From Podarcis cretensis (lineage: Eukaryota): a DNA stretch of 64,000 nucleotides. The translations under genes and the position numbers were made by a program. The stretch covers positions 29,574,001 through 29,638,000 of the forward strand of contig OX638153.1 in NCBI GenBank assembly GCA_951804945.1, read 5' to 3'. Position 1 is the first letter of the stretch; each line of letters opens with the position of its first letter. Shown piece by piece: positions 1-64,000 of the stretch. A model generated the notes under the pieces. That model saw only the letters and a list, made by a program, of their open reading frames with translations. It made no database searches and had not been told where the DNA came from.

Positions 1-1504
1 AATTAAAATGCTAACAGGGACTGGCAAACACAAACAAAACGTCATACAGTTTAGTTTTCCAGTTATGTTTCTCCCCCACCCCTGATTGGCAAGCTGATAA
101 TTCTTCTACAGGAAGCAATTTAGATAAAAGGGACAAGGCAGTTAGTATTTTAACATCTAGTCATGACGTAAATCATATGAAAAATAAATATACGTTCACT
201 AGACCCATAAACATGATTTTTTTTGTATGTGGAAAACCTACTACTCCTCATTCTTATTTGCATAATATACAATTTTGTCATTTGCCCCTGATTTTTTAAC
301 TACACATTACATGGAAATGTGTGTTAGCAGTGACCCAACACCATTTTAGAAAGCAAAAATAGCTTTGGTAAGAGATTTCGAGTGATTAAGTGGGAAGGCA
401 GGTACTCTACCTTATTTTTACTCCAAAATGTCCCTTCTGGCAACATTTCCTCCATGAGGTTCAAAATATGTTTCACTTGGGGACAATTTGGTGTGGATAA
501 ACAGTGGGCATGAAAGGGGTTAACCACATTTAACAAACACAATCCCATTACCCCCTTTCCACATCTTAGTTATTCCCAAATTGTTACTCTGCACAGGTCC
601 AGAAACAATGTACTGCCAAATATAATTTTAATATTTAAAACAAAGGGTTATATCCAACTAAATCCTAGTGAGCTTAGACCCCTTGGAATTAATGAATCTA
701 AATGAGTCACATCTACAACTTCAATGGGTCCACTATGTGTAGGATTAACATTGGATAAAACCCAAAATGTGTAAAAAATTATTGAAATGCAAATAAATCA
801 ATACAATATTAAACACCCTGAGTTTGCATAGTCTCTTATGACTATTGCTTGTTAAAAAAATAAGTGCACAAGTTAACAGGGTTGCAACTTCATAAAGCCC
901 CATCTGTTTGCTTAATGCTTTTCTTTAGCTGTAGATCATTTGGAGAAAGAAAGCTGGACCATAATTTGTTTCAAAAAAGGGAAGTGAAGCATTTGATTTT
1001 GTAAGCCACCCTATTAAACCTACGTTGCCAAACAACTGCACTAAAGAACAGAGTAGCTATGATTTTCCTCCAGAATCAATGTTTGTATAAGCACTAGGGC
1101 AATATAGTTCAACTTGCTGCTGAAAAGGAAGTGTGCCACACAAATAAAAATAAAACAAAGTGTGCTGCATATATATAAATAGGGCAAAGTATTAGGCAGG
1201 AAATTGAGGATACTTGTGCCTTCTTCTATCGTAGCCAGTGCCAGCAAGTGACAAGGCTGTGCATTTGCTAGGGCCCAGATACTTGTAGAGCCTGAGCTTG
1301 AACTTCCACAGCAGGCTGACCAGTCTCACCTTTCACAAGATGGAAGGAAAGGGAGCATGTTTTGGTATTTTTGATTTGCACCCCACTCCTTTGTCAGGGT
1401 TAGGGTTAGGGGGTGCTTGGCCAACGGCTCTCAAAATCCTGAATCCACTGTTCTGTGTAACGTCACCTGTTTCATTTTGAGAGAGAAAAGGAAAAACCAC
1501 ATAC

Positions 1505-3819
1505 CAGCTTGAGGGTTTCCAGGATGCTTGTCAGGATGACATTCGAGGGCTCGAACCTTAAATTCTGAAAGAATTTGTTCAACCTAGACAAACAATTGAA
1601 GAATGGATGGAACTTGTTTTCTTACGAAAAATATGCCTATGGAAGCTTCATATATGACTTGTTTCTTACACAAGTATGTGTGTGGCACCATGTGTAAAAC
1701 TCATGGATTTGTATTATCCATTTCACTGAATGTAAGATTTACTAAACTGGCAATTGGTATTCACAGTGAAACAGCCACTTACACCATCTTTACCTGATAC
1801 AGGCAGCAACGCATATGGGAATATATTTATTTTCCCTTACAAATACCTGTGTCAAGCAACTCTTCTTTTGCTATAGGTTGGCACTAGAGCCTCAGTACCC
1901 AGCAAAATAGTCTATGCATGTGTTCATGCACCATTTATTCCACAGAAGATCCATGGAAGTCAAGGTCAGATTTCCTTGGAAATAGTCTCCACCAATGTTG
2001 GGATATACGGGAGCAGTCCACTATATGTGTAAATATGGTAAATTAATCCCAAAGTTGCTTGAGTGCAAAACATTTTCCATATATCTAGATTTCTTTAATT
2101 CTAAAACATACATAGGTTCTGTTGAAAATGGCAGACTCACACAATACCATGGCTGTCAGCAATCTACTGCTCATGGTTTGTAATGTGAAACATCTCTGTT
2201 TCCCTAACATAAATCACTTTTGTGCAGTGGATCAGCTTTCAAAGCCAGCAGACAGCTTTTTCATAAAATGTTATTTCTGTTTACTTCACTTAGGATGCTA
2301 CCCACTTGTTGTGGTTCAAAATGACTATCCCATTGACACAGCTTTTCATTACAAAAATCAACCACGCTGACTTTTCACGCAGGCAAAATCTAGTGCCCAT
2401 TGCTGGAAGTCATCTCAGCAAACCTTTAGCGGGTGGGCAGAAGGCAGATATGGATCTACTGGTAGATCTCTTGATGGTTTGCAGATCAGAAAGGATTTGC
2501 AACTCCCAACTTGTTTAACAATAGCAGCAAGAAAATTATCTCCCCTCTTCCTTCTTCAACTACTGAGGTGAAGAAAGTTTGTGGTAACAGAGTGGATTTT
2601 TGCCTGAAACAGTTCCATTCCTCTTTGGTACTCAAAGCAAATTTCTGGGCTCAGCATTCTTTTAAGGTAAAGGTACCCCTGCCCGTACGGGCCAGTCTTG
2701 ACAGACTCTGGGGTTGTGCGCCCATCTCACTCAAGAGGCCGGGGCCAGCGCTGTCCGGAGACACTTCCGGGTCATGTGGCCAGCGTGACATTGCTGCTCT
2801 GGCCAGAGCCAGAGCCAGAGCCAGAGCCGCACACGGAAACGCCGTTTACCTTCCCGCTGGTAAGCGGTCCCTATTTATCTACTTGCACCTGGAGGTGCTT
2901 TCGAACTGCTAGGTTGGCAGGCGCTGGGACCGAGCAGCGGGAGTGCACCCCGCCGCAGGGATTCGAACCGCCGACCTTTCGATTGGCAAGCCCTAGGCGC
3001 TGAGGCTTTAACCCACAGCGCCACCTGCGTCCCTCCAGCATTCTTTTAGTTAGTGCTTTTTTCACCTCACTTTGCTTGGTGGATCTCTAAGTTCTAGTAA
3101 AATGCAAGTGAAATCCACAAGCCCAAAATGTGCACACTCACGGTAAGTTTTTATTTACTGTGAGAAGGGATATTATCTTTTCAAAGTCAGCAAGGATTAT
3201 GTCAACATAGATCTTTTTAAACAGAACAACTGTAACTACATTCTGTGCCACTGTAACCTCAAACATAATCTACTGAGGCTTTGGATATTAACTGGGCTAT
3301 ATAAGTTAACACAGGACAACTAGAGAATGCAGAGAATTCCTTAGGTGTATACCAATTAAAAGGTTTTACTTTTGAACAAGTATGTTTAAGATTGTGCCAT
3401 GAATAGCTTTCTGGAAGCCTCCAATAATTACTTTCAGAACTGCTTCATATTTACATTACACAATTGTAATGAAAAAATTCAAACTATTCTATTGAAACAA
3501 AGCTGTGTGAACAGTTAATTGTGTTCAACAGCTTAATGTTGCATAGGTCAAAAAAACTGAACTGGGGGAGAAAAACAGATCAACTGCTAAAAATATGTAC
3601 AGAAAACATAGCGAAATTATGGAAGAATAGAAACAGCACATATACACCAAATCAAACCGATTGACAAAGAAATAACATTTTTTTTAAAAAATGTAATGAA
3701 CTAAGGAGGGAAATAGTAAAATCATAATTAACTAGTCTTACTGTAGACAATTCATCACAGCCTAGCAAGCTGTAAAAATCTTCCATGTCCTCCAGTCTGC
3801 AGTTCAAAATTGCATCCAT
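1505..3819 (-). CDS. DNAJC12: DnaJ homolog subfamily C member 12, 5' part (coding exons 3742-3819 and 1505-1583; the rest lies left of the window)
   Basis: Spliced translation MDAILNCRLEDMEDFYSLLGCDELST|VEQILSEFKVRALECHPDKHPGNPQA matches the DNAJC12 N-terminus with the J-domain HPD motif. GT-AG boundaries; coding exon lengths 78 and 79 nt; head-to-head with SIRT1 as in mammals. Confidence 0.95.
2665..3035 (+). mobile_element. Sauria SINE, full length
   Basis: Starts AGGTAAAGGTACCCC and ends TTTAACCCACAGCGCCACC..CGTCCC. Flanked by a 13-bp TSD CAGCATTCTTTTA (2652-2664 / 3036-3048). Homologous to copies at 25576 and 41045. Confidence 0.85.
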
Positions 3820-5329
3820 CTGCTTCAATCTGGCAAGCACTTTCCCACCTTCTGAAAACAGAGACACAAAAAGCTTAAAGGTATCTTTTAACCACTTCAA
3901 AGCTATTTAAAGTGATTAGAGAAAAACCGATAGGTGCAGTGATGCTGAAGCTTCTCTACAGATGGTTTTATACACGGAGATGTCACCCGAGACTCTGTAA
4001 GCACACCCTCGAATGAGCCTGCTCTTATTGGTGGAAGCAAATTCTGATCACAGTTTACAATTGCAAAGCTCTCTGGGATTTGTAGTTTACAGAGTGGGGG
4101 GGATTCTAGCATTTTTGGTTTGTAAAGAGCTTAGCTTTTTAATGGTTGTTTTGAAACAGTTAAAATTGCTTTTAGTTTAATATTTTGGCCACGGGTATGT
4201 GCTTAATTTGGGGGCTGTTGTTTTATATTGTTTTGCTGCTGATTTGTTAGCCACCTTGAGTTTCTTTGGAAAACTAGGCATGATAGGAATTTTAAAAATA
4301 AATAAAGAAGGAAATTTCAGAGCATTTTTTTTTTTTTGCCACAGTCTTAGTTTTGGAAATTAACAGCTTTGATATAAACTGTAATTCCTGATTCAATTTG
4401 ATTTGATAAGGCATTGTTGCGATTCGTTCACATTTATTTGTTTCAATAATTAATATAACAGTTATTTAATGGAGCTACAAAGTATGTTCCTTCTCACTTG
4501 TGAGAATAAGAAAATCAAATCCAGACAATTTAGAACTATATATTTAAAAAGCATTTATAAAGGGCACATAATGCAATTTAAAAGGTGATGCAACAAATAA
4601 CGAGGAATAAGTAGCAACATCTAAATGGATTCTTGCCATTAGTTTGCCTATGTAGTTGCAAAACACTGTGTACAAGTCTGTTTGCCCAATCTTTCTACAA
4701 CTGAGAGTACTAGCATGACGTGCAGGATGATGAAATGTAATATTTGAAGTTCTGACAGATGTGGGTATTATGTTTTCCCCAGCTTCATTAATTTTTTTTA
4801 AAAAACCTCCTGTGCTTAAAGTTCTGGTTTACAGAGTAACATCCACAAATACAGTAATAAGGAACAGACCAACCTAACTTTAGTCTAGTTTGCAGTGGGC
4901 AAGGTAACATCCCTGAATGGTCTGGATTTCTGTATTGATTTGAAAGAAGAATTAGAAGATGGAGTTCATTCTTGCTGAAAGCCATACACTGCAATTAATA
5001 GTTGTCATTAATATCTATCACCAGTCATAACATAATAGGACCAGTTCAGCCAGCTTGTGGGAAAATGCTTCATTGATTTAGTTCATCATGTACCAAAATA
5101 ACTGTCCCACAGTTAATCACAAGGCCTTGGGCAAATATTTGTGCACTGAACCCTATATACAGAAAAACAGTATACAGGTGTCTCATACTGGTCACCAGCT
5201 ATATTGTGGATCATCAAAGAAGCAGAACAGGATGGAGTCCCTACCATTCAAAAGCACCACATTTACAACAGAGGAAACCCTTCAAATTCTTGAAGAGGAC
5301 GAAGTTGCAGTTCTTCCCACAGGGCATAA

Positions 5330-5570
5330 CCAACCTATGCAATTTGCTACCACAAGGTATTGCTACCAGTTTGGATGGCATTAAAACTAGATTAGACAAA
5401 TTGATGGAAGATATAGCTACTCATCATGATGGCTGTGTGCTGCCTCCAGTATCAGGGAAATAATGTCTATGAATACCAGGAAGAGCTTTTGTGCTCATGT
5501 CCTGCTGGAGAGGGGGTTGTGCTCCATAGGGATCTGTTTGGTCTCTGTGGGAACAGAATACTGCTTCCCA
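5330..5570 (+). mobile_element. CR1-type LINE 3' fragment
   Basis: Translates to NLLPQGIATSLDGIKTRLDKLMED, resembling the CR1 ORF2 C-terminus (NSLP..LDGFKRGLDKFM), followed by 3'UTR-like sequence. Confidence 0.6.
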
Positions 5571-7429
5571 CTTCTTTTCCAGAGGGCTAGATGGCACTAA
5601 GGTTTCTCTCCAGCCTTTTCATTCCATGGCCCCCAAAGAGTCCCATTGAAACAGTTATTAATTCTCTGTTTTCAAAAATATGTTAATGAATACTATTTAT
5701 TGAGGATCTTAGCTGCCTTGCGCAGTGCGATCCTTCACATATTTACTAGGAGTAAGGTGCACGTCCCCCAGTAAGAATACCATCTGAACCATACATGTTT
5801 ATTTCAAAGTCTCATTGCATTCAGTGGAGCTCACTCTTACGCAAGTACCGGTATGTTCAGGATTGCAACATTAGTCACTGAACCATTGTAACACTTGCAC
5901 ATTTCAGTCATAAGAAAAAGAAACATAGTTTTGCTCTTTATAAAAAGTACATGCAATATTGAAACAATTGGTATTCCTGTGAAAAGAATCGCAGCATAAT
6001 TGTTTACATTGTGCCTAGAAATGATTTAGATTATTTGAATGTTAGCCTTCAAGATTGGAAACAAAGAAGACAAAAAAAAAACCCCAAACCAACACCTTTG
6101 TCTGAATCCAATTCCAAACTAACCAAGAAGAAAAGGGAGGGGAGAGAATGAGATATCTAAGCATGGGGATGGGTGAATAGGAAGAAATTGAGAAGCAAGT
6201 TACAGAGCAATATTAACTATAGAAAGTAATGCAAGTTACACCAATTTAGGTTACTAGTGGCAAATTCTGTTCAGGGTGAATTCAGAGAAATTTGCCTTAT
6301 GACACCCTTTGTGACAGGTTTTTATCCTGTCATTTTCCTGCCATACTCCCAGAACATCCCTTTTGGGGAACTTGCACTCTACATTGGCTGTGCTGGGTGA
6401 AGTACTTGCGCCAGCATATAACCAGCTCAGCCATGGCTGAGCCAAGAGACCCCCAGGCCCACCAAATCCAAACTCTCTTACCCTGACGGATCTTGGGTTA
6501 GAATTATGCTGGAATTCTGCTTATTCAGGAAAGAACGAAAATACAACATCTGCATTGAAGAATATTTTGAGAGATGTCTGTGTAATATATTAAGGTGACA
6601 GATATCTATTTACTGAGGTCCTGCTAGAAGTGAAAAAGATAGGTTATTTATATACCAAATTCAGGAACAAATCAAGTGAAAAACAGCTGGCACAGAAATA
6701 CCCTAAGGCAATTTTAGTTGGTGTTTGAGTCCTTTGGAAAGCACCCAGTGTGACTACAGCTATACCATAATCTTTATGAAACCATTTTTAAAAAACAAAC
6801 CTGAAAAACAGGTAAATGATGCACTGAAATGAATTGCTATGTCCACAAGTATGGAAAATGTGTTTACAATACCAGTAAATACGTCAGGCTCTTAACCTGA
6901 ATTAACTTGTGGATGTTTTCAACTTGAGGGTGCTTTCCTTTGTCTCCTTTACAAACAAATTTAACCCGAAAATTATGTTTAAGAGTGCAAAAAAAAGAGG
7001 TTAACTTCTACTGCTCTCTGTCTTGATTACAGATTTATATTTATAGAGATGGCAAAACAGGAGCTATGAACCTTACTTAAAAAGCAAAAGGAAACCCAGA
7101 ACAGCATGAAAAATCACTTGCATTCCTAAACACGTTCCTTCTGAAGCCTGCCCCAATTTATTTGGCGTCGTGTATATCTGTAGATGACTCGCACAGGATG
7201 CTGAATTAGTTACCTACCTATTTTTATCTGCTTTTATGTATAGCGTTGTGGCGCTTAAACTTTGCAGCTTTGCTTTACATTTGCATGAAATGTAAAGCTT
7301 TAAAGTATTTAAAACAGGTAAGCATTTCAGTGGGAGTGTTTCCAATCTACAAGCTGATGCTTATTTTAATGAGTGTATTATTAAATTCCACCTTTAACTG
7401 CTTTAATGTGTGTAGTATCTCATCCTGGC

Positions 7430-8224
7430 GGCCTTCTGCTGCCTCTTAAGGCTCCTCCCCTCACGACCCCTTTTCAGAGCTTGCTGCGGCTCCCGGCCCC
7501 CTAGCGCCCTTTCCCTTCTTTACAGTCTTTGCCCAGGCAGAGCAGAACCCGGGAGCTGCTCGCCCATCCCGCCTTCGCTGCTCCTTCAACGAGTTGCTGC
7601 GTCAGCGCCTTTCCTCTTTCCTCCCTCAGTTCTTTTGTTTATTCTCCTTTAGCTTTTATTCCTTTTTTTGGGGGGGGGAGAGGGAACACACCAAACACTA
7701 CAAAAGCATATAACGATCTTCTTCCTATCCATATTCACTCAGAAATAAATCCCACTGAATTCAAAGGGATTCCTTCCCCCCCACCCCGCACTCCATAAGT
7801 TACGTTAGAATATTGTACAATGGAATTCGTTACGGTATTTTTAGCTTCAAGTTTTATTATAAAAGAGTCGACAAAATATAGGTAATTTTTTAAAAAAAAT
7901 ATATAAAGGTGGGCACGTCAGAAAAATTGTGGGGGGGGCGTCACGTGACTGCGGACTCCGCAACTTAGCCGCCTCGTCATTTCACCCCCGCCCGTGCGCG
8001 CTCGGCGTCACGTGATCCAGTTTGTTGTTGTTGCGGCCCTACGCTGGGCGGCTGCCCGCGTGGGCGTCGACGGGGTCACGTGACGTGTTTAAATCTGTGT
8101 GTGTGTGAGAGTGAGAGAGGTGCGGGAGGGGGGGGCTGTCTTTTCCGTCTACGGGGAAAGGTGGGGGGTGAGAGCGAGCGGGCGGAGAGAGAGAGAGGGA
8201 GGGAGTAGTTGCTCCTTCTCCAAG
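7430..8224 (+). promoter_or_regulatory. SIRT1 CpG-island promoter and 5'UTR (possibly bidirectional with DNAJC12)
   Basis: CpG-rich. GTCACGTGAY at 7940-7949, 8007-8016 and 8075-8084; TATA-like TTTAAA at 8088-8093; YY1-like CAAGATGGCGG over the start codon. Confidence 0.8.
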
Positions 8225-11200
8225 ATGGCGGACGGGGAGACGCCGCTCCTCCAGTGCCGGAGCGGCGGCCGCGGCAGCAACGGCGGTGGCAGCGGCGTTG
8301 TGCCAGGCGCCTCCGAGAGCCCGGAGCCAGCTGTGAAGCGTCAACGCCGGGGCTCCACTGACAGCGCCGGCCGGGCCTGTTCGGCCGCGAAGGAAGCCGG
8401 CGGAGAGGCGGAGGCGCCTCTTTACATAGGAAGCGCCGCCGCCGAGGAGGCCCTGGCGGAGGAGGAAGAGGTCGCTGCTGCTGCTGCTGCTTCCTCTGGC
8501 GACAGCGAGCTGGGAGAGGCCTCGGCAGCGGTGGGAGAAAGAGGAGGAGAGGAAGGCTGGAGCTGCGCTGGGCTGAGGCGGTGGGGCCTGGCCCGAGAAG
8601 AGCCGCCGCCGCCGCCGCCGCCGCCACTACTGCCGCAGTTGTCGCCGCCGCCGCCGCCGCCGCTGCCGAGGTGGTGGCCGAGCCAAGGGGAGGGAGCAGA
8701 GGCGGCGCCCGCCGGAGACGCAGCGGAGGCGGCCATTGGCTGCGGGGCGGCGCAGTGTTCGAACGGCGCTGCGGAGGCGGCCGCGCGCCCAGGTGAGGAG
8801 CCGCTCCAGAGGCGGAGGGGGCGGCAGGTGGGCGCAGGGCAGCGATCGGGTCACGGAGGAGGAGCAGCATCAGCACCGCTCGGCCTGCTCTTTAGCGGCA
8901 CGGGAGGGAGGGAGGGAGTCGCAGGGAGAGACCCGAGACCACCGGCATCCTCTTCTAACCCCAGCTCAATGGGATTCGCGTTGTCGGGGCTGGGGGAAGT
9001 CAAGGCACTGCTTAGTCCTTCTCCCTCCCGCGATCTTCAAGAGCCGAAGGCCTTGGGAAATCCTCCTAAACACAGTCTTAATGTTTGCAGTAATCTGTGG
9101 CTCCTCCCATCCACTTGTCACCGCGGGAGCGGGTGGGGTGGGGGAAGAGAGCTGGGAGAAGGCGACTAAACGTGCAGCCTGGTCCTATACAAGTTTGCTC
9201 TAACTGCATATAACTTGCAGCCTTGAACAGCAGCCTGTGCCTGGGAGGATAAAATTGGCGGAAGCCAGTTTCGCTTGGGCTGACGGTTTGCTTAGTAGCA
9301 AAAAGCTAGTAATCCCATGCAGAATACAGGGATCTTGGGGAAGCTAGGTTTTTCTGACTTCTATGGCAAGTGCATCATGTGGAGGCGGAGCACCCTCTTC
9401 TATGCAACTCTTGAAGATACAGAAGTTAAAGCAAATCTTACACATACATTATTTCGATGGTACCTAAAGCTTACATAAATGAGTATGAATGATGTAAACA
9501 TGATTAAATCCCAGTTTAAAAGGAATCTTGTTACTTCTTGTAGGTGAAGTACAGCATAACTTGTTCTAAATGTGATGGCACTACTTTTATCTGATAATGG
9601 TTTTTCTCTGTTTAATGTCTTTCAGACAATATGTTTTTTAATGATGAAATAATTGCAAACGGCTTCCATTCCTGTGAGAGTGATGAAGATGATAGAGCCT
9701 CTCATGCAAGCTCCAGTGATTGGACTCCAAGGCCACGTATAGGTAGATATTTACAATTCAATATAGGGGTTCCAGTTAAATATCTTGTAAGATTACATCT
9801 TCATTCTTGCTTTTATTTCCTTGGGCAAGTCATATCTTTATATTTGTGACACTGTTGTCTTTCCTTCATGTAAGTCTGAACTCTGAGTGGTTTGTTGAGG
9901 TGCCTATATATTTTGCTGCTTATCTTGGCATGAGTAGGGGTTGCACCTTGGAAGAATAGCTGAGTGGCAAATTCCCCTGCTTTTATCCTTCCGTATTACC
10001 ACCTCTACACTGCGCAGAACTATGGAGTGCTCTATCTCTTTCTTCAGCTCTAAATCCGGAATTGGCAATTGAGGGTAATCTGAGGTGCAAGCCTGAGCAG
10101 TGTGTATGGAGGTCCTGGCTGCCCAGACAACAAGACACTCTCTCTCACTTGCTCATGTGGTCCAAAGAAAAGGAAAGCAATACATTTGGCACCAGCTTGG
10201 TGGCAGGAGTTGCGGGAAGGAGGCATACAAGACACCATCCAAGTGCCTTAGGGACTCCACTCCTAATTTTTGCAGGGTTTACTCCCATGCCTTTTCTTCT
10301 CCCAAAGATGTCCTGCAAGGCAGCAGGTACAGATTGTTCCTCAGGGTTTACTCCCAAAGCCTTTTCACATTACATATAGTTCTGTGATTTTTCCCCACCG
10401 ATTTTTTTCTTTGTTTTATGCAGCAACTGAGGTTGCAATCTGAATTGGGGATTAATTCTACCCTACCACTTGAATTGCTTTCTTACTGAAAATAATCTCC
10501 TTAGCTGCTTTTACCCCACAAAGGAAAAAAGATATGGGAACCAATTATCCTATTCATGGGATTAATACAAAAATGCTGTGGTTATTTGTTGCTCACAGGA
10601 TGCCTCACCCATGATGCCAATGCATGCCCTTTTGTGTGCAGTACATTACACATTTTTCAGATTGGTATGCTACTTGCTCTGTTGAAAATGTGATAAACAA
10701 AAAATGTTGCAGAATTTTCTCCATCAGTTGAATATTCTGCATCAGCCAGATGACAATTGCTTTATTTTCTATTACAGGCCCATACACTTTTGTCCAACAA
10801 CATCTCATGCTAGGCACAGATCCACGTGCAATTCTGAAAGACTTGTTGCCAGAAACTATTCCGCCTCCTGAACTTGATGACATGACATTATGGCAAATTG
10901 TTATTAATATCCTGTCAGAACCACCTAAAAGAAAAAAGAGAAAAGATATCAATACAATAGAGGATGCTGTGAAACTACTACAAGAGTGCAAAAAAATAAT
11001 TGTCTTAACAGGAGCTGGGGTATGTATCTAATGTTGAATAGAATAAGTAGAACATTATTTGAGATTTTAATTATTCTGATGCAAGTATGTGGATCATGTG
11101 AATGGATTGCTCTCTGCTGTGCTACAGTAATGCTAGAGTCGCTCCTGGGCAGATGTTTTTTTATATCCAACACAAGCAAGGGATGGTTGTCCATATCACA

Positions 11201-14200
11201 AAGCTCACAGTTCTTAAGAAAATATTTATATCCCATGTGCCCAAATATGCTGAAGGAAAGATACCTGTGTGCCCTAGTGGAATGTGAATGTTGAAGCAAA
11301 TGCAATGATTTTAAGACCTTTCTTCACGGGCAACAATTCTGTACTGCGGCCCAGATTAAACTAGTTGCACTTGTGGGAGCCAGTGCAACAAGTGCAATTT
11401 GTGTCCTCCCCCCCCCCAATCAGGTTTGGAGGGGTGGGAGAACTGCTAGAACAGTGTGCGGGGGGGGGGGGGAGAGCATTCATCCAAACAAGCAGACAGA
11501 GTCTCATTGTGCATCCTGCAGAGCACCTGAGCAAAGGGATGAGCAACTAACTTCTATCACTAGCACGAAGGAACATTTAATTCCCTTGCTCTGATACTGT
11601 AAGCACTGACCTTTCGTTGAGGCACTAGCAGCTACCCTTGTTTCAGTAGTTCAAGTATATGCAAGTGAATCTTCAAAGGCTGATAGAAAGGGTAGGGAAA
11701 GTAACTAATTTCTGGTAACCCACTACTGTTGGCCAGCCTCCAGGAGACTGAGGCAGCAGTGTATTTTCCAAACCATTGTAGAAATCATAGAGTTGGACAG
11801 GACTAGTAAAGCATTTGACAGAGTTTTAGGAAGTAAGTGGTAGAACTTGGCAGCGATGCTCATTTGCATCATATACAATGACTTTAGTTGGAGTGCAAGC
11901 AGAAGCTTGTTCTGCAGCAACTAATGTCCTGAATAGAATCACACTACCTACTTTCATTTGTCTGGAACCAAGATGATACCTGTTAAGAAAAGTCTTATTT
12001 GATTTTGAAGTGACTGAACTGAAACGTTAATTAACGCTGCAGTTCTCTAGCCTGTATGCATATTGCGTTGGATTTTCATAAGTAGTTTTGCTATAGTTGT
12101 AAGTGGAATTTCCTAATCTGCAGTTTTTTTAGGTACCTGAATAATGGATAGTTCTAAAAAAAGTAATATTTTATTTGCCAAAAGAAAATAAGCAAACAGT
12201 TGGGGGGGGGTGACTATTTTTAGTTAATTATTTAGTTAGTTATTAAAGGCATTTCTAAACTGCTCACTGTTTTAAAAAATCTCTAAACATTAAATTTTAC
12301 AGTGTATAGTCCAAATATTTTACAGCAACAAATGTTGTTATAGTATACAATTGATCTTTATTATGGTATGTAACCTATTTCAGGTATCTGTTTCTTGTGG
12401 AATCCCTGACTTCAGATCAAGAGATGGTATCTATGCACGTCTTGCAGTAGATTTCCCAGATCTTCCTGATCCTCAAGCAATGTTTGATATTGATTACTTC
12501 AGGAAAGATCCAAGGCCATTTTTTAAGTTTGCAAAGGTGCCTTTTCTCTCTTGCTTGTATGAAAAACAGATACGTTTAAACAACCTATAATCTTTATGTA
12601 TCTAAAACAAAGACAGTTTTCCTCAACGCTGTTATGCCCTTACATGAGCAAAGGGGCACATTGATTATTGCACCAATATAAAATCGCAAATAATGATGTC
12701 ATGCTTGCTTTGTAGTGTGTTTGAGTAATAATCAGTGCTCTCTTTCTCTTGTAGTGGTTCTTATTTTTATGGGATATAAAGAAACTAAAGAAGCCAAAGT
12801 TTATAGAGTAACTATCACTGTTGCTTCTCCTATTAAGAAGGCACTACTCTTTTTTTTTTTACTCGATACAGTAGCGATATGCTTATAACAAATAGGTGGT
12901 CAAATGTGTGAGTGAACTTTAGCTTACACAGTAGAACTTCCATCTTCCTCTCCAGCCCTCCTCCTGCCTCTGGTCCCCCCCCCCCCAAAAAAAAAGTTTA
13001 AGATGATCTCCTTCCCTACTCTGAATCAGATTTTGATGGTGTCTGGATGGGAAGAGGAAAGTGAAATACTTCAGTGTGGCTAAAAGTCTATTCCACTCAT
13101 AGACAGTTTTGAATACAATCAAATGTTTAAATGCCATTATGATTTATGACTTTACAATAGCATTGCATACACTGAATCTTGTTTGATGGTGGCGGGTGGG
13201 GAAAACTAATTTTCTGACAGTGTATTTATATGCCAAGCTACAGCATAAATATTTTTGGCTTAAACTTAAGGCATCCACCGAAAAGGCAATAATATTGTTT
13301 TGGAAGCTTTCCACTTTATGAACAAATTTTATTCTTTCATAAAATTAATAACATAATGAATGAAAATAGCACAAGCTAAGTTGACCAACTTGAATACATA
13401 CAATGCTAGTAAAATGTAAAATCAAAAGCTTTTTCAGTGGGTTTCAATTATATGCGATTTCACTGATGCACGTGGTGCCTCGGAACATAGCTCCCACATA
13501 AAAGGGAGCTGCCTGTATACTTTTTTTAATGCAACCTATAATTCCTTTGGGGATCTTTCTGGATGTAAGATTGTGGATGCTAAATAGCTTTTCTTTTCAT
13601 TCATACCTTTTAATGATCAACACTGATCAACAGTTGTAATGATCAACATTTTTGGGGCTTGGAAGATACACTTTTTCAGAGGAGTGGGTTGTATTAGGGT
13701 TGTGCGCATGCAGAGTACTGCTCACAAAGTTGGACTTCCCCTTTCTCTCTTCTCCCTGTGTTGCCTCAAAGTACCCTTTGAAGGCTCCTGCAGCCCTCTG
13801 GAGCAGATTTTGAGAATCCCTGGAGGTCTTCAAAGGAAAGGATAGGAGGGGGAAGTTCCGTTGCATGTGGAAGTATGCTGTGCTATCAGAACAGCAGCAC
13901 TGGACATGACTCCATATTTAAGCAGTCATAGCATGTCATATGTTCAATGGGGGGTGGCAGGAGATGGTGTATACATTTCCCCCATTTAAGTTAATGATGT
14001 ATGTTAGTAGTATTTTCTCCAAGCTGAAAGGTTAACACAAGTTACGATTAGTTTAAAAAAATGTTGGTTCTAGTAAGCAATAGCTAATGTATGGTGGCTG
14101 ATCTTTAAACAAAAACTGAAATGTGATATTAGCAAAATTTATTTTTCGCTTTTTTAAAAATTCTACAGGAAATATATCCTGGACAGTTTCAACCATCTCT

Positions 14201-17200
14201 CTGTCATAAATTTATAGCTTTGATGGATAAAGAAAAAAAACTGCTTCGCAATTATACTCAGAACATAGATACACTGGAACAAGTGGCAGGAATTCAAAGG
14301 ATAATCCAATGTCATGGTTAGTCAATCTTAAATTCTATCTAGATCTCATGTTAATTTTAATGTGCGTGATAAGGGATATGTGGAATCTTTCAGCATTTTG
14401 CATCATCTGTCACTTGGTTAGTTCCTGGAGAATATAGAATACGATAAATGTTTTGAACTGTACATTTATGAATGCACCTGAAAAGGATTGTGCTTCCGCT
14501 CCCTGACAGTGAATTCTATTGCAGTGCCCCCATAGATTTTCAGGATGAACAAATGAAATAAAACAACAATGGGTAGTATTCAACTAATTCATACTTGGAG
14601 TAAACCCATTGGAATCCAAGGGTTTGCTTAGAGTGGGCCTACTCTAAGTATGACTAACTGGATATCATCCAGTGAATTTTATCAGCTAAGTGTGAACATG
14701 CAAATTAAGTCATATATGTTTGTATGTGTTCCTATTCTCAGATCAGTATGACTAGAATAAACTAGGTTGGTTAATATTTGAATCCAGACAACTGCATACA
14801 TCTTTATTTGCTTTTTGGTGTGTTTATGTGTTTCAGGTTCCTTTGCAACAGCTTCTTGCCTCATCTGTAAATACAAAGTTGATTGTGAAGTTGTTCGAGG
14901 AGACATTTTCAATCAGGTAGGAATAAAACCCTAAATATTATCAGGTACATTTAAGGTTGCATTCATAAACAGGCTTAAGGAGTAAGGCTCACTGAGCTTA
15001 ACTGATCTTCTGTGCAAACATGATTAGGAATGCCCTGTAATGAACAAAAAGTATGAGTGTTAATAACTATCAGATAAAATGTTATCCTTATATCTAGAAA
15101 TGTGAACTGTAGCAGTTCAAGAATTCAGTTTACATAGAAGCAGTTGAAGTTCTCCAAACAAGTGCAGTTCTTATTTATTATCATTGTTGCATGCCACGCC
15201 AATCTCCAAGCAGTGCAAGATTCCAGAGGTTCCAGATGCTTACCTAGGGGTTCAGAAAGCTAGCCTGGCTTGATTGGCTTTTAACACTTGCTGGATCCAG
15301 GGATTATAGGGGTCTGGAATCCTCCCAACCCCAAATCTCATAACACTATATTTATATTTCACCATTGCTTCAGTTGAGCTCAAAGCAGCTTGGAAAGATT
15401 CTTCAAAGTAGAATATTTCTTGTAGGTTACTTAGTTCAGATGTGACTCTTGACCTGTCATTCACTGGAGGACACTTTGACTTTTATTTCCCTATTTTAAC
15501 TCAGCTGCCTAAGATTAGAGCTAGCAGTGTCAGAATGATTTCAGTCCACCTTCCATTTCGGAAGGGGAAGTTTCAGGGATATAATTTGTAAGCTCTAGGG
15601 GCAGAAGCAGCTTTGGGGGAAAGACTGAAGATTAGGAGGAGGGAATCTAAAGGATGGGGGTCTGGAGACAAGGTGGTTGAATCAAGGATGCATAGTGACA
15701 GTAGACTGAGAATTGGGAGGAAAGGCTTTGTGAGACTATGAAAGGAGGAACTAAGGCATCCCTGGAAACTACTATCCTGCAAAAATTATTATAAGCCTGC
15801 TAAGAAGCTAGTAACCTGGGTTTCCATGCTGGCTGTGGAAACACATGACTCTAATGTTTAATTGATGCATCTTCATTGTATGCATCATAATCTGTTTCTG
15901 TACAATAGAGAGAGAATACATATGTGAGGCAATCCTTCACAAAAGCTGATAAATATGCAACATGTGCTGTGCTTCTCTTTGTTGGGACAGATGAGAGGAA
16001 ATATTTGTAAATTATTCATAGAATAGTTCTCTGGAAAATTGTAATCTCTAACATTTTCACGAGTTTAAAAATAATTTATTCAGGTGCTTCATGGGGAAAA
16101 GACTGGTTAAAGTATTAGTATTCCTCCTTTGAGTACAAATATTAAAGAATACAATTCATACTTGCATGTCATCAGTTTTGTTACACTTGGAATATTGTTT
16201 AGAAAAGCTGTGGATTATAACATCAGTCATTTTTTTATAGCAATCTGAACTTCTTAATAAATCTGTTGCAACTAATGTTTTGACCCAGTGATTTGCTAAT
16301 TGAATTTAGCTTCTATAAAACTAAAACTAAAAATAATAATGCAACCTTCTGTATGCAGGTTGTTCCTAGATGTCCCAGGTGTTCACCTGATGAACCACTT
16401 GCCATCATGAAGCCGGAAATAGTGTTCTTTGGTGAAAATCTACCTGAGCAGTTTCATAGGGCCATGAAGTATGACAAAGATGAGGTTGATCTTCTCATTG
16501 TTATCGGGTCTTCGCTTAAAGTAAGACCAGTTGCATTAATTCCAAGTAAGTGTTGATTGCTCATCTCTTAGGCATATGGAGGGGAGTCTCTGTTTCAGAA
16601 TAAATATATAAGGAGCTTCCATACAACTGTCATGCTGTACAGTGCTGTAATTATTGAATTTAGAGAGTTTTTTTAGATCTGGGAGGAATATAAGAGCAAG
16701 GAGTATATTTATCTTGCATACTATTAAGTAATATTGCAGAAGCAGAATTCTAGGTCACTTTTTAGTGCATTTACAAGTAGTTCCTAAAACTTGTTGTCAC
16801 ATTTGTTAATAACAGTTGACATATTTCTGTAACATTCATTTTGTTTTATTTTTCTTAAACACGTAGGTTCTATCCCACATGAAGTGCCTCAGATTCTAAT
16901 TAATAGGGAACCATTGCCTCATCTACACTTCGACGTGGAGCTTCTTGGTGACTGTGATGTCATTATCAATGAATTATGTCATAGATTAGGTGGTGAATAT
17001 ACAAAACTTTGTAGCAATTCAGTCAAACTTTCAGAAATAACAGAGAAGCCTCCCAGACCTCATAAAGAATTTGAAATACATTCAGCTGAATTACCACCTA
17101 CTCCTCTAAACATTTCTGAATATTCTAGTTCACCTGAAAGAATTGCACCACAACATTCTCAGGTGGCACGTTCAGAGCAATCTTCTGAATATAAAGCAGG

Positions 17201-20200
17201 AAATTCTGATGCTTCCTTGGAGTCTAAAGAGAACTGTGTAGAAGAAAAATTTCAAGAAGTTCAAAACTCTTTAGAGAATGTTGAAAGTCTTTCTGACCAT
17301 CTAGAAAACCCAGAACATGTGAAGGAAAATGGATCTAACCAAGAGGAAAACAAAGAGAGAAGTGAAAAAACATCTGTTGAAACACTGAGAAAATGTTGGG
17401 TTAATAGATGTGCAAAAGAGCAGATTAGCAAGCGGCTTGATGGTAAGTGCTTAAATAATTTGCAAACACCACTACATTCAAATTAAACAATACTTTCAAG
17501 GTATTAAACACAGCAATTTTGTTTTGAAGGAATTCAGTCAGTAGTGAACAACAATTTGTAAAAATGTCCTGATCTTGCAACCAGAGATACAAACAAAAAC
17601 ATGTACATACACTTCAATAAAAAAATACTTAGATTTAGGTTGGTGCAGTACAATAGGAAATCTAGAACAAATGAAAGAATTCCTCTGACTGAACCAGCTG
17701 ATTACTTCCAATGTTTGCAAGCTTTCAAACTACATGTAGGCAATATGAACTGAATTTATTTTGTATGCCTTCAAAAATAATGTCTGCATTTCTAATATAC
17801 TTGTTTTATCTCTTTGCTTTTCTGCCTTACAAAGCTATTGTCAGACCCATATGAAATGAGCTATCTATTTATAATTATATCCCACTTTGTCCCTGAAGGT
17901 GTTTAAAAAAGTGATCCTACCCATGGCTGTGGGCAAAATCCAAATTAGGATATTTGTAATAAAACAATGTAGTAATCTTTGTTTTGTTCTAAAATGCAAC
18001 AAATCTAGAAAGGCAATCGGACGTGAAACACTGATAAACACTTGGTTGATGAAGTTGTGCAGTGCCTTTAAGTCGACTCCCATCACCTTCATTTGGCATG
18101 ACTTGGTCAAGGATGATGGGAGCTGTAGTCCACAATAACTGGCATCACATAGGTTACCACTGGTTTCAGCAAGTAGGCTGCAGTCCAGACCTCTGATCTG
18201 CCACAGGTAGGGTGACAGGAGCAGCACTATCCCTCCACCCAGCCCAAAACAGCTGTACTGGGGGAAAGCCCCCAAACAGGATGTGCCAGGGAGGGGTTGA
18301 GCCAACCAGGGATACCCTGGATCCCAGCCTTGGCCCCACTGACATCACTTAACCCTCACACTAACTCCAGGCTGGTAAGGATTATTGAGTTCAATGTGGC
18401 TTACTTCTGAAAAGACGTGTATAAGATTGTGCTGTCAAGTACATTATGGGCGATTCCACACAATCTAAAAAGTGGCAATGGAAATGGCACTTCTGTATGT
18501 CATGTGAAGGGGAGGGGAATTTACATATCCCCATGGATATTTTCCCCCTGCATCTCCCCACAGGAAATATGCACATCTTATGTTTCTCTTCCCCCTCTTC
18601 TTTCCCACTCCCTCATCTTTTCACAAAATCCAGAAGCAGCAAGAGGGGGAAGGGTCAGTTCAGGTAATCCTCAAACATGATTTGCAGGATTCGGAATTAC
18701 TTCTACACATTTGAGCAGCATTGTTTGCCTGTTTAGGACATTGTGACAAAATTAAGTTTTGCTTTAAGCAGAAAGGGGATCTTGAGTGTGGGGGGGGGGG
18801 GGAGAGAACATGTGAGGCAAAGTCTCACTCCTGAAAATCTAAAACAAGGTTTGAAGGATTATCTAAACCAACCCAAATTTTAAGATGCAGACTTCTGTTA
18901 TTACCACTTCTTTTAAGCATCCAAATCAACTTAATTGCTGCAAGAAAAACCTGAAAAGAATTGGGGAACTTGTTTTCCCCTCAGTTTACAAGGATTGGTG
19001 CACATGGCAGTAGTTTTCAGTGCCAAGCTATTTCTATGAAGCCATTCCTTATATGGACTATGTGAGTTTTCTCCACACCATCCAATTTCTTCTTTTTTTT
19101 TTAGCAGTGCCATATAGAAATTGACTTGGTATTTGTGGCAGCTTGCCTGTAGAAGTTGTAGTGTGCACACCAGCACCAAGCTTCTGGTACATGTCTGCCA
19201 GATGTGATGCATGGATATGTTTTTTGCATTACAAATTGTATTAATATGGAACAGTATGCTTTCCTCAAGTTCAGAATGTCTAATAGCATACTGGAGATAA
19301 CAATATGATTTTCTGAGTAAAACAAAACCTCATTTAGATGCAGCGTGAACAGGTTGCAGGAATATCAAGAGTTGTACAGGCCTTTTAGTGTAGCTTGCAA
19401 CTGCACAGCCCATCAAAAATGGTATTTCAGTCAACTTGCTTTTAATAAGCCTTTAGGCGGTAAGCTCTGAAGCGATTGCTGTATTTCTTTGATAACAGTC
19501 ATTGGCACAGTCTGACATCATTGCTTATTAAGATGTATCTTTGAGAAAAGTGAAGGGAAAGAAGTGGATTGTAGACTTCATAATTAAACCACAGAAATTA
19601 GTTACACATTCATAACTGCTTCTCTTCCCTCAAGATCTTTGGCTGTGGCCACCAGTAAATGAGAGTGGAAGGGAGCTCTTCCTTTGAGACAATATTGGAA
19701 TGTGTACATTATGTGTACAGTGAGAAACTTGGAGGGGGGTGCTGAATAGTGAATGCCTTCATATGTTACTGAATCCAGTTAAGCACATAGCAGCATGTAG
19801 CAAGCCTTTAAAAAGGGATTCCATAGTCCACAACATGTGAAATTAAAGTGTAATAAATTTTATGTATACCTATTTCCTTACCTAGAAACAGTAGTGCTTA
19901 AAATAATGACAACCCATAAGCATTAATGTATCACATTTAGGACTTCTTGGGATTATTAATGCTGAAATAATTCTTGCTAATCAAACATGTTTCAGGTACC
20001 CAATACTTGTTTTTACCACCAAATCGCTATATTTTCCATGGTGCTGAGGTATACTCGGACTCTGAAGATGATGTCATATCCTCCAGCTCTTGTGGAAGTA
20101 GCAGCGATAGTGGGTCCTGTCATAGTCCAAGCTTAGACATAGAAGACGAGAGTGAAATTGAAGAGTTCTATAACGGTATAGAAGAAGATACTCCTGACAG

Positions 20201-20306
20201 AGAAGAGGAGAATGGATATGGAGAAGATGGAATTGAGCTTCAGGAATCTGAGTCTGTGTCGGTAAACGAAGCTGTAGGATTTGACCATTCGACAGACAAA
20301 CTATAA
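8225..20306 (+). CDS. SIRT1: NAD-dependent protein deacetylase sirtuin-1; join(8225-8792,9626-9742,10778-11019,12384-12536,14169-14316,14837-14916,16359-16545,16867-17442,19996-20306), 793 aa
   Basis: All introns GT-AG with consistent phases; total 2382 nt. Motifs: [47 protein letters not shown], catalytic QCHGSF, Zn-binding [25 protein letters not shown], and the C-terminal regulatory segment [24 protein letters not shown]. Confidence 0.99.
10030..10375. mobile_element. Interspersed repeat in SIRT1 intron 2, probably an RTE-type LINE 5' fragment
   Basis: GC-richer block resembling a common lizard repeat (TTTGGCACCAGCTTGG..GGGACTCC..GGGTTTACTCC). Family assignment is from memory only. Confidence 0.35.
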
Positions 20307-22030
20307 AGTAATTACTGACTGGTTTCAGGAACTTTCCCACCAGCATTAGCAGTTTTGGCATGTTGGAATGAATGTGTACTGAATTTAGAGCAAGGAAAAT
20401 ATAAGGATGTAGTGTTTATAAGCAACTAGAATAGATTTTCATGCATAGTTTTCTAACTTTTCCAATTAAATTCTATAAAGGCACACTCAACACTAATCTT
20501 TTTGAATTTTGAAGGTACTAAGTATCTTTTTACTGTCACTCATTCATTTTTATTAAGTTTAATCTGTGTGAGCTGTGTGTGTGTACATATACAGTATTTT
20601 TGCTTAACAAATTTCAACCTTTTTTTGTTTTTTGAACCGTTTTGAAAAAGCCATTGGAATGTTAATATAATATAAAGGGAACAGCTAATCTAGACCAAAG
20701 AATGGTATTTTCACGCCTCTTGCTTTGTAACACTTTGATTTATTTAAAGTCTCCCCCCCCCCAGCTCTGTTACTGCATAATCTGTTTAACACTGGTATTT
20801 CCCCAAAAGTTAGTATGGCAGCTATGTTTCTTAACATTAGTCTTCATGTTGAAATGCATGTGAGCATATTGAAATTAGGCATCATAGTGAATACCTGGAA
20901 ATCCCTGACTACTTTGATTATTAGAAAGTGCTACTGCAAAACAAAAAACTTCCTGTGGATATGTAATAGTGCCAATTGGCTTGCAAAATTATAGCAAAAT
21001 GGTGTTCAGTTAAGTAGTAGCTCATTAAACTTTTTTGTGACACACAAAGGGTAGGTGGAACAGGAAGTCAGTATACAAAGCTAGCACTTAATGTATAAAA
21101 TCTTTTGTGAATGCTGCCAAAATGTGAATATGTAAATGTACTGAAGGTGTGTATATAATATTCAGGATATGGGAGCAGTCTCCAAAAGAGCTTCTGTACC
21201 CGACACAAACCCTTAAAAGGAGAAACTTAAAATTCCAATATAAAACAGAAAGTTCAGTTTAAGCATAAGTTTAAAATATGCTGTTTGAGGACGGGCTTCT
21301 GTTTTGGATAACTTAATACCACGTGTTGGTACTGAATTATACAAAAAGCAGCTACAGAAATTGGTCACAACGCTGCTTCTTCAAGGCTGCCTTTTAAAAG
21401 TGGATGTCACACATACTTCCAGCTGCAGATTGTTTCCATCTTCCACAATGTGTTTCCTCACCCTGTATTTAATAGTAAGTTTTATGTTTATTTGTGAAAC
21501 CACTTTTCAGCCGTATCCCAAGAGAGCTCTGCCAGTTATTGATCATTCATTCATGTACATTGCTTTAATATTTATTCCATTTTGAAATATGTAAAGTGGT
21601 TGTCCTTTTTAAGCAATTAATACATCTGTTCCGTAACAATAGCATAAAAAAGTGTTAAGAATGGCCTTCTGTGTTCATCTGAAAAACATTGGCATGTTTT
21701 CTCATGGTCCAGGTTCTAAATAGCAGAACTTGCTAGACTACACTAAAGAATGCAATATGTTTAGCTTTGCTTGCATGTCAAAATGTATTTGTGCTATAGG
21801 AGATATTTTAAAATGAAAATATTTTGTTTTTAAATTATTTTTACAGTGTGGATTATTTTATGCTTTTATATTGTATATAGTGTCTTTTATGTAACCAGCT
21901 GGCAAATGTTTTGTAGAAGACTGTTTTAAAATGACCTGGCTCTCTTCCTGCAACTTTTGAAATACAAAACCAGTGTTTTATACTCGTATAGTCTGTTTTA
22001 AGGTCTATTAAATTGTCGTTTAAATTTTGG
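20307..22030 (+). promoter_or_regulatory. SIRT1 3'UTR with clustered miRNA seed matches
   Basis: CACCAGCA 20338 (miR-138), TGAATGT 20369 (miR-181), AAAGGGAA 20674 (miR-204/211), ACCAAAGA 20694 (miR-9), ACACTGG 20789 (miR-199-5p), GGCAGCTA 20817 (miR-22), GACTGTT 21919 (miR-132/212). The terminal block resembles the mammalian SIRT1 mRNA end. Confidence 0.75.
22007..22012 (+). terminator. SIRT1 polyadenylation signal ATTAAA
   Basis: ATTAAA at the end of the conserved-looking 3'UTR block, followed by GT/T-rich sequence. Confidence 0.65.
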
Positions 22031-24013
22031 TTGCTGTTAATAATGTGTGTGGAAAGCCTCTCACTCCTCTCTTGCAACTTCTCGTTTTACCAACAGATAT
22101 GAAATACAATACAGCTTGTGGAAAGTATACTATGGCGTTTCTCCACTTAGGGTTTCTAATGGATGTGAACAACACCATGGCTGCCTTTAAATTTAGTCTA
22201 AGCTTAATGTGAGACCAATATGATCTTTTGAGCAATTTAGACCAAGTCTCCATCCAATGTCTTAACTTTTCATTTTAAAGAATGAACAGGACCACTGCAG
22301 ATGCAATGCAGCCAGCCTCCTCTTACCTGTGCATAAGGTGACCTATTACCTCTGTGCTGCTCTCTTCAGATCCTGCATGTGAGATGCAAACACACCCCAT
22401 CCTGTTTTCATGCTTGAAGCCAATTGTGCTATTTCTTCACTTTGCCTACTGTTGCTGCCATGCTATAATTCACAGCATGAATTCACACAGTGAATTTGCA
22501 GTCCCTGATTTGAGCTAATCCATGAGTAGTGCCAACAATGATTATTTACAGATGAACAGAGAAGAGCAGTCTGACTGGACCTTAAATGTTTTCCATCCTT
22601 CATAAGAAGCTTTTCCTATGTATGTTTTACGCATTAAAAGGAGGTGCTAGAATATCTCAATACATTAGGATAACTGAATTAGCTGCCTCCATGTAGCAAG
22701 CCATTTCTGACTGCTGGTCTGACTCACTACATGAATTGCCAAGTCTTCACCATGCCAGTTAGTTTTCACTCCCTATGTTTTGCCCCAGAAAATCACTCAT
22801 GCACCATCCAAACACCTTACAAGCTAGAAATAGCTTAATTGTTCCTTTTGGCAGCCATCTCCCTATAATAGTCATCTTTCCATATCAAACCTAAAGTTAA
22901 TGTTCAACAGTTATTCTACTGGCTTCCTACACAAGGGCAGAGGCTTGCATGTGAGGAAAGGGAAGTATGTAATCCACTTAAAAGTATTTTATTTCATATT
23001 ATTGTGTGAGTAAAAGTGTATTAAGGGACTCATCTTCAGGTGACTCTACAACTCAACAGATGGAGGAGAATCTGCCACAGTTCAGCACTGTAACTTTCAA
23101 AGTAAAAAAAAAAGGAAATTTTCTATCTGATTTTTATTTTAATAAAATATATAAGGCCATTCAAAAACAGTGTTCACCGGGTGGCTCATTAATAAAATGA
23201 TAAAATGCAATTAATACTTTGTATGCAAATATTTTAATCTGATAACCTTGTATTTATGAAACCCTAAGAGCAGCTGTGCAACTGCAACTATAAAAGACCT
23301 AGTGGCTTAAGGAGGGTGTATTTGTGTGATTAAGGATTGCCTGTCTTTTTTAGGAGTGAGACTACTATAGAGTAGAAAATAGGACAGTTAATATGGGCAG
23401 TATAATAACAAAGCTCTGAGCATTTGGACAGGTGCACCTGCCCAAATTCCCATATGAGCCCTAATGTGAGGAATGACTTTCTTTGTTTTTTAAGTGGGGA
23501 GACCTTTGACTTGTCATTTTCTCTGGCCCTAGCTGTATTTCATAGCAAACTGTTCTGTGAGCTCCCTTGCCATGTGAAACACCCAGTAAGGGTCATCTTA
23601 TTCCACACGGACATACCTGAGTTCTAAGACCATTCTTGGAGGCGGTTGCTCATCTTCTGAAACAGATAATCAACACCTCTTCTTGTTAAAAAGTGTGGCA
23701 CTTACTGTAACAACTTCATTGTGAGTACCAGCACCTATTTTTCTAGAAAGAAAGCACTGGTGCAACCCTACCTGGCCCTTGAGAGTGCCTCTGCGCAGGT
23801 GCTGCATTGCAAATCCCCCCCTTCCTCCATTCTTAGGGTTAACCAAGCCTTCCCCAGCCTGGTAACCTCCAAGTGTCCCCGTTTTCCAGGGACATCCCTG
23901 ATTTAGTGAAGCTGTCCTGGTTTCTGCTTTGATCCCGGGAACATCCCACTTTTCCTTAGGACGTCCCTATTTCCATTGGGAGAAATCTTGGAGGGTATGG
24001 AGTTAATGTTTTA

Positions 24014-24255
24014 CAGTGGTACCTCAGGTTACATACGCTTCAGGTTACATGCACTTCAGGTTACAGACTCTGCTAACCCAGAAATAGTGCTTCAAGTTAA
24101 GAACTTTGCTTCAGGGTAAGAACAGAAATCGTGCTCCGAGGGCGTGGCGGCAGCAGGAGGCCCCATAAGCTAAAGTGGTGCTTCAGGTTAAGAACAGTTT
24201 CAGGTTAAGAACGGACCTCCGGAACAAATTAAGTACTTAACCTGAGGTACCACTG
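24014..24255. mobile_element. Tc1/mariner-pogo (Tigger-like) MITE, 242 bp
   Basis: TIR CAGTGGTACCTCAGGTTA / TAACCTGAGGTACCACTG; TA TSD; near-identical copy at 63164-63405. Confidence 0.9.
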
Positions 24256-24300
24256 TATTACGTTTTCATATATGTTGGAAGTTGCCCAGAGCGGCTGGGG

Positions 24301-24447
24301 CATAGCTTCCCTTTTTTTGCGGGAAATTCCCTTATTCCAGCGCTGCTTCCCGCTGCTATCCCGGAATGTTAGATATCCTGTAGACTGTCCCCGGCACAGG
24401 TGAGGCTGCTGATCCCTTATTTTCAAATCTGAAAGTTGACAGCTATG
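24301..24447. mobile_element. hAT-type MITE nested in an L2-like 3' tail repeat
   Basis: TIR CATAGCT/AGCTATG; 8-bp TSD GGCTGGGG/TGCTGGGG. Excising it restores CCCAGAGCGGCTGGGGCAGCCCAG, similar to the repeat at about 39260. Confidence 0.7.
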
Positions 24448-24569
24448 TGCTGGGGCAGCCCAGTAAGATGTATGGGGTATAAATAGTAAAATTATCATTA
24501 TGCAATGGGACGACCCTATTGTCATCAGAGAACTGTTGGCAGGTATGGGGTGATGGGAGTTGTGCTCTT

Positions 24570-25300
24570 CACGATGGGGGGAGCACCAAGCTGGCGAAAA
24601 CTTGGGGGGGGGAGGCCCATGAATGACCCACAGCCTTGAGCCTGCGGGCGCGCAGCCCCGCTTCGGGCTGGTGTTGACGGCGGTCGCCCGCTGCCCCTCC
24701 TTCTGGTGGGAGTGGCCGCCTGCCGTGAGCGCCGGCGACAGCTGCCGGGCTGGCTGACCTTGCTCCGCCGTCGGATCCCCGCATCTCCGCCATGGCGACC
24801 AGGCTGCTGCTCCTCCGGCTCTTCCCGCGAGCTGTGCGGGCCACGGCGCCCGCCTCCATCCGAGCCATGAGCGCCGGGGGTGCGTACAGGCGGCGGCGGC
24901 GGGGCTGAGCGCGTTCTGCGGGGCTTGCGAGAGCGCGCTCCGGGGGAGCGAGGGGCTGCTTTTGCCTGGCGCTCGCAGACCTCGGCAAGGTGACCTCAAC
25001 TCAAACCAAAGCGCGGCACCCGTCCAGGAGGCGCCTCCTCGGGGTTATGAGGACGTGCTGGGCGCTCGAGGGCCCGTCCCCCCGGGGCGCTCCTGCCTGC
25101 TTTCCCACCGAGAAACCAAAGCCCACCCCCTACCCCGGGCGTATGGCAGGCAAGAGCCGCCCCTGGCACAAGGCCCCTTTGCGTCCCTCTTCTTGGAGGG
25201 AATCACGTGCCCTGTGGGGAAGACACGTGGAACAGCCCCCCATAAATGGCCTTTGAAGTGAGGCAGGCAATAGTCTGTTTGCAGAGCTGCACGTGAGTTT
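24570..25300 (+). promoter_or_regulatory. CpG-island promoter and intron 1 start of the COX5B-like gene
   Basis: CpG-rich; Kozak CCGCCATGG; ERR-type half site TGACCTTG at 24755-24762; CACGTG at 25204, 25224 and 25290. Confidence 0.7.
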
Positions 25301-28300
25301 TGGGGGAGGGGGAGGGAGTCACCATTGGCGTCCAGCGGGCTAATGATTAATAATTATTATCTAAACTTGACAATTACCCAAAGCAAAAGGGTTGTTTGTT
25401 TGTTTTCTGCTGAGGTTCTGTTGTAACTCTCCTTTGACCTGTGGGTGGAAGCCAAAGGTTCCGAAATGCCCTTCTCACCACAATTCTGCCACCCAGCCCC
25501 CTTCCTTGGTTAACTCTGCTGGTGTCCAGGGGATATGGAGTAATTTAGGAGTATGCTTTCCTACCACCCCACTTAGGTAAAGGTAAAGGCACCCCTGACC
25601 ATTAGGTCCAGTCGTGACTGACTCTGGGGTTGTGGCGCTCATCTCGCTTTATTCGCTGAGGGAGCTGGCATACAGCTTCCAGATCATGTGGCCAGCATGA
25701 AGCTAAGCCGCTTCTGGCGAACCAGAGCAGTGCATGGAAACACCATTTACCTTCCCACCCAGTGGCGTAGCGTGGGTTGTCAGCACCCGGGGCAAGGCAA
25801 GGCAAGTAATTTGCGCCCCCTAACCCATGGATTTGCACCCCCTAACCCTAACCCCCAGATGTTGTGCCCGGTGCGGCCGGCCCCCCCTGCACCCCCCATG
25901 CTACGCCACTGTTCCCACCGGAGCAGTGCCTATTTATCTACTTGCACTTTGACGTGCTTTCAAACTGCTAGGTTGGCAGCAGCAGGGACCGAGCAACGGG
26001 AGCTCACGGGGATTCAAACCGCCGACCTTCTGATCAGCAAGTCCTAGGCTCTGTGGTTTAACCCACAGCACCACCAGCGTCCCACCACCCCACTTACCAA
26101 ATTGCAAACATCATGTCCCTGAACAGAACCTGAAGGCAATAGCCCAGTAACTGGGATTCAATGGAATACTTTCTCTGAATCTAGAAGTGCCATATTACCG
26201 CTGTAACTAGTGATGGAAATACGCTCCCTTTTCTGCACTGTTTCTAGCTCTACAACATCCTTATTGAGATGAGTCAGCTAAAGCTGTACACAACATTCTA
26301 AATGTGGCAACACCATAGATCACAGAATCAGGATTGTAGAGTTAGAAGGGACAACGTAGTCCAACCTGCTGCAATGCAGGAAATCTTTGCCCAAGGTGGG
26401 GCTCGAACCAGCGACCCTGAGATTAAGATTTGCATGCTCTACCGATTAAACTATAATGTATTTTGTAAGGACATTGTGGTACTCAGAGTTTTCATTTCAG
26501 TCCATTTCGTTATCATCTGAAGCTGTCTTATTCACTGCAACGTACTGTTAATTTCATTGAGCTCTCTGCCATGACCCCCAGGTTCCCAATTAGACCCTGC
26601 TAGATCCCATCTGATCAGTGTACTTAGTAGGGGTGGTGGTAAAGAATATGTAGTGCATCCTAAAATATCACCTTCAAACCAGTATGATTTAGAAGTGCTT
26701 AATTTTATCAGGATTGTTTTGTTCTCCACATCTTCCTGGGGTTCATTTAGTTGGTTCAACATTTAATATTAAATTGCTACATCCTCCAAGGGCCCATGAA
26801 GCTCAGATTTTGAAAATTAAAACAAATTTTAAATTTGCCTGAAGCCAAAACAGAAAAGAGTGGGAAATACACAGGACAGCTGAGTTTGGTGGCTCCTTCA
26901 AGAGAAGTGGTATACCCAGTAGGTGGGAATCTGCATGGAATTCTATTTTCACGCTCTTTTTCATTACTATCTCAGTACACCTTGTCAAACCATAACGCAG
27001 GTGCCCTAAAGTGGGGATTCTGTAAAGCAGGAATAGACAACATGGTGCCTTCCGGTTGTTTTCAACTACAACTACCATAATCCCTTATCATTGGCAATGC
27101 CGCATGGGGCTGTTGGGAATTATAGTCCAAAGTATCTGGAGCGCATCAAGTTGGCTGTCCTTGATTTAATGTGTGAATTACAGGGTTTTAAAAGACTTTT
27201 TTTTTCCAGCCAGTGGCCTGGGAAGCATAGTACCTGCTCAGCAGTTAAGGCTAGATATACAGTATCTAAGCATGCAAACTGGTGTGTAAAAGAAGAGTTG
27301 GAAACTATGACAGCAGCATATTCCAGTTTGGTGCTAGAATTTTTCCTACAGCAGTTATTAAGAGGAATTTCCTACAGCAGTTATTAAGAGGAATTTCCTA
27401 CAGCAGTTATTAAGAGGAAGAGGCACTGATGGCAGGGATTTTGCTCATATAGAATCCTCTCACACATGGCCTGTTAGCTACCCAGAGGCGGGGGGCATAC
27501 CTAGTGATTGGATAGGTTGGCTCAGAGTGGCTGGGAGCCTGCCAATCCTCAGGCCACTCCTCCACTGCTCTGGGTGGCTGGGTGAGATGTGCAGGCTCCT
27601 CTTGGTGCCAGGATGAAGAACTCAGATTGCTGCAGCCCTGAGGGCCCCCCTCCCCAGTCGGCTGGCAGCGCTATTAGAAGTGTGAGTAGGGCACCCAGCA
27701 GGACTCAGAGGAACAAAACACAGGGAGAGGGCAAGAGTGGAATGGAGGCAGAAGGGAAAGAGGAAGACGTCAGGGAGATGGACTAATGGAGATGGTGGGG
27801 AGGCAGAGCAGACTCAACCCCAGTGTATGTGGAGGAAGTCACTGGCTGAGTGCAAAAGGCAATGAAAAGCAACCATTTTTAGTTTCTGGTCCATGGTCTC
27901 TCCCAACTTTGGTGTTGCCAAAACAGCTCCTTGCCAACAGCGCAAGGGACAGGGGAGGCAGCAGACTGTCTCTCCTTGCTGTAGACACAAGGGAGCCTAG
28001 TTATGCCTCTGTCCAAAGGTACAGTGGTACCTCTGGGTGTGGACACAATCCGTTCTGGGGTGCCGTTCGCACCCCGGGCAGTCTGCAACCAGAGCGGTGC
28101 TTCTACACATGTGCGAAGCGCAATAGAGCGCTTCTGCACATGTGCGAATGCTTCTGCACATAGGCGAACTGCGCAGAACACTTCTGCGCGTGCGGAGAAA
28201 CCCGTAAGTAAATACTTCCGGGTTTGTTGCATTCTTAACCCGAAAAAACACAACATGAAGCGTTCACAAGAAGAGGTATGACTGTAGTTGTTATCATCAA

Positions 28301-30262
28301 TGCCAACAAAGCAGAATGTAGAATGACAGAGAGAGAATCTGGATCAGAGCATAAAGAAAGATGGCAATTACAAAAGAAAGAGCTAGCTGCAATTGTTATG
28401 AAGGCCTGAGATTTGCATACTTAAGCCCATGCTGACCCTACATCTAACAGTTGCTTTAAATAGGTTTAAGTTTGCATATTAGTGCATAGTGTCAGATAGG
28501 TAATCAAATCTGGGGGTTTCCATTGTTCTTTTCAGGTATCCCTACAGATGAAGAGCAAGCTACTGGGCTTGAAATGAAAAGTATGCAAGCCTTGAAAAGA
28601 GGGGAAGTAAGTTTAAAGCAATTGAAGAGTTTCACTGAAATATGATTTTGTTTGGTTTCACACTCTTGACTAATAACTATCACCATCAGTGGAAGATTAA
28701 AAAAAAAAATTTAACCTCTAACCCAACCCATCTCCCATTGCTTTTGTTGACTACTCCATTGGCTGTGGTCTCATCATGCACTGTGACTTAGAGGTCTCAA
28801 GTCTTTACAGGCCCTGGAGATTTTTCTCAGCATCACTTAATTTACACATCAAACTGAATTTAAAAGCAATTAAATTCATGCAGATGAACCATGGTTGGAG
28901 TGGAATACAGCCTTAAACTCTTACTTCAGTCACCCAAGATTTATAACTTTTTTTCTTTTCCACTGTATTCTAGTTCTTTAAAAATCAACCCTTGGTCATT
29001 CAGTAAAGGAAAAACATGACAGGAGGGGATATATAACAACTGTGCTGCTAACTAACACATTTCTTCTTTATAAAGGATCCATACAACATCTTGAAGCCCA
29101 AGAAATATCCAGGAACCAGAGAAGAGCCTCATATTGTTCCATCAATTGGGGACAAGAGACTAGTGGGTTGTATCTGTAGGTATCAGAATTTGTTTGACTT
29201 CAGTACATACTGTCTTCCTGATTCTCATATTGCATAGTCTTGTAAAACCTATTAAGCACCAGACATTTCAGGTGCAATCCCGTCCCACCAAGGTGAAGCA
29301 ATCGTCTTTTGATTCAAACAATAGAGCCTTTCCCCTTCAACACATCCCTCAGTGCATGCATGCACTCAAAGTGGGATAATTATAGAGGCAGCATGCTCAG
29401 ACTTCCCATTCCCTGTCCTGGGCTGCCTGTGTGCATGCACAAGGGGAAGAAGCCACTGGACCCAAGGGGAGTTGAGGAGGGTAAGAGTGGGTGCAAGTAT
29501 TTCATCCATATCTTACAAATTACCTACAGCGAAATTTATGTTGTAATAGTGTTGATTTTTAACAGTGGTTTCTAGTTGAGTTGGGTGTGAGTGCTTTAAG
29601 AAATTTTGAAAATACTGTATAGGCATACTTATTGACCCTGTTACAAATGGAGCAGCATGTAAAATATGCAAAGCCTGAGTCTTTGGTAGAAGATGCATAC
29701 TATATTAAGATACAAGCATAGCATTTTCTATGATTCTTGCTTTGAAACACCAAGGAGCTAATGGCTCTTTCCCAGGTTGTTTTCTCTTTCTGGCCTTGTT
29801 TTCTTGTCCGACACCAACAGTCAGCAGGGTGACAAGTTAAACATTTCCTGCCAATTCTCCCCCACATTCATGCATTTGGGAGTCTCTTTCCCAGAGTCCC
29901 TGTGTAGTTATGTCCTATGACAACTACACAAAAGATGCAGCAACATGCAAAACTACTTTCCATTGATATGGTAGAAAAGATGCCATAATCAACTTCAAAA
30001 ATAGACCAAATTCAAAGGCTGCTGTTCCGTTATTCTAGGGAACCAAAATTGTTGTCAAATGTAACTGGCCCTTCTCTAAAGTCCTTGAAGCTTTCTAAAA
30101 TGTGGGTTCTTAATTAACAGATACTGGATTTTTTTCTTTCTTTTTGCAGGTGAGGAAGATAACTCCACTATTATTTGGTTCTGGGTACACAAAGGAGACA
30201 GCCACCGTTGCCCTCAGTGTGGGTCTTACTACAAGCTAACTCATTATGAACTCCCCCACTGA
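24792..30262 (+). CDS. COX5B: Cytochrome c oxidase subunit 5B-like, mitochondrial (COX5B paralogue, cox5b2-type); join(24792-24879,28536-28606,29076-29175,30150-30262), 123 aa
   Basis: Spliced protein [123 protein letters not shown]. It has an Arg-rich presequence, [11 protein letters not shown] and four Zn-ligand Cys. GT-AG introns in phases 1,0,1. Confidence 0.95.
25576..26083 (+). mobile_element. Sauria SINE interrupted by a hAT MITE
   Basis: GGTAAAGGTAAAGGCACCCCTGACCATTAGGTCCAGTCG head; TSD ACCACCCCACTTA (25563-25575 / 26084-26096). Confidence 0.85.
25760..25911. mobile_element. hAT (Tip100-like) MITE, 152 bp, nested in the Sauria SINE
   Basis: 17-bp TIR CAGTGGCGTAGCRTGGG; perfect 8-bp TSD TTCCCACC (25752-25759 / 25912-25919). 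Confidence 0.9.
26313..26450 (-). mobile_element. tRNA-Lys-derived SINE with CR1-like tail
   Basis: Minus strand TCGGTAGAGCATG..CTTAATCTCAGGGTC..GGTTCGAGCCCCAC resembles tRNA-Lys(CTT), followed by a CCCTTCTAACTCTACAATCCTGATTC CR1-type tail. Confidence 0.7.
27342..27419. repeat. Perfect tandem repeat, 3 x 26 bp
   Basis: Unit TTTCCTACAGCAGTTATTAAGAGGAA repeated three times. Confidence 0.95.
28022..28284. mobile_element. Tc1/pogo-type MITE
   Basis: TA-CAGTGGTACCTC ... GAGGTATGACTG-TA; related copy in opposite orientation at 45601-45838. Confidence 0.8.
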
Positions 30263-30315
30263 GAACTGATACCAAGAAAAGGTGTTTTTTCTTTCTTTCT
30301 TTCATTGTAGACTTA

Positions 30316-30321
30316 AATAAA
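30316..30321 (+). terminator. Polyadenylation signal of the COX5B-like gene
   Basis: AATAAA 53 nt after the TGA stop; a short 3'UTR is typical of COX subunit mRNAs. Confidence 0.7.
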
Positions 30322-30644
30322 TCTGCCTGCCTTTAGCTACATCAACCTTGGTTACTTTATTGCACCTGCATCTAAAAGCTGAAACAGAAATACAATACAA
30401 GAGCTCTGAACACTATCCCTTTTTTGGGATCAAAGCAGCCAAAGTGGGTCTGGTTTGGATTATGGCTGCAGCTGTGCTGTTTTTTCTATTTTTAAAATCA
30501 CTCCCACCCTCCTATAGCTGCTATTTACCCCATTAGAGGAAACATACAAGTGCCTATATGCTGGTGGATGAGGTACAATTAGGACCTTGATAGCAATGCA
30601 TGCACCCTCATTGCTCATAATTTACCACCTCAAGTGTAATAACA

Positions 30645-30708
30645 GCATGTGTGTGTGTGTGTGTGCGCGTGCGCGTGCGCGCGCACGCACACACACACAC
30701 ACACACAC
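30645..30708. repeat. Compound (GT)n(GC)n(CA)n quasi-palindromic microsatellite
   Basis: 64-bp alternating purine/pyrimidine tract with complementary GT and CA arms. Confidence 0.9.
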
Positions 30709-31079
30709 CTACCTGGCTTCATTCTTAAAACTCCTGCTGACACACAAAATATTCCTTCAAAAATCTCATCATTTTCACGGGAACTACTTCAACAAGTTAT
30801 TTGTGAACTACAAAAATGGAGATGATCCAAACTGCAACCAACAGAATGGTAGAAGAACCTAGCTTCACATGGCATGCTTGGTCAAAGTAACAGACGTCTA
30901 GGCTGAGCATTATTACAATTTAACACATGGTTATGGAACAAACATCTGCAAGGGAAGTAGTGATATGTTGGGAACTTAGTAGAAAGGAAAGACAACTTAC
31001 TTAACAAGGTATATGCAAGGAAGAACTCATTCATTGTAACGAGTAACTTGGGTTACTGCTTTTCCCACTTCCATTATAA

Positions 31080-31398
31080 CAGGGGTTGGAAAGGCTTACC
31101 AGCCACGGGCCGGATCACTCCTGTGGAGATTGTCCGTGGGCCGGACCGGCACAGCACGATGCTGGAAATCACGTCTGCGCATGCCCAGATGCCAAAAATT
31201 GCACCTGCGCAGGAATCGATTTTCAGCGTCTGGGCATGTGCAGAAGTGATTTCCAGTATCTGCATGTGCGCAGACATGATTTCCGGCGACGCTTGGACAC
31301 TCACTGCACAGTGCGCAGGGGACTCGCCGAGCGGGTGGCTCGTGAGCCAGTCTTCGTGGGCCGCATCCGGCCCTTGGCCCACACGTTGCCAATCCTTG
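31080..31398. mobile_element. hAT (Charlie-like) MITE
   Basis: Imperfect TIR CAGGGGTTGG / CCAATCCTTG; perfect 8-bp TSD CATTATAA (31072-31079 / 31399-31406); internal TGCGCATG subrepeats. Confidence 0.8.
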
Positions 31399-31775
31399 CA
31401 TTATAACATACAAAGTATTGCACATATGCATGAGCATGGTCCATGTGTATCTGATCCTTTGCTAAACCATGTCCTGTCATTTCAGCGTATCAATATAAAT
31501 TGACAGTATTGACAGTATTGCATTGACAGTATCCCTGTTTCACTCTTATGTGACATTGCCAGATGGACCTCAGTCATGCAGACTACAGAGCCTACATGGG
31601 TCTTGTACAGCCAGAACTGGGAGTTAAGGCTGAACCTCATATGAACCTCAAAATAATTATCACAGAGATGTGGGCTAAGTGACACATTGCTATGCTAACT
31701 CCTGCACAGAATCAAATTTGTTGAAAGAATGAAACACCTACATGCACACTTGTACATAATTCATTCAAGATTTTT

Positions 31776-31781
31776 TTTATT
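31776..31781 (-). terminator. Candidate distal HERC4 polyadenylation signal
   Basis: AATAAA on the minus strand about 1.1 kb downstream of the stop; more proximal AATAAA hexamers also occur at about 32486-32712. Confidence 0.45.
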
Positions 31782-32885
31782 TGATGCTTGAATTGTTTCA
31801 CTGCAGTTTATAAATCTAAAAAAAAATAAATATTTCACAGCTGAAAGTCACATACTATCCATTAACATGTAAACATTCAGGAACTTAAGCCAGCCCCCAC
31901 CCCATCAATCCTCATGTTCAATTCGATATCATCAAGAGATGTCTTACTGAAATCCAAAAAGTCTTTTAAAAAGAGAGCATTTAACAATTATCTGAAAAAG
32001 TGTAAACTGAACCAGAACTGCAAAACTGCTCTTTCAACATTTGTGAATGGGAACAAAAGGATAAAATTCTCAGCTCTACTGAAGGTAAAAGGCAAAAAGT
32101 GGAGCTGAAGCCAGGCATTCCTTGATTATTCTAATTACCAACAGTTGCCAAGGATTGAATTCCAAGATTAAATAATGGGTTCCATTCATAATTTTAACAA
32201 CTGATAGTTGCTTCATGCTGCCATGAGATTATCAGACAAATTATCTTTCACATTGTCCTGATCTCTTTTTTTTATGGTAACAGGAGCCATATTTGTTCCA
32301 GTATGAAAGGGTTGACATAAAATTTATGGCTCCTCATTAGATTTTTACAAAAAGACAAGAGATGCATATCTCTTAATTTATCAGCTCAAATGTTAACGCC
32401 TTTTGGGTGTGTGTCTGTTTTTATAAAATAAGCCCCAATTCAGTTACAAGCAATAGATACTCTACTGCTATTGGAGCACAGGTATTTTATTACAAAAAAA
32501 ATTTATTTACAAAATGAAAAACCTAATGTGACAGTTGCAGTGATTGGTGGGGGGGGGGAGAGTAAGCACACCTTACACACACACAGCAAGTCATTTTGCA
32601 ATATGTGAAGTACTAAAATTTAGTTAGTGAAACCATTGCTTTTATTCCAAAGTTGAATTTTTATTAAGATGGCAAAATGTGGCTCCAGCATTCATATCAA
32701 GACAGTTTATTAGTGTAAGGATTTTTGGCTGCCATTAGAGGATCCGATCACTGAACATGTTTACAAGCATTTCTTATAATAGCTCCGCTGCCAGGCTTTT
32801 CACCTAATGTGACACTGCAAGATAGATGCAAAATTAGTTCAATGTTCCCACGTTAAAGAGTTGCTGTGTTCTTAGCCTCTGCAAG

Positions 32886-35800
32886 TTATACTAAATTGAA
32901 ACCTTCATTGTGATCAATAGCTTGGATCAGCTTAGATCTGAGTATTTCTTTATCTGTATATTTTGGAAGATCAAGAAGATTAAAACATGTGTGAGACACT
33001 GGGAGATACTCATCACCACCTCCAGTCGGCTGAATGACAAGACTAAGGCTCTTCATCCCAAGAATAGGAATACGATCACTGCCTGTCAAAAATACTACCA
33101 AGAAAATATAAATAAGTAAGAAGCCTGGGTACAAAGGCCAAAAATGTAGTGCTGTGCTACAATTTTCATTTTACTTTTTAGACTGATATAGCCCAAATCT
33201 AAAATTCTGAAAATGTAAGGCAGTTATAGCCATATGAAATTGTTTATAGTTCATTGTTTTTGCTCAAAGTTATTGTAAACAAATTTTATAGTTTAGAGAA
33301 CTTATTTATTATATTTGTTCATTGCTTCACCCAGAGGTTCTTTGGGGGAACAATATAACTAAAAACAGAAACTCCATATAACACCCCCCGAGTCCAACCC
33401 TAAAAAACAAGTGTGGTGTGAAGTGATTTAATTAAGTTAACAGTTTCTCTTGGCTAAATAAATAATTATTTGCTTGGAAACAGGTGTGCTTACACCTAAA
33501 GCAAGGTTTTCAACCTTTAATGAATCACATCAAATCAAGCAGAGCAGCTACATGGGTGCTTTCAACTGGTATGATATGTTTCACCAGAAACAGCTGCAGT
33601 TAATCTATTCATATATGTGCCTGTATGCATGTTAGGGTGCTCATACATTCAAAACTCAGGGCGGAATCCAGACTTAAGTTAACTTAGGTCCTACTGAAAT
33701 CAATGAAGTGAGCCAAGTCATGATGCATGTTGTGCTTCATTCCCATTGAAACCAGGCAAAAAAAGTCTGGATCCAACATTTGAAACATAAGTGAATAAGC
33801 AACTTGCAGACCTAATCCTAGTAATTGTTGTTTATTTCTGTTTAAAATATTCATTTTTTTAAAAAGTGAAAATGCAAATTCTCCCTTGGACAGAATCCAA
33901 AGTCAACTTAGCATTTTAACCATTCAAAAAAACCAAACCGAACACTAACACTTGGGCTTAGCACAACATGTTAACCAGGTCTACACTGTAGTTTAGCATT
34001 ACGTGCATGAACAGCACTGAGCCTCATGCTCACATTCATAGGTGCCAACTCCCTGGGGCCCTGGGTGCTTGAGCACCCACAAAATTCCCATGAAGGGGGC
34101 AGGCACCCACAAATTTTGGTGCCAGGGCCAAGCTGGCACTCCTGCCTGCATTTCCCCCTAACCTCCAGTCCTGAAGTGATTAGAAGAAACTGCTGCTGCC
34201 GCTCTTAAACTGAAGTTCTTACTTCCAAATTTGGGGACAGATTACACTATAACTTGATAACAAGACAGGATCATAAACTGCACATTGATCCTGGCTTGTC
34301 TGAACACGCCACAGCTAAACTAACCACAGTTCCAAGTTTGGATGTAGGTTGTTTAAAACCATAGGTAGATCCTTCCAATAGCCAGCTATGCTGAAGGAAG
34401 CTCCACAGGCCCCAGGCTCACTGCTGCTTAGCATATAGTGCTAAATTATGACCTAGTGTTACATGAAAAATAAGCCAGTGGTAACAATTGCTCTAGACAA
34501 AACAAAAAAATTCCTTCCAGTAGCACCTTAAAGACCAACTAAGTTAGTTCTTGGTATGAGCTTTCGTGTGCATGCACACTTCTTCAGATACACTGAAACA
34601 GAAGTTTCCAGACCCTTCTATATAGTGAGAAGGTGGGGAGGGGTATTACTCAGAAGGGTGGTGGGAATGGGTGATTGGCAGATAGCTGTGATGAGCCTGT
34701 TGACGACTCTTAACGACTGCAATAGGTCTTACAGGAAAAAGCAAGGGGTGAGAAGGTGAAAAATGGCTTTGCCATGTATAATGAGATAAGAATCCAAGGT
34801 CTTTGTTCAGACCAGGACTCTCCATGGTTTTAAGTTTGGTGATAAGTTGCAATTCAGCAGCTTCTCTTTCCAGTCTATTTCTGAAATTCCTTTGTAGTAA
34901 AACAGCTACCTTGAGATCTTGTATAGAATGTCCTGGGAGATTGAAGTGTTCTCCTACTGGTTTCTCTGTCTTGTGATTCCTGATGTCTGATTTATGTCCG
35001 TTTATTCTTTGGCGTAAGGTCTGGCCTGTTTGTCCAATATAGAGAGCTGAAGGACACTGTTGGCATTTGATTGCATACACAATGTTAGACGATGAGCAAT
35101 TAAATAGTCCCAAGATGGTATGTGTGATGTTGTTGGGGCCAGTAATGGTGTTGTCCGGGTGTATGTGGCAGCAAAGTTGGCATCTGGGTTTATTGCAGGC
35201 TCTGGTGCCAGTGTCCGTGTTAGGTCTGGTTGTAGTATTATTGTGGGTTAGGAGTTGTTTAAGATTGGGTGGCTGTCTGTAGGCAATGAAAGGTCTTCCT
35301 CCCAGAGCTTGAGAAAGAGAACTGTCATTGTCCAGGAGAGGTTGTCAGAGATCTAACTTAGTTGGTCTTTAAGGTGCTACTGGAAGGAATTTTTTTGTTT
35401 TGACTATGGCAGACCAACACGGCTACCTATCTGTAATTACTCTAGAGTTCCTATTTAGATTTCTTATTTTCTTACACAGTTTTGTATACTTACATAAAAA
35501 CTGTTTCTTCTTCTCCAGTGGTAGCTCATGAAAAACTTCCCAGAACATTTTAATTGTTGGATTCTCTGCCCAATATTCTCCTTTGTATTGAGTATTCTAA
35601 GAACAACAAATCAAAATCACAATATATCCCCCTCAAATTTACAAATAAAATGTTGTATATTGAACAAACAAAAATACCTATGCGTACACGTATTTATAGA
35701 ATTTTATGTATTTTAGTGTTTTTCTACATAATACAGAAAAGCTCTATTTTGGACAATCGCTTAATTATACAGGATTCTTTAGTGTTCAGTTGTTGCTAAT

Positions 35801-38800
35801 GTCTGGACTAGTAACATACCTTCTCTAGTTCTTTCCAATCATAGTTTGTATTCCCAATCACCATTGCTTGCAGTTCGTTGGGCTGGAAGAGCTGCAGAAC
35901 TTTACCTCCACACACCTTGTGAAAGCCTGCATGGAATGCGTCATAGAGAGGAGCCACAGATTTATTGAAGATGTAGTCCACGTAGGCATTGACAAACTCT
36001 TGCCTAAAGATCAAATGAGAAGAAAAGGCACCATGTTTTCAGAAGATGAGAATGTTCAACCACAACTCCACTAGCAATGAACAGCAACCATTTTAACACT
36101 GTCAACAATTATCTTCAGATAGCTCCTAGTTAAGAACTATAACATGAATGTCACACTGAATCCAGCATACAAGGCAAAGAGGGGAGGCATGAGAAAGGAA
36201 CAGGCAAGTTTGACACTAATTTCTGACTTCTTAAGCTATGGTTTATGAAGCCAGGAAAGATAATTCAAATGCTGCCAATGTCTTGGTGGCTGCAGTAAGG
36301 AACCACCAAGAAGAGCAGCGGAAGGGCAAAACTCATTTCTTAAAATATTTTGCCTGTTTATCACCACCACAACAAAGAAAGAAAGAGAAAGAGAAAGAGA
36401 AAGAGAAAGAGAAAGAGAAAGAGAAAGAGAAATTTCTTTTGCAAGATTACAGGTTTGGAATAAATATCTCAGAAGTTGGGTGTAACTCCCCACCACACCC
36501 ACACCCCTTATAGTTCAATTCTGAGTTAAGAACCTGCATGACATGAAAAAAGTATTTCTCACTGATAAAATTGCAAAGGCAAACTATTCTGTCAACCTAC
36601 CATGCTAAAACTTACCTATTTTGTTTGACGACAGGAATATCAGTACCATTAGGAATTAGCTCCTTAACTTCCGTAGTACCAAAATTTTCAACAGTGATCT
36701 GTTTAGAACATGAGAGAGTATTTTACTTTTTGTTGCAGAATAGAATCTATAATTCAATACAGGAAAGCAAAGCATGCTATACAAAGCCTAGCATTTTAAC
36801 AGGAAAAGAGAGACTTGATTACATATTATTACTCCTTACACTGGCATTAAAAAAGTGGCAATGGATGATCTCACACTTACTGTAAAGTTGAGGCAGAAGG
36901 TATCCTCTATATCATCTTCTGGGTAGTCCAATAATTGCTGCATACTCCTGAGAATAAAATGTCTCTCATCGCAAGTTGTAACAGCACAATTTATTCAGAA
37001 ACTTACAGAACTGAAATGGTTTTATATTCTTCCATAGAAATTTACAGTTTAGATTAGCAAAAATCTAGCAGCTACTGAGAAGTCAATATCTGTTCAAGTT
37101 TTTTTGCCCTGGAAGGATTTCAATCCTAAAAAACCTACATTTGTTTCAAGTGTGTCAACTAGAAATAAAGACACTCTAAATCTTGTATCTCATCTCCTTA
37201 ACAAGGTATTGAATTATTTCTTTGCACTGTGAAAGAAGTTATGATGCACAGAAATGTTAATCTACTTACTGTACTTTCAGTTGTAATGTGCTCACCTGCC
37301 AACATCAGGCATTAGCTCTTTGAGGTCATCCAGGGAAGGTTTCTTGTTCAGGAGCTTCTTATATAAAGCCAAGGGGAAGTGAAGCTCTACAATAGTAAAA
37401 TTATATATTGCTAGCCCACAGACAACACCAATCAGATGAAACAAGTCACTGTCTTCAAAGGTCTGCAAATATGAAAAAACTGAAATTAAACTTTTAAAAG
37501 CTTACAAAAACATGCACATTGCTTTAGAGACCGTGCTTGTATTCAACTGCTGCTAGACTTCAAGTGGAATCACAATAATTTTGCAAGCTAGTACACTCAG
37601 TTATTACTCATGTTTGAGGTTGGGATCTATAGGGTTAAAAACTCATCAAGCCATTTTTTTCAAGGGTTACAGAAAAGGGTGTTTAATTGATTTGTATTTG
37701 ATTTTGCAATCCCCTCTCGTGTAGCGAGGCAACAACTCAAGTGGCAAGGAACCAGTGTTTTGAGGGTTACCATTCTAGAGAGAGAAGTCCTGATGATGGT
37801 TATCTATGATCTGGTAACATCCTGTATTAATGCACTGTCCTTGGTGCTGCCTTTGAAGCAACTAGGAAAATTCAGCTAGTACGAAATACAATGCCTAGGT
37901 TACTAACAGAGACCAACTGAATATATATCTCACTCAACAGAAAACTGCACTAGCTGCATCTCTGGCACAGTTTAAGGTGCTGGTTCTTGCCTTTAGAACT
38001 TTAATCAGCTTAGGAGGACTGCTTTGTTCACAGGAACCTACAGCTCAAGTTCTAAGATCATCCTTGAAGTCCTTTCTCTGAGACATCTTGATGAAGCCAA
38101 TTATGACAAAGGAAAAGGGTCTTTTCTGTTGTGGCACATCTGGTGTAGAGTATTTCCATGGGAAGGCTTTTTATCACACTACATTTGGATTTTTTATTAC
38201 ACTACATGTGTTAAAAATGCTAGGGTGTCTGTTTTGTCACCAACAAGAGTTTTGTGAATGGCCGCTGTTAATAATGTAATTGTGACTGATCATATGTTCT
38301 ACATTTCATTTCCCTCTAACCTCATGATTTATAATCCTTCTTCCAAACAACTCAGGTGAACACTTCATGTACCCGATGAAGTGATCTGTACTCCATGAAA
38401 GCTTATGCCATAAAACTTTAAGATGCGGATACTTTTATTTTGGCCCCAACAGACTCTACAAAAACACAGCCATGCAGCAGCCACAAAACACACTAACTTA
38501 ATCTAGTGCTGTTGTATTCATGGCCTTCTGTGACCACCAGGGAAAGGGGACAGAAATGAGCACATTAAGGATCAAGAGCAAAGGGCTAACATAACAAATG
38601 CTATCATAGACTAAAGGATGCAGTGTGCACTGGTGCAATTATATCATAGTAGTAATATTCTCAAAGATACCATAGGCTGAAAGTAAATCAAGATATTCAT
38701 TTCCACTATAAATACACAAAATCCAACAAATTACATACCTTATCTGAGAACCAGATGAGCCTCGATTGTTCATCGTACCTGAACATTCCATACTTGGGAT

Positions 38801-41800
38801 CTAACAGCTCTCTCATGATAAGCAAGAAAAATTCTTTGCGAACTCCTCCTGCATCAACAGCTTCTTCCCCTACAAAAATAACCTAACATTGGCAATGCAG
38901 TTAGAACATTACATTTTTAAAAAATAAAATACCACACATACTCATAGATTCATAGAATTGTAGAGTTGGAAGGGACCCTGAGTATCATCTAGAACAACCT
39001 CCTGCGATGCAGGAATATGCAGCTGTCCTGTAAGGGAATCGTACCTGTGACCCTGGCGTTATCAGCACCAGGTTCTAACCAACTGAGCTATCCACAAGTG
39101 CTCAATTTGTTACTTGGATAATGACATTTACAATAAGGAGTCTGAATAAAGGCCACTTCATACATTATATTTTAAAGTTGTAAAATGTGTTTTAAGTTTT
39201 TATTATGTTTTTATATTTAAAAAATATTATTATTATTATTATTATTAATATGCTGGATGCCGCCCAGAGTGGCTGGGGAAACGCAGCCAGATGGGTGGGG
39301 GGATAATAAATGAATGAATGGATGAATGAATGAATGAACACGGCAAATGCATATTTGTAAAGACATACGTTATACAGGTATATATTATACAGGTACATTT
39401 TTCATTGACCTGGAGCAGCCTCAAGTCTATGAATGAATGTTGAGGGGCAAGTTATGAATTATATGCAAGTGTGTATACTAAAGTTCCAACAATTAAAAAG
39501 AAAGAAAATGCACCAAAAGGAGCCTTAGGTAGTTGTGCTTTTGAATGATGGGAGGAAGCGAGTGCTGAGCCCTTTCTTGGCCAGCTGTTCTTTGCTTAGA
39601 ATTCTCCCTTCACCCAGTTCTAGGACAAATATTTGCCATGGGAAAAGCAGAGGGTAGGGGGTGGAGAAGAAGAGAAAACTGAAGGCCAGGTGTGCATCAC
39701 AAAAAGGTAAACATGCATGCATATAGGCTATACCTTAAGAGGCTTCTTGTAGTCAACATTTTTTGTTTTTCTTAGGACTTCCATGGTATCCCCCACAATA
39801 TTGTCTCTGCGCACAATTAAGATCAGACATGGATTGACAGATTCAAATACTGGGAGAAAAATAGATGAGAAATTCTGTCTGTGAGCCTGGTCAACAGCCA
39901 TCTGGGAAAAACCAAGTAAAAACCTTAGTGGCAGCAGCAGTAGTAATAAACACTGGGTGCTCAAGAGAATCTACAATTCCTAGTAATATTTCTACCTTGT
40001 GATTATACTAATGCAGTACTGCCTGAATCTTTGATATCCAAAGACACAGTTTTTCTTGATATCTGAACAACTGTGATACAAGCCAGTTAATATAAACAGG
40101 GCCTAAGTTATATCAATCCAGGAATAACTACAGTGTTTTAAAGTATTTTATTTTTAAATTACTGTTTTACCTGCATCTGTAAAACCGCATCTGTCTGCAA
40201 GAGTGTTGTCTTTGCCTGTGCATCAAACACAAATGGGTAGGTGCAAATTGTAACTGGCACATCTGCTAGCTAGAAAGGCAATAGAAAAAGCTGTTAGCAT
40301 GTGCACTATTAGCAACAGTATATATACATTTTCTTTTGGCAGTTATGCAACATTTACTTGACAGAGAGATATAATGCAGGATATCCAGCTTATGAAGAGG
40401 TTTATGTTTTTTAAACAGTTTTAGATATATCTAATCCATGAATTTATTGCAAGATTATCAGAATTCAAGGCCCATGGATAAACCTGATGTCAGAATCTTT
40501 GGGTCTAGTTTCCAAAACTTTACTGTCGGAATCAGATAACTTCTTACCTCATTTAATCCATGGCTGATATCCTACCAAAAGAGTGCATAAGAGGCAGCAG
40601 TAATTAAAAGGAAAAAAAACACTGTTAGGTTCCTCTCCACTTTCCTCCACACCCCCAAAAAGCCTTCATGCAGGTGCCTGCATATTTTTTAAAAAAAGAT
40701 GGGCACAGACTAATGCCTGTGTGGCATTCAGAGTAGAGCTATTGAAATTAATGAACCCAAGAGCTTCCTCTTGTCCTGCTGCTTCCCTGCCCTACCCCAA
40801 GCAAAACTGTTCTTTAGTACTCAAATGGAGCAAATAGCAAATGGTTTTTCTGTAGACTGCCCTTTGTTCCAATTTAAAGTTAAGAGCAGGTTTTCCCTGG
40901 GAAAGGAGCGGGACAAGGGGGAAACTGCTTGGGCCCATGCTTTCTAAGTGTGGACGAGCCCTAACTTAAGTCACTTTCATGAATGTCAATGGGTCTATTC
41001 TGAGCAAAATTTAGTTAAATACCTCTCTCTATGTCCTATGTACAGGGACGTGGGTGGCGCTGTACATAGGGTGGCGCTTTGCACGTCAAAGTGCAAGTAG
41101 ATAAATAGGTACCGCTCCGGCAGGAAGGTAAATGGCGTTTCTGTGCGCTGCTCTGGTTTGCCAGAAGCGACTTAGTCATGCTGGCCACATGTCCTGGAAG
41201 CTGGACACCGGCTCCCTCGGCCAATAAAGGGAGATGAGCGCCACAACCCTAGAGTCTGCCATGACTGGACCTAATGGTCAGGGGTCCCTTTACCTTTATG
41301 TCCTGTGTACACAGAGCAGTGTAGAGAACAATGTATGCTAGTGCACATGGATCCCAGGGAGGTACATGGCATAACTGTGCCCACATACAGATTCACTGCT
41401 AATACATGCATGGAGCCTCTACCAAAGTCATGCCTGGCACACATTCACTTCCACAAGATGCAGTGGTCGCTCCTTAGAAAACAGGGATAAATAAAAGTTC
41501 ACAGAGAGGTTTGGTCCTAAACCATGCAATTCTCCAACTTTAAGATTGGTTTATTCAAACATCTATCCCAGCTCATTTCTAAAGCTTTATTGTGGCTCAC
41601 CTCCAAATTATGACTAAACTATTAATGTGCCTAAAAACCAAATGTCACAGGCGCAAAAATCTAGCCTAGGTAGTTTTTTAGTTCTTTTCATCCTTCATCA
41701 ACATGTTGATAATGGACACAGAGCACTCATGAGCACAACTTATCTATTCAATTAATACATTTATGAATAATCTTTTTCATTTTCAAAGTCTTAAAAAGCA

Positions 41801-44800
41801 GATTGCATTTCTCACAATCAGTATTCTGAAACCACAGATCCTATTTAACCTACACTGTTTCTAGGCTCTGCTCCAAGCCATTACAAAAATACTTCAGATG
41901 CCCGACTTGAGATATATGAGCAGGGAAAGAGACACTTCTGAGCTAAAAATAAAATTGATACTTTAGGGAGTAGTATTAAATAAGGGTGGGGACCTTTCCT
42001 TTGAGAACATCATGATTACTGAATAGAAGAAGTAAAAGAACAATGAATTATATGCACAATTGCAATGGTGGGATGTAGAATACAGGTATTCTCCCATAAA
42101 AGTAATATATTTGATTAACTCATGAGGAGAGATGCATGAGGGCAGATGATATTTTTAAAAGGTGTTAGTGTTTGATCACCATCATTTAATAAACCTGGAA
42201 TTTTGGTTCCTGTTGCCTACATTAAATAGTTTCCAAAAATATTATTGTTTGTTTAAAAGCCCAACTCTATTACTACCTTCAGTATAAATTAAGAATCCAT
42301 GTTCTGACCCTGAGTGGTATCTCAATTAGTGTTTGGAAGCAAGAAGCAAACTAACTAGAAACTTAGATACCCAGCAAGTCTTTCATATATCCAAGCAACG
42401 CATTTACTTTTCAGTTCAGAGATGTGGCTGTGAGAAATCACCTCTGCTTGCACCCTATGGTCCAGTTCACACCAAACCAGGGGTGGTTAACCTGTTGCTC
42501 AACTACAACTCCCACCAGCCTCAGATAGCATCACCAATGATCAGTGGTGAGTCGTAGTTCAGGTTATTCATGTCTGTCTCTATACCATGGGCTTAGTGCT
42601 GCATGAACAAATCTCCCTGAACTCTGAGCAAAGCACTGGCCTGCATGCTCGCCTCACCAATTCTTGTTAGGCCAGGAGAAGAACCTGCACCAAGTTTGGT
42701 TTTGCTTTTGAACAGTCTAGGCTCAGTGCAAATGAATGGACTAGGGATTTTGGCGGTTAGCTTCAGGAAGAACTCATGTGCCAAGATGTGACTGTGGTAC
42801 AGCATGATTTGCCAGTATATCCAAACCAAGCAGTGCATCATTTGATGTACACTCTGTATTCTTTAAAGGAAAAGAAGAAAAACTAGCCCTCTCTCTAACG
42901 CTTATCAAAGACCAACTTTTTTACTCTGTATGGATGTAATGTTTCAGAAAGCTTCATAAAAAGGGCATTGTCCAGGAAAAACTAAAAAGAAAAAGAAAAC
43001 CCATAACCCAAAACTGACATGCACTTAAGAACCACTCTAAATAGAACACTTGTCACAACCTAAACTGTTCTTGGCCTGCACTGCTTCAGACTGTGGTGGA
43101 GGAGCAGGGGACCTAACATAGTCATGTTCATTAATTTCAATGGGTACACTGTTGAGTGAAATTTTGGTTGAATACCATCCAGAGAAATCTAGCATGTTAG
43201 GGAGAACACCCTTCTCTCCCACACCTAGCTAATCTGTTTGCAGGAATTTATTTATGTATTGGGAACACTGAGCCATACAATTCATCCAACTGAGCAGCTA
43301 TGCAATGTGAATTCGAGCCCATGCAGTGTATTTTATAACGCATAGTGAAAACAAAAATGGGACATTTACCATTCCATATGCCTGCTGCTGAATCCAGTGG
43401 AAGTAGTCACTTCTTATGTCTATCAAATCCTGTAGTTCATGTATGTAGAATTTATCATATTGTATGATTTGCCCACCTCTTTCATTTACCTGCATTTTAA
43501 AGAGAATGCAGTTTGTCACTGAGAATATTTTACATTTCAGTCTATTCTATTAAAACTATTTCTTCAGATTTGTATATGAAATGCTATTTGCAATATTTTG
43601 GCTGGCCTAATAAAGGTATTGCCATACTATGGAGTCTGGAAGTTGCTGTCTGTTAGCCAGCCTTCTTCACAAAGAGGAATAATTTGTCTGAACTCTTAAA
43701 CTATTTTCATTTATAAATATATGTCCTTTCCCAAAGCATAACAAGACTGGAATATGTTAGTCACGCAATGATTTAGTTATAAACTATAGGGAACAGCCAT
43801 TTTCTGTGTGCACCGCTTTCAGCCACAGAATGGGGAGGGGCTGGAACAGGCTGATGTTTTAAGGACATTTTTGATATGATGCTTTCTCCCTCCCACTTTA
43901 GGGGTAGGTATTTGTTTGCTGAATGTGACTGAGGTTATTTATATAACTGAATAGCAGCAAGAGAAAATGTGTTTTAAATTGTTTATTTATAGAATGATAC
44001 TGTTTATATATATTAAGTTGTAAACATTAAGAGGTTAGTGTAAAAACAACCATGCATTTTATTCCAAGATGCACTCCAAAAACCAACTTGATAATAAAAG
44101 TACTTGCTACTACCAGGCAGCCTGTGAGTAAGACTATTTGAAAAGTGGGGTTCCACATGTTTCTTGTCAGCTATTTCGATATGCAGTGTCAGATCTTAAG
44201 ACATTGAACCAGAATGCATGCATGTATGCATAGAACTGCAGCCTTAGTGATTTCTCTTTTGTGGTTCTGCCTTTGCTAAAGCAAGATATGTTGTTCACAA
44301 AATAAATTTTGACTCCATTTGTAATATTGGCATGAGCTTTCTGTTAGGGTGTGAAACCTAAGACGCTGGCAAGTTAGCAATGTCATGTGACTTTAAGTAG
44401 TCAAGCTCGTTAAGTTGTTAAGTTGCTCAGTATATAAAGAGTGTTTGTTTTCTCTGCCTGTGGGGCGTGAAGCAAAAATGTCTGAAAGCTCCGGAGGTGT
44501 TTCTGTTATCTTTCTGTAATAAACCTGTCTTTGGAAAGACAGGCTTCCCTGTGTCGTTATTTCTTTGCTGCTGAGACTCTGAAGCTTGTACTGCAATAAG
44601 AATCTCTGCACTGGACTTAATTAATGCTCTGCAAAGAGAACTGTTGCTGGTTGCGCAGCGGAAGCGTTTACTGGACCAGTACACAGACTCTCTTACTTTC
44701 AACTTCTGTGGTTTGGGTGAGTCCATATACTGAGAGCCGTATACTTTGATCTCAGTTCTGATGTTACATTAAATCAAAGTATGGTCTTGCATGTCTCTTC

Positions 44801-47800
44801 ATGAGAACATGAGGAAATACTCCATCCAATGATCATACGGATTCCAAACAAATCCCAATGGTCCACAACTTACTGTGAAAGTTCAGACTTCTAAACTCTA
44901 CACTTCTAGACTCAGTGAAAATCAATTGCATCAGTGATACAGTACATCAGCCAAAATGTATCTGGCAGCAGAAAAAAGGATACAAACTGCAAAGACCTAC
45001 CCTGTGCAAAATTTCCAAAACCTTGAGAGAAGAGTGCAGGCAGCTAGAGAAGATTCTTTGCTCTGAAGTTGGAATGCCCATCTTGTACAATTTAAGAAGG
45101 TGGACAACAACATCCTTGTAAAGTTCCACGATTTTAAGGAACAATGGAGGCTCCAATGCAGACCACCAGTTTTCTGTTAATAAAAGGGAAAAGCAAATCT
45201 AGCAGACAAAAACGTAGAACAACTTAACAGGACTTATATGTAACTAATACTGTCTAGATCTCAAGTTCATTAGTTGTTCAGCAATGAATAAATTAGACCA
45301 TCCGTTTTTCCACTCCATATCAACATCCTTTTAATATGTAAGAATAGGAGACATAGTTTTTTGGATGTTAGAAAGGGAAGTGCAAAGTTTATTATCCCTG
45401 AGGAGAAATCTCTCAAACAGTAGCAAGAAACCCTGCTTATTAACTATCATGAATTCAAAAAGACAGTTTAAGAAATTTCATTGGACACTTGAGCAATTCC
45501 GGATTTAAAAAATAACTTGGCCTCAAAATTATAAATCTGTATCACATTAGAGCATAGTTGATAATTTACTATTATGCCTTTCTTGTATGTTTGCCTCGTA
45601 CAGTCATAACTCGTGTTGCGTTCTGCTCCTTACGGACTTTCATCTTACGAATGCGGCAAACCCAGAAGTATTTACTTCTGTGCTCACCACCCACGCATGT
45701 GCAGAAGCGATCCATGCGCTTCACACATGCGCTTGATCGCACCATGCACATGCACAGAAGAGGCATTCTAGTTGCAGACTTTTCGGGGTGTGAATGGCAT
45801 CCTGAAACGGATTAAGTCTGCAACTAGAGGTACCACTGTACCTGCTAATGGAAAGAGGAAATCCATTACATATTTTTCACTCCAACAAACACCATCAGTA
45901 AGCCAAAAACAAACCTTAGGACTGACATAAACCACAATTTATAGTTTGCATTTAATGGTATGCCAGAGATCACTGTTTGTTTCCACCCAGCGTGAATGTG
46001 GAGGAATAAGTGACCAGAGGCAGTATGTTCATGGCAAACGATTAATAAAGATTTACAGTGGTATGCAAACAAAGCAACACTTGCTCATAGAGCTACACAA
46101 GAATATCTATATGCAACAGCACTTCCCTTTAGTAGTGTAATGAACAGAAGGTGAAAACTGATAGCAAGAACAGTTTGAGAGATTATATATGCCCCCAGTT
46201 AGTTTTGCAAGCTGCCACACCCTTGCAGCAGATTAAGACATACAAATTAAACAAAAGAAACCTTACCAAGTACTTTCAGTGGAGCCTTTTCTAGATTCAC
46301 AATAGCAGTTGCAAATGGGATAGCTAGTGTCATGTAATTGTTTGCGTCACTCATTAGTGGGCATTCTGGCAGGGTTAGAAACAGTCTTAGGGCTTCAACA
46401 TCAGGCAAGGAACTAGTCAGTTTAGGAATAAGGTTCTTTTCCAAACTAGCTGCAACCTGGGAATTTGGTACAAAATAGATTCTGGTTTTAAACTAAAAGC
46501 ATTTTCTATTATAATAACTCATTTTACACTTTTTTTTTAATGAATTTGAACAAAAACTTGTTTTTAAAAACAAAAAACAAAAAAACCCCAGAGCTCCTTA
46601 ATCACAATAAATGTTTTTTATAACAGCTATTTTACAAAAATGATGAAAGTTACCTTTCATATCTGTTCTGGAGTACAACACACATTACAACATGAAAAGT
46701 GGGGCCCTGAAACACAGTTTCATACTGTGGTTTCTGTTCAGGGGTTGGAGCCATTCTAGTCAGACATAAAACTAAGCCATAGTTTGCTATCACCATGGTT
46801 TGCTGAAGAAACCAGGACCCCAACCACAGATGGTCAAAGAAACTGTGGCTTGTTTTGCCTGGTGATTTCCCCCTGCCCCCTAAATGCTCTTGTGAATAGA
46901 TGGTTCCTGACCAGAAGGCCTTTGTGACAATCAACTTACCACTTCTTTTGCCATTGGCCAACTGCAGACAGGAAACGAACATTCTGCTCAAGATCCTTTA
47001 ATGGCTCCAAAAGCCCCTGAGTAAAGTAATAGTCCTAAAGGTACTATCAACCAACCCTTTCCTTGCAATCCTCCTGAGCAAAACTTCTGTCTGCTCTGGC
47101 TAGTCTTTCAGTAACAACAAGTGTTTCTCAGAACTAGGAATGAACTAAGTTTAACAGGAAGTGAATGGGTGACAGGGGAAGCTTTTAGATCAAAATCTGC
47201 AACTGCATTTGTTGAACTGTTAGTATAGTCCTTCCTAAGAACAAAGGTGAGCTTTTAAACACATATCTCTCATTAGATATTAGGGGGACATGCCCGTGGT
47301 CTCTTAGGGCTCATCAGCAATGAGGCCTGCAGGGTAATGAGCCTGTTACTGGGCACAGTAGTGAAGGATGGAGAGATCTGTTAAAAGTATCAGTGATAAC
47401 CTCTTAGTTGCATGAACAATTTCATTTTCCAGCTGTTTTTCCCTTACACCTCTGTAGCCAGGCAAGGGCTTCTGAGCGATGTGACAAACTAAGCTCAAAC
47501 CTAAGGATTTGAAGTTCAGAGGTAACCAAAAGCAGAAATTCACACGCCAACTTCAAAACATAGTTTGAGATCATGATTTGTTGGGCACAAACCAACCATA
47601 AATGGTTGGCCAGGATGTTCATGGGCATAGCCAGAGCTCACCTGAACAACCCATGGTTTAGTGTTATGCCCAAATCCAGCCACTGAAACACTAATTGAAG
47701 TACATTTAAAAAATCTCAAAATGTTGACAACTCTGTGGAGCTACTACAATTTACATTTTTAAAAAAGTATTGAATATTTCAACAAAGCATCAAGCATTGC

Positions 47801-50800
47801 ATTGCAAACCTAAATTTACCAGTTCTGTGCAAAAAGAACCACCAATTGTTTAACACAGTGTAATACCTGGGATTTGAAACTAGGTGCAATAAGGATTTCA
47901 GGACAAACCTGCTGAGATATATGAGGATGTTCCGGCTGTATAAGTTTGTGAAACAGAAGTCGAGCAGTATTCATGTCAATCCCTGAGTATCTGGCACTAG
48001 TTCTGTAGTGATCATCATGGCTATGAAAACAAAAAGCAGTAAGTAAATTCTGCTTTCCACTACTTATTCTCTATACTTTTAAATGAATATGGAATTCTTA
48101 ATTATTTCCAAACTTTCATTAAATCTTGTGGCTTGGACATTTAAAATATTGTGTATCACCCACTGACCTGATAGCTAAAAAACTTCCATTTAGACAGCCA
48201 GCTGAGGAAAATGTTCCGTCGATTTCACTATTAAAAACAAGAATAAGAAAAAATATATACACAAAGTTAAATTTACTACAATGTTCTAACAGTCTGTAAT
48301 AATCACTGTTGACATTCTAGTCAATGGCAGTTGTTTCACCACACAAAGTCCTGGAATTGCCACTGGCAGAGTATCTGTCAGAAGGCGGAGATGAGCAATA
48401 CTATATTCCGTTGCTGTACTCCGTTTCTTTTTCACAAAGAGAGGTCACTATGTTCTATCAGCCATAAGGGTCTTTAACGCAAAATCTGTTTCCCAACTCC
48501 TTTATGCTTCAAATGTCTGGTACAATGGTCTATTTTCTAAGTTAGATGGGTTCCAGACTAAGTTCCCTTGGTTCCTACTTCAGGTCCCAAATTGTGTCCC
48601 TAATTCAATTCTATTGTTGGAAACAAGTGAATGTCCACTCTCCACTAAAGTGTGGTGGGCTGCCTTGAAATACTGGTATTTGGGCCTGGGGAAGGGATTA
48701 CTTTTACATCTAACCAAAAAAGAGTCTGTCAGTTCATGGTTGAAAACGATGATCCGAAAAGCCTCATCAATTGGTCTTTCACCATCCTTTTTACATCATT
48801 TGGGCTATGACATTGCCCTTAAATCCCTGAGGCAGAGGTTATGGGATATTTTATGCAGCGATCTTCATTCCATATCTTATGTAACCTGTGAACCATTTGC
48901 AGCTGGAATCCACTATGGCCATGATTTTCAGTTACCATCGTATTTCATGAATCTGTCTGAACCTAACTATTGCCAATTATTCACCAAAGTGAGACTAAAT
49001 GTAATCCCTTCAGAAGTACTAAACGGCAGACTGTCTGGTATACCCTATCAGAACAGGCTCTCCTTATGCTCTCAGGGTGTTGACTCTATGAAACATATCC
49101 CACTACACTGTGAGCAATTCAAACAAGCCAGGGATCAATTAATTAAACCCCTTTTGGTAAACTGGAAAATCCAAAACCTTCTATCTTAAGTACCTCCTTG
49201 GAGATATGTCAAATGATACTATTCTGGCCATGGCTAAGTTCCTCTTGGAAAGAATAAGAAACAGAAACCTACATGGTCTGGATAAAACATAGTAACCGCC
49301 TTGGAATCCTTTCCCTGTATTTCTGTTTTATTTTGCTTTTGAAAATGTTTTTGTGAGTCTCTGGATCGAAATTAAGAATGTATGTATATTAATAGGTGAA
49401 ATGGAGCATGTAACCCAATGTTTACAGAAAAGCATCAATTCACAAGACATATTTCTATTTATTATTAGAGTCAGACACCTATCAATTCATTATAGAGCTA
49501 TGATATGCTTGAGAGATACTGGAATCATGACCACTAGAAGACAGTACAGGAGTAGAATTAAGGGGACACCTTTTTACTTCTTACATGTTTATTAAAAAAA
49601 TTCCAATTTCATTTAAAAAATAGTTCAGTTCTGCAAAGGGCAGATCAACCAATAAAGGTAGCAATGCATACAGATAGCCATACTGAAAGGAAACATCCTA
49701 TGTTACAAGAAAACATAGCTTAACATACACTACACTTGAAAAGACTAAAAGGAGAGAAACTTTCTACAAAGCCCAATCATATTTCTTAGTGAATTTAATG
49801 GACATTGTCATGTCTGTTTCCTTCCCTCTCCCATTCCTACTGCAATCCTTTCCTTTAAGCAGAGCTCTTCCTATGTTAACTAAGCTGAGCATCCATGAGG
49901 TAAGAGTAATACATTCAAATGCAGGAGCCAAGTGGATGGTTCTGTAAAGTTAAGCACACAACACCACTATCTGCAAGATATGCCGAAAAGTGTAACAACC
50001 ACCATTCTTACTTTGCTATCTCTGCAGGGAGCCTCCCTGATCCTGAAGATGAGCAGTGCAGCAACCTCTGAATGAAGCCTTCATTCACAGTCCAGATTTG
50101 CTTCGAAGCACATGGGTATCTGAAGTCATCTGGAGGTTCCAAATCCTACATTTTGAGTGGCAAATTATACATAGAAATATTCCCCCCTATTAACTAGGGC
50201 TATTTTCCAGGAATCCCTATATTTAGAGTTGCTACACCATACAACTTTGTTTCATGTTTACTCTTGAGCAGTCCACACATTTTGCTTTTGAACTTGTAGC
50301 ATATAAGCATTATGCACAGAAGCTGGTTGGTTTCTATATTATCTGAGAAGATTTATATAAAATGCTTTTAAAGAAATTGTTTTAAAATTTCCCTTTTTTC
50401 AGGAGTGCTAATTGGAGCTCAGCCCCAATCCAGCTGTAGTCATGCTTTCCTGCATGCAACTATCACCCCCAGATAAATTCATTAAGTTCAATACACTCAC
50501 ATCAGTGCTTCACAGATTTCCCTTGCTGCAGTAGGGCATTTCAGGGCAAGGTCCATCCATCTAAATTAAAGGCTGAATGGGCTGTTTTTAATAATAAGAT
50601 ATAACAGGGATGGGGAACACGTGGTCCTTTAGGTGTTTTTGAACTCCAGCTGCCCCCAGCCCCCACCATCATAGCCAATGGTCAGGGATGATGGGAGTTA
50701 AAGTCCCACAACACTTGGAAGGGTCAAAAGTTTCCCATCCTCATAGGTGGAGAGCCAGGATGTACATAACAAGCTGACATCACCATAATGGACATTCATA

Positions 50801-53800
50801 TCCTGTGTGTGATATAGAAGGCATTTTTATTTTATTTGCTTGAAAAAAATTATATTCTGCACTTCATCCAGGGTGATGAATAAAACATAAAATATACTGT
50901 GATGAAACAAAGCAGATAAAAATACATCAAATTTAAAACGGTTATAAAATTATATTTAAAGAATGCAGACAGTTCCAATAAAACTTTGTATTTCTATGAA
51001 TTCATACTTCCAGTTTACAGCTTTCCCTAACTTAAAATAAGGATTGGCTCAGTCACTAAACTCTAAATATTATGTATGCACACCAATCCTCAAAAGGAAA
51101 GATTGCTTTGTTTAGGAACTGTGAGTTTTGCTTTATCAGCTAACAAAATGAAGCTTAATTTTCTCTAAACAACTTACAAATAACATGTTTCAGATACTTT
51201 AACACCAAATCCGAAAGCATATTGACCACTTAAGATATGGAAAGAAGTTTTATCTTAAGATACAATAATACACAACTGAAGCTACACTAGTTGCACTATA
51301 TTTTAAAGAATACTCTAGTGAAGCAAATGGAAAGCAACACTAATACAAAGTCAAAGTTCCAGGTATCAGATTCAGCTCTAAGCACTTTACTGAGTAAACA
51401 CAGAAGCCAGCTTATGGATTTTAAAAATGAACTACCTGTAGAGTAACGTAATGTGAAAAGCTTTGGTCTCCACCAGAGAAAATCCTATGTACATAATAAT
51501 ATTCTTCACGATCTATAATTAAAATAGCATGATGTTAACATCAAGAAGAAAGCTTGAAAAGAATTTGTCTTTTATTTAGGTAGGAATGAAATTGAGGGAT
51601 GCCACTTTTGCAAGAACATCAGGTAACTTTTGCCAATAGCAGGTCTGCATACTAGCATTTTACACCACACACAGCAACCTTCCTTTTTGAATCACATTCA
51701 CAGTTATTGCTCTGCACTCTCATAGATCAACAAGTTCATTCAGAGAAAAACTAGAGTTGACTTGTATGGGAAATGGTGCATTTTGAGGGGGCGGGGTAAG
51801 GATTTTTATTCATTTTCATCTTTAAACAGTTTACCATGGTTGCATTGAGATATATCTTTGTTTACATTAGAGCATATCATGCTGTGATTATATAAAATTA
51901 AAGTTAAAAGCAAAACAACACAACAATAAACAGATACACATTTCTGAATATATTAACAAAGTTGTGTCAGTGTATATACCAAAATTATTAGTTATTATGT
52001 GTATTTGCTTAGATCACTGATCAAAAGTCAAAGGTATATTGTATCAACAACTATCAGAATTTATAGGAATTTATGGGAAGGGGGGAAAATAATAAAACTT
52101 GTACTTCACACGCACCAGACTGCGCTGTAAACTATGGGTGCTGTTCTACATTATGTCTCATTATTTCTGTAATCAATAAAGTCACACCAGACTGCAAAAA
52201 TCTGTCGTGTTTATTTTGGCTTCTTGCTACTTTTAATTTTGCTCTCAGCTTTTCCAATAATGCTGATTGCCTAATTGCATTATATCATTGGTTCATAGTT
52301 AATAACTGTAACGGTTTCCATGTCCTGGCAATGGTTGTTCTTGCAGCAGTTACTATGATATGTTAGGGGTCCTTGTTTCCAATTTGCAACATATTGGTGC
52401 AGCATTTATTGCTTCTACAGTAAACACAAAAATCTCATGAGGCATAGATGCAGTACTAACAAATCCAGTCCCTTACCCATTATCACAATATAACTATTCT
52501 TAAAATAATTCCCCCCTAACACTCCCAAAATATATATACAACTAAAGCAAGCATTATTACCTGAATTTAGTGGGATGTCTCCGTTATAAGGAAGCCAGTT
52601 TCCTTTCACTGGGAAAGGACTTTTCCTGTTACTGGTTGATCCCATGCCCAACTGTCCATTGCCTCCAAGACCAAAAGAATAAATTCTTCCAGTGGAAGGG
52701 ACAAATGCAGATGTGTGCTGCCTAGTGCAAAGAAAGAATAGAAATTCAACAAGTAAGAAACTGAGAATGCTGTAGTATATTACATATGCTATATGTGACT
52801 TATCTATCCCCAATAACTTAAGAGAAGACAGTTGCAATGTTCTGTTCAGGGTATTAAGAGGGAGCGGCCTCTAAACCGCATGGAACTTGTAATGCATTGA
52901 GATGGAATGCTACTGTGCCTATGGAACAGCCTTCATGCCAATCCAATTAAGTAATTCACCGGGCTGCATAAACTAATGTGTTATCTAACTTACAGCAGTC
53001 TTTTCTTTATAATGGCGCATAACTGGGGTGCCCAACAAGATTTTGAGAATACCACAGCAGCTAGAGGTAAACTTACTTCTTACACTTTTCAAGTTGCTAA
53101 ACACCCCATAAAATTATTCCATTCTGTGGTCTTACCTTCCACAAGCAATCTGTGTGACAATGCTCCCCATAAGTTCAAAAACTTTTCTTGGGTTTATCTC
53201 ATGGCCAGTAGAGTTATGACCTAATTGCCCATAGCCTCCAGCTCCAAAAGTAAACACCCCACCTTCCTAAAAAACATTTGAAGTTAGAATACTTTTTATG
53301 TACAAAAAATAATAGTTACAACTGTGGAGAAGCACTAGATATTTGCCCTACACATATAACAAATAAAGTGTCTTTACAAACATGCTTATCTTCATAGATA
53401 TATAGTTTAGTCTCTGCACAACATCCTCACTGTGTAAGAGTATAAACAATAAAATAAATCCACAGTCCTGTACACCAAAAATAAATCACATTAACTTTTT
53501 TTTTAAAAAAAAACACCATTGATTTTTAATTTCAAGTAACAAAAAATACCCATGCAAAAAAATCATGTAATCTTTAGCTGAGTTCCAATTTAAAAACACA
53601 TGGTTGATTTAAAAAAATCCTAAATTAGTGGTAATATCAGACTGATAAACAAGATAATGTAAAATGCTATTAGTGGACATTGCGCCCTGCCCAATATAGT
53701 AGGACTACTATTTTCACTTTCATATTTATTTGTTCCAAAATGACTTCAACTGCAGAGCAAGAATTGCTCAAGAGAACAGAAAGTGCATTTCTCCACATTA

Positions 53801-56800
53801 CCTGAAGCAAGAGTTCAATTTTGAATTTTAAATCCCACAGGTTTTTAAATATAAGCTTTATGTTATGTACTGAGAAAGCAAACAGTATTTGTTTACAAAA
53901 AACCTAAACTATTCTTCTGTTTGCAGATACTGTAAATGTCATATTCCAATTCTGAATGTAATGACAGCTGTGTAAATAAACCCAAGTATGTTGCATTAAA
54001 TTAACACACACACAAGACTATAAACTGTGCTTCAGCACTAGCAAGAGAGATGGCATCCATCAGCAGAGCAGCCGCCCACATGGTTATTAGAGCTAGGCTG
54101 AATGCAATGGAATATTTCTAAACATGAACTTGTAAAGCTCTGAAGGAAAATAAGCACAAGTTCTCCTTTCTTTTCCCCCTCCTCTGCAAGTCAGCAGCAA
54201 GTGACACATTACATTTCAGCAGCTCTCCCCCCGCCCCCCGAGCTTATATAAATGCTGGTGTGAGCAAGCCAAAGCAACATGTGATCTTGGCAGGTTCACT
54301 GATGTTGCCCAAGCTAGTGGCTCAGTACAACTGTAATGTGTGAATCTTCCCTCAGATGAAGGGGTTGGTGCAGGAGGAGTTCACACCCAATATTGGGCAA
54401 CCATTCACTCTTGACAACAGTGCAGGGTTACAAAAAAGCAGACCAACTGGTGACATGAACATGTTTTCTCTCCTACAGACTGCTGAATCCCTCACTACTG
54501 AAGCAGTCAGCCTGCATGTGAAAAGCTATCAAATCTACTAATTAGTTAAGAGTGTGAAATACAGTATTTCTACTACAGTACCTTTGTAAGAGCCGCAGTA
54601 TGATCTTCTCCACAGGAGATGTAAACAATTTTCTGGGATCTTAGTGACTTTAGAAGATTGGGAACATATCTATCTGAAAATTGTAATAAATCAGAAAGTG
54701 TAATATACACTGTGCAACAACTTACATAAAAAAAAAATATAAACTACTGATTTAGTTTATAAACTATTATTGTTTTACATAACAAATAGTTTTGTTGCAC
54801 TTTGAGGTTTATAATTCCACAGTATGTGTTGTTCAGAGAAGCACTACAGTGCAACAAATAGCAAAGTGCCTGGAAGTTATATAGTATTTTATTCACTATT
54901 TTGAAAGTACCGTTATTTCCTACAATTAAAGCATGCAAAGCATTTCAAAGTTATTGTAGTACTGCACTGCAATGATATCCACAGTTCCTTTCAGCAACTT
55001 TCAGTTCAGTGGATTTCTCATCCGTTAACACAGACGCTCTGAGCATCAATTCAGCAGAGTAGCATAATTTGGTTTTACAAAAATAAGCACACATTATCTG
55101 ATCATAACTAAAATGGAAAGTAATATAGTTCATAGTTTTAAATTTTGTGTACTTACCATTTTCATCATTAAGACCAAGTTGGCCAAATTTGTTGCGTCCC
55201 CACCCAAAAACTGCTCCAGAAAGAGTAAGCACAAAGCTATGTGCTCCGCCCGCTGTAATTTGCGCAAAAGGTATCCCTTGCAAAGATTTTATCCATTGTG
55301 GGGAAGTCTGCTTTTTGAATTCATAACCTAAACCTAGTTGACCATGTTTGTTCTGTCCCCAGGAAAAGACTTCACTACCTGTTGAAGAAAAGACACACAT
55401 TTAAGATGAAGAATAACTGTAGGAATTTACGTCACTCTAAGAATTAAAATTACTCCACTATCATACACAACAGAATTCAAATGGTGGCAATAATTTTTCA
55501 GCCAAGAGAAAGGGGTACTTTTGAAATTAAATGCTAGAGAAGTAGGGTAGGCAACAAGTCTACACACACATTTCCAAATAAAGCCCAATTCTCAATATAT
55601 TAATAGTTCCAGGAATTGCATGGAATCTCTGTACATTTTAGAATTTGGAGATCAGTGGCAAACATAAATGCTCATAATACACACATTTCCTTTCCTTAAC
55701 ATGAGCAAAGCTGAAAACTTGTTTACTCTTTCTGTCCTCTCAAAGCTATCAAACACTGGCTATTTTACGATGTGAAATGCTTAGTGTGGTTTTTTCTATT
55801 GTCATTGTAAGAGTATTTTAAATTTATACAGAAAAACAAGCAGACAGTCCAGAGATTGATTACCTTTGGAGAGTGCAAGGGAATGATAGTAGCCGCAGGC
55901 AACCTGCACTATTTGGATGTGTGACAAGCTTTTTATGTTTCTGTAGGAATAACAAGACATAATTAAATGAACAGCCTTTGCACAAAATGCTATAAAAACA
56001 CAAAGCTTTATTTCCTTACAGAAAATGCATCTTAAACATTTCAAATACTATGTGGCATCATGACCATATGCAACATTATGGTTCAGTGATGTAAATGAGC
56101 TGCAGAAGTGTTGGACTCACATGCTACCCATTCCTGCCTGCATAGCTAAGGAGTCATTTGGAAGCTTCCACTCTCACTTTTAGTAAACCCCAGCTTGCCA
56201 TATCATCTGCACCCAGAACTGGGATTAACATTATCTATGGTTAGTTTAAACAAGCCAGATTCATAAACTACTAATAGTTTACTGTTGACTTGTTAAACTA
56301 GTCATACTAGTTTGAGCTTGAAAAATTACAAAGATGCAAAGATGAAGCAATAAGCCCTTTTTACAAAAGCAAAAGGAACAATTTTTTTAAGATGAATGTT
56401 TTTTTTATTAAACGCCCCCCCAAAAAAGCCTTATGTTATCACTTAGTTTTACCTGGGCACTCTGGTATACTCCTCAGTTCCAGGCAAGCCAAGTTGTCCA
56501 TCTGCAGCAAAACCCCAAGCATAGACTTGACCACTGTCATTTAATGCTAACGTGTGGGCTTCTCCACATGAAACAGCTACAATATTTTGAGCATCCAAGG
56601 CACTCACCTGCTCTGTAATCAAGAGAAAAATCAGCATAATGTTACATTGCTCTTGCCCAAACATTTCCATGATGGACTGCACAACTGAACTAGCAAAAAT
56701 GTGTTCCTACAAACATGTCAGATCTCCTTTACCTGAGGTCATAGGTGCTACAAGCCACAATTCACTGGCTTGTAGGAAACCATTTCACTATTAATCTGTG

Positions 56801-57884
56801 CCTAATAAGGATTGTAGTTTTTCTTCCTCTCTTAAGAACAAAACTTATGCTACCTATATATTTTCACCCTTGGCTGAAGTAACTGCTTTGGTGGGGGAGA
56901 TAATTTTAATCACTAAAGTGACACAACTGGATGCTGTCTCTCAATGCCATGGTCCCTATCCGATTCAGGGAGCCCCAATAAAAATGGAAGATTCTATCTC
57001 CTGAATCATATGTAGTTGCACCTTAGTAGCTATCTAGTGAATTCTATTTTAGAACAGAGTTGAACACTACAGTGCTATCAATCAGCAGCAGCACATGAGG
57101 TAGACACAGTGGCAACTGAGGACTAGGCAGTTTTGTAGACTAAAGCATTTTCAATAAAACTATTTCTAGAGACCCCACTTTGTATTACCAAAAATTACTT
57201 CATGTTTAGTCCAATTAGTGTATCATTGGCATAAATAGAAAAAAGTACCTTAGTGGTTCTAAGCACTGAAATCAAGCTGCTGCTGCTTTAAGAATTTAAA
57301 ATATAACACACTTAATGATCAACTAATGTTAATACATAATTTCTCAACAAAAATAAAAAGTCAACAATATTTTAAATACTGCCTCTGAATGGGCTACAGT
57401 TAAAAATAATACAAAAAACAGATCTCCAACAATTTCTTAACAAAATATCTTGTTGTGTTTTCAGTTCCATATAAATAGAGGCTTTCACGCAATAGCAGTG
57501 GTACAAAAGTCAGAAGGGAAAAAAGAGCAGGTCCTTGAAGCTCTAGTAATTCTAGAAACACTTCCATAATCTAAGCAACTGCTGCTGCAAGTATAACTGG
57601 CACCCACATACAGAACCTAAAGCAATACGATTATCTAATAGGCACTGTTTTAACTTACCTGGTCTTTTCCTGGATTTTTCATGTCCTAATTGTCCTAAAT
57701 CATTACATCCACATGTATACACAGTCCCATCATCCAAGACAAACACAGTGTGTCTTAGTCCACAGCCTACATCTCGAACCTTTTTGTTTATGAAAAAGTT
57801 GCATCTTCTGGGTTCTAGGACAACCTCTTCATCAATGCCCCCCAATCCAAGCTGTCCAAAAGAGGCATTTCCCCAACATAACAT
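32886..57884 (-). CDS. HERC4: Probable E3 ubiquitin-protein ligase HERC4; complement join(57659-57884,56453-56612,55864-55940,55157-55378,54582-54673,53136-53266,52561-52721,51436-51512,50012-50145,48168-48227,47909-48020,46267-46456,45001-45173,43370-43489,40548-40571,40171-40269,39734-39901,38739-38882,37296-37462,36881-36947,36616-36698,35820-36003,35494-35596,32886-33094), 1060 aa
   Basis: Starts [16 protein letters not shown]; RCC1-like repeats (GQLG, CGxxHT); HECT domain ending [25 protein letters not shown] with the catalytic Cys. All 23 introns GT-AG with consistent phases; total 3183 nt. Confidence 0.98.
34498..35434 (-). mobile_element. 5'-truncated Penelope-like retroelement (Neptune-type) with GIY-YIG endonuclease and inverted terminal repeats
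   Basis: Open frame ..[66 protein letters not shown]. About 50-bp inverted repeat 34498-34547 / 35353-35402; 12-bp TSD AATTRCTCTAGA. Confidence 0.92.
34554..34591 (-). ncRNA. Minimal type I hammerhead ribozyme in the Penelope terminal repeat
   Basis: Minus strand GTAT-CTGAAGA-A-GTGTGCATGCACAC-GAAA-GC-TC-ATAC: stem I GTAT/ATAC, CUGAnGA core, palindromic stem II, GAAA, vestigial stem III and UC cleavage site. Confidence 0.8.
36381..36432. repeat. (GAGAAA)n hexanucleotide microsatellite
   Basis: About 8 perfect units. Confidence 0.9.
37970..38170 (+). mobile_element. L2-type LINE 3' fragment
   Basis: TTTAAGGTGCTGGTT..TTTAGAACTTTAA and AGGGTCTTTTCTGTTGTGGCAC resemble the L2 ORF2 end (FKVLV..RAFSVVAP). 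Confidence 0.5.
38368..38455 (+). mobile_element. Degenerate Penelope terminal-repeat relic with decayed hammerhead
   Basis: CCGATGAAGTG..CATGAAAGCTTATGCC..CTTTAAGATGC mirrors the layout of the hammerhead-containing end at 34500-34590. Confidence 0.5.
38942..39093 (-). mobile_element. tRNA-Ile-derived SINE with CR1-like tail
   Basis: Minus strand TAGCTCAGTTGGTTAGAAC..TGGTGCTGATAACGCCAGGGTC (tRNA-Ile-like head with A box), then TCCTGCAT..CAGG..CCCTTCCAACTCTACAATTCTATGA tail. Confidence 0.75.
40548..40571 (-). CDS. HERC4: HERC4 24-nt in-frame microexon (DISHGLNE)
   Basis: ttttggtag|GATATCAGCCATGGATTAAATGAG|gtaaga, phase 0-0; resembles the human HERC4 peptide DVNHGLTE as recalled. Confidence 0.8.
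41045..41296 (-). mobile_element. Sauria SINE with internal deletion
   Basis: Reverse complement of the SINE head (GGGTCCCTTTACCTT) and body; 15-bp TSD TATGTCCTRTGTACA. Confidence 0.85.
45601..45838. mobile_element. Tc1/pogo-type MITE, same family as 28022-28284
   Basis: TA-CAGTCATAACTC ... GAGGTACCACTG-TA. Confidence 0.75.
48400..49300 (+). mobile_element. Non-LTR retrotransposon ORF2 3' fragment (RTE-X-like), antisense to HERC4
   Basis: ORF 48614-49189 ends [50 protein letters not shown], a decayed C-terminal CCHC knuckle typical of LINE ORF2. Confidence 0.7.
50605..50742. mobile_element. Short hAT-type MITE (common squamate family)
   Basis: CAGGGATGGGGAAC ... GTTTCCCATCCTC ends with internal palindromic arms; related fragments near 18100, 27030-27165 and 42480. 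Confidence 0.6.
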
Positions 57885-58918
57885 GTTGCCAGCCTTCTCA
57901 ATGATCTGCCAGCTTCAGCATTCAAACGTCCAGCATCACTGTAATGGAGTGGAAAATAAGTTAGTACTAAAATACAGGTGACTTGGTATTTATAATAGGA
58001 TTCACAAACTTCATCTCTCAATTATTGTGATTAGCCCAAATAAAAACACTAAGAATTTCACGTCTCATTAGAAGAATTCTATTGCAGAAAAATGAAAATA
58101 TGACTGTTACATGTTCTCTAAAATATTAATCATCTAATTTTAAATAAGTATTTTGCTAGAGCTGGTATTTTTGGACCTCTCAATATCAGAATTGCAAACA
58201 TTTATTGCAGGCCAAATGTGGTTGCTATGTGTTACTCTTACAAGCGAGTAAGATGCAAAAAGGCATAACCAGAACTATTTATGAAACCAGTAATGACAGC
58301 AGGATAGAAAGCACCACAACAGCAAATCTGAAAAGATTTTTTTGTGCAAGACAAATTTTTGTGCTGAATTCAGCATATTTTTGTACAAATTCAGCATGGA
58401 GATTAAATTTTCTGGACATTTGAGACTTGGAAAAGAACAGTTCTCTCTTCCCCACCATTTTTACACATTTTCTCCCATGTCTTTACATTTAAGTCAACCC
58501 CTAAGATTATATTTAGCCCAATCCTAAGCATGTTTTACTTGATAAGTAGATCCCATTGAGTTCCATGAGATTTACTCCTAGCTAGGAGGATTGCAGCTTT
58601 AGACTGAAAACCGCAAGATAGTTAACAAAATCCAGGCACACTTACTAGACACTCAAGATGGTGCTACCAAGAGCTGGAACATACTTGTAAAAAAGTGGCC
58701 TTCAGACATCCATGCCAATCACGGCAAATTTAACCTATGTTATAAGAACATAATTAGGTAAAAGTTATGGGAATTCATATTTCTCCAAACCCAATCACTT
58801 TTTCCCCCTACTTGAACATCACTGAAAATAGAATTTAAAGAGAGCCCCTAGCAGAAAAAGCATGGTAAATCTTCACTTCCTCCAGTATCAACCATTCAGG
58901 CCCTACAACTGGCAGCGG

Positions 58919-58919
<1 letters not shown>

Positions 58920-58950
<31 letters not shown>
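58920..58950. repeat. (GT)n microsatellite
   Basis: About 15 GT units. Confidence 0.9.
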
Positions 58951-58951
<1 letters not shown>

Positions 58952-59459
58952 GTTAGTGGTGGTTCCCCATATGTGGAATACCCTTCCCCAGTTAGGTATG
59001 CCTGTCTTCTTCATTATTAAAATGCAAGAGGAAGTGAAAAACATTCCTGTTCACCCAGGCATTTAGTGGCTGAAAGAAACAGTTCTTGGCAACCCTGAAA
59101 TCATTAGATATGAGGCTATTTGACTGGTTTTAACTTTTTTTGATCTACTAATTGTTTTTAAATGTTTTGAAACACATCTTTCAATTTTCATTATATTGTT
59201 TTATTGCTTGGTTAATTGCTGCCTTGGGCACCTTTCAAAGAAACAGGTGTGAAATTTAATAAAGAATAAAAATAATAATTAGATTAAAATGTGCTAGAAA
59301 ATATATATCACCCTTCTTCAGAAAAAATAAAAGGGCTTATTCTACTTTCAGTGCAATGGAACAGGCACACAGCAACACAAGGTTACTCAAGCAGATCCAG
59401 AGAGTTTTTATATAGCTCTCAGCATGCTTATGCATATTTCTATCATTTATTTTCACCAC

Positions 59460-59720
59460 TGCTTTTAATCAACTTAGATCCTAGATATCTGAAAGACAGC
59501 CTCTATCCATACTCATCTTCTCAGGTGTTAAGATGTGCAGAGGGAGCTCTCTTGGTAGCTCTGCCATGCTTAGAAGTGTGAGAAGTGGCGGCTTGGGAGA
59601 TGGCTTACTCTGTGGTGGCCCCTAAATTATGGACTTCCTTCCCATAGGGGTGCATCTAGGGTCTTCACTGTACAGCTTTCACCATATGCTGAAGAAGACA
59701 CTCCTCTTTGTGCTCACCTT
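59460..59720 (+). mobile_element. L2-type LINE 3' fragment
   Basis: TATCTGAAAGACAGCCTC..TCTGTGGTGGCCCCTAAATTATGGAC (YLKD.L..SVVAPKLW), typical of the L2 ORF2 end. Confidence 0.55.
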
Positions 59721-61556
59721 TGATAGTTAAGTTCTTTTGCTGAATTTGTACTGTTCCATTTCATAGGATTCGGCATAATACGAATCGACATGAAACAATA
59801 ATGACGAGGCTAAACAACCAGATCAATATTTTTGAACACTAGATACAAGGAAGTCTTTATCATCCACTAGGATGAACACTATAATGGCAATATCAAGCCA
59901 ATTTATTCTCTCACTAATTCAGGGGCTGTGCTGTCCTGCCATGCCATTTAGTTGTATAAACATTTTTATTATTAGAAGATTAAAAAGCAAAAATTCCTGA
60001 ATTAGAAAGGGCACGGGGGGCGTAATACGACAAAGCTTTACTGTATTTCTTTCTATTTAGGTGAATAATGGCTTGTTTTAGTCATACACCCAATAACTCT
60101 GAAAAGATTTACTGTATGAACCTAGAGCTTTCCAGAAGCACCTACAGTATGAATCATTGTTGCTACATCACTTATACGAAGCACAGTAATGCACTTAATA
60201 AAGGATGAACACTAGATATCTCTAAATCGCCAGATGTCTAAAAACCAAGGGCTTATCCACATCTTTTGCCCCACTCTTTCTGCACTTTGCCCAGCAGCAA
60301 ATTGGCAGATCTCTGAGCACAGGTATTACATGCTGACAAGGCGTCACTACTGTCAGAAATCATGCTGTGGCATTCTGCACTAACTGCAGCTTCCGGATCA
60401 AGCATGAGGGAAGCCCCACATAGAGCACATTGATATGGAGGGTAAACTTACACACAAGAGCTACTTTCTGTCAACTCTGGATGAAAAACAGTGCAAAGCC
60501 AAGTTCCAAAATGGTTTTTTTAAAAAGGACCACAACTTCCGTTTTCAAACTATTGCACCTTCCAAAACACATCTCCTTTATGCCTACCTCCATTAAGCTC
60601 ACAACTTAATGTAGCAGGGAGTTAATGTACCGGTATATGTCTGCTAGAATTTCCTGATCCACATGTATAACTACTGCATCACCATAAAAGTTAAAAAATT
60701 CAAATTATTTCTAACATGAAAATTACTTGGTATGGTTAAAGGCACACACACATGATTTATATTCTAAGCCATGGATGGGGCTTACCAAACTAACCCTTCA
60801 AAGGGTGTGTAACTCTGACTTGGCAGCTGCAGTTATGAAACCACTCTGACTAGTACCAAATAAATTGCAAAACACCCACTTGCCACTCAACATACCTTAA
60901 GTATGTCTAATGGGGAGAAGGAGAAGAGAAATGCTATGATTTGCTATCTCTGTGGTTCTAGGTTAACAGGAACTGTTGCGCTAAAAGAATCATTGGATGA
61001 AGGAGCACTGTGGCTACAATATTATGCTCACTTACTTGGAAGTAAGCCTTACAGAATATGATGAGACCCACTGAGTAACCAGTTGAGCTTATATAGTTTA
61101 TCTAGGTCAACCCTTTAAGCATTGGCTGAAGGCTATGTGTTTGGACAGGTAGCATTAAAAAGTGAGCACCTTCTGGCACAGGGCTCAAGTCACGTCTCCA
61201 ACAACTTTACAGTAGCTCTTTTGTCCCCCCCCCCCCCTCCCATTTTTGGTGAAGCTGGCAGAGTTTGACATTAGTAAACATCCAGACGTAGGAGAAGCAT
61301 AGTTGCAATCCTAGATACACTTATTTGGAAGTAAGCATCATTGAGTACTACTGGACCTACTTGAATAAAAGGCTGGGGTGAATAATTTCTGTAAGGTCAG
61401 CTCTTTCGGGCCTTGACAGAGCATTGCCCTGAACAGAGGTGAAACTGGGCCCTCAGTTTCATTTCAAGCTCCTTTTCTCAAGTTTCAGCTTTCATTTCAA
61501 TACAGAAGCCCGCAGTACTTCTGTAGCAAGACTAACTAGGATTCCTAGACTAACTA

Positions 61557-61885
61557 CAGTGGTGCCTTGCAAGACAAAAATAATCCGTTCCGTGAGTCTC
61601 TTCGTCTAGCGGTTTTTTCGTCTTGCGAAGCATCCCTATTAGCGTCTTAGCGGATTAGCGCTATTAGTGGCTTAGCGGCTTAGCAGCTATTAGCGGCTTA
61701 GAGGCTATTAGCGGCTTAGAAAAAGGGGGGGAAGGGGGGAAATTCGCAAGACTCGCAAGACGTTTTCGTCTTGCGAAGCAAGCCCATAGGGAAATTCGTC
61801 TTGCGAAGCGCCTCGAAAAATGGAAAACCCTTTCGTTTAGCAGGTTTTTCATCTTGCAAGGCATTTGTCTTGCGGGGCACCACTG
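61557..61885. mobile_element. Tc1/pogo-type MITE with internal TTAGCGGC repeats
   Basis: TA-CAGTGGTGCCTTGCAAGACAAA ... TTTGTCTTGCGGGGCACCACTG-TA; repeated CGTCTTGCGAAGC motifs. Confidence 0.85.
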
Positions 61886-62399
61886 TAGATGGGTATTTTG
61901 GGAGTTTTCTGTATTATCTTATTTTGAATTACTGTACTTTTAAAGTATATTTAATTTGAATTTACTATGCAGTTCACAGCTCCGGTACCTTTGCACTAAC
62001 CGCGGCAAATAAATAAACCGTAACATTGCTATCACTTGTTTCTTACTTGTATGAGGAAAAGCGTATTGGTAGCCTTCTAACCAACTGCTCACTAAAAAGT
62101 AAAAAAGAAAAGAAAAGCTCTTGCCTTCAGATGTCCCTTCCAATGATGCAAAGGTCACTCAGTAAGCGCTGGGTACTTATTAACAAAATAAGAATATAAA
62201 TATATTTAACCGAGTACTGTATTATCTTCACTTTAGATATACCCAACTACCTGTATGTAGGCTTGGGCTATTCTAGGCTGTTTTAGTCACGAAAACACAC
62301 CATCCTGCATTTGCTCAACACAACGGTTTTTCATCTAAAAGGCCTGCGACTGGATTCAAAACATATATATAATTATTTAGCAGGGTTCGTTCCCCCCGG

Positions 62400-63140
62400 A
62401 GGTTTCGGCAGCCCTGCATGTGGAGCGCCCCACTTTTTCCTCACGCACCCCTCGGGAAGAGGGGCGAGTGGCAGCTGTCAAACCCCACCAGACCCAAAAG
62501 GCTCGTTCCTGGCGGCGCTGCCCCTCCGCCCACCGCCGCCTCTTCGTGAGTCACGAGGAGGCTGAAGAGAAGCCCCCGACCCCCCCACCCCGACCGAGGC
62601 CCCGGAGAGCCCCAACTCTCTCCCGCAGGCAGCCGGGCTCCGCTGACCCTCCCATTCCCCTCTTCCAGGCCCCGCGCTCCACCCCGAGGTCCGCGCTCTC
62701 CCGCAGGCTACCTTACCAGCCCAGAAAGCCCGCTTTCTCCTCCGCTTCTCCACCCCCGACCACAGCGTGGACCCCCTCGGGAAAACACACAGCAAGGCCG
62801 CCCTGCCCTGCCCGACTCACGGCAGCCTCCTGCGCGACAGCGTCCGCCCCCGCTTCTCTCCTCCGACGGAGGAAGCTGCCGGGCTGACTCGGCCCGACGA
62901 TTCCACCCCAGGCGGGCCCCGGAGTGCGGCAGCGCCGAAGCGGGAGAGCAGGCGGGCGGGCGGGCGCGCGCGCCGAGAAAACAGGCCCAGCAGCGCCGGC
63001 TCGCCTTGCTTGCTCTCCCTCGCAGTGCGCAAGCGCCGGGCCCGCCTGCGTCGAGCAGCCGAGGCAGGCGGGAAGCACGCTGTGGCTCTTCTCCCTGCGG
63101 ACGGAAAGGGCTTTCCCCCTCGTGTCGCTTTCGCTGAGGG
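62400..63140 (-). promoter_or_regulatory. HERC4 CpG-island promoter and non-coding first exon
   Basis: CpG island about 4.5 kb upstream of the first coding exon, which has its own splice acceptor at 57938. Minus-strand donors CTG|GTAAGG (exon end 62717) and GCC|GTGAGT (exon end 62821). Confidence 0.75.
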
Positions 63141-63163
63141 GGGAGAGATGGGGTTGCTTATTA

Positions 63164-63405
63164 CAGTGGTACCTTAGGTTACATATGCCTCAGGTTACAT
63201 ACGCTTCAGGTTACAGACTCCGCTAACCCAGAAATAGTGCTTCGGGTTAAGAACTTTGCTTCAGGATGAGAACAGAAATCGGGCTCCGGCGGCGCTGCAG
63301 CAGCAGGAGGCCCCATTAGCTAAAGTGGTGCTTCAGGTTAAGAACAGTTTCAGGTTAAGTACGGACCTCCGGAACGAATTAAGTACTTAACCTGAGGTAC
63401 CACTG
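63164..63405. mobile_element. Tc1/mariner-pogo (Tigger-like) MITE, 242 bp
   Basis: Same family and length as 24014-24255; TIRs and TA TSD intact. Confidence 0.9.
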
Positions 63406-64000
63406 TATCTCCCCCCTGTCTCGCTCGCTAGAAGCTGAGGGAAATGGTAGCAGGTCCTTTCACGTCTCCACACACTTTTAAAGTAACTCAGTGGGGCCCA
63501 CTTCACTGTGGAGTAAGTCCCCCCACCTACTAATGAGTAAATTAGGAACAGGGCCCAGCGCTATTTTTGACTGCAAGGCTGCTAGGCGAAGGATGCCGCC
63601 TTATATAAAATATTGGGGGGGGGGGGGAGGTAAGCCCAGCCCCGCATAATCGATCACAAGACTGAGTGGGTGAACACCATTTGAATGGCAATGCCCATTA
63701 ATTTGGGGGGAGGGAGGCCTCATTTTTTTTATTGGGGGGCCGAAGTGACCTCAGCCCCTAGGAGTTGCCTCCTATGGTCTTAGGGCAGTGCAGGGACTTG
63801 TCTTTTCTGCCTACTATTATGTTAATACTGTAAAAAGCCCAAATATATTTGCTGAGGGATGCCCTATAATACGGCTTAAAGGCATCGTAAAAACAATTTT
63901 GTGACAGTAATTGATTCCCACAGATTTGCATACGACTAGGAGGAATAGTTCTGAAGAATAGCGCCCATGGACTTCTTTTGTTTCTTTGTTTTCCTATGAT

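Follow-up and report, generated by a model that had tools for sequence, protein, structure and literature searches.

A stretch of 64,000 nucleotides of the Podarcis cretensis genome (hereafter the window) very probably carries a real, expressed and constrained second COX5B gene, which stands beside a canonical one. It would be a second, functional gene for cytochrome c oxidase subunit 5B, of the COX5B-2 type, with the RefSeq name 'COX5B, mitochondrial-like'. The earlier note on this DNA had described the gene as hidden, a description that does not hold. The window's product equals Lacerta agilis XP_033004837.1 ('cytochrome c oxidase subunit 5B, mitochondrial-like') in all 123 residues, both split codons included, with no difference at the protein level, and RefSeq annotates the gene in Lacerta, Podarcis, Zootoca, Elgaria, Varanus, turtles and amphibians. 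With an identical protein in RefSeq, this is the gene already annotated in Lacerta agilis, and nothing new has been found at the level of the gene: the NCBI pipeline already predicts this protein, along with counterparts in many reptiles and amphibians. Two other 'like' entries are very close to it, namely Podarcis muralis XP_028585251.1, which differs from the window's product at 2 residues, and Zootoca vivipara XP_034994622.1, whose mature part is identical. Among the papers searched, we found none on a reptile or amphibian COX5B pair, nor one on COX5B or cox5b2 beside SIRT1 or HERC4.

Gene structure, transcripts and neighbours

Four exons separated by GT-AG introns had been proposed to encode one uninterrupted 123-aa COX5B precursor, and both the splice joints and the translations confirm it. 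The coding part of exon 1 (24792-24879, + strand) provides the initiator Met and a putative mitochondrial presequence, and ends in phase 1 ahead of the donor GTGCGT. Exon 2 (28536-28606, +) encodes the N-terminus of the mature protein, beginning with a 12-residue stretch discussed below. Exon 3 (29076-29175, +) runs into the first zinc knuckle, GCIC, the last Cys of which is split by intron 3 at the exon 3/exon 4 boundary. The coding part of exon 4 (30150-30262, +) holds the second zinc knuckle, RCPQCG, the C-terminus and a TGA stop codon. Translated one by one, exons 1 to 4 give 29, 23, 33 and 36 residues; with the two split codons, G/GT (Gly) and T/GT (Cys), the coding sequence totals 372 nt, that is, 123 aa plus TGA. 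The three introns measure 3656, 469 and 974 nt, with donors GTGCGT, GTAAGT and GTAGGT and acceptors ttttcAG, ataaAG and ttgcAG. Intron 1 also holds a high-copy interspersed SINE-like repeat (25464-26227, strand not assigned). In each of the four runs the summed contig depth over it lies between 3e3 and 3e5, and loose ends and internal joints are numerous. This repeat is absent from the gene product, and ARAGORN found no tRNA in it.

Transcript contigs were taken from four runs, belonging to four studies and two organism labels, of lizards related to Podarcis cretensis; they were regarded as RNA, a guessed label, because the introns are skipped in them. Contigs of up to four runs pass from exon to exon precisely at the GT..AG borders of the three introns. 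The joint 24878/9 to 28535/6 is present in runs X9 and X12, and the joints 28606 to 29076 and 29175 to 30150 in four runs out of four, so that the three predicted joints were all recovered in the related lizards. Single contigs of 504 and 534 nt span the 5' UTR, the four exons and the 3' UTR, and contigs of the exons are much deeper than those of the introns in the same runs. The contigs also made it possible to compare constraint at the DNA level: relative to run X1, 2 of 284 nt differ in coding exons 2-4 (~0.7%), and 108 of ~2430 nt in pieces of the introns (4.4%). Exons are thus about six-fold more conserved than introns in these relatives.

The 5' end of the gene lies in a CpG island, as had been claimed. 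The CpG-island promoter (24600-25199, +) takes in the transcription start and exon 1 and runs on into intron 1; its GC content of 0.69-0.74 and CpG o/e of 0.69-0.96 are far above the whole-window background of 0.40 and 0.32, respectively. The 5' UTR extends at least over 24706-24791 (+), spliced contigs starting at 24706 in run X9 and at 24759 in run X12. No upstream ATG occurs in this 24706-24791 stretch of 5' UTR covered by RNA contigs, and the start codon has the context ccgccATGG, with a G at -3 and another at +4. An exact-motif scan of 24400-24900 found no NRF1, GABP or Sp1 core, its sole hits being ATGGCG, at the start codon, and, at 24478, a TATA-like hexamer. At the other end, the 3' UTR (30263-30335, +) bears the expected AATAAA at 30316-30321, and the transcript ends near 30327-30335, where contigs stop (at 30327 in run X12 and at 30335 in run X1).

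The upstream neighbour is SIRT1, on the + strand: a catalytic-core exon inside an open reading frame (12351-12587) matches Pfam SIR2 (E 9.6e-12) and human SIRT1 in the PDB (E 8e-31), to which it is nearly identical over 55 residues. Downstream, on the - strand, lies the last coding exon, with the stop codon, of a HECT E3 ligase (32886-33101, the HECT C-terminal exon being also placed at 32889-33170), recognized by its catalytic-Cys motif and a Pfam HECT match (E 1.1e-24) that covers profile positions 234-305 of 306. An RCC1-repeat exon occurs farther along the same strand (52418-52837, -). The combination defines a HERC-type gene, tail to tail with the COX5B-2 gene and consistent with HERC4, which is indistinguishable here from other HERCs. 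The SIRT1 half of the placement between SIRT1 and HERC4 given in the earlier note is therefore borne out, while the other half stands to the level of HERC type; these flanks are known from this one window. In this setting, the CpG-island promoter just downstream of SIRT1 would drive a four-exon transcript of ~0.55 kb, whose polyadenylation point leaves ~2.5 kb to the 3' end of the oppositely oriented HERC-type gene.

The protein and the second copy

Family searches were carried out exon by exon, and full-length comparisons used Lacerta agilis XP_033004837.1, which matches every exon translation. The product belongs to the COX5B family, Pfam PF01215: exons 2, 3 and 4 match this profile at the collinear positions 30-47, 59-86 and 90-119, exon 4 by itself exceeding the 31-bit cut-off (32.2 bits), and PF01215.25 is the precomputed domain in close relatives of the identical database protein. 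In addition, exon 3 aligns over its whole length with residues 60-92 of the mammalian COX5B precursors of solved structure (E 2e-10), and exon 4 with residues 94-129 (E 4e-15). The four zinc-binding cysteines that the earlier note had listed are all there (Cys 85, 87, 107 and 110, in the arrangement CxC...CxxC), and they are kept in every group consensus. Residues 1-29, which have the composition of a presequence (5 R/K, 0 D/E, rich in Ala and Leu), form an Arg-rich segment ending just ahead of the conserved start of the mature protein, which is ~94 residues long.

The 123-aa precursor would be imported into mitochondria by its Arg-rich presequence, and the mature protein probably binds one Zn through the four cysteines. 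A role as a subunit of complex IV may be inferred from 62-72% identity to structurally solved subunits. The protein would then fill the matrix-side place of subunit 5B, instead of the canonical 5B made from another chromosome.

The coexistence with a canonical COX5B was read from the database records of Lacerta agilis and other species rather than from the window's own assembly. Lacerta agilis has both XP_033004837.1 and a canonical 132-aa COX5B, XP_033014899.1, on separate chromosome-sized contigs of 95.9 and 84.1 Mb. Both copies are also found in Zootoca, Podarcis muralis, Elgaria and Phrynosoma and, by record name, in Varanus, Lerista, Carettochelys, Rhinatrema, Rhinophrynus, Pelodytes and Discoglossus, so that the 'like' and canonical pair exists in at least eleven species besides Lacerta agilis. 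The gene is thus a second COX5B, as the earlier note had proposed. A sole copy, a grouping with mammalian COX5B and a lack of spliced reads, which that note had set against its own reading, are not what was found.

The two paralogues evolve at an equal rate. Identities over the mature part, for the 'like' and the canonical protein respectively, are 84 vs 83% between Lacerta and Elgaria, 77 vs 76% between Lacerta and Varanus, and 76 vs 77% between Lacerta and Rhinatrema. The pattern is one of two subunit-5B genes under equal constraint in tetrapods other than mammals and birds, and the tree described below suggests that they correspond to the two genes of fish.

Age of the duplication and competing explanations

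A maximum-likelihood tree was built from 95 proteins over an alignment of 127 columns. The window's gene falls in a squamate 'like' clade (99/94, starred), and the turtle 'like' genes form a clade of their own (100/99, starred). Teleost cox5b2 and the genes of Polypterus and the cartilaginous fishes join the tetrapod 'like' genes in one group (92/82, unstarred). Canonical tetrapod genes, that is those of mammals, birds and crocodiles and the canonical reptile copies, form another clade (99/83, starred), which is included in a wider 5B-1 clade with fish 5B1, Latimeria, Amia and Acipenser (95/88, starred). Protopterus and Paramormyrops lie outside both the 5B-1 and the 5B-2 clades. A duplication confined to squamates is rejected by the AU test (p 0.020, dlnL 30.3). 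A strict count of discriminating columns left three usable columns only, and the consensus lines of the groups were used instead. They show that the 'like' and 5B2 genes share residue states distinct from those of 5B1 and canonical genes: L vs I before VGC, I vs M after DPYS and H vs P after KLV. The states common to fish 5B2 and the 'like' genes may have been retained from the ancestor instead of being derived.

That the duplication predates squamates is certain; judging from the tree and the residue states, it most likely also predates the split between ray-finned fish and tetrapods. The earlier note had compared the gene to cox5b2, as an ancient paralogue. What stands is the grouping with amphibian and turtle 'like' genes and with cox5b2, outside the mammalian clade; orthology with fish cox5b2 is favoured, and we lean towards it. 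In the competing account, which we regard as unlikely without dismissing it, the duplication is younger, having occurred on the tetrapod or the amniote stem, with amphibians duplicating the gene on their own; the window's gene would then not be the counterpart of fish cox5b2, and the grouping would come from retained ancestral residues. Indeed, the AU test rejects neither an all-tetrapod clade (p 0.196) nor an all-amniote clade (p 0.239), and support for the 5B-2 clade does not exceed 92/82. Moreover, the search matches include a single COX5B gene type in cartilaginous fishes, so that slow evolution may be what keeps this side of the tree in one group. A younger origin is disfavoured by the 10-12 log-likelihood units that the free ML tree gains and by the starred clade that unites fish 5B1 with the canonical tetrapod genes and leaves the 'like' lineage outside; an amniote-only origin also needs a parallel duplication in amphibians that arrived at the same residue states.

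Other explanations concern the nature of the gene rather than its age. That it might be the sole COX5B, an orthologue of the mammalian gene translocated to another locus, is exceedingly improbable and was rejected, nothing having been found in its favour: the identical protein coexists with a canonical one in Lacerta agilis, as do the pairs in the other species, the gene lies outside the starred clade that contains the mammalian genes, and its mature part is only 72% identical to the canonical copy of the same species. Hardly more credible is an unprocessed pseudogene, a duplicate in decay or without function whose frame happens still to be open and which is transcribed by read-through. The only two Podarcis differences in exons 2-4 both change residues (Met/Leu and Ile/Val), with 0 synonymous ones, counts too small to weigh. 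The pseudogene was rejected on the open frame, the zinc ligands kept in squamates, turtles and amphibians, the rate shared with the canonical paralogue, the six-fold difference between exons and introns, the CpG island of its own, and the precise splicing with exon contigs far deeper than intron contigs. It is also improbable, if a little less so, that the paralogue acts outside complex IV, for example as a zinc protein free in the matrix or as a partner in signalling. Mammalian COX5B has reportedly been found with MAVS as a signalling partner. Interactions of COX5B outside respiration are reported in PMC3534373. Squamate-specific changes in the second zinc knuckle (H-R-C-P-Q-C vs Q-R-C-P-S-C) and at the C-terminus could fit such a role; on the other side, the conservation is as high and as even as that of the canonical subunit, and the literature (PMC4398389) counts fish cox5b2 among the subunits of complex IV.

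Comparison with known COX5B genes

Under the preferred reading, a second functional subunit-5B gene of old origin, the gene would have arisen by an old duplication at the DNA level and would be the tetrapod counterpart of fish cox5b2, provided that the duplication predates the ray-finned fish/tetrapod split. Squamates, turtles, frogs and caecilians would have kept it, with presumed losses elsewhere. In word-based, non-exhaustive searches, those of mammals and birds being seeded with 'like' genes, no member of the 'like' group appeared in mammals, birds or crocodiles, in agreement with the view of the earlier note that mammals lost the paralogue. A wider account can be offered tentatively and is rather doubtful as a whole: the COX5B-1/COX5B-2 pair might date back to the origin of jawed or of bony vertebrates and might stem from the early genome duplications, with 5B-2 anchored between SIRT1 and HERC4, kept in fishes, frogs, caecilians, turtles and squamates, and lost independently by mammals and archosaurs (perhaps also salamanders). 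Lizards would then build two versions of complex IV, in a mix that might be tuned to tissue, temperature or oxygen; the switchable isoform pair suggested by the earlier note is, like this mix, speculative. Were the pair of that age, teleost cox5b1/cox5b2 would be no teleost invention; the extra COX5b copy was reportedly counted as a teleost feature by Little et al. 2010. If the SIRT1-HERC4 anchor held as well, the biology of complex IV isoforms in ectothermic tetrapods would gain one variable, and mammals and birds would represent a derived, reduced state.

The window's gene shares with canonical vertebrate COX5B (human and bovine subunit Vb, PDB 1OCC chain F; XP_033014899.1) the PF01215 domain, the CxC...CxxC arrangement, the length of the mature protein and its 12-residue start, and the alignments to mammalian COX5B precursors start and stop at its exon ends. 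It differs by a shorter putative presequence, hence a precursor of 123 rather than 132 aa, by CPQC in place of CPSC, and by a C-terminal His that canonical squamate copies lack. Over the mature part, identity to horse and bird canonical COX5B is 62%. The first third of the mature protein is divergent enough for peptides of the two lizard paralogues to be told apart. The product is 70% identical to zebrafish cox5b2 and 63% to loach 5B1, and it has in common with teleost cox5b2 and the shark 'subunit 5B2' an L before VGC, QALK, SIL-KPK and an H after KLV.

Mammals, too, have additional COX5B-like sequences outside the main locus, namely processed pseudogenes and retrocopies. The window's gene, unlike these, has three introns at the positions typical of the family and a CpG-island promoter of its own, which supports the earlier description of a DNA-level duplicate with its introns kept; a retrocopy is ruled out by the three GT-AG introns, the 5' CpG island and the spliced transcripts. 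The 'mitochondrial-like' copies of cat and marsupials group inside mammals, whereas the lineage to which the window's gene belongs is older than squamates.

Gene structure and transcripts

The COX5B-like gene lies on the forward strand in four exons. On translation, exon 1 (24792-24879) gives a methionine and an Arg-rich leader of about 29 residues, exon 2 (28536-28606) the conserved start of the mature 5B subunit, exon 3 (29076-29175) extends into the first zinc knuckle, and exon 4 (30150-30262) supplies the second knuckle, the C-terminus and a TGA stop. Codons are split between exons 1 and 2 (G/GT, Gly) and between exons 3 and 4 (T/GT, Cys), and the summed exons measure 372 nt, that is 123 codons plus stop. 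The splice donors are GTGCGT, GTAAGT and GTAGGT, and a pyrimidine run precedes every acceptor. Exons 2, 3 and 4 match Pfam PF01215 (COX5B) with collinear profile positions. In mammalian COX5B precursors of solved structure, residues 60-92 correspond to exon 3 and residues 94-129 to exon 4; since both exons align end to end, exon borders coincide with alignment ends. The 5' end of the gene lies in a CpG island of 600 nt (GC about 0.72, CpG observed/expected up to 0.96, versus 0.40 and 0.32 in the whole window), the start codon has G at -3 and at +4, no upstream ATG occurs in the transcript-covered 5' UTR, and an AATAAA lies at 30316-30321. The earlier note's reading of the sequence as a four-exon COX5B gene with splice sites, CpG island and AATAAA holds in all details.

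Sixteen small sequencing runs contain 8-18% of the window's sampled words, roughly what is expected from the exons plus one repeat; four large DNA runs, under a different organism label, contain 82-93%. Four of the small runs (four studies, two organism labels), from related species other than the window's own and of a type (RNA) guessed by the tool, were mapped onto 24700-30400. Their contigs skip the introns and the runs contain only a tenth of the locus, which is what RNA gives; they were therefore taken as RNA. All four show the splice joints 28606 to 29076 and 29175 to 30150; the first joint, 24878/9 to 28535/6, is seen in two of four. Every joint is GT..AG. Single contigs of 504 nt (run X9) and 534 nt (run X12) lead from the 5' UTR through all COX5B exons, beginning at 24706 or 24759 and ending at 30281 or 30327; a contig of a third run, X1, extends to 30335. 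In these runs, contig depth is 55-675 over the exons versus 2-15 over the introns.

The X1 contigs differ from the window at 108 of about 2430 positions in intron pieces (4.4%), at 2 of 284 coding positions in exons 2-4, and at none in the 3' UTR. If the coding part of exons 2-4 diverged as fast as the introns, it should show about 12-13 differences, against the two observed; the exons are therefore constrained at the DNA level. Position 28574 is a C in all four mapped runs, changing Met 43 to Leu, as in Podarcis. Met 43 and Ile 59 are found in the window, Lacerta agilis and Zootoca, Leu 43 and Val 59 in the Podarcis proteins; these two conservative replacements are the sole differences between genera in exons 2-4, where no synonymous difference was seen.

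Intron 1 contains an interspersed repeat (25464-26227), whose summed contig depth reaches 3e3 to 3e5 in all four runs, with numerous variant joints and loose ends. It includes a tRNA-like box, GGGATTCAAACCGCCGACC, in a region where ARAGORN calls no tRNA. The element is probably a squamate SINE of great abundance that is transcribed within many RNAs. A 26-nt unit, tttcctacagcagttattaagaggaa, stands three times in a row, head to tail, in the same intron at about 27340-27420.

Upstream, on the forward strand, lies SIRT1: the ORF 12351-12587 has a SIR2 segment in which 55 residues match human SIRT1 almost completely (E 8e-31). At 8099-9169 (forward strand), a very long open stretch of 356 aa, rich in GC, overlapped by antisense ORFs at 8076-8876 and without a Pfam match, is probably the SIRT1 CpG island and first exon. 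Downstream, a HERC-type gene on the reverse strand converges on the COX5B gene, tail to tail, and comes within about 2.5 kb of the COX5B poly(A) site. Its last HECT ligase exon ends at 32889, with the stop just below, and an RCC1-repeat exon lies at 52418-52837; these features fit HERC4, for which the PDB holds no structure that would confirm the name. In a presumed intron of this gene, an ORF of 155 aa (34649-35113, reverse strand) encodes a GIY-YIG nuclease domain (Pfam E 3.6e-6) and may be what is left of a Penelope-like retroelement. A mixed (GT)n/(GC..)/(CA)n microsatellite (about 30640-30700), immediately after the COX5B poly(A) site, appears in the ORF 30587-30862 as a Cys-Val/Ala-Arg/Thr-His repeat.

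Two COX5B genes in one genome

A profile-free search with exon 4 yielded 48 representatives, and a word search seeded with the true COX5B part of an Anolis representative yielded 121 named vertebrate COX5B proteins. P0164, a member of the Podarcis cluster, is the Lacerta agilis protein XP_033004837.1 ("cytochrome c oxidase subunit 5B, mitochondrial-like", 123 aa). All four exon translations of the window occur exactly in it, at positions 1, 31, 54 and 88, and both split-codon residues agree; because of these exact matches it stands for the window's product, and was used in its place for the tree, consensus and identity comparisons; they also place the source of the window at or very near Lacerta agilis. 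The gene, which had been thought hidden, is thus already known as a RefSeq annotation.

The same note had proposed a second COX5B gene beside the canonical one, and this is what is found. The canonical Lacerta agilis protein is XP_033014899.1 ("cytochrome c oxidase subunit 5B, mitochondrial", 132 aa), encoded on an 84.1-Mb contig, and the "like" gene is on a 95.9-Mb contig; the two mature parts are 72% identical. Both kinds also occur in Zootoca vivipara, Podarcis muralis, Elgaria and Phrynosoma, and are recognized by name and sequence in Varanus komodoensis, Lerista, the turtle Carettochelys, the caecilian Rhinatrema and the frogs Rhinophrynus, Pelodytes and Discoglossus, the paired genes of these last seven lying on different-sized contigs. 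The note would have been refuted if the window's gene were the only COX5B copy; the coexistence of a canonical gene in Lacerta agilis and other species speaks strongly against this. Podarcis has more than one canonical-type record among the protein clusters: an identical 132-aa protein (P0170) is recorded on five contigs (two P. lilfordi accessions, P. muralis, P. raffonei), and P. raffonei has in addition, on a contig of 127 Mb, a "like" fragment of 88 aa (P0171). Recent duplication or retrocopying of the canonical gene may account for these extra copies, which would be distinct from the old paralogue.

Over the mature part, the "like" and canonical proteins have diverged equally between the same species pairs: Lacerta-Elgaria 84% ("like") and 83% (canonical) identity, Lacerta-Varanus 77% and 76%, Lacerta-Lerista 82% and 86%, Lacerta-Rhinatrema 76% and 77%, Lacerta-Rhinophrynus 77% and 76%. 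The turtle pair departs from this, with 68% versus 83%. By group consensus, the four cysteines are invariant across all COX5B groups; squamate "like" proteins have in addition a fixed Glu before DPY and, at the second knuckle, a fixed His-Arg-Cys-Pro-Gln-Cys followed by Tyr-Tyr.

Age and distribution of the pair

The maximum-likelihood tree (95 proteins, 127 columns, lamprey root) separates two clades. One (95/88, starred) unites Latimeria, sturgeon, bowfin and teleost "5B1" with every canonical tetrapod gene, from amphibians, turtles, Crocodylus, birds, squamates and mammals, the mammalian "-like" retrocopies nesting within the canonical clade. The other (92/82, unstarred) contains chimaera, sharks, Polypterus, teleost cox5b2 including that of zebrafish, and the tetrapod "like" genes, in subclades of frogs (99/87), caecilians (100/97), turtles (100/99) and squamates (99/94), all starred. 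The window's product, as P0164, sits among lacertids inside the squamate "like" clade. The consensus sequences divide likewise: "like" and 5B2 proteins have Leu before VGC, Ile in DPYS-I-L, QALK, and His after KLV, versus Ile before VGC, Met in the DPYS motif and Pro after KLV in 5B1 and canonical proteins.

A duplication confined to squamates is rejected by the AU topology test (dlnL 30.3, p 0.020). Trees that gather all tetrapod copies (dlnL 12.2, p 0.196) or all amniote copies (dlnL 9.9, p 0.239) into one clade are not rejected, and for this reason the safe statement is that the duplication is older than squamates. An origin within amniotes would need an independent look-alike pair in frogs and caecilians. 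The best estimate from the tree is that the duplication predates the split of ray-finned and lobe-finned fishes and that the window's gene would be the counterpart of fish cox5b2; the earlier guess of an old paralogue like cox5b2 is the best-supported reading. Among the proteins returned, cartilaginous fishes have one COX5B gene type only, two "low quality" shark records being the same gene with one end broken. The lungfish (Protopterus) gene and a mormyrid "cox5b2" (Paramormyrops) pair outside both paralogue clades (97/84, starred); this implausible pairing, probably a long-branch or compositional effect, makes visible the limits of the 127-column alignment.

Word searches with "like" seeds from Anolis and Chrysemys, which were non-exhaustive, brought up numerous proteins of birds and mammals and a single one of a crocodile; every one of these put in the tree falls in the canonical clade. 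The two salamander proteins returned by the same searches are also canonical, and a salamander "like" gene was not among the results. Within this sampling, the result fits a loss of the "like" gene in mammals and archosaurs, perhaps also in salamanders. A simple tie of this loss to endothermy is unsupported, because the crocodile also seems to be without the gene.

Probable place in complex IV

The promoter of the window's gene is a CpG island of the housekeeping type, its mRNA is spliced and polyadenylated, and its COX5B protein is intact and constrained. On the model of the family, as seen in chain F of the bovine and human complex IV structures, the presequence would direct mitochondrial import, and the mature protein would bind one zinc through its four cysteines and lie at the matrix face of the complex. 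With two genes for a single position, two complex IV populations would be implied; that they form a switchable isoform pair, as the earlier note proposes, is a hypothesis. The literature searched yielded no report of a COX5B pair in reptiles or amphibians. What emerges is a neat and probably under-described detail of how complex IV evolved, not a new kind of thing; in fish, COX5b1 and COX5b2 have been called "conserved vertebrate paralogs" (cited in PMC4398389).
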